Shown here: piece by piece, positions 1 to 64,000 of the stretch
Numbering within the stretch: position 1 is the first letter of the stretch
Layout: each line of letters starts with the position of its first letter
Source: the human T2T-CHM13v2.0 reference genome, Homo sapiens
Length of the DNA stretch: 64,000 nucleotides
Strand: one strand, 5' to 3'
NCBI RefSeq assembly: GCF_009914755.1
Contig: NC_060935.1
Program-made: the position numbers and the translations under genes
Notes under the pieces: model-generated
Told to the model about the DNA's origin: nothing
Seen by the model: the letters and a program-made list of their open reading frames with translations, nothing else
Databases searched by the model: none

Positions 1-621
1 CTCTTTGGTCTCTGCCTGCCTGCCTGCCTCTGGGGTCCACTTCTGAACAAGTGAATTTAATTCCATGATTATTGAGGGGAAAGAACAGTGAGACATGTGA
101 TGACAACAGATCAAGAAATAACAACCATAAGAGTGAACAAGGCAACATTTTGACTTGAAAAGTTCTAGGAATGTGCTGTAAATTATAGGTGTGTGCCCAC
201 ACACCTGTGCACAAACACGTGCCAAAATGTGGGGGTCTTTCAGAAACCTACTTTGAGGCCTTGAGACCATCACCCACACTCTGGTCTAGAATGAATTTCC
301 CCACACTATTTCCCACCTTCAGGAGTAGGCTATGAAAGGAGTATCTCCTTCCAAAATTAATTCTTGAAACAAGGCTTTGTTCATCAGTGCAGGCAGATGT
401 GAGAAGAGGATACATATCTTCTATTAAAAATGTTAGCTAACAAGTTCAGATGACATCAAAAGATGGTGTGTATCTTGTTCCTCCCACCAGGTATAAGATA
501 TTCAAGTTCCCCATCCCCTCCATGGCTCATGAACTTACAACCAGCACCTCCTGGAGAGGAACATTTGCTTTACGGAGAGGTGGATGTCTGTAGGGGACCC
601 TGGCTCCCTGACTCACTGGTA

Positions 622-750
622 GAGTGACCTCAGGCAAGATGTCTAACCTCATTGAGTCCCTGTTGCCCCTCTGGAAAATGGGAACTAACAAGACCTTACT
701 CAGCTCCATGTGAATAAATGCGATAATATAGGCCAAATGCCTCACACAAT
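622..750 (+). mobile_element. MIR SINE fragment
   Basis: gtgacctcaggcaag...ctctggaaaatggg resembles the MIR core. Confidence 0.65.
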
Positions 751-899
751 TCAACAAAGAGGATCCTGTGATCATCCAGATGAGAGAAGATCGGGGTGAA
801 CCCAGGTGGTAGCAGTGGAGAGCATGAAGAGTGGTCCGCTGTGAGGTTATGGCTGGAAAGCAGAGCCAATATGATTTCCTGACGGCTGAGCTATAAGGT

Positions 900-1110
900 A
901 TGAAAACAAAAACAGGAGTCAAAGATGACTCCAAAATTTGAGGCCTGTGAACCAGAAGGACGGAGTTACCATTAGCTGAGCTAGGAAGGATTGCCAGTAA
1001 AGCAGGTCTTTCAGGGAAGATGAGTTTCGGATGTGTTAGGTGTGAGACACATATGAGATTATTCAAATAAAAATAGCAAGGAGGCAGTTGGATATATGAA
1101 TCTAGAATTT
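900..1110 (-). mobile_element. L2 fragment
   Basis: ggagtcaaagatgactcc...aggcagttggatatatgaatctag, typical antisense L2. Confidence 0.75.
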
Positions 1111-1479
1111 GATAGACACAGTATTGGTACCTTTCATTCCCCTTTTCTTCTCTCCTTTAAAACTGCAGATACCTTCACAGATCCAGGAAGCAAGATATGG
1201 CCTAGATCAATCTTAATGACCTAGTGACCATCTACCCCTGTGTGATGCAGTTCAGCACACATGAACCAGGAGGTGAAGTGGCAGAGGGGGCTGTCTGCTC
1301 AGGGCTTCTCCAGTGCCACCATGGTACCCTGGTGACACAAAATGGGAATGATGAAACTCCCTACACAACACAAGAATGATGAAAACTTCCCTGGTCAAAC
1401 TACTACCAGACTAGAGGGACCCTGGTCTTGGTTCCATGCTTCCACAGGCCCATCACGGATCAGCACATTGTCAGAAGCT

Positions 1480-1960
1480 TTAAAAAGCTGCATTATCTTT
1501 GACCTAGAAATTTCAAGTAAAGAAATTGGACTGAAGAAAATAAACAGACAACTACATGAAAATGTTGATCTCAGCATTATTTATGGTGGTGAGAAATGGA
1601 AAACAACAATAGAAAATTAGTTAAATAAATAATGGTATATCCTTATGAGGGAATACTACATAGCTATTAAACATCATGTTGGAGGAAAAATTAATGGAAC
1701 GGGGAAACGATCGTGATAGATTAAGGTTGCAAAACAATGTGTGTAATGTGCTCCAAATTATGGTGGGAGAGGGTAGTGGTGAGAATTAGGATTTTACATA
1801 GAAACAATACTGGAAAGAAAATCAAAAGGTTAGGAGAAACTACCTCTCCATGGCAAGATTATGGGTTCTTTTTCTTGTTCTCTGTGTTATCTTAGGTTTC
1901 CTAAATTTTCTGTTGTTTATATGCATTATTGTCATAATCAGAAGAAAACCACATTAAACA
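1480..1960 (+). mobile_element. Old L1 (L1ME-like) 3' fragment
   Basis: ttaaataaataatggtatatcc...gaatactacatagctattaaa. Confidence 0.7.
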
Positions 1961-2317
1961 AAAACATAATAAAGGTTATAAAATTTTCAAAGTAATACTT
2001 ATCCTAGTAATAAAAATCACTGCCTATTCCACAAGGTGCCATGAGGCTTAATGTGCTTGAAGATATAAAAGAAGCCTGGAGAGTATAACATAATACGTGG
2101 AACTGGAATCTTTCCACGGCATGATGATAATGGCCACTATTTACTCTGTCTACTTCACACTACAATTGCCTCCACTGAGGCTACAACAATACTGACAAAC
2201 GGTTGCACAAAACTGACAGATTCCATTCACTCAATGACAGTCTGCATCTGATGCTCCTGGACCTAAGAAGACAGAAGGGAGAAAGCAGAAGCAGGAAGGA
2301 AGACCAAGGTCTTAGAG

Positions 2318-2480
2318 CTCTGCTAAGCCAAGTGTGGCCTTAGACTGGCGGCATCAACATCTCCTGGAAGCTTGTCAGAAATGCAGGAGCTGAGGCCCAT
2401 GCTCCCACCCACTGAATCAGAACTTGCATTTCAATAAGTTCTCAGATGGTACCTATGCACATTAAATGTTAAAAGCCCTC
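2318..2480. mobile_element. MER5A hAT-Charlie MITE
   Basis: cttgtcagaaatgcag...actgaatcagaacttgcattt...tatgcacattaaa. Confidence 0.8.
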
Positions 2481-3132
2481 TCCAAAATACAACACATTTC
2501 CCCAGTTTGAGGTGGGTTTGAGAAGATCTCAAGAAAAAATCAGACCGCTGAGTAGAAGTACTTCTCAACCAAAAATTTATTGTCTAAGAGATGTAAAATC
2601 ACCAAATCATGCATAAGTGAAGAGCCTCCAGGCCTTTGGGTCATGCTAAGTCTCTGTCACTAACCCTGGAAAGCTATTATCATCTGATAAGCATTTTATA
2701 GGATGTGGACAGAAATCAAGCATTCTCTCTTCCACTTGAAGAATGCTGAGGCCTTGCCAGCTTGGTGGAGGGTTGTGCATGAATGGTTAATGGGGCACAG
2801 CCCAGAAGTGAACAGAAAAGAAACAAAAGTAGGTCAAAGGACTATCATGACATCTCCAGGCAAGGGCCAGGCATTTCCCAGCACTCAGAAGGCAGCTGTG
2901 TTGGAATGAGAAGAGGACAGGCTGAGTAAGAAGGCCACTTTTCTGACCCAAATGCCCCAGTTTGCCAAAAACGAGGGCAGGGGTGGGAAAGAAACCTTGA
3001 TTACCATATCTGCAGTCCCATGGCTCAAACAAATTAGGTCACTCACCTCGTACATAAATTACTCAATATAAGATCCCTTTATGCTGCTTTGAAAATGGAG
3101 GAGACTAACATTCAGTAAGGCTGTATTCTATG

Positions 3133-3305
3133 CAGCATTTCTCAAGCCTGCTGTACCTTAGAATCACCTGGGCAGCTTTACAGAGTTCTGATGACTAGTT
3201 CCCACCTGGAACAGTTGTAGAGCAATCTGTGGTGGGGGCATGGTGCTAGTCTTTGGTAAAAAGCACCTAGGTGATTCTAATGCACCGCCAGGGTCAAGTA
3301 ACTCT
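3133..3305. mobile_element. MER5 (A/B) MITE
   Basis: ttagaatcacctgggcagcttt...aggtgattctaatgcac. Confidence 0.75.
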
Positions 3306-5479
3306 AAATCTAGTGCCTGACAGCAGCTCAGAGAAACAGGTGTAATATCATTCTCATTTTTAACATGATCAAGCTGGTGCAAGGTGGCAAAGAAACAGAG
3401 CTGGAATTTGAGCCAGGATCTGCTGTCTCAATCTAGAGCCCTTTGGTTTTTCTATGTCTACAGGCAACTTTATTTTCAGGGGACAAGAAAGCTAGGGGTC
3501 CTCTCAGAGTCTGACCTGAAATAACCTGCAATAGACTCCTATAGAACCTCCCTCTATTCACATCCTTCCCCCTCCCGCCTCCTCCCCAATAAACACCTGC
3601 ACTCGCCACCGGACTGTGCTGACAGGGTCCAGAAGCAGGAGCCAGCGGACCAGCAGCTGAGAGGTGGGGAGATAGTGGGGAAAAGAGCAATGCCAGGAGC
3701 TACCATTCACATAGACAGTGATTATCAGGCACTACCCAAGCTACTTCGTGAATCCCACAACAACCCTTGGAGGTAGACACTTCTATTTTCTATTTTCTAA
3801 CTGAAAAAAAAAAATGATGGAAGCATAGACAATCCAAGGAACTTGCTTGAATGCATACAGCTAGTAGGTAGCAAAGCAGAGAATTCAACCCAAAACCTGT
3901 TGGCATTTTTTCACTGTCTTATATGGCCTTAGTCTTATATGGACTTAACTGCAATATATGGGAGAACCATCAGTAGCAGAGAAAAATGAAGCAGTGACTT
4001 AGTGGTACCTCAATAAATTACTTCTAAAGCTTTGGAAATAATGGTGCTGATTCAAGGATGGCAAGGACTCACAACACTGTCACAAAGATTACTGCATGAT
4101 AATCCTACCAACAACCCTGCCAAAGACTTATTATTATCCCAATGTTATGGAAAAGAAAACTATGGCACACAGACATTAAGTAATTTGACCAAGGTCCCAC
4201 AGATAGAAAGTGTGAGAACTGGGAGTTGTAGCTGATGACAAATTTAGTGCCTCTTTCAAGCCACCAAGAGGTGAAATTTGGGAGGAGACCTTGTTTCAAG
4301 GTGGCAAAAAGTGAGCTGAACCACTAGTGAGCAGTTTACATTCTTCCTGGAATGTGGCTTGGCTGCTGTCACTTAGCAGCGTTGGGCTACTTTTTTAGTT
4401 AGGCATGTTTGTTTCAATCATTCAACCTGCGAAAAAAAAAAAAAGAAAAAAGAAAAAAAAAGGAATGTCTGCTTTATTTATTCCTTGAGAGGAACAAGTA
4501 GCAAGGCTGGGAAATGTTGAGGGGTTAATGGCACCACAATGAACTGCAGCCCAGGGAAACCAATAAGCAAAATACAATGGCCCAGATGGGAACAGAACTT
4601 CCAAACCTGTACCAGAGAGAGCATAAGACTCAGAGTCAGCCAGACATCTGTCCAGGTCCTGAGCCTGCCATTCACAAGCCCTTATGGCAGGGGTCATGTT
4701 GAGTAACCACCTGATGCCTACTCTCCCTCTTCTGGAGAGTGATGATCCTACAATCTCAAGAGAGTGGCACAAGCACAAAAGGAGTGTACATTCTAAAGGG
4801 TGCTGCACCCCAGGCATGGAAGACATTTGCATTTTTATTTACCCATATGTGCCAGATGTCCCACTGAAGTGAGCACAATCCACACAGCCATGAGATATGG
4901 GGTAGATTCTATTGCTTCCCTCTTTATAGATGAGGACATTGAGGAACAGAAGGGTCGCCCAAGGTCCCATGGCAAGGAGGTGATGATGGTTCAGGGTCTG
5001 AATCTAGTTCTTTCCATCTTTGAAGTTGATGTCTTCTGCAATACCCCATGCTGCTCAGTCAGAATCACCTACTACATGTAGAAATGTACTTAAATGGCCA
5101 TAAAGAGAATTCAGTTTTAACATTAGAAAGAACATCTAGGCCTTGAAGGCAGACAAACTCTAGAATAGATAAGCCAGAAGTTCCAAACGTGCTAGAAAAA
5201 ACAGATTAGGAGCAGCTAGGAGTCTCTGAGGCATTCTATAGCAGAAAGAGCACAGGGACGCACCGTTGCCAATTTTCTTAGGTTAGTTCAATTAATAAAT
5301 TAAATAAATAAATAAAACACAAAACTTAATAAAGAAAAAAGTCAAAACAATCTTCCCCAAACCATCAAAAATTCTATTAATTCATAAGCTACTACTCAGT
5401 ACTTTATTTCTCTAGTCCTGCTTCAACAAATATCTACTTTTAAAAATACTTTTGGGGTTTAGCAGTATAGTGTTTAGTA

Positions 5480-5905
5480 TTTTTTAAACATAATTTTTAT
5501 CATGGCATTTTCCCTTGTCACAAAACACATTCTCAAAACAATACGTAATCTTTGAATAATATTCCGCTGCTAGGCTTGGCCACATTTTACTTATTCCATC
5601 CAATTGTTTACCTTTTTCCTCTCTTTTATAAATAACACTGCAATGAACATTTTTATTCTTAAATTTTCTCTGCCCATCTCTGATTATTTTCTTTGGCTAG
5701 ATTCCTAGAATCAGAATACTGGACTAAACGGAATAAGTGTTCCGAAGTCTACTGACAGTTACTGCCAAATTGCTTACCTAAAAGGGTATATTAATTTGCA
5801 TTTCAACCAGCAGCAAAGGAGAGTACCTGTCTCCCAGCACCCTCTCCAGGATCCAACACTGCCTTAAAAATAATCTCAGCTAGTAAGACAAGTGAAAAAT
5901 AGCAG
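5480..5905 (-). mobile_element. Old L1M fragment
   Basis: aacactgcaatgaacattttt...tactgccaaattgctt...ttaatttgcatttcaaccagcag. Confidence 0.7.
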
Positions 5906-6179
5906 CATGAATCAGCATAGAGCATTCAAATAGTCTGCCTGTAGTCATACATCATTTAAATAGTCATCTACCTGTAGTCATACATTCAGTACGTGGCATA
6001 CCCAGGAAATGAACTCAGTCCTCTAGCTCCAGAAGCTGGGTCCCTAACCATTAGCCCAAAGAACTTAACCACAACTTGAATTACTCAGTAGTTGCCATGT
6101 GTCAGCTATTGTTTTAGGAAATTTTACATTGGAGTTCACAATGGCAAGGATCCTTGCATTTTTTTTTAATCCCAACCTT

Positions 6180-6371
6180 AATCGAATGTCTTACAATGAT
6201 AGAAATGTTCTATAACTGCACTGTCGAGTATGGCAGCCACTAACCACATGTGGCTGTTGAGCACTTGAAATCTGGCTAGTGCAACCAAGGAAATAAATGA
6301 TTAGTTTTGTTTCATTTTAATTAAATTTAGTTTAAAATGTGACTAGTGACTACTATATTGCATAGAATAGC
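6180..6371. mobile_element. MER3 hAT-Charlie MITE
   Basis: gatagaaatgttctata...agccactaaccacatgtggctgttgagcacttgaaatctggctagtgc. Confidence 0.88.
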
Positions 6372-7439
6372 TCTAGATTATCTAGTGCATTGCTCAATAA
6401 ATATTTATGAAGTAAAAAACTTACATGGTCTTCTAATTCCACCTACTTCTACCACATTTCTTTCAAGGCAAGAGCTGCCTTCTTCCTCCCTCATCTCTGT
6501 GTGTCCATTTGTTTTCTCCAATGCAACGTGAATGCTATTTATCTGTCATGTGGGATGATGTGAGGGTCAGCTAATTAATGTTTGCAAAGAGCTGCATTGC
6601 TGACTGGTTCTCAGAATAATTGCACATTAATAAAACGTTTAAATGATCAGTTCTCATCCTGAGGTCAAAGCAGAGCTGGGTTTATTTAGTAAAAAGCTGG
6701 TTTCTCTGACTCACCCTGAACTGGATCCTTTCACTGTGGACCTCATCAATACAAGCCCTTCACATTTAAAAGTTTTTTACCGAACAGAAGATACTGAAAT
6801 TTACCTTCACAATAGTTTTGATGTCACAGTTTGATGAGTAAATTAATAATACAAACAAGGTTGGGGAGGGTGGATATTTAACCAGCTTGAACAAATTGCT
6901 TTTAAGCTCTTAAGCACTTTAATTGCTTGCATGATAATGATGCAAATTTTTACATGTCTCGATCCACTTTCAAAGTAGGCCCAGAAAAAGGACCTCTAAA
7001 GGGAAACACTTTGCTAAATTATCAGTTTGAATTACATGGCATATTCTTGAAAGTTACAAAGTTGCCATTCTAGGAGAAACAAGGATTTAGGAGCCAGAGA
7101 GGCCTACCATCAAATGCTAGTTCTAGTGGTGTGACCCTGGGCTCAGCCTTACTGAGCTTCAGTTTCTCTGACACACAGAAAGCATTGAGTATGTGTTCGT
7201 TTTGTTCTTGCCTCATTTTCCATCTCCTATAGGATCACAGGATGAGAGGACTGATGCTGCCCCTCTGCACTTTATTTCCACTGTTTGTGGAAATAAAGAT
7301 TATTCCCCAAATCTAAAATGAAAGAATGGGCACATCCCTTTATAGTGTCATTCTACAAATATAAGCAACTCCTCTTGACATCCAGGGGTCATGATTATGA
7401 CTTTCTGAAATAAAGTCAGAGCAGTAGATAGCTTGAAAT

Positions 7440-7603
7440 CTTGCTACTCCATGTGTGGACAATGGACCAGGAGCATGGCAGCACCTGGGAGCTGGCGAAA
7501 AATGCAGATTCTTGGGCCCCTCCCCAGACCAAATGAAGTAGAATCTGCATCTTAACAAGATCCCAGAACTAGGGGTGTGCACATTAGAGTTTGAGATTGC
7601 ACT
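7440..7603. mobile_element. MER5A MITE
   Basis: cacctgggagctgg...aaatgcagattcttgggcccctccccagacc...aatctgcatcttaacaagatccc. Confidence 0.85.
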
Positions 7604-9039
7604 AACTTAACAAGACATGGAAACCACTCTCTTCTCCCAAACCAATTTTATAGTGAGGAAAACTGGCATCAGGAATTGGCAAGGTTTACCCCAGGCCATA
7701 AATGTACTAACTGCAACCCTTTTGTTTGACTTTCAAAGGGTGCAAGACCAGCCTTTCAGAAATCAACACTCATCCCACAGCGAGAAAAATCGACTTTCAA
7801 AGAAAAACATTCTTAAAACCTAATGTTCTTAAGGATTTTAATGATTAACCAATTGCCTCTGATACCCTTTTGCACTATTGGGTGAGGCTACAGTGATGCC
7901 ATTGTGTAAAGCCAGTGCAGAACACACAGGGAAAGGGAACCGGGGTGCTGACCACTGCTCTGGAGATCCCATATGGCCTGTTTCCTTTCTGTTTTCCAAA
8001 TGAAAGAAAAGCTCTGATTTGATGTTCAGAACATGACAAAGAACAGAAACACCGCTTCACCTTCCCTAGTGAAACTAGAGTGGCATAAGTATCAAAGCAG
8101 CATCTAAACCGTTGTCTGAAGTCAGAGTCAGCAACCAACAGAGCGGGCTCCCTCTGTGGTGACCACACCGTGAAACAATCCTGAGGTGACCTCTCTACCT
8201 GATCTAAAGGAACTCCTCATGTCTCCTGCTGAGCATGGGGGCACCTTGGAAATGGGAGGACTGGACTTCCCCCACTGGTTCCACTGAATTCTTTGTCAGA
8301 TGACTAGCTATCTAACTACAGGGAACACATCTTTTCTGGTCACAGAAATCCCACACTTGAGAAGGGGTAACGGCAAAAGCACCCTCTGATTGATTGAACC
8401 ATGCAAAGAGGGGACAAGATGCCTAACAATTTCCACTTTCAAAATAGCATGTAGGCATGTTGATTGATTGATTGATTGGGCCCTGGAACTGTGAAGGGAG
8501 ACTCCGTGGGGTTGATTTTTCCTAGTAAAATGCCATACAGCAGGTGGAGATAAGCTTGCTGTGGGGTAGAGTCTCAACTGTTTGCTTTGTAAGATCTCCC
8601 AGGCCAGTTTAAGGCCTCTGAACCAAAGGGAAGGAGAAAGGTGGGAGGGGGAAATCCACAGCCTCAGCAAATGCTGAAGACACACACTCTTCTCGGAGGA
8701 ACTATTTGTCATTCACCATGGAGCCAGCCCCACCTACAACGCTGAGGAACATATTTACATATTTCAACTCCATTGCTGGCTGAAGCACTCCAGAAAGTGA
8801 TGATTCCAAGAGCCAGGGAAGAAAAATGTTCTTGGAAAAAGAATTTGTGTATCAGTTCAGCAGAACAGCTCAAAATTATGCAAATTCCCTGCTTGAAGTT
8901 TGACTGTCACCCCTGCCTTCTTCTACCACCTGGGCTTCCAAGCCTGTAAGGGACTGCAAAATAAATAGCCATATTCTGGTTAAAAAGATGAAAGAGACAT
9001 CATGGTTTACCTAACTGCTTTTCATGTGTGACAGAAGCT

Positions 9040-9490
9040 TTAGTATGGTATCTGCCTTTAACCCTGAAATGCTACTTTCTAGGAATTCATCTTAAGGAAA
9101 TACTAAAACTACACAGTATGTACAAGGATGGTTACTACAGTCTTGTTATGATAATAAAAAAAAATAAACACAAAGTCAAAAAATTAGGTACTCATTAAAT
9201 TATATCTGTCATACTATAACATTGGGGGTCTATGTAGCATTACAAATGTCACCGTAGGAGGAAAAGAGAGCATGAAAAGTTTTGCATGCTTTATCATTAG
9301 ATGAAAATAAGCATTCAAAACACTATACTAGGATCTCATCATTTTTTCTACATTCATAAAGTCACAAGGTACAACCCAAAATGTGGTGGAACATTTTGGC
9401 TTTGCTTTTCTCTGTAATGCCTGAATTTGCTACAGTGAGCACATATTACTTTGGTCATTAGAATAAAGACTGTAAAAGAAAAAAAAAGTA
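9040..9490 (+). mobile_element. Old L1ME fragment
   Basis: ctttctaggaattcatcttaaggaaata...tacagtgagcacatattactt. Confidence 0.6.
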
Positions 9491-10429
9491 ATAAATATAT
9501 AACCCCGGAAGCAATAGGCACATATATCTACATGGCTTCATTAGACATTTTCCATACAGAGAACATTCAGGGATCCATGTTTGCTTGGCTCCCTGAGAAC
9601 TGGGGCATATTACTTTCAAAGTGGCCCCCACAGCCCATCTGCCAGTGCAAAGCAAAGATGGAGTGATTCAGCTTTCAGTTACAATAAAAGCCAAGCTGAT
9701 AGACCATGTAAGAAGGCAGGTAGAAATCGGCCCCTTAGATCTAGAATTGACATTGATTTACCCTGCTAGGCTCTTGGAATCAAATCTGCAAGGAGGTGAT
9801 TTAAATCCTATTCTTCTTTTGTTTAACTTTTTAGATTAATGGATGTGGGAGAAGTTACTGGGACAGGAACTACAAAAGGTTTGGGCTGGGGCTGTGTAGC
9901 TGTTTGTTAGACCAGGACAGGGGCTGAGAACCCCGGGCGGAGACTTGCACCACTGGTGCTTATCAAGTCTCATTTTCCTTCAACCTCTAGCACAATTAGA
10001 GTGTGAGCTGGCATCTTAAATTGAGTCTTTTGCTTGTGTTGCCCAACAATCTTTAATTCCTAATCACCTTCTTTTCCCTTATTTGTAACTTTTGATTTGG
10101 AAATATCGGGTTATGTAACATGTCAATCTGCATGAGGATGCAACTCTGTCAGAAAAAGGGACTCAATGAAGCACAAATTCTAACAAAACTGGAAATGACT
10201 TTCCTAAGAAAAGAAAAGAAATTTTCATTTCACGCATTTGAAGCTGGTTTTAAATAGGCTGGATGCAAGGTTGGTGGTTCTTTCGGGGCTGTTGATTTCT
10301 CTGCCCAATCTCCACCCAACAAATGCAGGATGCTTCCTGGAAGGGGATAAGGAGGTAGAAAGGAACAAGCATCTGTGAAGGGACCACAGTATGCCAGAGG
10401 CCTTATCGATGTTAAAACTGACAGTGTTC

Positions 10430-10600
10430 AATAATATGAAAGATTTAAAAAGATGAGGAAATGTTCTAGGTTAAAAGAGTTTAAAGAGACATGAAAAGCT
10501 GAATGAACTCATAAGCCAGGATTTTCTATTGCTATAACGGACGTTATTGGGACAATTGGAAAAATCTGAATAAAGTTTATAGACTGGATCATAAAAAAAA
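10430..10600 (+). mobile_element. L1MC/ME 3' UTR fragment
   Basis: gaggaaatgttctaggttaaaagag...ggacgttattgggacaattgg. Confidence 0.7.
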
Positions 10601-13600
10601 AACCCTGACAGTGTTGCAAACTAAGTAATATTGTGCCATTTTACAGGGGAGAGGACTGAAGCTCCAAAGACAATTTGCCTAAGGCCACAGAGCCATGATT
10701 CCAACCCAATAGTTAAGAGATTAAAGTCACATCCTATCACCTTACTCCCACAAAACCACAAAAGATTGAGGAGACTATACCAAATAGAATCAGATTCTAT
10801 TGGAAGAGAGTCCGTGGGAACCCATTACTCTAACACCTAGCCTTCTACCTCATATTCCAGGTCACTCCACTCACTATAGAACTATCCTTTGATGGTTCTT
10901 GTTCAGACCAAGCACTAGTTCTGCCCGTTGGCATCCGCACTGGTCAAGGCCGGTCTATTAGGGTGGCTGATCCGCTTACCGCACCACTCTACCTCCACCC
11001 CCAAACAGAGGCCTTGATGAAAACAAGATGAGAGCAGAGGAAGAACCCAAGAACTCTTTCTAGAAAACCAAAGCTCTCCGTCCCTGATCCCTTCCCCCAC
11101 CACAGAAGATGGCAATTCCACAAGCCTTCCGCACCCTGCCCTCCCCTCAGTTCAAGACACATGCTGGAAATAAAAGCTTCCCCGAATTAGCCCCCTAAAA
11201 GCACACAAACATCTATGCCCTAAGTCCTGGCTGAATATCTTGAGGACTTTCAGTTCCCCAAACATTTCCAAGGACCTACGGCACACAGGTGCCGCTAAAG
11301 GAGACACCCGTTCACTCCAGGCAATCAGCTCCAACAGGTCCAGTTCCACTAAGTGGAAGGGCTTCCCGTCAACACCCTCACCGGAGAAAACGGATTCCTC
11401 CTCAGCATTCCCTTATAACACCTGGAAAGGGGAAACCTGTTTTTTGTGCTATGTGTGACTTCGCTGCAAATCTCTCTGCTCCCCAACACATGCACACACA
11501 CACACACAGGCGCGCAGAAAACTAGTTCCCACTGTCACCACCAGTGAAAACACCCCTCGTAACTTTGACGAGAAGGGCTCCCCCGCTGAAAGCCCAACTG
11601 CAGAGCGCCCGGAGCGCGCTGTGAGTCCGCAGGAACGCGGCCGGGCCGGGGACGGGAGAAAGGCGCGGCCGGGACCCTGCACTGTGCCGCGCGGCGCTTG
11701 CGGCTGGAACTTGGCCTGGAACGCGGTCTTCTCGGCTCCAGTTTCCCGCCCAGGCCCCGCCCACCCGGCCGCCCCGCTGGTTCGCACCGCTGCTCCGGCC
11801 ACCGAGGAGCCCAAAGTTGGCGGCGTCCCGCGGACTCCGGCGGAGAGCGCGAGGGAGTCGCGGCCGACTCCTGTACCACGAAGACAACTGGAGGCCGGCG
11901 GGGGAGGCGGGCCACGAGGGGCTGGGGCGAGGGAGCTGGGATGCGCGGGCCCGGCTCGCCGGGAAACAGGTTGCCGCGGAGTCCCGTCCCCTCCCCCTCT
12001 GCGGTCCCCGCCGCGACCTGATTCCCGCCCTGCCCGGGGAGCTAACCCAGCCGCCTCCGGGGCGCCCTCCTTCTTCCTGGATTCCCACGGCTGGACCAGA
12101 GCCCCTCTGGCAGCCGGGTTAAAGGCTCCTTCAGCAAGGTCAAGGCGCGGCCGGCTGGCACCTGGGGATTTTTTTCCAGCCGAGCACTGGCTTTTCAATC
12201 GCATTGTTAAGGATCATGGCAGCGGCAGGAAATCCGAAGGGCCCCACAGGTCTGCGGGAGGGAGGATTTATTTTACAGCAAGGAACAGATTCAGACAGAT
12301 CGGGGATTTCAGTGGGAGGGGACGAGAGGTTTCAGGACGCTGGAATGTGGCAAAAACAAAACACTCCCCACCCATGCACATCACCATCTCCTGACTGCGG
12401 GCTGGGGGGAAGGGAGTTCAGGGCCAATGTGTCCCAGACTTCAGCGTTCCCCACGGCTGTGTCAGGGCTGGGGTGGCTTATCCCCCTACAGACGAAAATC
12501 AAGATTTAAAAGCATACTCTTACTGTGGTTTCTCTATCAAAGCCCATCAACGTGATACACAGGCTGCGGCGCTGGAGGGAAGCGGCGAAACGGGGAGAAT
12601 AAACGCAACAGAAGCAAACTGCTGTCTGCAGAGGCGAGAGGCGAAGGAACGGAAGCCATACCCGACCCCAGCCCCATCCCGTCCCCATCAGCGCCGGGCT
12701 AGCGCAGGAAACCAGGAATAGGTGTAGGTAAGGGTGGCAGCCCGGCAGAGCCAGCGTTCTACTCCCTCTAACCCCTCGCCAGCGTGGGCCTGGATGGCTG
12801 GGCTGCCTGGGCATCTCCAAGGGGGACCAGGCACCGCGGGCAGGTTTCTAAACACGTGAAGGGCACAGGGCTTGAAAGACAAGGAGGGGCGCCCAGGAAG
12901 GGCGGAAAAGAGGGGCTTTGGGGCTCCCCAGGACACCAAGTCAGTTTCTGAAAACGGCGTTCCCTGGAAGGCCTTCCAATACCTCCGAGGGAAGACTTGG
13001 AGCTCTGAAGACCCAATGAAACCTCAGTTCTGACTGACTCCTCCTCTGCGATCAATTCCGGATGCCCCCACTTAGTCCCTGCCTCGGTAACCGGTTCTTT
13101 GGGGACAGCAGCATCAGCACCCGACGCCCATCGCACAAGTGGGCGCCGTGGTGCGAGGCGTATCCTAGCTACCCAGGCCGGGGTGGGGGCGCCCCGGTAC
13201 TTACACTCCCCAAGCAGGCAAACTTTCAGGCTTGTCTTTCGAGAACCGGGAGCTCGCATCACAGTTCCGGGTAATCACCGAGGCAGCTTATGTAATTGCC
13301 CGCGATGCCGCTCAGCAGATCTCTCTCCTTACTCGGCCTCAGAGCTCAGTACATGGGCACCCTCTTCCCCCCACCCCCCACCCCGGCGATTGGAATCCCG
13401 AGCTTGCCCCACCACCGCCTTCTACAAAGCAGCGGGGTGATCTCGTGTGCTACAAACACCAAGCCAGTATGCAGGTTCAGGCAAAACTCTGGCTGCCTCC
13501 CTGCGCCCCTTTCACTGCGTCGATGGTTTACAGATAACTGCATTTCTATAAACCCTCTCTCCACGGTTAGGGGGTGGGAGGGAGTTAGAGATCGGGTGGG

Positions 13601-13893
13601 GGCTTGGCGCGGTACTGTTGAGGGCTCTGCACCCAACTGAGCAGTAATACACTCATCCACATGGACGCGGGTGCATAAATCGCCTTAACATTTTGCCCTG
13701 AAAGCGGAGCCAATTTCCAAAGTTAAGGACCACGCAGCTGAATTTCCAGTACTTTCCAACCTCGCCTAGGCGGGGGCAGGCAGAGAAGGGGCGGGCAGCG
13801 GGCAGCTAACTCGCCCGACCCCCCCGCCAAGAAGGACTCACTAGGTGAACCCCCCGCCCTTCACCCAAGTAGTTGGTTGTGTATTCCTCGGTT

Positions 13894-13935
13894 GCGTGTG
13901 TGTGTCCACACACACACACACACACACACACACGC
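13894..13935. repeat. (TG)n-(CA)n compound microsatellite
   Basis: gcgtgtgtgtgtcc(ac)n gc. Confidence 0.95.
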
Positions 13936-15079
13936 CGCCCCACTACCTTCCAGTCTGCTCCTCCAATGTAACGACCGCATTTAAAAATGGCAATTAAAAT
14001 GACTGAGGAGCTCGGTGATCACATTTCAACCCAGAGCACATTTCCCGAAGCTGGGGGTGAGAGTAGTCATACAGTCACACTCACACCCGGGAGCCCTCCA
14101 AGCGTCCATCTGGCGGCTGCAGCCTCAGTTGGCTCCTAGACGAACATCAATACCGCGGCCGGGCGCCCGGTGAGGAGAGGCGGGCGCCCCGCGGGTTGCA
14201 GAGGGCGAGGAGCTGGGGTCGCATCTCCAGGATCTGAGCTCCAACCACCGCCCGTGCGGGGCTGCTGCAGCCGGCACTTGCCCCGCAGGGCAGGCTGCAG
14301 CCGCTGAAGCCCGGCGCCGCCTCGCGGGCTCCTCCAGCGCCCGACGGGGGCCTGGGGCGAGCTAGTCTGCAGAGGGGCTGCAGGCGACCGGGCCGGGGCG
14401 GGGAACGGGATCCGGGAGAGGCAGACGAACCTGGGGCGCGCCGCCTCCCTCCCACCCGCTTCCCACCTCCCTGCCCTCCCCCAACCCTTGCTCCCAGGCT
14501 CCAGTCCGCGGCGGGCTCCGGGGGCTGCGGCGGCTCCAGGCTCCAGAACAGCTTGCCTCTTCGGCCACCCGCGCCCTAGCCTCCCTCCTCCTGGGCCAGG
14601 GGAGCAAGCAAACATCTCCCGGAGCCCTCGGCAGCCGCGTGAGCTACCCGAACCCTGCCCGGGCCAGCAGTGCAGAGGGCGATGGAGCTGGCGAGGCGTC
14701 GCCGCGGTCCCCAAGGCGCTTTTCCGTAGAGCGGATCACGCCGCCTTACCGTGGCTGCAGGCTGCTACCGCCGGGGAAGCGGCGAGGACGGCGGCAGGGA
14801 GGCAAGGCGCCGCGCCGGTGGCTCCTCTCTCTCTCGGCGGCGCGGCTCCTCTGCTCCGCGAGCCGGAGCGGGGCGCCCAGGAAGGAGCAGGTCCGGGCTC
14901 TGCGCTCAGCTCCAGCGAGACCAACAATAGCTCCCGCGGGGAGCGGAGCCCCAGCGAGCCTCCAGCCGCGCGCGCACGACTGGCTCCCGCTCCCGGCCGC
15001 TCCCGGCCGGCGTCCCTGCCAGCACTGCTGCCCCACATGAAACAGCTGCAATCCCGAGGCTTCTGGGGGGTTGGGGCGG

Positions 15080-15125
15080 GTGTGTGCGCGCGCGTGTGTG
15101 AGTGTGTGTGTGTGTGTGTGTGTGT
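15080..15125. repeat. (TG)n/(CG)n alternating purine-pyrimidine microsatellite in exon 1
   Basis: tgtgtgcgcgcgcgtgtgtgagtgtg... Confidence 0.95.
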
Positions 15126-15221
15126 TTAATAGCTTCCCTTCTCTTCTTCCCCTCCCTGCCTGCTCGCCTGCCTGCCTCCGTCCCCCACCCTCGCTCTCTT
15201 ACACACAGAAAGAGAGGGCGA

Positions 15222-15261
15222 GCGAGAGAGAGACACACACACACACGCACACGCACACGCA
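15222..15261. repeat. (GA)n + (CA)n/(CACG) microsatellite at the TSS region
   Basis: gcgagagagagacacacacacacacgcacacgcacacgca. Confidence 0.9.
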
Positions 15262-15410
15262 GGTTACATGAATGGGAGGCGGTAGCCAATCCTACGAGGC
15301 CGGCGAGCCGCGCGGCGCACTGGCGCTGGGAGCAGGGCCGCACTCCGGCGCGGGGGGGCGCCACGCAGGTGATGGGCGCCTCTCCGGGGGCCACGCGCGG
15401 CCGCTCCCTC
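15262..15410 (-). promoter_or_regulatory. Core/proximal promoter: NF-Y CCAAT box (AGCCAATC 15284-15291) and GC-rich Sp/KLF-type elements, TATA-less
   Basis: Motifs seen directly upstream of the inferred exon 1. Confidence 0.55.
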
Positions 15411-15760
15411 ACCCCAGTCTCGGTTCCTCTGTCTCCTTCCCCCTTCCTCTCCGCCGCCTTCTCCATCTTCTCTCCTTTTACCTCCTTTGCTTTCTCGAGT
15501 TCTCCGAGCTCTCTCAGTTCGGTATCTTTCTGGTCTCTTTCTTCTTTTACCCTCCTTGCTTGCTTTCTCTTCCCCTTTCTGAAACTTTCTCTTTTCCTTT
15601 CTGGACTTTCTTGTACTTCCTCTCCTCTTGCCTTTTGTTCTTTCCTCCTCCTTTGGCTTTCTCTCCAGGCTCCCCGTAGCACGGTCTCGTCCCCTCTCCC
15701 TCCTCTTCGCCTTTCCCTGGGTCTCTCTGGCGCCCAGGGCCTCCCTTCTGCCTGCTCGCT
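15405..15760. repeat. CT-rich low-complexity polypyrimidine tract upstream of the promoter
   Basis: ~350 bp almost devoid of A on the + strand. Confidence 0.85.
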
Positions 15761-16064
15761 GGATGTTACTCCACACCCCCCACCCCAACACTTTTCTAGG
15801 GACGGTCTCTTTCAAGTTGCTACTGCAGCACAATCAGAGTAATTAAGAGCTGAGATCTTGAGTTCCTTCTTCAGGCATGCAAGATGCCCAAAGAAAGGCC
15901 CTCCTTCCTCGGACAACTTCCCCAAAACCATGGTAACAGCTACTGAGTCGTGATAACAATCACTTAAAAAATAGCAGTGATTGCGGTCCAAGAGATTTCT
16001 GTCCCTCGAATGTTTGGATCGTGATGGCAAGCACATTTCCAAGAGAAGGGCATTTTTATGTGAT

Positions 16065-16312
16065 GAGAGCGGTAGTTTGACTGAGTGGCAACTTGGAAGG
16101 GCTTTGGGGAAGAGACTGGAGGAATTCCCACTCCAGCCCTGCTGCCTGCTGGCTAAAGGACTTAGTGCGAGCCATTTCCCCTTACCCGGCTTCAGTTTTC
16201 TCATCTATAAAATGGATGATACCGACTTCACCAGTTTTGGTGAGGATTAAAAGAGAGAACAATGGAAAGAAAGCACTGTGTGTATATGAGATGCTTAATT
16301 TATGTTAGTTTC
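16065..16312 (+). mobile_element. MIR SINE
   Basis: cttcagttttctcatctataaaatgg...gtgaggattaaa. Confidence 0.8.
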
Positions 16313-16899
16313 CTTCTTTAAGACAACTTCCTTCATGATCTTCTGCTACAGTGTGTCTCTCTGATCTAAAGTAGTCAATGAAGGAGGAAATGTGACAATG
16401 CTAATTTCACATAAATGTGAAAGGAGGGGTAGGCTATTTTGAAAACTCTTCTGTGTGGTGAGGAGACTGTCTAGCCAGTTGCCATATGCTGATTATAAAG
16501 GCATCACAGATTATAAACGTGGGGTGCTGGAATGCCCCTTCAACATCTCATAACTAGGGCATCTCAGAAAGGCAGGGATGGGTTGGGGTGGGTGGGAAGT
16601 TTCCACACAATCTGTCCAATCTATTTTTAAAATCTTTATGATAAGTATACAGTGACCAGTGACAAAGCCTCTGAGATTAACTAAAATGTCAAGTCTCTGC
16701 CTTTGAATAGCATTTATCAACTTTGTGTCCTCACTGCAGACATCAAATGCTGGGCATCAGCTGTGATTGGCAGTTAGATTTAGTCCTTCAACAAATATTT
16801 CTTGACCACCTACTTTGTGGCAGGTGCTGTGATAGGTCTCGGCATTCAGTGGTGAGACAAACAGGCCCTGTTTTCTGAGCTTACAGTTCAGTAGGCATG

Positions 16900-17362
16900 T
16901 TTCATGAATGTACACTGAGAAAATGAGACACATGTACCTGAAGGAGTAACATTGGTTTGGTGGACAAATTCTTTCATTACAGAAGATCCAAGACAGGGAG
17001 TATAAGAAAGGGATCTTTGAGAGTGATAATTTTGCAAATCACTTTCAGTCTATGCATTTCATTTGACCAGTGAGAAAAATGAGACCCAGATGCTAAAAGT
17101 AGTGGGTGAAAGTATGTTGAGAAACAAAAAATATATATAGGTTCAAAGTATCTGCCCACATGATACTGATTAATTTCAAAGGGGAAAATAGTAACTTTTC
17201 AATAGAAAACCTGAAAGACTCCACCTTGAGTGATTAAAATCAGTATTAGCAGGAATGTGACAAATAGACATCAAGTGGCCCCTGATATAGTGCACTGGGA
17301 AGGACATATCACTTCTGTGATATTCCTGGTAGACATGAATAACCTGAATCTAATCATGAGGG
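16900..17362 (+). mobile_element. L1MC 3' UTR fragment
   Basis: aaaggggaaaatagtaact...ataacctgaatctaatcatgagg. Confidence 0.75.
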
Positions 17363-17374
17363 ATGCCCAATGGA

Positions 17375-18320
17375 ATTGTTGGGAGTAAGGGAAGACTTCC
17401 CATAGGAGATGACAGGTTCTCACTCTGTCATCCAGGCTGGAGTGCAGTGGTGCCATCTTGGTTCACTGAAGCCTCAACCTCCTGAGCTCAGGTGATCCTC
17501 CCACCTCAGCCTCTTGAGTAGCTGGGACCACAGGCATGTGCCACCACACCACGCCAAACTAATTTTATTTGTTTGTTTGTTTGTTTTACAGATGAGGTCT
17601 CACTATGTTGCCCAGGCTGGTCTCAAATACCATCAATCCTCTGCCCTAGGCTTCCCAGAGTGCTGGGATTATAGGTGTGAGCTACCATACCTGGCCTTGA
17701 GCTGAGTTTTGAAGGCAAGGAATTAGCTAGACCGTGAAAGGAGGGGAGATGCTTTTTAGGTACAGGCAATAGTATGATGACATGGACAAAAGCATGAGAC
17801 ACTCATAGCAGAGTTGGACATATTGGGGGAGGGTCTTGGAGGAGTCTAGATGAGTCCCTAGCATCTAGGATTGGATTTTGACAGGGCCTGAAGGAGGCTA
17901 AGGATCCAAACATCCTGAAAGTTCAGGTACTGGGGCAGAAGGAGGGTAGACAGTTAATAAAGGCTTTTAAGAAGAGGAAGGATGTGATCTTGAGTGTGTT
18001 TTCAAAAGATGATTTGGCAGCAGTGTAGAGAAATGGATTAACTGGGGTGACTTAGGAAGAGTAGAGGCAGGAAAAAGTAGGTCATTTAGGGAAACTAAGG
18101 CAGTTGCAATGAAGCCAGAAAAGGGAGGAGAGATTTGAGAGAGATTGAGGATGATTTTGATTTCTGATTGGATGGGGGTAGCAAGGAGAAGCCCAAAGTG
18201 ACACTCAGTTTTCAAGCTTGGGTATCTCAATAGAAGGTGGTACTACTCATTGCGATGTCAAGAGTATTCAGGAGGAAGTAGAATTCAGGGAGCATTTTAG
18301 AGGGGGGAAAAAAGGTCAGT
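17375..18320 (-). mobile_element. L2 element (interrupted by the AluJ)
   Basis: ttgagctgagttttgaagg...tttgattt ctgattggatggg. Confidence 0.75.
17411..17696 (-). mobile_element. AluJ, lacking poly(A) tail, inside L2
   Basis: Dimeric antisense Alu with J-type gcctcaacctcctgagctcag. Confidence 0.9.
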
Positions 18321-18429
18321 TGCTACCATGTTATAATCTAACTCTATAGCTAACCGGAGATTCTCCTATATGGCTGCTCTGTGCCATAGGAAACACTAGT
18401 TGTAAAATTCAGCCTAAGACCTCCAAACA

Positions 18430-18860
18430 GCCAGCTCTACGTATTACCCAGAAAAACAGGAGATTGGATATAATGACAGTACATTATTTGTAATAATGGG
18501 AAAAAAATTGAAGCAGCCTAAATGGTCAAATAAAATAAGTAAACTGGAGGACAGCCTTTGTTGGAATATTATGCAGCTACTCGAAAGTGTTTTTGCAGTT
18601 TTTCGTGCCATAAAAAAGTTAGTATTGTCATATATAATATTTTAAAAGAGAATTCAAAATTGTTAGCTACATAAAAACCCTCTTGCAGAAAAGTCTGAAG
18701 AAAAAAATGCCAAATATTAACCGTGTTTTCTTCTGGGTGATGGGGTTATGAGTAATATATATTTTCTTCTTTATACTTTTTCTGGCATTTTATAATCTTC
18801 CTACTATAAACATTCATTATTCCATTATAAAAACTTTTTAAAGCTGCCATTAAAAAAACA
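18430..18860 (+). mobile_element. Old L1ME 3' fragment
   Basis: ggaatattatgcagct...tctgggtgatggggttatgagt. Confidence 0.65.
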
Positions 18861-20484
18861 CAAAGACATGGCTATGATCATTCCCCCTCCCCTGACTTTA
18901 TCCCTTTTCAATCCACCGTTCCCACTCCCCCTGAAGAGTAACTGCGTTTTGAGTTTTATCTCTGAGAGTGAAATAAGGAGGCATTTAACAAATCAGGGGA
19001 AATTAGTAGCTGGGCTAGAGAGGGGGAGAGGGCATTCTTATGGAGGCAGATACATTATGAGAGCTGTTGAAACTGTATATATTAAAGATGTTTGCATTGC
19101 CCTTATTGATTCTGTGATATGTTACAAGCAAAAGAAAACATATAGTGGGGTCAAGAAAATGTGAGTCTTTAAAGGGCAAGTTTTAATTAGCAAATGTATT
19201 TATTTGCAAAAAAAAAATCCTTCCCTTCAGAGTCCAGCTGTTACTATAAAATTGTTTCAGGGAGTAAGTACTTCAAAGCAAGAAGACACTGAGGAGCAAG
19301 AGGCAATGCCTCATGCCTGTTGTCTGACACCACATCAAATATGCAAGTTGGTTACTTAGGATTTGGACACCTACTGATAAATGCCATCAAACTTCCATAA
19401 TTAGAGGGTGAGAAAAGTGCCTGCCAGAGGATAGTCTCAGTCTTTGGAAAAGTTGCTGTAAATAGTTCCCTGGTGAGGTTACATCTGCATCTCTGATTTT
19501 CGTCTCACAGAAATATTTACCCTGTGGGTAATTTCCCCAACCTAATAATAATAACACCTTACACAGCATAGCCCTTTCACCTTTTCAAAGGGCCTCCGCA
19601 TCTGTTGATTGACTCAATCCTTGTACCCACGCCTGCTGGAATCCTACTTCCAGTGTGCACCAAGAGGAAGAGGGACCCAGAGAGGTTCAAACAAAGAGGC
19701 AGAGCAGGGGCTAGAACTAAAAGAAGGAATAAGAGACATTCTTGAAGAGCCTTCTGTGTGGCCCTGGAGCTTCCACGGTGTGTTATCACATAGAATTGTG
19801 ATAACTAGAGGGGGAGAGTGAACACACTGAGGCTTGTGAGGTTCTGGCTCAGCCGAATCAGAATCAGAATCCAGCTCTCCAGAACTCCCAAGCCACTTGC
19901 CTTTCCCAGCATAGCCCCATTTTTAAAAGCCAAGAGGTGAGGCTGGAGGTGATTTTCTGTCTGACTGACTCCATTTAATCTGTGAGCTGTCTTTCTGTGA
20001 GGTTTGTCTAACCTGTGAGTTGTCTTTCTGTCTTATAGGAATTAGAAGCTAGTGTTTGGGGATTTGGTGATTAACAATGACTTTTGAATTATCTCATAGA
20101 AAATAAGGGGAAAGCCTCTGCTTGGGTTCACCATACATATTCCCTAAAAGGGAAATGATTGGAGCTTGTCCTCCATTTCACCCCTCATCCTGAAATGTTT
20201 AGCAAAGTACTGGCACTTACAGGTTCTTAGTAAATATTCCTTCACTGAGTGAAGAAATGAATGCTAATAACAACAATAGCTAGCATGCATTGAGCATTTT
20301 GCCAGGGGATGAGCAAAAGGCATTATCTTATTTAAATTGTAATGCTATACTTTGTGGTAGATATAATTATTATCCCTAATCCATGGGTCAGAAAACTGAG
20401 AAGTTAAGCAAATTATACAGTCACATAACTAATAAATGGCAAGGCCAAAGTCCACCTTGGATTGTTCTCAGCTACCACACTTTA

Positions 20485-20838
<354 letters not shown>

Positions 20839-20879
20839 CTAGCAGTGAAGTGAGCTCTGCATGAACGGCAATACATTTT

Positions 20880-21134
20880 ATGGTATGGCTAATCTTGTCC
20901 ATTACTCTATATGGTTGCACCCTGTTTATTTCCTTCATGGTATATTTTAGAAGCTGCAGTTACTTGTTTCTGCATTCATTTTACTTTTTAAATCTGCCCA
21001 ACTGCAATCAATATGAGTTTCATAAGTGGAGTGACCAGGAGTATCTTGTTCACTGTTGTGATCCCCAGCACCTAGCACAGTGCTTGCCACAAAGTAAGTG
21101 TTCAATAAATATTTCTAAAATGAATGAATGAATG
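20880..21134 (+). mobile_element. L2a 3' end
   Basis: cccagcacctagcacagtgc...tcaataaatattt...gaatgaatgaatg. Confidence 0.85.
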
Positions 21135-22346
21135 TGGGCTCCCCTCCTTCCTAAGCAGTGGAATGCCTGTGAACATATATATACCTATGCACTGTTGATA
21201 GGGGGTATTTTACACAAATTTACTCCATCTCCATGCCAACGGTATACTTTCTGCCTTTGAAGGCATATGATTTGGGCAGTGGGGCTCAAATTCAGATGAG
21301 CCTGTAATGGTTCTGATGTCAGATTGTACTCCTCCACTGACATTTGCTCCCAGATAGCAGGGAAAACACTGATCAGAAAATAGCAGCATCTGTTGTGGTC
21401 AAAGGTAACGAGCTGGCAAAACTCCGTGGTGGAAGCATCCCCCTGATTAGGTCAGCCTCCACTCTCACAACAGAGAGGAAGTGTATCAGCTGACATTGCT
21501 TGCATAATGTTTCTTTCTGAGGGCTGGTCTCCTCAAAAAGAGCTCTCCTAAAGCATTCTCCTGCATGCTTAATGCCATGTGATGCTCTCCAAAAGGGATG
21601 CGCCAATTTTTTGTCCTATCTCTTCCCATCATTTGCCTAACAGACTTCCTTGCCACTCATGTGGATTTGCTTTTTTCATGCATCAGGTGACAGGTGCTAG
21701 TCCTCTGCAAAAGTAAATTACATCCATTTCTTAGTCTTACAATTCTGCAGCCTTCATTAGATCTGCATATTTGTCCAGACGACCATGGGTGAGGTAATCA
21801 AGAATGAAACAGACAGAATAAACAAAAGAGCCTCCACTAAATGACCAAAGTCTCTGTAGGGTGATTCTAATGATGGTCATGTAAATGACGTGTCAGACAC
21901 TGACCTAAAGCCTTACACATATTCATACATTTAATCCTTACAACAACCCTAGAAAATCAATTCTTTACTACTCCCAAACCAGACTGCAATTCAGTACTTC
22001 AAGGCCTTATCAATCTGTAGGACAATTAGGACTTATACACTGTTCTGTTTTGCACATTATATTTTTCATGTATAATATATCTTAAAAATAGTTCTATCCA
22101 TCTAAATATAAATAGGTGTATATATGTGTATAATACCTTGGAAATTGGTGTATTACTTTTCATACTTGCATATGTTTTAAAAGACATTTGACTTTTTCAT
22201 CGATTCATAATAATTGTACATATTTATGGAGAACATGTGATATTTTGAAACATGCATGCAATATGTGATGATCAAATCAGGGTATTTAGGATAATTCATC
22301 ACGTCATTTATCATTTATTTGTGTTGAGAACATTTCAGATCTTCTA

Positions 22347-22671
<325 letters not shown>

Positions 22672-23218
22672 TCTACACGAAATTATGGTTTACTGTAGCC
22701 ACCCTACTGTGCTATGAAGCACTGGAATTTATTACTTCTATCTAACCGTATGTTTGTATCCATTAACCAGCCTCTCTTCACCCCAACCTCCAATGCTTCC
22801 CAGACTCTAGTAACTATTGTTCTACTTTCTGCCTCCATGAGATCATTTTTTTGGCTCCTACATATGAATGAGAACATGAGACATTTGTTTTTCTGGGCCT
22901 GGTTTATTTTACTTAACATAATGATCTCCAGTTCCATCCACATTGCTGCTAAATGACAGGATTTCATTCTTTTTTATGACTGAATAGTATTCCATTGTGT
23001 ATATATACCACATTTTCTTTACCTGTTCATCTGTGGATGGAGAGATAAGTTGATTTCATGTTTTGGCTATTGTGAATAGTGCTGCAATACACATGGGGGT
23101 GCAGGCATTCCTTTGATATGCTGATTTCTTTTTCTTTGGAGAAATACCCAGTAGTGGGATTGCTGGATCATATGGTAATTCTATTTTTAGTTTTGTTGTT
23201 GAGAAACCTCCATACTGT

Positions 23219-23640
23219 TGTCAAAGCAAACTAAATATGGTCTGAGAAGGACTCCATACTTCCATACTTGAGTCCTCATGGACGAACGTAACCTAACTTA
23301 ACAGGTAGACAAGATTGAAAGCCTAACTTAGGAGTAAGCGCCTATAGCAATAGCTGAGTCTTGGCAAATCCCAGCAGCCACACTTCAACCACTCATACAC
23401 AGCTGAATGTTCAAACTGTGTTCAAATAAGACAAACTCCAAACTGTAACCATCCAGCTGTTTCTGTACCTCACTTCTGATTTCTGTAGGTCACTTCCCTT
23501 TTTTTGGTCTATAAATTTGTTCTGACCACGAGGCACCTATGGAGTCTCTCTGAATCTGCTGTGATTCTGGGGCCTGCCCGATTTGCAAATCATTCATTGC
23601 TCAATTAAACTCCTTTAAATTTAAAGTTTGTCTTTTAACA
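23219..23640 (+). mobile_element. ERV1 solo LTR, MER57 family
   Basis: TG...CA termini; 4-bp TSD ctgt (23215-18 and 23641-44); tgttcaaactgtgttcaaataag...gctgtttctgtacctcacttc motif. Confidence 0.88.
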
Positions 23641-23859
23641 CTGTTTTTCATAATGGCTGTACTAAGTTGCAAACTATTTTATTATATAGACATAGCCTAT
23701 GAATTTAATCACAGAGATCACAGTGATTATGATATATTTACTTAAATAAATCTCAAGCAAGTAAACAAGGTAAGACACATAGTAGCTGCTCACAAAAGTT
23801 AAATTATATTATCACTATCAAGTCTGTCGACTATTAAAGTAACCCAGAGGAAACTGAAG

Positions 23860-24415
23860 TTTCAAATTAGTTTCACAAGATACACATTTTAATTGATGTA
23901 TTGAGGTAACTGACAAACCACTGGGAGAGGGCTATAGTATGTCTTTAAAAATGTTCACACTGAATGTAAAAAAGGAAAATATGAAAAGAAAACATAGGTG
24001 ACAATGTATATGATTTTGGATGTGAAGAAGGAAGACCTTTTAAAATGTAAGATGATAAAGAAGATATTGTAAAGAAAAATGTCAGTGTATAAAAAAATAA
24101 AATGTTTGTATATTTTAAAATCCAAGATAAAAATCAACAAAGAACAAAATTCTGGGGGAAGTATTTGAAACATACATGAAAATGTGCTACTGTTCTTAAT
24201 ATATAATAAGGTCTTATGAATTTATAAGAAAAAAGTGCACAAAGAAAACCCTGTCTCTACTAAAAATAGAAAAATTAGCCAGGCATGGTGGCAGGCGCCT
24301 GTAATCCCAGCTACTGAGGAGGCTGAGGCAAGAGAATCGCCGGTGGGAGGTGATGGTTGCAGTGAGCCAAGATCGCACCACTGCACTCCAGCCTGGGTGA
24401 TGGAGTGAGACTGTG

Positions 24416-24449
<34 letters not shown>

Positions 24450-24990
24450 ACAAAGGACATAAAAAGCTAATTTACCATAAACATATACAGCTAGGCATGT
24501 AACATATATTTAAATCATTAATAACTCCAAGAAATGCAAGAAACAAAAACATTGAGTTTTTCTGTTTTGTTTTTGCTTATCAAATGAGAAAATGTAAGAG
24601 AAGAATAACATGTACAGAAAACAGTTAACTTTACCTATACCGCCAATGGGTATATATTGGTACAACCTTTCCAAAAAATAATATGGCAATATATACTCAA
24701 AACCTTTTATTGTGTGGAGCTTTTGACCTAGGTATCTATGTCTACATTTAATGAAATTAATTCACGGAAAATAATGATGGGTGGACCCCCAAAATTATAT
24801 AAAGGGGTTTCATCAGTGTTAGTAGCAATAGAGGCCAATTGGGAACAATTTAAATGTCAAGAAACTACTAAATGATCAAATGTATTATGGTACACAATTG
24901 TATGATGAAGTATTATACAGTCATTATAGATCATGTTATAGAAGAATTTTTAATGAATCTGGAAAGGAGTCATAATATTTTTGTGACCTT
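23860..24990 (+). mobile_element. Old L1ME fragments
   Basis: A-rich degenerate ORF2 3' sequence (tattggtacaacctttcc, attatggtacac). Confidence 0.6.
24245..24447 (+). mobile_element. 5'-truncated AluS with A28 tail
   Basis: TSD gcacaaag at 24237-24244 and 24448-24455. Confidence 0.92.
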
Positions 24991-25283
24991 TCTTTAATGT
25001 ATTATGAAAAATTTCCCCCAAAATAAAAAAATCCATAAATTGATTATAGCAATTATTTAGCTTTAATTATTGTCAATTCATGTCCAATCTTGTTTTATCT
25101 ACACCCTTCCCTACCCCCATTATTTTGAAGGACTTTCCCTGATTGTTTCATAAATTTCTCTTTTTTTCGTTTGTTTGCATCAGGATCCAAACAAACTCCA
25201 TGTGTTACAACTGGTTGATTTATCTCTTAAGTCTCTGTCTATAGGTTTTCAGCCATCTATTCTTTTCCCTGCTTATACATTAC

Positions 25284-25442
25284 TTTTTTTTTTTCTGAGA
25301 ATGCTTCCGTCTAGTTTTTTTTTATTTATTTTTTATTTTTAAATTTATTATTATTATACTTTAAGTTTTAGGGTACATGTGCACAATGTGCAGGTTAGTT
25401 ACATATGTATACATGTGTCATGCTGGTGCGCTGCACCCATTG
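25284..25442 (-). mobile_element. Severely 5'-truncated young L1 (L1PA2/PA3-like) with 3' transduced tag
   Basis: ttatactttaagttttagggtacatgtgcacaatgtgcaggttagttacatatg; 12-bp TSD tacattactttt (25276-87 and 25443-54); TTTT/AA endonuclease site. Confidence 0.93.
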
Positions 25443-25890
25443 TACATTACTTTTAAAGAGATTGGGTTGTTTGTCCTGCAGAGTTTCCTGCAATCCAGGT
25501 TATTGATTGCAGCCTTCTGGTGTGGTTTAACATGTTCTTCTATGTCTTATATTTCCTGTAAACTTGTAATTTATTCTAGAGGCTCAATCCAATTCAGAGT
25601 TAATTTTTTTTGCAAGACTGCTTTATAGATGGTACTGTGTACTTTCACAAGTCTTTGTATTGTTAGCAGCCTTTGATGCTCATTTCCTACATTCATCATC
25701 TCACTAGAGTTTGCAAACTGATGATATTCTATCATTGCTTCCTTACTTTTAACAGGAATACTTCAATAAAAAGAAACTTCCTCTCATCAACTATTTGGTT
25801 ACCCAAAAGGACAGGATAAATGTTTGATTTTTTCATTTTATTTGCCAGATTTCCAAAGAATGAGTTGGTTCCTTAGAATCTTCCAGAGGC

Positions 25891-26418
25891 GGTCCCGCCC
25901 ACCCATTAATGCATCCTGCATACAACAGCCAGATTAATCCTCCTAAACATGACCTTCATCATCCTCTCTACTCAAAAACCTTCACTGGCTTTCTAACGGC
26001 CTGTGGAATAATCCAAAATACTTGTGGGACGTTAAAGGTGTGGTATAAGGTGTGCTCCTCCTCCTCCAATCCTATTTCTCACTGTCTCTTTACAGCAGTG
26101 TTTCTCACCTCAGCTGGACATTTTGGTCCTGACAATTATGGACATTTTGGACCTGACGATTTATTGTCGGCCACTCTCAGGCATGTGGTAGAACTTTCGG
26201 CAGCATCCCTGGCCTCTACTCACTACATGCCAGTAGCACCCCCTTACCCGAATTATGACAAACAAAAATGTCTTCTAACATTGCCAAATGTCCCCTCTGG
26301 GGGGCAAAATCACCCCAGCTGAGAGCCACCAGTCTATAGGAAGGTCAACTCTGTTCTCCCACCCCCAAAATAATAATAAAAACAGACATTCATTCATTCA
26401 AAAAAAAAAAAAAAAAAA
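25891..26418 (+). mobile_element. Orphan retrotransposed insert (non-autonomous sequence + poly(A)) with 16-bp TSD
   Basis: TSD agaatcttccagaggc (25875-90 and 26419-34); AATAAA 26375-80; poly(A) from 26400. Confidence 0.88.
26096..26331. mobile_element. MER20 hAT MITE (inside the orphan insert)
   Basis: gcagcatccctggcctctac...acattgccaaatgtcccc...ggggggcaaaatcaccccag. Confidence 0.9.
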
Positions 26419-27189
26419 AGAATCTTCCAGAGGCAGACAATGTGTGTGTGTGTTTCTATTTTATAAATCAGTAATGAGCTCATGTATTTAAATATGTTTA
26501 ATATATTTTCATTTATATATTGATGTCCAAATTGTCCCATCTTTGGTCTGTGGCAAACATCTTCATATTGATTCTCAAGTGTTTGATAGCCTTCTTTCTT
26601 TCTTTCTGGAATAAAAGATGTTCTAGGCTAATCTTATATCTTTCCTAAGCCAGACGTGAAATTGTCCAGGACCTCCTCCTTTCTTTTTAAATGGGAAATG
26701 TTTTTTAGAAACCACAGTCTTGTTACTAGGAGTTGCTCATCGCCACTGGGTTGGTATTGTTTCTAGCCTTTTTCTATTGGAATGGCTAGGATATATATAA
26801 TTTTTTGAAAAGAAAATTTGCTATGAGTTTATACCAAACTTATAACTCAGTTTTTACTTAACCTATCAGTCTTCTATCTATCGCTCCTTTCTTCCATCAC
26901 AAATAATAAATGATGCTGTAGAAAAATATGTAATTTGGGGAAATAGTCATAATATATATTTCAGTGGAAAATAATCTTATATATATACCAAATGTATAAT
27001 ACCAGTAGTTATTTCTTAATAAGATTAAAATGAATTTTTAGTTTCTTTTTTTTTTTTGCTTTTTAGTATTTAAACATTTCCATAAGGAATTCATTCTATT
27101 TTTGCTATAAGAAAAGTTTTGCTAAAAAAAACAAAAATAAGCCAGATGGTATAAATTATAATATAGTAAACTGTCTGCCAATCTTATAC

Positions 27190-27400
27190 GTGGGTAGAAT
27201 AATGATAATCCATTACATCTGTGGAGTGCTTTACAATTTACAAAGCATTTTACATCTATTATCTTTCATGATCATCACAACAGCATTGTGAGGAAGATCG
27301 AATAGAAATACTGTTTTATAGATAAGAAAATTGAGGTTTGAAAGGATCACATATGATGGAATCAGGGCTAGAACTCATAGCTCCTGATTTGGTCAGTGTT
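27190..27400 (-). mobile_element. MIR
   Basis: ttttatagataagaaaattgagg. Confidence 0.7.
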
Positions 27401-27559
27401 CTCTCCCTTGCCTCTCTATCTCTAGATGATTCTTACTATGTTTTCTCTCATTTTTCAGGAAGACAAGAAGACCCAGTAATGTTCTGCCTGCTACTTCCAT
27501 TGCTATCCTTAGAGCCCTCTTTCTTCAACATAAGACTTGGAGGCCCAAAATGCCAGTAC

Positions 27560-29630
<2,071 letters not shown>

Positions 29631-30283
29631 GAAGTTCAAACTCTTCTTCCAGGCCAGTATTTTAAGAGGTATTCAACCCATACAAGGGTCTTGAGCTCTT
29701 TCTCTGAGAAGCACTGTGGCTCCACTGTTTACAGGATTATAGATGAATCCGGGAGGCAGAGTGGCATCATCTTTAAAATATAGATAATAACATCTGCCTA
29801 ACTGGTTATTGTAAGGGTAACCGGGATGATGTTTGATCTGTAGTTTCAGATTCTAATAATTTGAAGAATGTCAATAAATAGCAGCTATGCTGTTTTTAAT
29901 ATTATAATTACTGGCAGACTGTGTTGGGGTGGACAGCTCATTGAGTTACTAAGGGAAGTGGTAAGGCAACAGTAGGGAACTAGAAAATCCTCTTCTACAA
30001 ATGCTTTGATAAGAAGTCCTGGATTGCAGAAAGTAATAATTGATGATAGTAGCTAATATTTACTAAGCGCTTATTGTACCTCAATTACTGTGCTTCACAG
30101 GTTATCTCAATTAAGCATCACAACAACACTATAAATAAAAACCATTATTATCTTCATTTTAGAAATGAGCAAATTGAGGTGTGGTAATGTTAAATCACTT
30201 GGTCAATATCACACAACAAAGATGTGGCAGGTCTTAGATTAGAACCCACAGTTTGCTTTAGAGCTGTTACTCCTAATACCGAG

Positions 30284-30450
30284 GCCAGAGCTTCTCAAAC
30301 CTTACTGTCATCACAAATCACCAGGGGATCTTGTTATACAGCGCAGCTCTGGCTCAGTAGCTCTGGTGTGGGGCTGCAATTCTGCATTTCTAACAAGCTC
30401 CCAGGTGATGCTGATGCTGCTGGTCCCAGGACCACACTTCGAGTAGTGCC
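30284..30450. mobile_element. MER5A MITE
   Basis: ttctgcatttctaacaagctcccaggtgatgctgatgctgctggtccc. Confidence 0.9.
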
Positions 30451-31000
30451 TAGACTGTACTCTCTATGCTGGCCACATCATATGGAACCTAATTTGTCCC
30501 AGGTACAAATGGGACCACAAGAACAGTGATGGTACCCATCACACTGTCGTTCTGCCCTATGTGCATAATATGCGTAAACAGAACCTCAGAAATCATTTCT
30601 CCTACTGCACACTCTCCCCAGGAGCCCAGGCATGTCTCACACACTTAGCCTTCTCTGCTGCTTTGACTGCAAGATACTCACTACTTTCCACCACCTTTGA
30701 AGTCAAAGGTAGACCCTCACTGTTACCTGCTTCTATGGCCTTCTCTGAGCACACCATGCCTGGAGTTTTAACTCTGGGTATTCTGAAATATGCAAGAGCC
30801 TTAAGGTGTGGAAAGACATCGAGTTCCTTCCCTCCAGCCCTCAGCAGGGTTGTGCTGTGTTCACTGCAAAAAAAAACAAGAAGCCCCTCTTCCACTCAGG
30901 GCTGCCTGGGCCCCAGGCAGCATTACTTGTGCTCTCGATCTCACAGGTTCCCTTGTGAACACAGCGCTGTCAGCTGCTGCCTGTAGCCTTACTGTCCTGG

Positions 31001-31085
31001 GAAAATATGCTGTCTTCCTGCCTCCCTTTTTCTCTCACTAGCTGAAAAAATGCTGTCATTCTGCCTCCCTTTTTCTCTCACTAGC
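31001..31085. repeat. Tandem duplication, 2 x ~43 bp
   Basis: gaaaa(t/a)atgctgtc...ctgcctccctttttctctcactagc twice. Confidence 0.92.
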
Positions 31086-31568
31086 CTCTGCTTCAGCTCT
31101 CTTAGAATTCACCACCCTGAAAGCAAGTTAACTCAGGCCAACTTCCAACTTGGGTGGGAGGGGTGAATCTCAGCTTAGGCTCAACTAGAACCATACTCTG
31201 GGTATGACACAAGGCATAGTAAAGGAGACATTGGAGAGGCACTTCAAAGATTCAGAGTTCATAATGAGGCAAGGGAAACTACTGGAATAAAGCTGAGTCT
31301 GAGGTGGGAGACTCACTTCTGCCCCAACTTAGCTGTGTGACCTTGGGCGTTTTAGCAACCCTCTCTGATTATTCCAAAACTATAAGGAGAAAGAGGCTCT
31401 AGATGACCTTCAATGTGTACCTTCCCATTCTATGTGATGTTCTGTTATCTTCTAATAGCACCTAGTGGTTTAGATAAGTCTATAAGAAATTATTCCTACT
31501 TACCAAACATCTGTTCTACTAAATAGAAATTAGAGCAGTGCTCAATAGAGAGTTAAAATGTAAAGCCA

Positions 31569-32097
<529 letters not shown>

Positions 32098-32199
32098 TCA
32101 CTCGCTCTGTAATCTTACTTAAATGTCACCCTTCCTTTCAACTCTTTAGTTTTCTCACTGTAAAGTGAAGGGGTTATACCAGCTGAATTCATAATAATA

Positions 32200-32532
32200 A
32201 AGGCTTCAAACTGGAGGCTCTTGGGCTTCATTCAGTCTACACACATGCTTTGCTTAATCAATAGAGTATTTTAAAATTTTTCAATCAGTTACTAACATTT
32301 AAAAATTAGGAGATTTTACATAAAAATCTGGTTTTCTGACTTTTCTTGAAAGATCAGAAAATCTAGGCAACATGGGTCAACCATTACTGCAAAGCCACTA
32401 TTGGCTGAGCTGCACTGCGGCAATCTTTTTTAAAAGGGGGATGTGCCCTCTGCACTGTCACAGCTCCTACTGGTTCCACATTATTCATTTATATTACTCA
32501 AGTCCTATAAGTATTTGAGTTTGTGATCCCTG
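32200..32532. mobile_element. MER102-like hAT element
   Basis: tttacataaaaatctggttttctgacttttcttgaaa...gtatttgagtttgtgatccctg. Confidence 0.75.
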
Positions 32533-32664
32533 GACAGCTATCATACTGACGAGCTGTGTAATATCAGGGGAGTACTTATCCTTTTTAAGACTCAGTATCC
32601 AAATTATAGAATGGGAATAATAAAATTTTCACATCATTGCATGGGCTGTATTAATGAGACAGAG

Positions 32665-32885
32665 CAGGGATCAGCAGGCTTTTCCGTAAAAAAAGAGAAA
32701 GTAAATATTTTAGGCTTTGCAGGCCATATAAGATCTGTGTTACATATTCTTCTTCTATCTATTATTTCTCTTCTCTCCTTTTTTTAAACAATCTTCTAAA
32801 AATGCAAACATTCTTAGCTCTCAAGCTGTACAAAAACAGGCTGCAGGTGGATTTGGCCTATGGGTCATAGTTTGCTAACCCCCTG
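32665..32885. mobile_element. MER58 hAT element inside a MIR
   Basis: gtaaatattttaggctttgcaggccata...ggatttggcctatgggtcatagtttgctaacccc. Confidence 0.85.
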
Positions 32886-33934
32886 AAATAAAGTATTTGG
32901 AGCACATACAATAATGCCTGGCATGCAGTGAGTATCAATAAATGTTAATTCTCATTATTTCAGTATCAGATCTCTCATTCTCTTACTCTCAGACATGAAT
33001 GGACTCCGCAGTACCCATCAGAACTCTCCACTGCCATTTCAATTCTCTTCTGACAACACAGAGGGGGAACAGCATTTTGTCTGTTGAGACATGTTCTTCT
33101 AAATAGAAAGCGCTGCATGGTACATAAAGAGCTCCAAAGCAGCACGACAAATACAGTGCAACTGTGTCATCACCATGAAACCAAAACCATTGTTTAAGCC
33201 ATTTGCTAAACCACATCCCCATTCCAGTTATTCTGTCTGAAACGTTACTGAACAATCACAACTGGATGGAGAGCTGGACGTCCTGAAAAATCTGATTATA
33301 GGTCCTCTGTTCTCACAGCTTTCCTCCTTTGTTTTGGTCCTTTAACTCTCCTCCTCCCTAAACACCTTGTGCTGTATAATTTATTATTTAACTTGAATGC
33401 CAGGGATGCAGCTTGAGATGAAAGGCACTTGACAAAATAAAATTGCATTGTGTTGTAGGACTCTCATACATGCAGCTTGGCATAATTAAAATAAGAGAGG
33501 CATGATATTGTTTGTTCATTCAAAGAATGTGTTGACTGAATCTAAAGAAATGTCAGTTATTTTCTATGGTATCCAAGGAACCCAAGGAGAACATGCATGC
33601 ATTTAAATAAAAGAGCCAAGGAGCACATCAAGAGATTGTCCAAAAGATACACATACTTTTTTCCCTCTTACTGGTAATTCACCAAGAAATGGAACAAAAT
33701 CATATGTGGGGCATAAGCCAAGTTCCTAGAATGCCATTGACCCAAGTTTCCTTGATCTGGGCCCTGTGCATCATGGTTATGAGGATTCACCATAATTGCA
33801 GTAATTTAGCAAATATTATATGAGCACCTACTGTGTGCCAAACCCTGTGCTAAGTGCTAGAAATGAAGGGATGAGTAAATTGAGGGTCTCATGTTAAGCA
33901 CATAATTCCAATCTAAATATAAAGTATTAATTAG

Positions 33935-34190
33935 TGGTATGATAGCAAGAGCCAACGCTTATTAAGCATATACTCATGCCCAGCATTGTTTTAAGTGCTT
34001 TTTAGTTGATGAATTTATTTAGTCCTCTCAACAATCTTAAGGGTTATATGCTATTATAAATTTCCATTTTGCAGATGGGGAAGTGGAGGCCAGAGGCTAA
34101 TTTAATTATTTAAGGGCACACAGCTAGTAAGTAGAAGAGCTTTGATTCAAATCCAAGGAGCCTGACTTCAGGGCCAAATCCCTTAGAAGG
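33935..34190 (-). mobile_element. MIR (near full length)
   Basis: ccattttgcagatggggaagtggaggc...cacacagctagtaagt. Confidence 0.8.
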
Positions 34191-37100
34191 CACTAAACAG
34201 CCTCTTAATAAAAGGGCTTGAATCATGTTCTGGGAACACAGTGCAGCAAAGACCCTAATTCTGCTTTGGGGGTCAGGGAACACATGGGACAACATGTTTG
34301 TCTCCAAGATTCCTTTCACAGGGAAGCCAAGCCAGACATTCTAGGCAAAGAAAGAGCATATGTCCAGAAAATGGTATTTGTAACAGCCTCAGAAAAAGAG
34401 AATATTTAATTTTGACTGTTATACTTGCCTTTAAAGAAAATAACATTCAGCATTGCCAGTAGCTGCTTATTCAATATTAGTCTTCCCTGCAGTTCCACAA
34501 ACTTCAGGAGGGCAGATGCCTGTCTTATTGACTACTGTGTGTCTAATGCCTAGCACATGCTTAATAAATAAATTTTGAGACACATGAACAAATCTAGTCA
34601 AGGTAGAACAGTAGGATAACGATGAATCTAACATTATCTGCCATGGACAAGGGTTAATGCTCAGCTTTATTTGATACCCATATTAGCATTTTAAAATTCT
34701 AATTTCACACTGCTCTTTACTAGACATGACCATGGTATTCCTAAAAGGCTTTAAAAGCATAATATTGTAAAAACTCCCATTACTATATGTATCAATAACA
34801 TTTTGTATATGTATCTGTAGTAATTATCCTACGCACAGAATTCTAAGCAGAATGCTATACTTAACCCATGGTAGCCATTAATTAGATAAAATGAAATGAC
34901 GTTCCGTTGCTTGCAGCACATTTTAAAGTGAAACCCCACGTGTGACAATAAATGAATTTTCTTTTTATCTCCTGTAGAAGAAAACCAATGGCTAATGTAG
35001 AAACCTCCCAAACATGCTTTCCTAGTGAAGCTAGCAGAGCTATCTAAAGAAAAGAACTATTTTGACTTTGCTAGTTAGATCAATAAATATGTCTAAGGCT
35101 GGGGTAAAAGGGGAAAAAATGGAATCTATTTGCCAGAGGGTAGAGCTGGAGGAAGTTTGGCGATTTGATTATTTCCTCTTAAGATGTCTTTGGAAGTATC
35201 AAATTGAGAACAGCATCTATTTAGAAGGCTTGCCACAGATTTTGTTAAGTGCAGGGGCGGGGCTTAGTAAATTTTTCCTAACAATAAATATTTTTATTAG
35301 AAAATTATTGCAGTAGAATGATTCAGATGTTTAAGACAGGTATTTGAATTTTCCCTAAAATAATTTCCCAAGACTGGGCCACGGAGAATTGTTTACCTAC
35401 AACCAAGCAAAATAATGCATGATTATAATTCCTAACTCTCTAGAGTAAGCCAGAGTACTGAAATCCAAGAGTAGTGTTCATTTTTGCCTCCAGTGGGCAC
35501 TGTGCTCATAAATGAAGGCAGCCAGTTCTGGCACCTACTCTGTGTTGGGCTTCCTCTGGCAACAGTTGAACTTTCAGGTTGTTAAATGCATTCATGAACG
35601 AAGAAAAGAGGAGAGTTTTGTGTTAACCTGACCTGAGTTCCACTTCTGTCTGTACTACTCAGTAGCTGTATGTCTGGGCAAATCATGAGGCTGGCATGGA
35701 ACAGTATTCCCTCCCCTCTCTGATTACATTTCCAAATCTGAGCGTGGAAAAGAAATGAAGAAACAGCCATTGAGAGATAAAACAAGTAATAACTTGCCTA
35801 ATCCTGAATTGGAGAGATTTACAGTTGGAAACAACATATTACCTGGCCCTGCCCTGAGTTCTGAGACAATATATAACATAACAATCATCATATGTGTATG
35901 TATATGTGTGTGTGTGTATATATATATATTTGTGGTGTATTTACAACATACCAATGACTGTGCTAAGGAATGAGGATCCATGTAGAGAAAATGTAGACAT
36001 GGTCCCTTTGGAGTGGTTCACAGTTAGCAGATTCTTCCATATGCATATCTCAGCAATGTGAAATAGGAGTTGTTGATGACCCAATATTACAGATGACAAA
36101 ACAGAAGCCAAGAGCCAGAAAATCTGAATGTAACACAAGGAATTGGAATCAAGAGTGACTCTCAGAAAGTCTGGCTCTAAAGCTAGCTCTCTGCACTGTA
36201 CTTGTGGACTCTCCGCTTTATATCAACAACAGCATAGATATCTGTTTAATGTTGGACAGGTGGCAAAGTGCTTTTTGCTGACTCAATTTCATTTAATTCT
36301 GTGATGTAGATATTTTTACTATTATCTCCACAATTCATTGATAAAATTGAGACCCAGAGGGATGTGGTGGCTGGTCCAAGATCACTCAATTAGCTAGATT
36401 CAGAGAGCAGAGATTAGATTCCAGTGTTTCTGATGCCAAACTGTCCGCCATACGTGGACTCCCAGTTTAAATATTTCTAAATTCAGAATCATTGAGCCTT
36501 ATTTTCATGGTCGAGGATTATTTCCATGATCTATGTAAATTATAATTAAATCCATGCTAATAGGCCATTTTGTGGCAAAACCTCAATAAGCAGTGAGCCG
36601 AGGCCTGCAGGCTTGCAAAATTATTTATGGTGAACTCCGAGGGCTGCTATTACTCAATCTATATGTGCTGCAACAAAGTGTTTACTCCTCTATGAAAGCT
36701 GGCTACTCAACTACATTTTTCTTCATTCCCCCTCAGCAAAATTGGGGAACCCAGCCTCTAGCATATGGAAGCATTTCTATGCTGCTAGATTTTCTGATGA
36801 GGGTGGGATAGGGATGGTGGAAGTATGAATTGAAACGATGTGTTGGGAGAAACATATATTTCTGAGTGAGGTTGATTGGACTAGATTCCATGTGGCAAAA
36901 GTTGTCTCCAGAAAAGATGTTTTTTCTTCCACTTTACCCCCACTTCACCATTTGTTAAAATCAGTGATTTCTGAATCTGCTTGACACTTGTGAGAACACA
37001 AAATCCAGAAGATCCAGGCTTTTTTTTTTTTTTTTTTTTCCTGTAATGCTGGCGCTTTCTGGTGGGCTCAGGTTTCTGCAAATTGCTCCCAAATGGTCAC

Positions 37101-39689
37101 AGACAAGGAGCTGAGGACTTCCTTCAGGTGTTCGTGACCACACTAAAGATTTTTTAAAGTAAATTAAATTACTAAATGTGTAAACACTGTGTGAATAGAT
37201 GGCACCTTTAAACTTAGTATGTCTAACATGTTAATTTTATGAGTAAACCTATACATAATACATTATTCTATTCTCAGACGAACAAAGGGCTTCTCCAGCT
37301 GCCAAGGGCGTGGAAACAATGTGACATATATCTTTAGTGTTCTGAGAAATACCCATTTTTTTCCTCCTTCAAATGATACTTTTCCCTTTATTTAGACTCA
37401 AATTTGTTTATGGCGCTGGTCTACTGCATCAGGTAAAGATCTGTCAACCACATAGGAGCTTTCTCTACCTCATTTGCTATTTAGAAATGCACAGAAACAT
37501 AAAAAAACTAGATGCTTTTGCATGACTTGGAAGGACTCATGGATAATTTGAAACCAGAGTATTTGATGTGTGCCAAGGACCCTATCCCCTGCTTTGTCGT
37601 TTTAACAATGCCTTAAGTGTACATGCATTTGCAGCTCTCTTCTCAAGGATCTCTCACAGACATCCTCTCATTTGTTCCTCCCAGCATCCCTGGATGTCTG
37701 TCTTCAGGGATTTTTATTATTCCTGTTTTCAAATGACAAAACTCAGGATCCAAGAGAACATGTAACTTCTTGTAGGTTACACAGAGTGAACGGGTGGAGT
37801 TCAGGTCTCGGCTCTTCACAGCCTCCCCACCCACTTGCTGCAGGCATATGGGTATCAAGGGTGCTCTTCCCAGGATTGGAGTGAGGAGCACTGGGAGTCC
37901 GGGGACAGAGACTTCCTGGGCACCCTGGCTCCTGCATTAATAGAGTAAGGGGGCTGACCTGGGTACCATCCCTATGGCTTCTTTCTTTGACACTCTGAAG
38001 GTCTTGTACTTTCAAAGATCTAAACCTTGAGGCAGTGACTCAAAAGGTCCTGGATTTGGGTTTTTAAATTTATGTACTGCCTCTCACATGTGTCATATAA
38101 TTCAAATTCATAAATACTTAAGGGTAATAATACTATTTCTTAAAGTGCTCAAAAGGGGGTGGAGGGATTGAAGTTTTACTTGGGTCTGACATCACCATTG
38201 AGATATTCACATTTATATGTTTCTCCCCAATAACTGAACTCCCAATGGCAAAGCTGATGGATTTGGTGCCATTGTACTCCCTTCCTGCTACCATCTCCAC
38301 ACCCTCCTTTTTCTGTCTCAGGAACTAGCACAGTGCCTGGTGCCTAGCTAGCTACTCAATAAAGAGATGCAGTTTAACTTTGCCATTATTTTATTCTTAT
38401 TTAATTCTACCTAATATATAAAGCCACAGAGATTTTTAAACATAAGTTTAAAGAAGTGATAATAAATGCCTCCCAAAATAAAGTAACTCTTTATAGCAAC
38501 TTACTGAATCAGTATTATCACATGTGCAAGCTATACTCAGATAATATGCAGGTCAATTAAAAACAGGGCTACCTTCTAAGAAGGTTTGAAGAGTTTCCAA
38601 TGTGAAAGGCACTGAATACTGTGTATGAAGGCATGCCTGATTTTCTGGGACACTTCTTTTTTTCCTGTAATTTTACTTTTTTCAATTATTTTATTAAATG
38701 TACAACTGGATATAATTCTACCTTTAAACCATTGTTAGATTTTCATATAAGTTCATCAATTTGAAGCAAACAAATCCTTTTTCAGGCCAAAATCAGGTCT
38801 CTTGATTTTTATCTTGGAGAAATTAAGTCCCTGTAGTTTGGTGGCACATGAGAACCCTCTTGGGTGGACTGGCAAACACGATCCTCTGCTTTTTTAACCT
38901 AGGACTCACAAGACACTCTCAAATCAATTAGTTTTCAAAGCACCCATGCATTGAGAGTACGCTGTATGTGAGGCATTGTACTGTTCGGAGTAACCACGAA
39001 GGCTGACTCTGATTGTCTCCATTTTATAGGAAAGGAAACTAAGGCTCAAAGCCACATGGCTAGGAGCTGGCAGAGCAAAGTGTTAGACTCTGGTCCGTAG
39101 AGCTCCAAAGCCCATATTCTTTCTACCACCTCCCTCTAATCTACTGGTCTGGGACTCTGATCTCTTCCTCTATGCAGAATTCACTGTTGACAGAGCTCCG
39201 AGCTAAAAACCATTGCCTCAAAATGACAGAGGAAAATCGAGTTGTCAGATGTGACCCAGAGCAAAGCTCTAATTCAGAATCATTTAATTTCATATCTGCC
39301 ACCTGAGACCACAGCCACATTTCTCCTTTCTCACTGAAGGAGAACACACAGACATATTTTCTCAGACTTACTTTTTAGGACCTGCTTCTGTGGAGGCCCT
39401 GCTGCCATGGGACTTCCCAGTCACTAACATTTAGAATTACACTTGCTACATGATGGTTGAAACCCCCATGCCTACTTAAAAAAAATTCCTGTTCTGGATT
39501 TTTAGCAGATCCCAGCTTGCTACTCTGTCCTGTGGCTGTATCTCCAGACCCACTGGGCACCATGGAAAGCCAATGCTCAGTTTCTTCTAATGACGCAAGA
39601 GGTAGAAAGAGCCTCTTGAAGCCCTAGTTACCTGACAAAATTCACAGAATTTTGTCCCTTGCCACAGATCACACCCTATTTTAATATTA

Positions 39690-40730
39690 CAAACAAACAA
39701 ACTCAAAAATGCTGAAAGTGAGTTTCTGATCTCTGAATAAGGAGGTACTTCTAAGGATGATAAGTGGAAGAAAACGTAATGAAAGATACTAATAGATTGA
39801 CTATGTAAGGCTTAAATTTCTGTGTACCAAAACATTCATTAAAAAATAAAAGGCAAATAACACTGAGAAAATATTTTTTAATAGAGTGGCAAAGACCTAG
39901 TATCTTTCATAAAGATTGATCTTTTATGAAATGATGAAAAAATTAGTAGGAAAATGGACAAAGGGCATAAACAGAAAATTCATAAAAGAGTAAAGACAAA
40001 CAGCTAATAAACATGAAAGAGTTTTATCTCACTAATAATCAAAGAAATGAAAATTAAAACAATATTAAAGAACTAGTTTTCGTATATCAATATGTCAAAG
40101 GTGAAAAAGAAAAATAATTCCTAATGTTTGTAATGTGAGAAATGTTTTTTCAGTTTGATATACACAAATTCACCTCTCATTACTGTTCAACTTTGCATTT
40201 CTTTGACTATAAAAAGTTTTTAAAATATTTATGTTCCTTGACTTATTGATTCCAATTCTAGTAATCTATGCTAAGGAAATAATCAAAGACAGAAACATTA
40301 ATTATATATGTTTATCACAGCATTATTTACATTAACAAAAGTTGGAATGGTAGAGAACTGAAATGTCCAGGAAAAAGAATTGGTTCACTAAATAATGGTA
40401 CATGTATTACTATGCATGCATAAAAATTGTTGTAAAAAATAGTTGTAATGACATTAGAAAACATGACATATGTATACATACATAGGCACACACACGTATA
40501 TACAATATAATCTTAGCTGCTTAAAATGTCTCCTATAAACATACCCACAAAAGGGAAGGAAGTTCATAAGTGTGCAACAGTGATTATTTCTTGGTGGAGG
40601 AAATATGGTATTGTGGGTGTTTTATTTTCTTCTTTCCATTTAACTTCAATGTTTTCTATAATGAACGTGCATTGCCTTAATAATCAGAAAAGAATTCCAA
40701 CAAATGTTATTAATAAATAAGAAAAAAAAT
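39690..40730 (+). mobile_element. Old L1ME 3' region
   Basis: aaatggacaaagggcataaacagaaaattca...taataatcaaagaaatgaaaattaaaacaa. Confidence 0.8.
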
Positions 40731-41325
40731 ATCTGGGCAGCTTGTGTTGAAGGCCCACCAAGAAAGTCTAAACACAGACTCCTTCCCTGAACAACTCTGC
40801 ACACAGAGTCCATCACATAGTTTAGCTGCTGAGTCAGAGTCTGGGGATATGAACCTCCTAGAATTAAGCCTGAATGCAGAGCTAAAGTTAAGCTAAGCCA
40901 ATCAGAGCGTGCCTGGTTATTGCCAGCATACCATGAAAGTAGTAAACTGTAAAATGCATTTTGAATACTTGCTTAAAAGTCAGGTATGATGCACATGAGA
41001 CATTTGCTACCACAAAAGTGAAATGTTAGTTACTATTTGGATGAGTAGAAACATGCTGTTCTAAAAAAGCACCTTTACTTTATATAACAATTCTTTTAAA
41101 AATATGAAAATATTTTTCTTAAATATAATGTCTGTATATCATGGAAAATTTAGAAAATATGGAAAAGTAGAGATAAGAAAATGATAGTTCTACCAGGTAA
41201 AGATGACCACAATTCAAATTTTATAGTATTTCTACCCTTAGAATGGTATTTTTATTTATTTGTTTTTGGTCCTATTTCCTCCTCATAATTGAGATCATAA
41301 CATATTTTGCTTCTAAAGAAATAAC

Positions 41326-41619
41326 TTTTTTTTTTTTTTGAAACAGTCTCACTCTGCTGCTCAGACTGAAGTGCAGTGGCACGATCTCGGCTCACAGCAA
41401 CCTCTGCCTCCCAGGTTCAAGTGATTCTCTTGCCCCAGCCTCCTGAGTGGCTGGTATTACAGGCATACACCACCATGCCTGGCTAATTTTTGTATTTTTA
41501 GTAGAGACGCGGTCTCACCATGATGGCCAGGCTGGTCTCGAACTCCTGGCTTCAAGTGATCCATCCACCTCAGCCTACCAAAGTGCTGGGATTACAGGTG
41601 TGAGCCACCACACCCAGCT
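41326..41619 (-). mobile_element. AluS/J with TSD aagaaataac
   Basis: Poly(T), dimer; TSD at 41316-25 and 41620-29. Confidence 0.95.
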
Positions 41620-42904
41620 AAGAAATAACCTAAACTGTTGTTCCTTAATGTTTTTGCATTGGAGGAAAAATCAACATAATATAAGGGATTTGTAATTCAC
41701 TGAGTGAGTGAGTGAGTGAGTGAGTGGGGTTGGGGGAAGCACACAATACTGTCTCCTTGCACATGAAGGAAGAAGCGACTCCTACTAGAGGTTCACAGAG
41801 AAATCCACAGGACAGAATTGATGAGCAAATAGTATTGCAAGTGCATTTGAAAATAATGTACCAGGCAGAGGTATTTTTATCACCTAACTTTGATAAGTAT
41901 ATTTTAAAATATTTTAGAACATCTTATACTCTCTTTTTGGAAACTTTGGCTTAATCTGTATGCACACGAACTCATATCCTTGGGCTTTGAAATGAGGCAT
42001 AGAATCTAACCATTAGTTTGAGGCTCTGAAGGCATCTTATTGGATCTATTTCAACACTAATAGAAATGAGAACGAGGCCAATCATGGCCTGTATTTTTAA
42101 AGGATTTGTGGTTCTCATTTGTATTATCAAACACTTTGTGAGACTTCTTTGGGCCTGAAATTGCCATACTTCACAGTCACAGCCAGCTGTGTCCTGTCAG
42201 CCAGAGACAGTTCACCCCCAAATCTCGCTGCTCTCTGGCAAGGAGATTCTGTTGCTGAAATGAGCAGTAACATTTGGGGATAGTATTTGCAAAACAATTT
42301 AAAGCCTTGAGAAATTTGTAATACTTGAGTAAAATCTAGATAATATTTTCAGTTATCTCCACCCATCACTTTAGAAAACAATGAGTGAATGAGTAAATGA
42401 AAGAAGACAGGCACTGAGAAACTTCCTTGTGGAGAAAACAGAGCCCAAGTCTCAAGGAAGTTATGTTAAAAACGGCGTTAGGTTTTGTTTATACTTTGAT
42501 CTGTATTTTCTAAATCAGGAATTTCAAATAATGTCAGCATAACAACTGGCACCATTTATCTAGTGCCTCAAGCACTGTGTGAAAGCTCTTTTGTAGCTAT
42601 TACAACAAGTAACTCTTCAATAGTTCTTGGTCATTATTCCCCCGTTTCACAGATGATGAAACTGATGCATAGTGGAAAAGATAAAAGTGGAATGCCAGTG
42701 TTTGTTTGTTTGTTTGTTTGTTTTTCTGGGTTTTTTGCTGTGACTATCTTTTTAATGTAGTCCTTGATTGGATCTACTCTGCAGTTACAAAGGGATCATT
42801 TTGGTCTTTGATAATAATTAGTTGGAATTTATTATTTACTTTTGTGACCGTTCCTGTAAGTCTCAGCAGTAGGACACTGTTAAAATCTGTTGTGTTCCTC
42901 AGGA

Positions 42905-43166
42905 CCAGAAACAAAATACCACATGTTCTCAGTTACCACAAGCTGGAGCTAAACATTGAGTCCGCATGGTCACAAAGAAGGGAACAACAGACACTGGGTC
43001 CTACTTGAGGGTGGAGGGAGGGAGGGAGGAGGGAGAGGATCGAAAAACTACTTATCGGGCACTATGCTTATTACCTGGGTGGTGAAAGCCCCACGACACA
43101 CAATTTACCTATGGAACAAACCTGCGCATGTACCACTAAACCGAAAATAAAAGTTAAAAAAAAAAA
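42905..43166 (+). mobile_element. L1PA15/16-like 3' end
   Basis: cacaaagaagggaacaacagacactggg...aacaaacctgcgcatgtacc...aataaaagttaaaaaa. Confidence 0.88.
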
Positions 43167-43562
43167 TGAGTACTTAACAGAAAGTAGTTTTCTTTACCCC
43201 CTTTTGTAACATCAACAGCTAGCATGTATCTGTGGTGGAGGCCCTGTGTTCACTATTTGGCATGTACTACTGTGTATTATATTCTCACCACAACTCTACT
43301 GATGGAAGAAAGACCAATCAACCAACACATTAACCAAAAACTTATTTTTCAAATGAGGAATCGGAAGCATAGGAAGGCTAAGTGACCTGCCTACAACATA
43401 CACCTAGTAAGCGACAAACAAAGTTTGCCTCCCTCTCAGTCTAGGCCCCATCTTTATCCACTGAGCTGTGATCTCCACTAGTCAATAAGAATCCCTCATC
43501 ATAAAATCACAGAATTTAGAGGAATAAGGTCTTAAGAAGCTCCTTATAAGAAAGTACATGGA

Positions 43563-43844
43563 GGCCAGGCACAGTGGCTCACGCCTGTAATCCCGGCACT
43601 TTGGGAGGCTGAAGTGGGTGGATCACTTGGGGTCAGGAGTTCGAGACCATCCTGGCCAACATGGTGAAACCCCGTCTCTACTAAAAATACAAAAATTAGC
43701 CAGGTGTGGTGGCAGGCTTCTGTAATCTCAGCTACTCTGGAGGCTGAGGCAGGGAAACTGCTTGAATCCAGGAAGGGGAGGTTGCAGTGAGCCGAGATCG
43801 TGCCACTGCACTCCAGCCTGGGCGACAGAGCAAGACCCAGTGAA
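43563..43844 (+). mobile_element. AluS with 15-bp TSD and almost no tail
   Basis: TSD aagaaagtacatgga at 43548-62 and 43845-59. Confidence 0.95.
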
Positions 43845-46384
43845 AAGAAAGTACATGGACAAAGGGATGCAAAGCCCAGAGAAGCCAAAGATTTGCCTTG
43901 GGTTACACAGTGAAGGAATGGCAGTGAAGACTGTAGGCTTCCAATTCAGTGTCTTAAAAGTAATCACATTATCAATTGGTAAAGATTTATAGTCACAGGT
44001 GAGTTTTGTTGGTAGCTTCTTGACCGTCAATTTTTCATCTTCTAAGAGCTCTGTGTAGATTGCTCAGCATCTTACTCTTACTAATTCCTTCATGTCAAAG
44101 ACCCCCAGCAAGGGTGCAGTGTCAAGTGCTTTCCAAAGGGACAGAGGCCCTGGCTGTTCTACACTCTCCTTTCATATCCTTGTCCAAGGCCCAGGGATAG
44201 ACAGAACCACAGGTCCATTTAGTAGCACCAAACACCCCACTTCTACTAATGACACGCATCTCTTGAACCACTGAGCCAAGGTGGGGCTTCCATTTTCTCC
44301 CATTTCTCCTCCCCTGCAGCATGCTTTTATGAATTCCCAGCTCCTGCAGGGATCACCCCACCTGTGACAGGGGCTCAGTACTTAGAATCCCTGGGTTGGA
44401 GCACAAGAAAAGGAAAACCAGAAATAGGTCTAGACTTCAGAGTGCTCTGTTTAGCACAGTCCTGAGCATTGCTGTTAATAATGAAGGTCTAACATCCACA
44501 TTTGCAACTTTGCATGGCTCCAGAAGTCCCTTCACACCCACCCCAGGCATTTCCCCAAGTGACAGAGAACAGCAATGAACCACAGCTTGGGCTTTCTGTT
44601 CGGCCCCTTGGCTGGGCTTCAGGAAGTCTGTCTCCTTTAGTGCTTGCTAGAATTGGCTAGAGAACAGTCCTTGACTCGAATAACTGAAAAATATACTTAA
44701 CACCACATTGATTTTCCATATAATTTTATAAGCACAAACATTCTCTTTCATTTCCTGACAAACAACTATATTCCCCAAAGTGTCCAATAAAAATCAGTAA
44801 TTTGCACATCACTGTTTTTGTCGGTGGCTGTTGTTTGGAGTTAGTCACCAAGACCAACGTCTTTCTCCTGATGCCTTTATCCCTCTGTACCCCCTTCCCC
44901 AAACAAATCCCAAAGTTGAACTCGGGAATAAGGGTGGATAGCTATGTAGACCTTCCTGGTGCTGTGTTCAAAGCCCTTTTTGAAAAAAAAATACATAATT
45001 TTTAAGCAATTCTTCATGGAAAAAGGAAACCAAGGGTGGAGAAGAAACATGCTACACTAAACACAGCACTGTCTCCACAATTCTGAGATAGTGCATAGGC
45101 TGCACAGGTCCCCTCCCCTCCAGCTCATCCCCAGCTGTGAGCAGGGACAAATCCTTCTGGTGCAAGTGGAAAGCTGGGATGATTGATTCAATGGCTGACA
45201 AACGTCTCAGGCCAAAAAGGCACCCCAACGTCCAGTGGCAAGTGTTACTCTAAGGTTGCATCATAAGACAAGCAATGACAAGGGTGAAAATTGAAAATGG
45301 TAAGTTGTCATTCCTAGGAATCTTCATGTTGCTCCTTCTCCCCCTAGCAGCGGGAACACAGCATAGTGTGTTCATTTTTATGTGTCGTTCCTAACTTCCA
45401 GGACAGCCTTTCCTCCCAACCAACCTCTCCTCTCTTTGAAACAGCGACCTATGCTGAATGTGGCAGCAAAGAAACAAAGAGGAAGGTGTGGATGCTCACC
45501 CAGAAGTCTTGTCTCCTCGCAGTCCCTTAGAAGCTCAATCCTCAGGAGACAGTGCACTGGGGGTTGCCAAGGGGACCTGAAATACCGGTTTGCCACAATC
45601 CTGACCAAATCGGCTCCCAGGGCTGAGAAGGGAGAAGGTGTCAGTCCATTCAAAACCCATCGTGGCTGATTTTGAAGTGGAAAAAGAAAAAAAGAAGCAA
45701 AGAAAAGCATTGCTCAGCAATGGGCAGGAAGAAGAGTTAAGAGGCTGAGCTCTTCGGCAAGAAATGCCATAGCTCTTTCAACTTGGACAGAGCCAGGACC
45801 ACAGGCTGGTTGTGTCAGAAACTGTGTGTTCTTGCTTAGTGCTTAGGTTTTGTTGTTTTTCCTCCCTCTTTCCCTGAGCCCTGGCACTGGGGAGCATGGA
45901 ATGGCTCAACCTGTTGTAATCAAACATGTGGGTTGCTGCTTGTTGCAAAGATATTGCAGCAGCCTCTTCATTAAAGGAGGCTGTTCTTAGATGCTAAGAA
46001 TTAATTTCCTTGTCTGTGGTTGCCTGCTTGTGCTCTGGCCTTGTTGTGGAGTGGGGCGCTGGGTGGGAATATAGAGAGTAGGACAAAGGGAACACTGGGT
46101 AGAGTAGGACTCCCTGTGCCTGGAGGCTCCCTGGAGGAATGACCCATAATTCTCACTTGCTGGAGCCAGTGGGCTCCTGACAACCACCTCCATGTCTGGT
46201 TCTTAGGAGATGTGGCAGATACTACAGGGAACTCCAGCACATGCAGTCTATGCACAGTTGGGCCCTAATCTTTAATCCCACCCCAGACCTCTAGCACCAA
46301 CTTGAATACTGTCTCCTGGAATCTCAGTCGGCCCTCTGAATCCTGTGCTTAGCGGGTGGTGTCATCTGGGAAAATAGAGAGGGC

Positions 46385-47000
46385 TTTCATTCACCCATTT
46401 GTTGGCTCATTCACTCAGCTATTCCTTCATTGCTGCATGTGTGCATTCATCAGTCCATTCATGTGTTTATTCATTCATTCCTCCTTGCATGAGTGTATTT
46501 ACCTATTAATTTATCCATTCACTCTCATGTGTACATTTGCCCACTTAATATTACTCATTCATATATGTATTTATTGACTCATTAATTTACACATTCATTT
46601 ACATTATTATTCATTGACATATTCATTCATTTGCCTATTACTACACCCATGCAATCCATGCACTTGATTAACGTGCATGCACTCATTTTTGCCTATGTGA
46701 GAAAAACTTATTTACTTTTTCTTACAAGTGCTTGTTCCTCCATCCATCCATCCATCCATTTATCCCCATATCCAGTCAACCACTTCTAACTTCGTTTATT
46801 CATAGATATGTTGTCTGTTAGCTTATATGTTCATTTATTTATGCACTCATTTATTTAACTCTTCATCGGTTCATGTTCCACACACATCCTAAGTGCCTAC
46901 GACGTGCTTGGCACTGTGGGGGAAAGAAAATAAAGAATCAGGCACCCCTCCTGTCCTGAACAAGTCAAAGACAGAAGACCTGTCTGTCCTCAAGGAATCT
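46385..47000 (-). repeat. Degenerate (CATT)/(TCCA)n tract expanded from an L2 3' end
   Basis: Repeated ttcattc/catccatcc, running into L2 (agtgcctac...gcactgtggg). Confidence 0.75.
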
Positions 47001-48444
47001 AATGAAAGAACATGATGGATGCCCTAAGAGAGGGGCAGAGGAATGTCAGGTGGGAGATTGTAGGGAGAGCTGAGGTCCCAGGCTGCAGCTGGGAACATTG
47101 GAAAGAACACTGGGCTTGGCTTCAGTCTCACTGACATGGCCTCAAAGCTCGCTCTGCCACTTGGCGCTGGTTAATTAACCTTTCTGAATCTCAGTCTCCT
47201 CCAATGATGTAGGCCACACTGGGGGGTTGGGAAGACTAAGTTAGGTCACCGACATGAGATTAACAAAGGCGGCGTGGGGCTCTGTAATGTTCAGTTTTTT
47301 CCTCCTCCTCCTCTACATTTATTTTCTAAACTTTGTCAGCAAGTCTGCCTTTACTTACTCTGGGGGTAGAGCAGGGAAGAAGGGGTGAAGCCCAGGGGTG
47401 AATCTTCCTCGGCTCACAGGGAGCTAGTTGGAGGGGCTGAGGAAGCAGAAGTTAATCTCTGAGAGGTTTCCAGACCCTCCGCAGGGCCCCCTGAGAAAGG
47501 CTGAGGGAAGCTGTCAGTCTTTCAAATGTAAAACCTGCCAAGTGAATTGGTCAAAGGAATCTATTAACATAGGATTTGCACAAACCCTCGTCATTGGGTG
47601 AAAGTGGATGAAGGATTTTATCAAGAACAGAAGGAGATCAGGGCCCAGGTGCCACTTTGGGGATGGGATGAAAGGAGGGGGTCTGACTGGTGGGAGTGTA
47701 CACCTCTCTGAAGTCCTGTGGTTCCAGGGGGAAAGGGAAGGGAGCCTCCATTTCTTGAGCCACCCACTCTATTGTCCAGACCTTGTGTGGATGCTGGGTG
47801 TACATTATCTCACTTGTTTCTTACAGTGGCCACATGAGCCCGGTATTATTATAAATGAGGAAACTAAAAGGTTCAGCAGTTTGCTCAAGGTCACATAATT
47901 AATAAGAAGCAGAAGCAGAATTTAAATGCAGGCCTGTCTGATTCCAAAATCTCTGCTTTGATCCACGATAACACGCTTCCTCATGAAGGTTGTCCACACT
48001 CTGTAGTCTTTTCTAAAAGCTTATGTAAATAGGCTATGAACGGTCATTGTCCAAAGATTTTTTTACTGTCTTTACTAACTGAATCCTAAAATGTAAACAG
48101 AAGTAGGCCAGATCTTCAAGGGAACAAATGAGAATTTTTATTTTAGAGTCATATACAATATATGTGTACAGTATATATTGTTTTCATTTTATTTTAAAAT
48201 ATTTTTAGCAGTTGGGACATAAAAATATGACATGAAACACAAACAGCTTCATGGTTTCCCATTATGCTTCAAGGCAGGGGGCCTGGGGCTGTGGCTGTCT
48301 TGGCAGGACTGGCTTCATAGCCCAGGCTTGCAGTGAGAAATTAAGAATGTGACAGGTTCAGAGCTGCTATTCCAGATATGTGAGTACAAGTATGGTGGGG
48401 ATATGGGGCAATGAGAGTCCTAGGCCCAAATCACAGAAGGCCAG

Positions 48445-48848
48445 TGTTACAGGCTGAACTGTGACCCCTCCAAATTCATGTGTTGAATCCCTAACCTCCA
48501 GTATCTCAGAATGTGATTGTATTTGGAAATAGAGCCTTGAAAGGGGCAATTAAGGTAAAATGAGGCCCTCAGAATGGGCTCTAATCCAATCTTACTGGTG
48601 GCCTTATAAGAGGAGATTAGGACACACAGTGGGACACCAGGGGTGGGCGTGCGCAGAGGCAGGACCATGCAAAGAGGCAGCAAGAGGTCAGTCATCTTCT
48701 AGCCAAGGAGAGAAGCCTCAGCCAAAACCAACCTAGCTTGTACCTTGATCTTGGACTGCTGGCCTCCAGAAGTGAGAAAATACATTTCTGTTGTTTGAGC
48801 CACTCAGTCTATGGCATTTTGTTATGGCAGCCCTAGCAAACTAATCCA
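48445..48848 (+). mobile_element. MaLR solo LTR (MLT1A/B)
   Basis: TG...CA; 5-bp TSD gccag (48440-44 and 48849-53); ttttgttatggcagccctagcaaactaa. Confidence 0.92.
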
Positions 48849-49469
48849 GCCAGGGAGCATCTGTGGTGGCCAGAGGAACTTGGGGGGATTAGAAACAGTG
48901 GCTTTTCATACTCAACAGGGAGGCACTTCAGTATTTTAACAATGACTACAACCATTTGGGGGCATACTGCTGCATTGGCTCTGAGCAAGTGTGGCCTAAA
49001 TAAAGGGGAAGGGCTGTAGATGGGGTGACCCTGTTCAGAAGAGACATTCCCAAGTAAGTGGAGAGGCAGTGTGGCAGTGTGAGAGAGACAGGTGGAGGAG
49101 ATGTGAGCATAAACTACCCCAGAAGATCCCCTGGGACCCAGAATCAGGTGGAAGGAAGTATGGAGACTTCTAAGACACAATCTAATGAAGACAGGGAGAA
49201 TGGGAGAGAAGATAATAGCAGCATTTGAGCAGGTGACAGTAGACTGTAGAAAGCCCAGTTCTGAGTCAGTGGTGGGGAAAGCCAATAATCATCCTAATTT
49301 CTACTGCCAAGCCTGCAAATGGCTCAGGAATTAGCAGCTTCAGGTTTATCTGGAACTGAGGGGAGGAGAGGAGTCAGATCTCTAGAACCCTCCCTTGCTT
49401 CACATTTCTGGGAGATTGGTCCTTCCCCACCTGGGGAAAGCTGGAGATTTATTGTCTGGAGAGGGTAAG

Positions 49470-50139
<670 letters not shown>

Positions 50140-50197
50140 GTGAGCAATAGAATTTCTCTGGGCTGAAGGACACCAGGTACAGTTGAGGCAAGTCACC

Positions 50198-50607
50198 TGA
50201 TATAATTAGGATCTGTGTCCCCACCCAAATCTTATGTTGAATTGTAATCCCCAGTATTAGAGGTGGAGCCTGGTGGGAGGTGATTGGATCAAGGGGGTGG
50301 AGTTCTTATGAATGGTTTAGCACTGTCCCCTCTGTGCTGTTCTCATGATAGTGGGTGAGTAAGTTATCATGAGATATGGTTGTTTAAAAGTGTGTAGCTC
50401 CTGCTCTGGCCAGATAAGACAAGCCTGCTTTCCCTTTATATTCTGCCTTAATTGTAAGTTTCCTGAGGCCTCCCCAGAAGCGTAGCAGATGCCAGCATTA
50501 TGCGTCCTGTACAGTCTGAAGAACCATGAACCAATTAACCCTCTTTTCTTTATAAATTACCCAGTCTCAGGTATTTATTTCTAGTAGTGCAAGAATGGAC
50601 TAATACA
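50198..50607 (+). mobile_element. MST (A/B) solo LTR
   Basis: tgtccccacccaaatc...ataaattacccagtctcaggtatt...ggactaataca; TSD (t/g)cacc. Confidence 0.92.
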
Positions 50608-50690
50608 GCACCCCACTGAACAAAGGATGTGTGTATATATCTGCATGTAGAAAGCCAAGACCATCCCACTGCCAGCTCCCAGCCACAGGC

Positions 50691-51470
50691 TGTATGAGGT
50701 TTCTACTGCTGTTGTAACGTCCACAAGCTTAGTGACTTCTCTTTATTATCTTACAGTTCTGGAGGTTACAAGTCCAAAATCAGTTTTAATGACTAAAGTC
50801 AAGGTGTTGGTAGAGCTGTCTCTTCTGGAGGCCCTGAGGAAAACCTGTTTCCTTGCCTTTTCCTGCTTCTGGAGGATGCCCACATTCCTTGGCTCATGAC
50901 CCTTCATCATTTCAATCTCTGCTTCTGTAATCACATCTTTCACTTGGAGCCTCTTTCTTCCTTCTTTTTTTTTTTTTTGAGACAGAGTCTTGCTATGTCG
51001 CCCAGGCTGGAGCACAGTGGCACAATCTCGGCTCACTGCAAGCTCCACCTCTCAGGTTCACGCCATTCTCCTGCCTCAGCCTCCTGAGTAGCTGGGACTA
51101 CAGGTGCCCGCAACCACGCCCGGCTAATTTTTTTTTTTTTTTGTATTTTTAGTAGAGATGGGGTTTCACCGTGTTAGCCAGGATGGTCTCGATCTCCTGA
51201 TCTCATGATCCGCCTGCCTCGGCCTCCCAAAGTGCTGGGATTACAGGCGTGAGCCACCCTGCCCGGCCACTCTTTCTTCCTTCTTGTAAAAGCCTTTGTG
51301 ATTACAGTGGATGATCCAGCCCACTGGATAATCCAGAATAATATCCCCATCTCAAGAGCCTTAACTTAATGACATCTGCAAAGCCCCCTTTGACCTGTTA
51401 AGTAACATATTCACAGGTTCTAAGGATTAGGACATGGACCTTTTTGGGGACCATTATTCTTCCTACCACA
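50691..51470 (-). mobile_element. MLT1 (C/D-like) solo LTR interrupted by AluY
   Basis: ttatcttacagttctggagg...ggataatccagaataat...aggattaggacatggac. Confidence 0.88.
50965..51268 (-). mobile_element. AluY
   Basis: ctgcaagctcc, ttcacgccattctcc; TSD ctctttcttccttc. Confidence 0.95.
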
Positions 51471-51474
51471 CAGG

Positions 51475-52410
51475 GTATTGGAAGGATCTTCTCTGAAAGT
51501 CTAGTTTATCTGACTCATTCCAAGAAGACCCAAAGGGACTGACATTGGGTGTTCCCAGCACTGGCTTGGTTGGCTCTTCTGCAGTGACATTCACTGTGAT
51601 AAGCCCCACCTACAAGCTCAACCAGCTTCTCATCCCCAGTTCTTAAATATGGGCAGATATCTGAAGAGAGCCACTAGCATGGAAGACAGAGACCAAAACA
51701 GAGAAAGGAGACTTGGGGAAGATGGAATCCATGTAGGGAGTAGGACAGTGAAAAGAAAAGCTTTCAGGGAAATTATACCCATTAGAAGGATTGGAAGATG
51801 AGGTTGAGATCTCTTATTAAACCAAAATACAAAACAAAACCAAGGAAGTGAAAAGTATGAGAAAAAAGATAAGTAAGTGAGAAGACTGATGTAGGAGATT
51901 CTATATCTAAATAATAGGAGTTCCGGAAAGGAAAACAGAAAATGAGTAAAGAAATCATTAATAAAATAATTCAAAAATGTTTCCAGAATTGAATGGTATG
52001 AGTTCCGAGATGTAAGGGCCCACTGAGTGCCTAGAATAGTGGATAAAAATACACCCACCCAAGACACATCATTGTGAGATTTCACAACTCTGGGGACAAA
52101 GAAAAGAGTTTAGAAGTTTCCAGAGAGGAGTAAGCTCAGACAAGAGCTGAGGAATCTGAAAGTCTTCCAGTTGCTCAGTGGTAACACTAGAAACTGAGAC
52201 AGAGGAGTAATACTTTAAAAATTCTGAAGAAATGACTTCCAACTCAGAATTCTATGAGTGAGGTGGGATAAAAACATTTTGAGATATTCAAGGCTTCAAA
52301 AATTTTTACCTCTCATATACCTTGTTTCAGAAAGCTTTTGGAGAATGTCTTCCCCCGCAAACAAGGAAGTAAACCATGAAAAAGCAAATGATGTGAAACT
52401 GGTAATATGG
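51475..52410 (+). mobile_element. HAL1/L1 ORF1-like fragment
   Basis: aataggagttccggaaagg...agggcccactgagtgcc...caagacacatcattgtgagatttc. Confidence 0.7.
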
Positions 52411-52414
52411 AATT

Positions 52415-52718
52415 GACTGATTGATTGATTGATTGATTTTGAGACAGTCTCACTCTGTTGCCCAGGCTGGAGTGCAGTAGTACGATCTCGGTTCACTGCA
52501 ACCTCTATCTCCCGGGCTCAAGAAATCCTCCCACCTCAGTAGCTGGGACCACAGACATGTGCCACTGCACCTGGCTAATTTTTTTTTTTGTATTTTTGGT
52601 AGAGATGGGGTTTCACCATGTTGCCCAGGGCTGGTCTCAAACTCCTGAGCTCAAGCGATCTGCCCACCTCAGTCTCCCAAAGTGCTGGGATTATAGGCGA
52701 GAGCCACTGTGCCCGCCC
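52415..52718 (-). mobile_element. AluJ with (GATT)n tail
   Basis: TSD aatatgg(a/g)att. Confidence 0.92.
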
Positions 52719-54822
52719 AATATGGGATTTAATACAGGAGAGAGGAGAAGCCAAGGCCAGGTAGGCAGGTATGCTTTAGGCATGGAGGGCGTCAGTCCAG
52801 ATGGAGATGGTCAGAAGGTTCCAGAGGGAGTCTGGACCCTGCTGTCAGCTCTCCAGGCCAGGGGGCTAAAGGAGACTTCTCTCCACCAGTAGAAGAGTCT
52901 ACAGCTGCTTTTGTTGCCAAAGATATAGATTGCCTAGATTCTAGACAATCTTGTTTTTATTGATCTGACTCAGTATCCCCTTCAGCATTCTAGATCCCTG
53001 AATTCCCTAGCTAGGGAGTAGCTAGAGGCTGCTTCATGAGCTCTCAGCCATGTGTGGACAGCTCACTGGGGACTGTGATATTGCTGCTTGGGGCTGAGGT
53101 TTCCACAGGCTCATTCACCTACTTGCCTATCTCTTATCCTGAGGTAGCGCCTCTTTGGCCAACACACACTGGACTGGGAGCTCTCCATTCCTCAGGATTC
53201 TCCTCCACAGACAGTCTTCCCCCAGTGCTACTCTGCAGTGCTCAGGCCTCTTCCTTCATTCCACTAACCCAGGGTGAGCGGGTGAGTGGGGACAGTGTAG
53301 CCCACGAGGTTTCATGCCAGAATCTCTTGGCGTAGAACATCACTGCCTTTTGATGTTGAGATCCTCTTTCTGCTGGCTCCAAAACCAGAAACCAAGACCT
53401 GAAGATAAGGCTAAGTGGGGGAAATAAAGAGATTCAGCCTGTTGTTGCCTGGCTATCCGTTTACCCTTTGCCTTCCTCCAAAACAAAACAAAACAAAAAA
53501 ACCCTCTGAACACTCAAGAGCAAGAGTGACATTTATCATAGTAGTCATGAATCTACTCTAATTTGAAGAGTAAATCGTTAGCAACATCAAGCAGATGGTG
53601 TTATAAGCTAGTATAAGTAAAAATTACACACACGTCACTACTGATGGTGACATACCAATGTAAATGGCAGACAATCACAGGTTTTTGGAGGAGGCCAAAC
53701 ATCTCTCTTTCTTTAATCCTTTCTTCCATGGTCTTTCCAGAAAGACACCCATCACTTGGAGAGAGGGTGGGGATTGTAGAGTGATATTCAAAACTGCTAG
53801 TGGAAGTCAGTTTCAAGGAACATTCATTGCCCATCTATTATGCACCAGACATTGAACTGCTTTAAAATACTCCATGTGATTAAGTCACGGAAATGGGGAC
53901 ACGTGAAATTATTATCATCAATTATAGCAATGGATATATGTGCATTATGGGAGACTCCCTCAGTCATCCTCTTTTTTGCATCTGTAAAGTGGGGGTGACA
54001 TTTTCCATCCCAGCCAACTCTATGAGGTAGAAGAGCCTCTAACTCTGAATGAACTCTGAAGTTTAGTCTCACAAGTGTTGCTGCTGAAATTACTCTTTCT
54101 GGAACAGAAGTTTACAGGTTTTAAAACATCTCAAATTAATTATGTGTTTTCATCCTCTCAGCATTCCAAGGAAGTAGGCTGGAATTAGAACTTTTCTAGC
54201 AGTTTTTGGCAATACCATCAGAAAGGGGAAAGTACAATGTCGTCCTAATGTCATTAGCACTTTGAATCACCCAGGCAGGCATGTGTTGAGGCTTTCCAGT
54301 GTGAATGTTCTCATTGAAACAGTGTTCTGTATTTTGATACTAAAACACGAGCAGGCCTGGTCTGCTCTGTTTGGCAGAGTACGAGCTCCCTACAAATGAC
54401 TGTGCCTTTCTCAGTTCAGGTTTAGCACCTGGGAAAGAAGAAGAACTCTGGAAGTGTTCATTGACTGACTGACTGAGTGAATGGATGGGTGGATGGATGG
54501 ATGGATGAATGAATAAATGGGGGAAGGCACAGGAAATTAGACTAATGGGTAGAAGAAAACTGAGATCACAAAGATCTGGGACTAAGATCCTTAAAATGTG
54601 ATGAATATAAGATAAGAAGTTCCCAACATAAAAACTAAAACTGTAAACTGAGAAAAGAATAGATTAAAATATATATGAAATTTAAAAATGTGAACATATG
54701 TTGTATTTAATTAAGATCAACAATAAGCAAATGAGAAGCTTGTGTCTATGTTGACGTTTCAATTCTCACCATGATTTTTGATTAGGTTATATTTATTTAT
54801 GATTTTTGGCACATTAAAGGGC

Positions 54823-55138
<316 letters not shown>

Positions 55139-55480
55139 CCTAAAGGGCTTTTTTAAAAAAAAAAAAAGAGAAGAAATCCTGAGAATCAGCTTTGAAAGTA
55201 AAACAATAAACACAAACACAATTTTCCACTTTACTAAATTTAAATGATATCCTTCTTAATCAACTAAAGAGAAATCAACTGTTATTAATTAAATGCTCAA
55301 TCATGGAATGACAACTAGCATGATCAACAGAGACTCATCTCCTACACCACTGGTAGCTAACAAGCCTTTTTATGTGATTGACATTAGCAACCATACAGCA
55401 AACAAAAGGAATGTCCAGTAAGGCCTGGAGGCTAAAAGTGATTGTGCTCTGGATTGTTGGTAGACGATTAACTAAAGATA

Positions 55481-55507
55481 CACACACACACACACACACA
55501 CACACAC
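55481..55507. repeat. (CA)n microsatellite
   Basis: Direct. Confidence 0.95.
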
Positions 55508-55620
55508 CCCAGGTAAAGCCTTTTATAAACTATATATTTTTTATCTATTAAATAGCAACACATATAATTCAACTTTATGGGCAGTAAGAAGTCACTCGTT
55601 TAACATAGTCATTGGCCTGG

Positions 55621-55970
55621 CAATAACTATGTGCCAGGCAGTAGGTGTGGTGTATGTAATGACTATGTGCCAGGCAATAGGTGTGGTATACGTATTGACT
55701 AGGTGCCAGGCAATATTTATATGTAATAACTATGTGCTAGACAATACGTATATGTAATAATTATGTGCCAGGGAACAACTATGTGCCAGGCAATACATAT
55801 ATGTAATAACTATGGGCCAGGCAATATGTATATGTAACAACTATGTGCCAGGCAATATACATATGTAATAACTATGAGCCAGCAATACATACATGTAATA
55901 ACTATGTGCCAGGCAACAACTGTATGTCAGGTAGTATGCATATGAAATAACTGTGTGCCAGGCAATATGC
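55621..55970. repeat. ~31-bp minisatellite (TAATAACTATGTGCCAGGCAATATATATATG-like), about 12 degenerate units
   Basis: Repeated ctatgtgccaggca core. Confidence 0.9.
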
Positions 55971-56519
55971 TTGATGCTGGGGATACAAAAGCAGACAAAC
56001 TCTAAACTGAAAGTGCTCACAGTCAAGAAGTGAAAACAGACCTGGAAATCGAAGGAAAACAACTTGGTTTGATGTAAAAACAAGAAGAACAAAAAGTGGG
56101 GCAGCCCAGAGGAGGAAGGGAGAAATTGACTTTCTTAGATATAAATTCTTGTTTTTTAAAAAAACTCCTTTGAACCTGGTGCTCCATGGGTCATGTCTAC
56201 TTCACACTGTAGCCAGAGAGCTCTTTCCCAAATGAGAATTGGTGATCATGTTGCTCTTCTCCTTAAAAAGCTCCAGTGCTAATGTCCATCTCTTTGACTA
56301 GACTCTCAGTTTCAGGAAGGCAGAGACTGGGTTTGTTTTGCTTGCTGCTTAACACTTCACATTAATCATGAGTTCCATGCAAAGTAGGTACTTAAGTTTA
56401 TTTGTTGAATGAGTGAACTGGAGACACCAAAACATGATCATAAAGTTTCAAGAAGTTTTCTTCCTTCTCTTTCTACGTCAGTGTGTTCTGGTGGTTAGGG
56501 TTTGTAGGAGCTTCCCATG

Positions 56520-56780
56520 CAGAACAGTGTAGGGTTAAGAGCATGAACTTTGGACCCCATGAGATACAATTCCAAATCTTGACTTCCCCTTTTCCTGTCT
56601 GTATGACCTTGAACAAATGATTGAAACTCTCTTAACTTTAGTTTCCCCATCTACAAAACACGAGTAATAACAATAATGATATCTGCATGACAGGATAGCT
56701 ATGAGGATTATACATTTACAGGAGATGCCTGGCAGACTCCCCTAGGTGTATTAAGTGTTCAGCAAACGTGGACATTATTT
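56520..56780 (+). mobile_element. MIR (near full length)
   Basis: ggttaagagcatgaacttt...tatgaccttgaacaa...gtttccccatctacaaaa. Confidence 0.82.
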
Positions 56781-57879
56781 TTGAAATTCTCCCCTAAGCA
56801 AAAAATCAAATTCCCAAGCTTTTACCATTGCTCAAAACGCTGGGGGTTTTCCTTTGGGACAAGCTTCCAGGGTGCTCATTTCTGAGTCTCAGAAGAGCCT
56901 CCAGAGCGGGCAGAATCTGGAGGAACTCAAGGAGAATTCAGTGTCTCCCACTTGGCCACTCAGTATGTTCATCAGATTCGTCCCCAAAAGACTCAGGATT
57001 ATTTCCAAATTTCAATTGAAAAAGCTAAAGACTTTTCCCCATTGAGAAGTCCAGAACCAATGTTGTTTTGTGGACAACCTGGGGGTGGAGGACAGAAGGG
57101 AGTACTTTCAAGAAGGAAGCTCTCCTGATCACTGGTTAAAAGGGGCTGCCTCTTTAACTTAACCTTGTGTCCACCTTAGAAAAGCTAATTTTGTTTGTTT
57201 TGTCTGTTTGTTCTTATAGTACATTTCTGCAGGGGAAAAAAATAATGGCAACAAAGGGTGCTGGAAGGTTGGATAAGTGGAAAAGACTCAATCTTTTTGG
57301 TATTTGACATCTGATATTTGCATATTTCGTTTTAGGAGTCAGATTTAGATAAGTGGATATATACAAATCACCAAGGGACAGCACAAGGAATACCCACACT
57401 TACCCCAGTTTAAAACAGGGTCTCTGTCGAGGTCTCTAATGAGATTTCAATAGTCTGATTTTATAATTTTGAAGCAGTCTTGTAATTAGACATTGTCTGT
57501 ATGTGGGTGGCATGCTGGAAAGGAAGTGAGAAGGGAGCTGGGAGGCCCAGATTCTAGTTCTTTGTCTGCCTTCCTGTGGTGCTGTCTTTGGGTACATGAG
57601 TTCCTCTTTCTATACGTTAGTTGAATCATATTTGTAAATAATGACATCCTTGGTATCTTTTTCACTATGAAGGATCTACTTTTCACTGTTTTCCCCACAG
57701 GACCCAATTTTTTGTAAGACTTCGTCTACTGAACAAATAAGAATGGGAAGCCTATTAATAATGGGCTTGTGCAAGGGATACTAGAGGCAGGCAAAGTATC
57801 TAGGAGGCAAATTATCAAATTAGCCACTGGAGAGCAATTCTGTCCCAACAGCAGGGATATTCCTGATAATAATTTGAAT

Positions 57880-58135
57880 TGTATTAACTACAATCATTTA
57901 TTGGAAGCTTACTGTGTGCTAGACACTCTATATACATTATCTAACTTAACCCTTACCACAAAGAAGGAGGAAGGTGCCATTATTTCTGCATTTTACAGAT
58001 CAGGAAACTGAGAACAGGGGAGGTGCAGTAGCTTGTCTAAGGTCACATAGCTAGTAAAGGTCCGACGAGCTACTCAATTCAGGTCTGTGTGATTCCACAG
58101 CTCAAACCCTTAATCACTAGAGTCAACTGCCTCTC
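57880..58135 (-). mobile_element. MIR
   Basis: cattttacagatcaggaaactgag...aaggtcacatagctagtaa. Confidence 0.85.
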
Positions 58136-58452
58136 AATTCCAATAGAATAATGTCATCTGTTTAGGGCTTACATTAAAAAATCAGGAAATATGTATAAAA
58201 TTGCATAGAGCATCGTTGCCCTCAAGACTTCCCTAAAGCTATATAGCGTGGCAAGACGTTTACATTAAAAAATTGAGACCAAATAGAGAAAAAGCATCAT
58301 CAGGCCTGCTCTGGGGCACATCTCGTTGGCAGAAAGATAGGCAGAATTGCTGCCCTATTTCAAGTCTTTATATTACGTATCATTTTTCTTTTTCACTTTC
58401 TCCATTTTTTCCTCCTCCTTTCCTTTATTGAATGATTTTAGTTAAAATTACT

Positions 58453-58925
58453 TATATTAGTTTTGCATTGCTGCCATAACAAATTATCACCAATTTAATG
58501 GCTTCAAACAATAGCAATTTATTATCTTACAGTTTTGGAGGTCAAAAGTCTAAAAGAGGTCTCATTGGGCTAAAACAAGGTGTTGGCAGGGCTGTTCCAG
58601 GGGAGAGTCCATTTCCTTGTGTTTACCAGCTTGTAGGAGTTGCCTATATTCTGTAGCTCTGGGTCCCCTCCACCTTCAAGGGCAGCAAGTCGCCTGCTCA
58701 GACCTCTGTTTCCACTTCACATCTCCACTGACTCTCCTCTTTCACTTATTACACCTTTTGTGATTAAGTCAGGCCCACCTGGATAATCCCGGATAAAATG
58801 TCCCATCTCCATAGCCTCGATTGAATCACACTTGCAAAGTTGCTTTTGCCATAAAAGGCAACATATTCACAGGTATGGGTATTAGGACATAGACATCTTT
58901 GGGGGCCCTTTTCTGCCTACCACAC
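58453..58925 (-). mobile_element. MLT1 (D-like) solo LTR
   Basis: ttgctgccataacaaatt...ttattatcttacagttttggaggtca...gacatagacatctttggggg. Confidence 0.88.
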
Positions 58926-59089
58926 TGCTTAAGTTAAATGCATGCATACTGAGAGGCCATGGTATTAAAAATATGTTCCATGTAAAAGCTCCCAAGTGCT
59001 TCTACCCTTGTGTTCCCGGAGGGCAGAATCCCAGGACATTTAGTCATTGGATCCCTAGTACCCAACACAGTGTTTACAGTAGGTGCTCA

Positions 59090-59437
<348 letters not shown>

Positions 59438-62021
59438 CTAACACCTTTTTTCTCTTTTTTTATTTGATATGGACTTTCTTTTCTTTCAAGAAATTTCAAA
59501 ACTACAGTGAATAATATAACAAGTGCCTGTTGATGCACCATCCAACACTGACTATTTTTAACACTGTGGTTTATATACACCTTCTTTCTTTAGAAAATGA
59601 AATACTTCTTGTGAGATTATGTTAAAATTTTGCTGAATGAGCCATTTTTGACTCTGCTCTGCTCAGTTTTGGGTTGTTTTGTAACAGAGGTTAACAAAGG
59701 ACTCTTCATGTCTTTGTTTCTGCTAAAACATTTTGAGAAAGGGTGTCCAATACTCCCAGTTATCAAGTAAGGTATAAGACCAATAGGGCTGATTGGTCAG
59801 ACATACTGTTCACAGACCCCTGCCTTTAAAAGAATTGCAGTGGTCTAGGAAAATTTGGAGGGGATTCTTGAGGGAGCCATCAGTGAGCTTTGGGCTCCAG
59901 CTTTGCCCCCAGAGATAGGTGATGTCCTTCCCTCATTGTGCCTAGGGACAAGGCTTCCATGAGCCCACTCAGAGAACTCCATATGTCTCTGCGGTGCTTG
60001 GGCACACTTTACTCTGATGTTCAACTCACATCTGAGAAATCTAAAGGGCAAGAGATTGTGGCTGGCTACTGAGCAGACAGGAGCAAAGAGACAGTGCTGG
60101 ACCAAGGGGCCACCTGCCTTCTCAGAATTTCTCAGCACCAGGTATATGGGCTACCTGAGAAAGAGAGCAGGGTGGTCCCACGTACTGACAATGAGGGGCA
60201 CCACGAGGAGCTAGGGACAAGCAGAAGGAAGCAAAAGATGACACCTAGGGACTGAGAAAAGAGTCCTAAATGATCAGCCAGGGGAGGGGTCTTTGTCTGG
60301 CTTAAGAGAATCGTGGGTGACCCTTCCTAGCACTGAGGGCTCAGAAGCAGCCAAGAATGTGCCCTCTGAGAGGCTGGCCAGCCGGGATGTGCCTTCAGAG
60401 CCTGCAAGAGTACCAGTCAGGCAAGAACTGTGCTGCCCCTCCCTCTCCTCCCTTCAGCTGCAACCAGAACACCACCTTTCAAATGCAGAGGGCCACCAGG
60501 GAGCAGGCTCAAGCCAGGGGATGGAGAAGCTTTCACTTTAAATGGATTTGGACACTGTAACAATTACATGGGGCGCTTTATGCTGATTACTGAACTGAGC
60601 CTTTTTTGGTGGGGAAAGTGACTGGAGGACTTTTTGCTACCCGATGGAACTTGCCTTACATTTTATCCGAGGGGACAGGGTAGACCTAGCCATACAGAGC
60701 ACACTGAATAGAGTTGTTTTTGGATCACACCCCAGACATCCTGCTCAGACAATGTAATGATGATGATTGTGCATTTTGAGTCTCAGAACGGAGCCTTCCT
60801 TATCCCCAAGTTCTTACAGGTATCCAAACTTCCTCCCCCGTGTGTTCCCTCAGCATCCCCAGAAGTAATCTGGATTTTCTTGGTTTTCTTCCTTATAGTG
60901 TCTGCAGCTTAAGAACAGTTCCCCTCCAGTCTTTGGTCTTTGATCTCACTGCCTTTGCTTTCACTTTGTCTAAAGGGCCATCAAAGGTGTGAGCATCTGC
61001 AAGCTAACTGGGAGGGGCTTAGTCATGTAGGGAAATGACATCTCCTGGCTGGATACTGGTGACTTTGGGAATGCGCTCGTCATTCATGAGCTTTCAAAAC
61101 AGCAGTGTCTGGGAACTTGCCTGAAAGCTGTCCTCGTGGCCTTTTCAAATAAGCTGAAGATGAAAGGGCCTAAATACTTGAAGGAAAATAAAAGTGGGCT
61201 CACTCTCTTCTCCAGGGGCAAAGTCTCTCTCTCTCTGAGGCACAGTGGATGTGCCTTTGGTTGGAGAAGTCAGGGAATCTCAGTGAGTGAGGAACAAGAG
61301 GAAACTATTTGAGGTGCTGAGTCAGATTATTGAAATTAACAAGGCCTGAAGAGGTTATGACTAGATCAAGGTCACACGGCTGGTAAGAGCCACAGCCAGT
61401 ACTGAAATCCAGGTCTGCCTGGTGGCAAAGTCTGCAGCCTTGCCACTACAACCTGTTCCCTTCTGTCACAGGACTTGGAGGGAACTTCCAAAATAATCAC
61501 CCCAATCCTTTCTTTAAGTGAGCGAGGAAACAGAGCTCAGGAAGGATAAGTGCTTTTCCCAAGGCTGTACACAAAGTCATTGGCAAGGTCTAGAAACTAG
61601 GTCTGCCTGTTCTCAGGGTGGTGCTCCCCTTACTCCTGCGTGCCAGGATGAAGCCACATCTCTCCTCAGAGGAGGTGGGAGGAACAAGTGAATTTTAATG
61701 CTATGTGCTCCCCTACTCTATCCTCTCACATAATGTCAGTTTGGATTGTCTTATAGCTATAGACACCTACATGGGCACCCTGACTATAATCTCATCCTCC
61801 ACTGTGTAGTCAGATTGCTTTCTTTTTTTCCCTCCCTCCTTCTTTCTTTTCCTTCCTTTCTTTATATTTGCATTGGGTTTTATATTAAAAAATCACTCCA
61901 ATATAGGAGGCAGGATAGGATAGTGAAAAGAATGTGGATTTTGCAGTCAATGATAATACATAATAATAGTAACAGCCAACACATACCATATGGCAGGCAC
62001 TGTTCTAAGAGTTTTATATAC

Positions 62022-62397
62022 TGCGATAGACTGAATTGTGTCCCTGCAAAATTTATATGTTGAAGCCCTAATCCCTAATGTGATGACACTTGGAGATGGG
62101 TCCCCTGGGAGATAATTAGGGTTAGATGAGGTCATGAGGGTAGGCATTGATGATGAAATTAGTGGCTTTATAAGAAGAAGAAGAAAGAAAGAGGGCTTCC
62201 CCTCCGCCATGTGAGGCACAGTAAGAAGGTGGCCTTCTGCAAGCCAGGAAGAGGAACCTCACCAGTAATTGAATCTGCAAGCACCTTGATCTTGATCTTC
62301 CAGCTTTCAGAACTGTGAGATATAAACGTCTATTGTTTAAGCCACCCAGTCTATGGTATTTTGTTATGGTAGTCCAGGCTGACTGCTGACTAATACA
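62022..62397 (+). mobile_element. MLT1A-like solo LTR within a MIR
   Basis: tatatgttgaagccctaa...ttgtttaagccacccagtctatggtattttgttat...ctaataca. Confidence 0.9.
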
Positions 62398-63870
62398 CAT
62401 ATAGAAACTCATTTAGTCTTCTAACAACAGTATAAGGCAGGCACAGGTATTGTCTCCCTTCAACAGGTGAAGAAACTGAGGCTTAGAGAAGTGCTGTGCT
62501 AGGTACTTAGATGGCCACTGGGAATATGAAGATTAATGCTTTGGGTTCCAGGAAATAATCCAGTCCAGTGAGTTCAATTCAGCTTGGCCTTTAGGGCTGT
62601 ACCCTGGTGCCCCAAAACAGGACTATATCCATTGGCAGAACATGTTTTGCTTGCTTAACAATTGGCCTCAATCATGTAAAGCCATGCTTTAATGCCACTT
62701 TGGGAAACTCTACTTCTAGAAGTTTCCTCAATCATCAAGAAACATCTTTCCTGAGAAGGGACAGAAAGAGGCCTGACTTCCATTCTTTTGTGATCTTTGG
62801 CAAGTTACTTGACCTTTCTGAGTTTCAGTTTTCTCATTTGTGCAATGGGTATAATAACGACGATTTCATAAAATTAATGTGAGGATTTGATAAAATTGAG
62901 ATGTGAAAAATGCCAGCTATGCCACAAATACCTTAAAGAGATTCTGGCAGCCACCAAGGACCAGCCCTCTCCCCATGGAACCATGACTTAGCCAAGTGGG
63001 GGAGAGCAATCTAACCCTTGCTCCAAAATCTCTAGGTAAGCTACATTTCACAACTTCCCGGAGGAGGACCGTCTGTTGGCCCAGACCCAGCTCCCAGGCG
63101 CTTTCCCAACACTGCCTGCTGACTTTAACCTCATTTCCCATCCTGGAATAATTAAAAGAATTGTAAATGTGTTATGTATGGATTGACTTACATACATTCC
63201 TTATTCCTTAAAATCATTCCTTATTCCACAAAAAGAACTGAGGGGTCTCCATTTGCATGGCGAGGACCCTCTACTGAAGAGAATTCACATCACTGTATCC
63301 TTTAATTCTCACATCTTTATTTCACTTATACAGAGACTGGGGATCAGAGAGGTTGTGTGACTTGCCCAGGTCACTCAGTTAGAAAATGCCACAGCTGGAA
63401 ATTTGAAACTGGCTGATTGGGACACCAACTTGTTTTTTCTTCTAGTACTCCAGTCTTAAGGGAGCAACAAATCTTCAGTCTCAAAAATGAGGAGGATAAT
63501 ATAGTAGCCATCTCGCTACCTCTCCCACCAGCATGATCAATAGCATCGGCTGCTGATGAAGGACAGGCCAACAAAAACGCTAACAGAACGACCCTCACAT
63601 CCCCTGTTCGTGGGCTTCTTATGCTGCTCCTCAAAGGGAGGGAGTGCTATCAGCGGCCTGCTATGGAGAATACAGTCAGACCCTGTAAAACTTTCAAGCC
63701 TCTGTCACATGTCTCAGAAACATTAGGTCCTTGGCATGCCTGGGTCACCAAGCTTAACTGTTGCATCATCTAATTTTATAGTTTCTTAATTTATGTTTTA
63801 TATAATTTTTCCTCATGATTCCAAGATAAGGTGGATTTTTGACGTGCTTTTAAGATATCTATGTAAAAGC

Positions 63871-64000
63871 TTTTTTTTTTTTAAAAAAAAACTTTTTGGT
63901 TCAGGGGTACATGTGCAGGCTTGTTATGTAGGTAAACTATGTCACAGTGGTTTGGTGTATAGATTATTTTGTTACCCAGGTAGTAAGCATATTATCCCAT
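63871..64000 (-). mobile_element. L1PA15/16-like 3' end (runs off the window)
   Basis: ggttcaggggtacatgtgcaggcttgtta. Confidence 0.88.

What the first reader, a model, noticed from the sequence alone, without database searches (positions are those of the whole stretch)
25276..25454. Tiny young L1 carrying an alpha-satellite 3' transduction: footprint of a (peri)centromeric source element
Seen, in L1 sense (minus strand): ~90 bp of L1PA2/3-like 3' end, then an A-rich tail, then CTAGACGGAAGCATTCTCAG (25314-25295), then a second poly(A). All of it lies within a 12-bp TSD at a TTTT/AA site. Known: two tails flanking non-L1 DNA is the hallmark of 3' transduction, and AAAACTAGAC(A/G)GAAGCATTCTCAGAAA matches the alpha-satellite monomer as I recall it. 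Inference: the parent L1 sat in an alphoid array, inserted at the monomer's A-run. It read through and was polyadenylated ~20 nt later, exporting centromeric DNA to a euchromatic arm. This implies germline retrotransposition from a centromere-embedded L1.
Basis: partly seen in the sequence, partly recalled or inferred. Interest (0 to 1): 0.8.

Follow-up and report, generated by a model that had tools for sequence, protein, structure and literature searches.

The report
Tiny L1 carrying an alpha-satellite tag
A 155-bp stub of an L1 retrotransposon upstream of TENM4 carries about 20 bases of centromeric alpha-satellite DNA behind its own tail, which shows that its parent L1 sat inside an alpha-satellite array and copied a scrap of it to a chromosome arm.

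Summary
On the minus strand, 25274-25454 holds one retrotransposition event. It lies between two copies of a target-site duplication (12/12, or 13/14) at a TTTT/AA nick site. Its parts are 105 nt of L1 3' end, a 21-nt degenerate A/T tail, the 20-mer at 25295-25314, and a short A run.

The 20-mer is alpha satellite. It occurs 4701 times exactly in the window's own genome, against 0 for the reversed control. All 100 listed places lie at chr1-chr4 centromeric coordinates, spaced by repeating intervals.

In the same genome, 10 L1 3' ends abut this same monomer A-run inside alphoid arrays. Two of them are independent full-length L1s at chr1:126.77-126.78 Mb, and their flank differs from the tag at one base.

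The last AATAAA of the inherited tail ends 25 nt before the cleavage site. In embedded copies a GT-rich stretch follows that site, which explains why the tag is so short.

An L1 3' transduction of alphoid DNA is therefore well supported (about 0.85). The exact source was not found: no L1 flanked by the G variant exists in this assembly, and no sibling copy carries the tag. "Young L1PA2/3" is not established, and the source was more likely in pericentromeric monomeric alphoid than in a centromere core.

The mechanism is known and the cargo is unusual. Interest is modest.

The parts
25441..25454 (-). 5' copy of the target-site duplication (14 nt; the perfect 12 nt are 25443-25454). The L1 endonuclease site TTTT/AA on the plus strand lies at 25451-25456.
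25336..25440 (-). Severely 5'-truncated L1 3' UTR end: 88 nt up to AAAGTATAAT plus a 17-nt L1 terminus, AATAATAAATTTAAAAA.
   Evidence: Its last 41 nt before the terminus occur exactly 4975 times in the genome. The TTT-containing terminus is an L1 3'-end form seen 1339 times.
25315..25335 (-). Inherited, degenerate A/T tail of the source L1 (21 nt with three T interruptions). It contains the last AATAAA hexamers.
   Evidence: The last AATAAA ends 25 nt before the inferred cleavage site.
25295..25314 (-). Transduced alpha-satellite tag (20 nt). The flanking A's make up to 28 nt compatible with a monomer.
   Evidence: There are 4701 exact genomic copies in alphoid arrays. BLAST with a chr3 monomer aligns 23 nt here and nothing else in 3 kb.
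25288..25294 (-). New poly(A) added after cleavage in the alphoid (7 A; up to 3 could be alphoid-templated).
25274..25287 (-). 3' copy of the target-site duplication (14 nt with one C/T difference; the perfect 12 nt are 25276-25287).

Best explanation
This is a single L1 target-primed reverse transcription event. An L1 sat inside alpha-satellite DNA, inserted at the A5 run that precedes CTAGAC in the monomer, and it was transcribed.

Its own genomic tail was short (about 21 nt) and degenerate, and it contained AATAAA hexamers. Cleavage and polyadenylation therefore fell about 19-20 nt into the flanking monomer, after ...CTCA/G. In the arrays that position is followed by a GT-rich stretch (...CTTCTTTGTGATGTGTG...) that could act as a downstream element.

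The resulting RNA was L1, then the old tail, then 20 nt of alphoid, then a new poly(A). It was reverse transcribed at a TTTT/AA nick on chr11 about 10 kb upstream of the TENM4 start. Reverse transcription aborted after about 150 nt, leaving a 105-nt L1 stub and a 12-14 bp TSD.

Shown here: the anatomy, the alphoid identity of the tag, and the existence of L1s at that exact monomer site. Inferred: the read-through, the role of AATAAA plus the GT-rich stretch, and the location of the lost source.
For: 1. Everything lies between TSD copies at a TTTT/AAAG target.
2. The 20-mer occurs 4701 times exactly in the genome, against 0 for the reversed control. All 100 listed places are at chr1 126.6-126.8, chr2 92.3-95.1, chr3 90.6-91.7 and chr4 49.7-49.9 Mb, spaced by repeating intervals. 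In its normal alphoid context as a 31-mer, the G variant occurs 846 times, at pericentromeric coordinates of most chromosomes.
3. A census searched for an L1 3' anchor, then 0-90 nt, then CTAGACNGAAGC. It gave 19 hits: 3 chance non-L1 hits, 15 L1s embedded in alphoid that continues at least 1.2 kb downstream, and the window. The window is the only hit with just a 23-nt alphoid match.
4. Ten of the 15 embedded L1s abut the same A-run in the same orientation. Four of these 10 (chr1a, chr17b, chr3, chr20) match the 23-nt tag with one mismatch.
5. chr1a is 6.03 kb with TSD AAAAACTAGACA. chr1b has a full-length 5' end and a 16-bp TSD.
6. The last AATAAA ends 25 nt upstream of the cleavage site. A GT-rich sequence follows that site in embedded copies.
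Against: No L1 in this assembly has the G variant in its flank. All 10 L1s at this site have A at tag position 7. In chr1a and chr1b both TSD copies have A, so A was there at insertion.

No sibling dispersed copy carries the tag. The 20-mer plus A8 hit the window only. The 20-mer plus A5 gave 30 hits, 29 of them at pericentromeric coordinates. The alternative cleavage variant gave 4 hits, all pericentromeric.

The new poly(A) is only 7 A, of which 3 could be alphoid-templated. Priming on the monomer's own AAA in a longer read-through RNA is therefore not excluded.

Presence or absence in other primates was not testable.
Confidence: 0.85

Rival explanations
1. Template-switch chimera. Reverse transcription began on a polyadenylated alpha-satellite transcript and jumped after about 20 nt onto the poly(A) tail of an L1 RNA. 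This would give the same order of parts without any L1 ever residing in alphoid.
For: Everything lies within one TSD pair, which a one-step chimera also predicts. The A-run of the monomer could offer microhomology to an L1 poly(A).
Against: The junction falls exactly at the monomer site where 10 real L1 insertions sit in arrays. A jump need not land there. The internal tail carries three T interruptions in 21 nt while the terminal A run is pure, as expected for a genomically encoded old tail. The described L1 chimeras, as I recall them, have the foreign RNA 5' of the L1 part, not 3'.
Confidence: 0.05
2. Two-step origin. An ordinary short L1 insertion with a long A-rich tail later captured a 20-nt alphoid fragment as filler DNA during repair of a break in the tail.
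For: A-rich tails are fragile, and short filler insertions are known in general (established knowledge, not tested here).
Against: The fragment is bounded on both sides by the A-runs that bound it in the monomer: A5 before CTAGAC and AAA after CAG. That fits transcription out of an L1 inserted at that A-run and cleavage at CA. Filler DNA should have arbitrary ends.
Confidence: 0.04
3. True 3' transduction, but the source L1 lay next to a dispersed, non-centromeric alpha-satellite fragment on a chromosome arm.
For: Dispersed euchromatic alpha repeats exist, and several are listed as adjacent to L1PA elements (PMC7719264, table passages).
Against: Of the 17 L1-alphoid junctions found in the sense orientation, none lies outside pericentromeric coordinates, as I recall them for this assembly. 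The G-variant 31-mer places listed are all pericentromeric (100 of 846 listed).
Confidence: 0.05
4. Chance resemblance: the 20-mer is not alphoid-derived.
For: None.
Against: There are 4701 exact genomic copies against 0 for the control. 0 of 100 shuffles of the window gave a match at up to 3 mismatches.
Confidence: 0.01

Closest known systems
L1 3' transduction (Moran 1999; Goodier 2000; Pickeral 2000; cited from the reference list seen and from recall)
   Same: L1 3' end, old tail, non-L1 flank and new poly(A), all inside one TSD pair at a TTTT/AA site.
   Different: The cargo is satellite DNA and only about 20 nt long. Pipelines whose passages I read drop such events. One reclassifies partnered transductions within 30 bp as solo L1 (bioRxiv 10.64898/2026.05.28.728591). 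Another requires at least 25 unmasked bases (PMC13103737).
Full-length 'ghost' L1s in centromeric satellites (xTea paper, PMC8219666, passages)
   Same: That paper reports full-length L1s flanked by alpha satellite (114 in 18 groups in a CHM13 assembly) and suggests they may be sources of active L1s. chr1a and chr1b here are of this kind.
   Different: The passages I read give no offspring. The window element is a candidate offspring footprint.
Dispersed euchromatic alpha-satellite repeats (Feliciello et al. 2020, PMC7719264, passages)
   Same: Alphoid DNA found on a chromosome arm.
   Different: Those repeats are at least 0.3 monomer long. The authors found no indication that retrotransposons spread them and favoured extrachromosomal circles. 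Here the fragment is 0.12 monomer, and its anatomy points to L1.
Proposed satellite dispersal by LINE-1 transduction (review, PMC6947457, passages)
   Same: The same mechanism, drawn as a hypothesis in that review's figure 4B.
   Different: The review passage gives no human alpha-satellite case. This would be a concrete one.

Membership tests
L1 insertion by target-primed reverse transcription | Sequence identity to the L1 3' UTR end | tested here: met
   The 41-mer ending in AAAGTATAAT is shared exactly with 4975 genomic places. The 88-nt body differs from the closest of the sampled copies by about 1-2 bases (that 92-nt query included 4 TSD bases).
L1 insertion by target-primed reverse transcription | Target-site duplication and TTTT/AA nick site | tested here: met
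   TSD is 12/12, or 13/14. The plus strand reads CATTACTTTT/AAAGAG.
L1 insertion by target-primed reverse transcription | 3' poly(A) abutting the TSD | tested here: met
   A7, or an 11-A run counting the TSD's A4. It is short.
L1 3' transduction | Non-L1 DNA between an internal A-rich tail and a terminal poly(A), inside one TSD pair | tested here: met
L1 3' transduction | Transduced DNA matches the 3' flank of a source L1 | tested here: inconclusive
   Four L1s at the same alphoid site match 22 of 23 nt. None matches 23 of 23, and none has the G variant.
L1 3' transduction | Poly(A) signal upstream of the new cleavage site | tested here: met
   AATAAA hexamers end 25, 29, 36 and 48 nt before the site.
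Alpha satellite (ALR/Alpha) | Sequence match to monomers | tested here: met
   4701 exact 20-mers in arrays. A chr3 monomer gives a 23-nt BLAST hit.
Alpha satellite (ALR/Alpha) | Tandem ~171-bp organisation at this locus | tested here: not met
   Only one 23-nt hit in 3 kb around the element. It is a fragment, not a satellite array.
   No Dfam or RepeatMasker library is available here. Only relative types could be counted: CACATTG type 4975 versus CACAATG type 3060 exact 41-mers.

The most novel reading that the evidence does not exclude
The chr1:126.77-126.78 Mb monomeric alphoid block may have hosted a germline-active L1 lineage. It inserted twice at the same monomer position 1.7 kb apart (chr1a and chr1b, each with its own TSD), and it may have exported the chr11 copy.

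The alphoid monomer may also complete a composite poly(A) site: L1 AATAAA, then a CA about 25 nt downstream, then a GT-rich stretch. If so, any L1 at this monomer site stamps its offspring with the same ~20-nt alphoid 'barcode'. Standard transduction pipelines discard a tag like that. Re-scanning population and tumour call sets for it would measure retrotransposition out of satellite DNA directly.
Probability: 0.3. Interest if true: 0.5.

Novelty: new member of a known kind. Interest (0 to 1): 0.3.

Why it matters
Full-length L1s inside centromeric satellites have been proposed as an unexplored source of active L1s (PMC8219666, passages). One study of dispersed alpha repeats found no role for retrotransposons in spreading them (PMC7719264, passages).

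This element is a concrete sequence-level footprint of both processes. An L1 embedded in alphoid DNA was transcribed and retrotransposed in the germline, and it carried satellite DNA to a chromosome arm.

The event is small and appears to be rare. It is the only one found in this genome with the anchors used. Its value is as a proof of principle, and as a reminder that short or repeat-masked transductions are filtered out of standard analyses.

I saw nothing that suggests a function at the TENM4 locus.

Tried and rejected
1. **Source search by tail signature.** A 32-nt tail pattern at up to 3 mismatches gave 43 hits against 39 for the reversed control. That is noise.

2. **TTT motif as a private marker.** I first took the 'AATTTAAAAA' shared by the window tail and the chr1 L1 tails as a private link. 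One search shows it is a common L1 3' terminus, with 1339 places. It is found in about 4 of the first 100 listed places of both the CACATTG and the CACAATG types (lists compared by eye). It is only weak evidence for chr1.

3. **chr1a and chr1b as duplicates of one insertion.** Rejected. Their L1 parts are 93.6% identical but their flanks only 82.9%, which is the level between unrelated monomers. Their TSDs also differ, 12 versus 16 bp.

4. **Dating from a MAFFT alignment.** I aligned 44 L1 3' segments and computed pairwise distances. Many copies were truncated and the distances were unusable. No age is claimed from it.

5. **Further census offsets and the antisense site.** Searches found only pericentromeric L1-alphoid junctions or chance hits, and no second exported copy.

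6. **Other steps that failed.** The earlier-findings tool was not open. The body of chr1b was therefore not read.

7. **Literature.** Searches listed no paper that reports an L1 transduction of human alpha satellite. Subscription papers and the T2T repeat paper were not among the hits and were not read.

Full report
**What is there**

Read on the minus strand, the region holds these parts in order:

| Part | Window coordinates | Sequence or size |
|---|---|---|
| 5' TSD copy | 25441-25454 | AAAAGTAATGTACA |
| L1 3' end | 25336-25440 | 105 nt |
| Degenerate A/T tail | 25315-25335 | TAAAAAATAAATAAAAAAAAA, 21 nt |
| 20-mer | 25295-25314 | CTAGACGGAAGCATTCTCAG |
| Terminal A run | 25288-25294 | seven A |
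| 3' TSD copy | 25274-25287 | AAAAGTAATGTATA |

The duplication is perfect over 12 nt, or 13 of 14 with one C/T transition. On the plus strand the target reads CATTACTTTT/AAAGAG, a canonical L1 endonuclease site.

The one correction concerns the 'second poly(A)'. It is only an 11-A run. Four of its A's belong to the duplication, and up to three could be templated by the satellite.

**Is the 20-mer alpha satellite?**

Yes.

- It occurs exactly 4701 times in the window's own genome (T2T-CHM13 according to the hub note), against 0 for the reversed control.
- The 100 listed places are 8 on chr1 (126.6-126.8 Mb), 9 on chr2 (92.3-95.1 Mb), 2 on chr3 and 81 on chr4 (49.7-49.9 Mb). They are spaced by repeating intervals of a higher-order repeat.
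- In the 64-kb window it matches once even at 3 mismatches, and none of 100 shuffles produced a match.
- Placed in its usual monomer context as a 31-mer, the G variant occurs 846 times. The listed places lie at what I recall as the pericentromeric coordinates of most chromosomes, including chr11 itself (100 of 846 listed).
- A BLAST of a real chr3 monomer against 3 kb around the element aligns 23 nt and nothing else.

The locus therefore holds a fragment of a monomer, not an array.

**Do L1s really sit at that point of the monomer?**

I searched the genome for the L1 3' anchor AAAGTATAAT, then 0-90 nt, then CTAGACNGAAGC. Of 19 hits:

- 3 are chance matches without L1 (chr2:102.3, chr9:110.6 and chr7:103.5 Mb).
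- 15 are L1s whose downstream flank continues as alphoid for at least 1.2 kb.
- One is the window.

Ten of the 15 have their tail abutting the same A-run before CTAGAC, in the same orientation. They are chr1 at 126,773,439 and 126,781,127, chr12, chr16, two on chr17, chr3, chr14, chr20 and chr22. The other five are inserted at an A-run about 15-22 nt upstream in the monomer.

Larger offsets added little. Two more L1s in alphoid turned up (chr10:39.38 and chr16:35.69 Mb). Two L1 tails abut a mutated form of the same site (chr14:10.08 and chr22:12.77 Mb, identical strings). The rest were re-hits or chance anchors.

The antisense A-run gave three L1s, all pericentromeric.

In every search the window was the only place on a chromosome arm where an L1 tail is followed by alphoid sequence.

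**The embedded L1s**

- **chr1a** is 6.03 kb. It has a recognisable L1 5' end, is flanked by AAAAACTAGACA on both sides, and sits among monomers only 74-88% identical to each other. Its reading frames are now broken, and the longest ORF is 275 aa.
- **chr1b** lies 1.7 kb of alphoid further on. It also has a full-length 5' end, but with a 16-bp duplication.
- The two L1s are 93.6% identical over their last 1.5 kb. Their flanks are 82.9% identical, which is no better than out-of-register monomers. They are therefore independent insertions at the same monomer position.
- **chr3** is 5.4 kb and 5'-truncated. **chr20** is an ~85-bp stub inside alphoid.

**Why the tag is 20 nt**

The inherited tail contains four AATAAA hexamers. 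The last one ends 25 nt before ...CTCA/G, where the tag stops. That spacing is within the usual range for cleavage after a poly(A) signal, by established knowledge.

In the embedded copies the monomer continues after that point with AAACTTCTTTGTGATGTGTG or close variants. This is a GT-rich stretch of the sort that serves as a downstream element.

I infer that an L1 with a short tail at this monomer site acquires a composite poly(A) site whose cleavage falls about 20 nt into the satellite. This step is an inference and was not tested.

**The source**

No L1 in this assembly has the G variant in its flank.

- All ten L1s at the site have A at tag position 7.
- A7 plus the G 20-mer finds only the window.
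- Twelve A/T bases plus the G 20-mer finds the window and three mutated monomers.

Four of the ten L1s at this site match 22 of 23 nt of the tag (chr1a, chr17b, chr3, chr20). chr1b matches 21 of 23 ungapped, and 19 of 20 over the 20-mer itself.

Only chr1a and chr1b share the window's TTT-type L1 terminus. That terminus is a common L1 form, with 1339 places. It is present in about 4 of the first 100 listed places of each of the two 41-mer types, judged by comparing the lists by eye. Sharing it is therefore weak evidence.

Both duplication copies of chr1a and chr1b have A at the variable position. If either were the parent, an A-to-G change in the chr11 copy would be required. G-variant monomers are plentiful.

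The simpler reading is a parent at a G-variant monomer that has since been lost, is polymorphic, or is mutated beyond my anchors. I put the chr1 pair at roughly 25-30% as the source lineage.

**Siblings**

None were found.

- The tag plus A8 hits only the window.
- The tag plus A5 gives 30 hits. Twenty-nine are at pericentromeric coordinates, many spaced by higher-order-repeat intervals on chr2.
- The variant cleaved one base earlier gives 4 hits, all pericentromeric.

Pericentromeric status in these lists rests on my recollection of centromere coordinates in this assembly. I did not inspect each place.

**Age and subfamily**

Only 105 nt of L1 are present. The body carries CACATTG where other copies have CACAATG. 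The first type has 4975 exact 41-mers in the genome and the second 3060.

By recollection the youngest human L1s are of the second type. I could not name the subfamily, because no curated repeat library is available here.

Against the sampled copies, the body shows one private substitution and a one-base shorter A run in the terminus (that 92-nt query included four duplication bases).

An attempt to date by pairwise distances failed because many sampled copies were truncated. No ape genome was available, so the empty-site test was not run.

**Rivals**

- **Template switch.** A jump from a polyadenylated alphoid RNA to an L1 RNA would also give a one-step composite. It does not predict a junction exactly at the monomer site that real L1 insertions use. 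It also does not predict an internal tail with T interruptions next to a pure terminal A run.
- **Later capture as filler DNA.** This does not predict that both ends of the fragment coincide with the monomer's own A-runs.
- **A source beside a solitary monomer on a chromosome arm.** Not excluded, but none of the 17 sense-oriented L1-alphoid junctions found is of that kind.

**What is in print**

From passages I read:

- A review proposes satellite dispersal by LINE-1 transduction as a hypothesis (PMC6947457).
- The xTea paper reports full-length L1s in centromeric satellites and suggests they may be sources (PMC8219666).
- A study of dispersed alpha repeats found no indication of a role for retrotransposons, although its table lists several repeats adjacent to L1PA elements (PMC7719264).
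- Another study reports enrichment of polymorphic L1 insertions near centromeres (PMC8934628).
- Two pipelines discard transductions within 30 bp of the source boundary or with fewer than 25 unmasked bases.

Seven searches listed no report of an L1 transduction of human alpha satellite. Subscription papers, and T2T repeat papers not returned by these searches, were not read. Supplements were not consulted.

**Verdict**

It is a known mechanism with an unusual and very short cargo. In this genome it is apparently unique, with no identified parent and no siblings. I see no sign of a function at the locus. Interest is modest.

Noticed in passing
L035 (G000 chr1:126,765,500-126,775,400) and L039 (chr1:126,779,627-126,782,673): Two independent full-length L1s with the same uncommon TTT-type 3' terminus sit at the same position of two alphoid monomers 1.7 kb apart, in the same orientation. 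Their TSDs differ (12 versus 16 bp). The L1 parts are 93.6% identical and the flanks 82.9%. This could reflect local re-insertion of one lineage.
   Followed up: partly
L038-L054 and the places listed: The A5 run before CTAGAC in the alphoid monomer is a recurrent L1 target. Ten L1 tails abut it, plus two at a mutated form of the site (chr14:10,075,145 and chr22:12,772,920).
   Followed up: partly
L050 (chr13:17,544,977) and L053 (chr21:11,341,385); also chr14:10,075,145 and chr22:12,772,920: The L1-alphoid junctions are nearly identical between different acrocentric chromosomes. L050 and L053 are 2.5% apart over 900 nt, and the chr14 and chr22 matched strings are identical. This is consistent with exchange between acrocentric pericentromeres.
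   Followed up: no
L091 (chr1:126,801,750-126,802,150): A third TTT-type L1 3' end lies about 21 kb from chr1b, inserted antisense into the alphoid. Its tail abuts the reverse complement of the same tag region.
   Followed up: partly
L037/L052 (chr20:30,650,965): An ~85-nt L1 stub with a long (AAAT)n/(AAT)n tail sits inside alphoid at the same A-run, with a short duplication. It is an array-embedded counterpart of the window's tiny element.
   Followed up: partly
PMC7719264, table 1 (passages): Several dispersed euchromatic alpha repeats are listed as adjacent to L1PA elements. One lies between an L1PA8A and a simple repeat and has an A-rich 10-bp duplication. These might be unrecognised L1 transductions.
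   Followed up: no
chr21:11,112,073-11,171,242: Six regularly spaced alphoid monomers contain the string AAAGTATAAT by chance. Any L1-anchor screen in satellites has to exclude them.
   Followed up: no

What the first reader, a model, noticed from the sequence alone, without database searches (positions are those of the whole stretch)
25875..26434. Orphan transduction or retrocopied non-coding RNA: 509 bp of old-repeat DNA moved by L1 machinery
Seen: a perfect 16-bp TSD at a TT/AGAA site, AATAAA 19 nt before a ~19-nt poly(A), and host L1MC sequence collinear on both sides. The cargo has no young L1, Alu or SVA sequence, only an L2 fragment, a MER20 and unique DNA. Repeat annotation would therefore mask it as ancient repeats and miss the event. 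The perfect TSD and pure tail suggest it is far younger than its cargo. Inference: a 5'-truncated L1/SVA 3' transduction or a retroposed 3' end of a Pol II transcript, which also shows passive re-mobilisation of a dead DNA transposon.
Basis: partly seen in the sequence, partly recalled or inferred. Interest (0 to 1): 0.75.

Follow-up and report, generated by a model that had tools for sequence, protein, structure and literature searches.

The report
Old RNA copy pasted by LINE-1
A 509-base piece of non-coding DNA from chromosome 18, carrying a whole dead DNA transposon, has a second copy near TENM4 on chromosome 11, with a poly(A) tail and a duplicated target site; LINE-1 enzymes likely pasted it in from an RNA some 25-30 million years ago, which makes it a tidy new example of a known process.

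Summary
Window 25891-26399 lies between perfect 16-nt target-site duplications at an L1 endonuclease-type site and ends in AATAAA, 19 nt, then 19 A's.

One donor exists, at C18:51443346-51443852 (-), with 30 substitutions in 505 columns (5.9%). It has no tail and no duplication, and looks like a usable poly(A) site. Removing the insert restores the host repeat in 7 of 7 paralogues. So this is a reverse-transcribed RNA 3' end, but old: about 25-30 My by a recalled rate.

No young L1 or SVA lies within 19 kb upstream of the donor, and no sibling copy was found. Most likely source: a non-L1 transcript mobilised in trans (0.58). Main rival: orphan transduction from an L1 that was never fixed (0.35).

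Both kinds are known, and so is retrotransposition of dead DNA-transposon sequence ('retro-DNAs'). Here, though, the whole MITE travelled inside a larger cargo.

One oddity: the last 8 nt of the target duplication are complementary to the donor RNA exactly at the truncation point (about 0.1-0.2% by chance, noticed post hoc). That is what twin priming aborted before any inversion would leave.

New member of a known kind; modest interest.

The parts
25875..25890 (+). 5' copy of the 16-nt target-site duplication; bottom-strand nick site TTCT/AA
   Evidence: (D7)
25883..25890 (+). Last 8 nt of the target duplication; exact complement of the donor RNA at positions -6 to +2 around the 5' truncation point; native to the host repeat
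25891..26399 (+). Cargo: 509 nt copied from G000:C18:51443346-51443852 (-); 30 substitutions in 505 columns, 3 small indels, no intron loss
25891..26095 (+). 5' part of the cargo, present twice in the genome search (here and donor); resembles an antisense L2 fragment (recalled)
   Evidence: (2 of 2 candidates)
26096..26331 (-). Complete non-autonomous DNA transposon (hAT-type MITE; MER20 by recall) with decayed terminal inverted repeats and remnants of its own 8-nt target duplication at 26088-26095 and 26332-26339
26115..26161 (+). 24-nt tandem duplication inside the MITE, shared with the donor and so older than the copying event
   Evidence: (D2)
26375..26380 (+). Polyadenylation signal AATAAA, 19 nt before the tail; also present in the donor
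26400..26418 (+). Poly(A) tail of 19 nt, not templated by the donor
26419..26434 (+). 3' copy of the target-site duplication
25640..25874 (.). Left host flank: old dispersed repeat (L1M-type by recall)
   Evidence: (40 matches from 40 scored of 117 candidates)
26435..26900 (.). Right host flank, collinear with the left flank once the insert is removed

Best explanation
The 509-nt segment is a tailed, target-duplicated second copy of a chr18 stretch, likely made when LINE-1 proteins reverse-transcribed the 3' end of a non-coding polymerase II transcript into an old repeat on chr11 roughly 25-30 million years ago. Steps: (1) The chr18 locus was transcribed on the minus strand in the germline or early embryo (inferred; promoter unknown) and cleaved 19-20 nt after AATAAA, ahead of a U/GU-rich tract (signals shown; their use inferred from the tail position). 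(2) L1 endonuclease nicked TTCT/AA on chr11 and the 3' end primed on the poly(A) (hallmarks shown, enzyme inferred). (3) The top strand opened 16 nt downstream (TSD shown). (4) Copying stopped after 509 nt, where the freed top-strand end could pair with 8 nt of the RNA (complementarity shown, causal role inferred at about 0.45), and the ends joined with no same-sense microhomology (shown). (5) The copy likely fixed by drift and has decayed neutrally; the MITE was a passenger with no transposase involved. The RNA more likely held no L1 (mobilised in trans) than came from an L1 that was later lost.
For: Single full-length donor at 93% BLAST identity; the 5' 220 nt have 2 of 2 candidates only. 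The donor lacks tail and TSD and continues on both sides. Its 40 nt after the cleavage point hold 20 T and 11 GT/TG steps. Empty site restored in 7 of 7 paralogues. No young L1 3' end in the 30 kb read around the donor (best E 0.089, against E below 1e-36 in 5 of 5 positive controls), no stop-free frame above 208 aa, and CpG o/e 0.16-0.18. The 881 nt upstream of the cargo are single-copy, so no longer sibling or partnered copy was found. Polymorphic human data hold 292 processed pseudogenes (73.9% monoexonic) against 48 orphan transductions (PMC12350158, passages).
Against: No transcript, promoter or annotated exon could be shown at the donor. It lies about 64 kb from a same-strand KH-domain frame (MEX3C by recall) and no paper links MEX3C, upstream, lncRNA and 18q21 (0 hits). 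A low-abundance intergenic RNA is a poor trans substrate. Absence of an L1 today does not exclude a polymorphic source: a DMD insertion listed as an orphan transduction carries one citation titled as a 'novel non-coding gene' and another as an orphan from a non-reference L1 (table row and reference titles in PMC4859970). In tumours orphans outnumber pseudogenes 705 to 133 (10.1101/2024.08.27.596794, passages). Only 19 kb upstream was read. The age rests on a recalled rate; the 95% interval of the divergence is 4.0-8.4%.
Confidence: 0.58

Rival explanations
1. Orphan 3' transduction. A full-length L1 once sat upstream of the chr18 site, read through to this poly(A) signal, and copying stopped before reaching L1 sequence. 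The source allele was never fixed, so no trace remains.
For: Size fits orphans (medians 335 bp somatic, 968 bp germline), and 274 of 349 transduction ends have a poly(A) signal 10-30 nt upstream (PMC13009371, passages). 9 of 33 source elements in one study were non-reference (PMC10415145, passages). An L1 supplies promoter and cis preference, which explains why an intergenic stretch was copied. By one operational definition any tailed insert aligning outside exons is an 'orphan' (PMC12350158).
Against: No young L1 in 19 kb upstream. No partnered or sibling copy in the genome searches, though only 40 of 2274 candidates were scored.
Confidence: 0.35
2. Read-through from a distant fixed L1 more than 19 kb upstream, or SVA/Alu-driven transduction.
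For: The region beyond 19 kb was not read. Alus in the RNA's orientation lie about 0.9 kb upstream (recognised by eye).
Against: The modal transduced lengths listed for the most active sources are under 1 kb. Further AATAAA/ATTAAA hexamers lie 1725 and 367 nt before the cleavage point. The nearest Alu is followed by T-runs that would end polymerase III transcription (termination rule recalled). No CpG-rich VNTR is present, and 6% divergence predates SVA by recalled ages.
Confidence: 0.04
3. DNA-level copy (templated insertion at a break or a small segmental duplication), or the reverse direction chr11 to chr18.
For: There is no intron loss to prove an RNA stage.
Against: An untemplated A-tail begins at the canonical distance after AATAAA. 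The endonuclease-type site and 16-nt TSD are on chr11 only. The chr11 host repeat is interrupted and the chr18 sequence is not.
Confidence: 0.03

Closest known systems
L1 orphan 3' transductions (PMC12350158, PMC13009371, PMC10415145, PMC4859970; passages read)
   Same: Non-L1 genomic cargo, poly(A) signal 10-30 nt before an untemplated tail, L1 endonuclease site, long TSD, length of a few hundred bases.
   Different: No source L1 is present upstream of the donor within 19 kb. The event is about 6% diverged rather than polymorphic or somatic.
Monoexonic processed pseudogenes and non-coding retrocopies mobilised in trans (PMC2912911 parts 1-2 of 5 read; PMC12350158 passages; PMC7692494 search listing only)
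   Same: 5'-truncated, tailed copy of an RNA 3' end with TSD and no L1 sequence.
   Different: No parent gene or exon could be shown; the cargo is collinear with intergenic-looking DNA made largely of old repeats.
Retro-DNAs of primates (Tang and Liang, PMC11195612; parts 1-5 of 8 read, supplements not available)
   Same: DNA-transposon sequence moved by target-primed reverse transcription from a passively transcribed parent site; hAT-Charlie is the commonest class (317 of 748 events).
   Different: Retro-DNAs are defined as fragments lacking terminal inverted repeats. Here the entire MITE, both ends and its old 8-nt flanks travelled inside a larger cargo.
Trans mobilisation of genomic DNA by L1 (Ejima and Yang; only the title, matched as search terms in citing papers; content recalled)
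   Same: Non-exonic DNA copied with L1 hallmarks and no L1 at the donor.
   Different: Not read, so no detailed comparison; no exon is carried here.
Twin priming (described in PMC2912911, PMC4245944, 10.1101/2024.08.27.596794; passages)
   Same: The second target end is complementary to the RNA at the place where the poly(A)-primed copy ends.
   Different: There is no inverted segment: the internal primer would have been extended by zero bases.

Membership tests
L1-mediated TPRT insertion | Endonuclease-type nick site (TTTT/AA-like) | tested here: met
   TTCT/AA on the bottom strand; this variant occurs in the disease-insertion table of PMC4859970
L1-mediated TPRT insertion | Target-site duplication of about 10-20 nt | tested here: met
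   16/16; one copy in 7 of 7 host paralogues
L1-mediated TPRT insertion | Untemplated 3' poly(A) after a poly(A) signal | tested here: met
   19 A absent from the donor; AATAAA 19 nt upstream
L1-mediated TPRT insertion | Empty site at the orthologous locus of an outgroup | not testable with these tools
   No other primate genome held; paralogous host copies used instead
L1 orphan 3' transduction | Full-length L1 upstream of the donor on the same strand | tested here: not met
   None in 19 kb; a lost polymorphic source cannot be seen
L1 orphan 3' transduction | Sibling or partnered copies sharing the cargo | tested here: not met
   2 copies only; upstream 881 nt single-copy
L1 orphan 3' transduction | Cargo aligns outside annotated exons (operational definition) | not testable with these tools
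   No annotation of C18 available; nearest located landmark is a KH-domain frame 64 kb away
Processed pseudogene / non-coding retrocopy | Cargo matches the 3' end of a known transcript | not testable with these tools
   Donor has AATAAA and a U/GU-rich downstream tract, but no expression data were available
Processed pseudogene / non-coding retrocopy | Introns removed | tested here: inconclusive
   Cargo is collinear with the donor; most such insertions are monoexonic
Retro-DNA (Tang and Liang) | DNA-transposon sequence with long TSD, tail and a parent site | tested here: met
   family name recalled
Retro-DNA (Tang and Liang) | Fragment without terminal inverted repeats | tested here: not met
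   Both ends present, 9/14 complementary; old 8-nt flanks match 6/8 in donor and 5/8 in insert. Works like one, is not a member as defined
SVA transduction | SVA upstream of the donor; hominid-era age | tested here: not met
   None seen, low CpG, 5.9% divergence; SVA age recalled
Twin-primed 5'-inverted insertion | Second target end complementary to the RNA near the end of the forward segment | tested here: met
   8 nt at -6 to +2; the only site of 7 nt or more in 9638 RNA positions
Twin-primed 5'-inverted insertion | An inverted segment at the 5' end | tested here: not met
   The cargo starts directly after the TSD in forward orientation

The most novel reading that the evidence does not exclude
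The 5' end of this insertion was set by aborted twin priming. The freed top-strand end paired with 8 bases of the RNA, blocked the advancing reverse transcriptase there, was never extended, and was joined bluntly. If general, some 'direct-joined' 5' truncations of L1 copies, transductions and retrocopies are zero-length inversions, detectable as reverse complementarity between the TSD end and the template just upstream of the truncation point. Fixed source-less copies like this one, hidden under old-repeat annotation, would also record extinct germline transcripts or extinct L1 sources.
Probability: 0.4. Interest if true: 0.55.

Novelty: new member of a known kind. Interest (0 to 1): 0.28.

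Why it matters
As a single locus it matters little: it lies about 10.6 kb beyond the annotated 5' end of TENM4, overlaps no listed functional element, and shows no sign of function. As a type it is a reminder that repeat annotation dates DNA by its family rather than by its arrival: a MITE that looks ancient reached this site only in primate evolution, which would mislead dating of DNA-transposon activity and orthology of MITE-derived enhancers. It also proves that an intergenic-looking chr18 stretch was transcribed and polyadenylated in the germline or early embryo. The 5' junction suggests a cheap genome-wide test of one cause of 5' truncation, whose mechanism PMC2912911 describes as long debated.

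Tried and rejected
Rfam scan of 25000-27400: two weak matches far below gathering scores, both outside the cargo, so no known structured RNA.

Search for siblings or longer copies: none.

Young-L1 3' end against 30 kb around the donor: none.

Same-sense 5' microhomology: 0 nt.

nhmmer of the non-MITE cargo parts against held loci and the window: only self and donor, so the L2 label stays a recollection.

Excess CpG as a clue to the donor's state: 2 shared, 5 insert-only, 3 donor-only; too few to use.

A scan beyond 19 kb upstream of the donor was not obtained, so a distant L1 or promoter is open.

Three papers could not be read: the original twin-priming paper, the non-reference orphan case, and the related-L1 transduction survey. 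Any of them may already discuss the junction idea or lost sources. The retro-DNA supplement, which lists 748 events with coordinates, was unavailable, so I cannot say whether this locus is listed; its definition would tend to exclude it.

Literature searches that did not surface this locus or the zero-length-inversion idea. None searched for TENM4 or these coordinates. The library lacks most subscription papers.

Full report
1. Observation. A 16-nt direct repeat lies at 25875-25890 and 26419-26434, identical throughout. Between them are 509 nt of cargo and 19 A's; the single AATAAA ends 19 nt before the tail. The bottom strand at the nick reads TTCT/AA. Exact complex 16-mer repeats are uncommon here: 4 of 105 overlapping tiles, 3 distinct repeats including this one. 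With the insert and one TSD copy removed, the flanks align straight through the junction to 7 of 7 paralogous copies of the host repeat, scoring 132-187 against 84-107 for the filled allele; one copy follows for about 1 kb. Several paralogues carry the same or a near-identical run of bases as the TSD's 3' half, so the target sequence is native to the host. These seven were chosen from the 40 matches because they reached the junction.

2. Donor. A genome search with the cargo gave one full-length second copy, G000:C18:51443345-51443852 (-), at 93%; the other 38 listed non-self matches cover only the middle repeat (40 of 2274 candidates scored). The 5' 220 nt have two candidates only, here and C18. 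The donor has no tail and no TSD and runs on at both ends. It keeps the AATAAA, and its next 40 nt hold 20 T and 11 GT/TG steps, as expected of a cleavage site. Direction is therefore chr18 to chr11, through a polyadenylated RNA.

3. Age. There are 30 substitutions in 505 columns (5.9%, K2P 6.2%, 95% interval 4.0-8.4%; non-CpG 22 of 485) and three small indels. Against recalled human-macaque divergence of about 6.5%, that is roughly 25-30 My, with a range of about 18-38. Within the MITE, 38 of 203 conserved columns are derived in both copies, 5 only in the insert, 4 only in the donor and 3 differ in both. The copy is thus about one-sixth to one-eighth as old as the MITE. A perfect TSD has about a 38% chance of surviving this divergence, so it does not indicate a recent event.

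4. Cargo. Bases 26096-26331 are a dispersed repeat, covered by 28 of 28 loci over its better-conserved half and conserved across its length in alignment. Its ends are 9/14 complementary and its 8-nt flanks match 6/8 in the donor: a complete hAT-type MITE, MER20 by recall. A 24-nt internal duplication is shared with the donor. The rest resembles antisense L2 by recall only. No Rfam family fits.

5. Which RNA? I read 9.1 kb plus 10 kb upstream of the donor. A young L1 3' end finds nothing there (best E 0.089) while finding 5 of 5 controls at E below 1e-36; no long reading frame or CpG-rich stretch is present. By eye there are Alus, an old L1 fragment, and three LTR-like remnants 3.6-8 kb upstream in the RNA's orientation, which could have supplied a germline promoter (names and that role recalled, untested). 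The 881 nt upstream of the cargo are single-copy. A KH-domain frame lies 64 kb downstream on the same strand (MEX3C by recall), so the donor looks intergenic, but no annotation was available.

Two readings remain: a non-L1 transcript mobilised in trans, or an orphan transduction whose source L1 was polymorphic and lost. Germline polymorphism data list 292 processed pseudogenes and 48 orphans (PMC12350158, passages). Tumour data reverse the ratio (705 orphans, 133 pseudogenes; 10.1101/2024.08.27.596794, passages). Non-reference sources are common (PMC10415145, passages), and one disease insertion carries citations under both readings (PMC4859970, table row and reference titles). I put trans at 0.58 and lost source at 0.35. 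These numbers are judgement, not computation.

6. The 5' junction. There is no same-sense microhomology. But the last 8 nt of the TSD are the exact complement of the donor RNA from -6 to +2 around the truncation point. It is the only site of 7 nt or more among 9638 RNA positions; the chance within 10 nt of the junction is about 0.2%, and 19 of 20000 random window 16-mers did as well. I noticed this before testing it, so allowing for the several patterns I might have noticed the chance is nearer 1%. In twin priming the second target end pairs inside the RNA, and the forward copy typically ends close to that site (PMC2912911 parts 1-2; 10.1101/2024.08.27.596794). Here the geometry fits with an inverted piece of length zero. 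I did not see this reading in the passages or the listings, but the original twin-priming paper was not available. One case cannot establish it.

7. Comparison. It meets the TPRT hallmarks that could be tested. It works like an orphan transduction but lacks the defining source element. It works like a monoexonic retrocopy but has no shown parent. It works like a retro-DNA (748 events in ten primates; PMC11195612, parts 1-5 of 8) but fails that definition, because the MITE is whole and embedded. I could not see that paper's coordinate list.

8. Verdict. A real, fixed-looking, L1-made RNA copy of intergenic DNA: a new member of a known kind, interest 0.28. The junction hypothesis is the part a specialist might want to test. 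A neighbouring L1 insertion with an alpha-satellite tag is described under Noticed in passing and may deserve its own look.

Noticed in passing
window 25276-25454 (- strand): A separate, severely truncated primate L1 insertion (about 100 nt of 3' end) with a 12-nt TSD at 25276-25287 and 25443-25454 and a second poly(A). Between the two A-tracts lie about 20 nt matching a satellite with 171-173-nt periodicity (alpha satellite by recall). This is a tiny 3' transduction from an L1 sitting in centromeric DNA. The motif with a preceding A-run has 18 other matches at up to 1 mismatch, all at positions I recall as centromeric or pericentromeric, and 0 in the reversed control.
   Followed up: partly
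L055 (G000:C18:68445708-68445849, -): A second chromosome-arm L1 insertion with the same satellite tag, ending at the same base before its poly(A). This points to one or more centromeric source L1s exporting short satellite tags to the arms. The search listed 4 papers; passages read from two of them did not describe this.
   Followed up: partly
L054 (C3:96.42 Mb), L039 and L040 (C1:126.77-126.78 Mb), L045 (C16:37.86 Mb), L046 (C19:25.25 Mb), L047 (C20:29.77 Mb), L042 (C6:61.33 Mb): Six L1 3' ends and one Alu end at the same position of the satellite monomer, an apparent recurrent insertion site. L054 is closest to the window's L1 (91 of 93) and has AATAAA in its tail, but satellite lies 5.8 kb upstream (L056), so it is not full length. 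No source could be assigned. L046 and L047 carry their own extra pieces between L1 and satellite.
   Followed up: partly
L031 about 4480-5735, 6800-7500 and 8195-8870 (C18:51.447-51.452 Mb): Three LTR-like remnants, oriented with the donor RNA, 3.6-8 kb upstream of the cargo; candidate promoters. Recognised by eye, names recalled.
   Followed up: no
window 55625 and 55777: Another exact 16-nt direct repeat, 152 nt apart; could be a TSD of a small insertion or two pieces of an old repeat.
   Followed up: no
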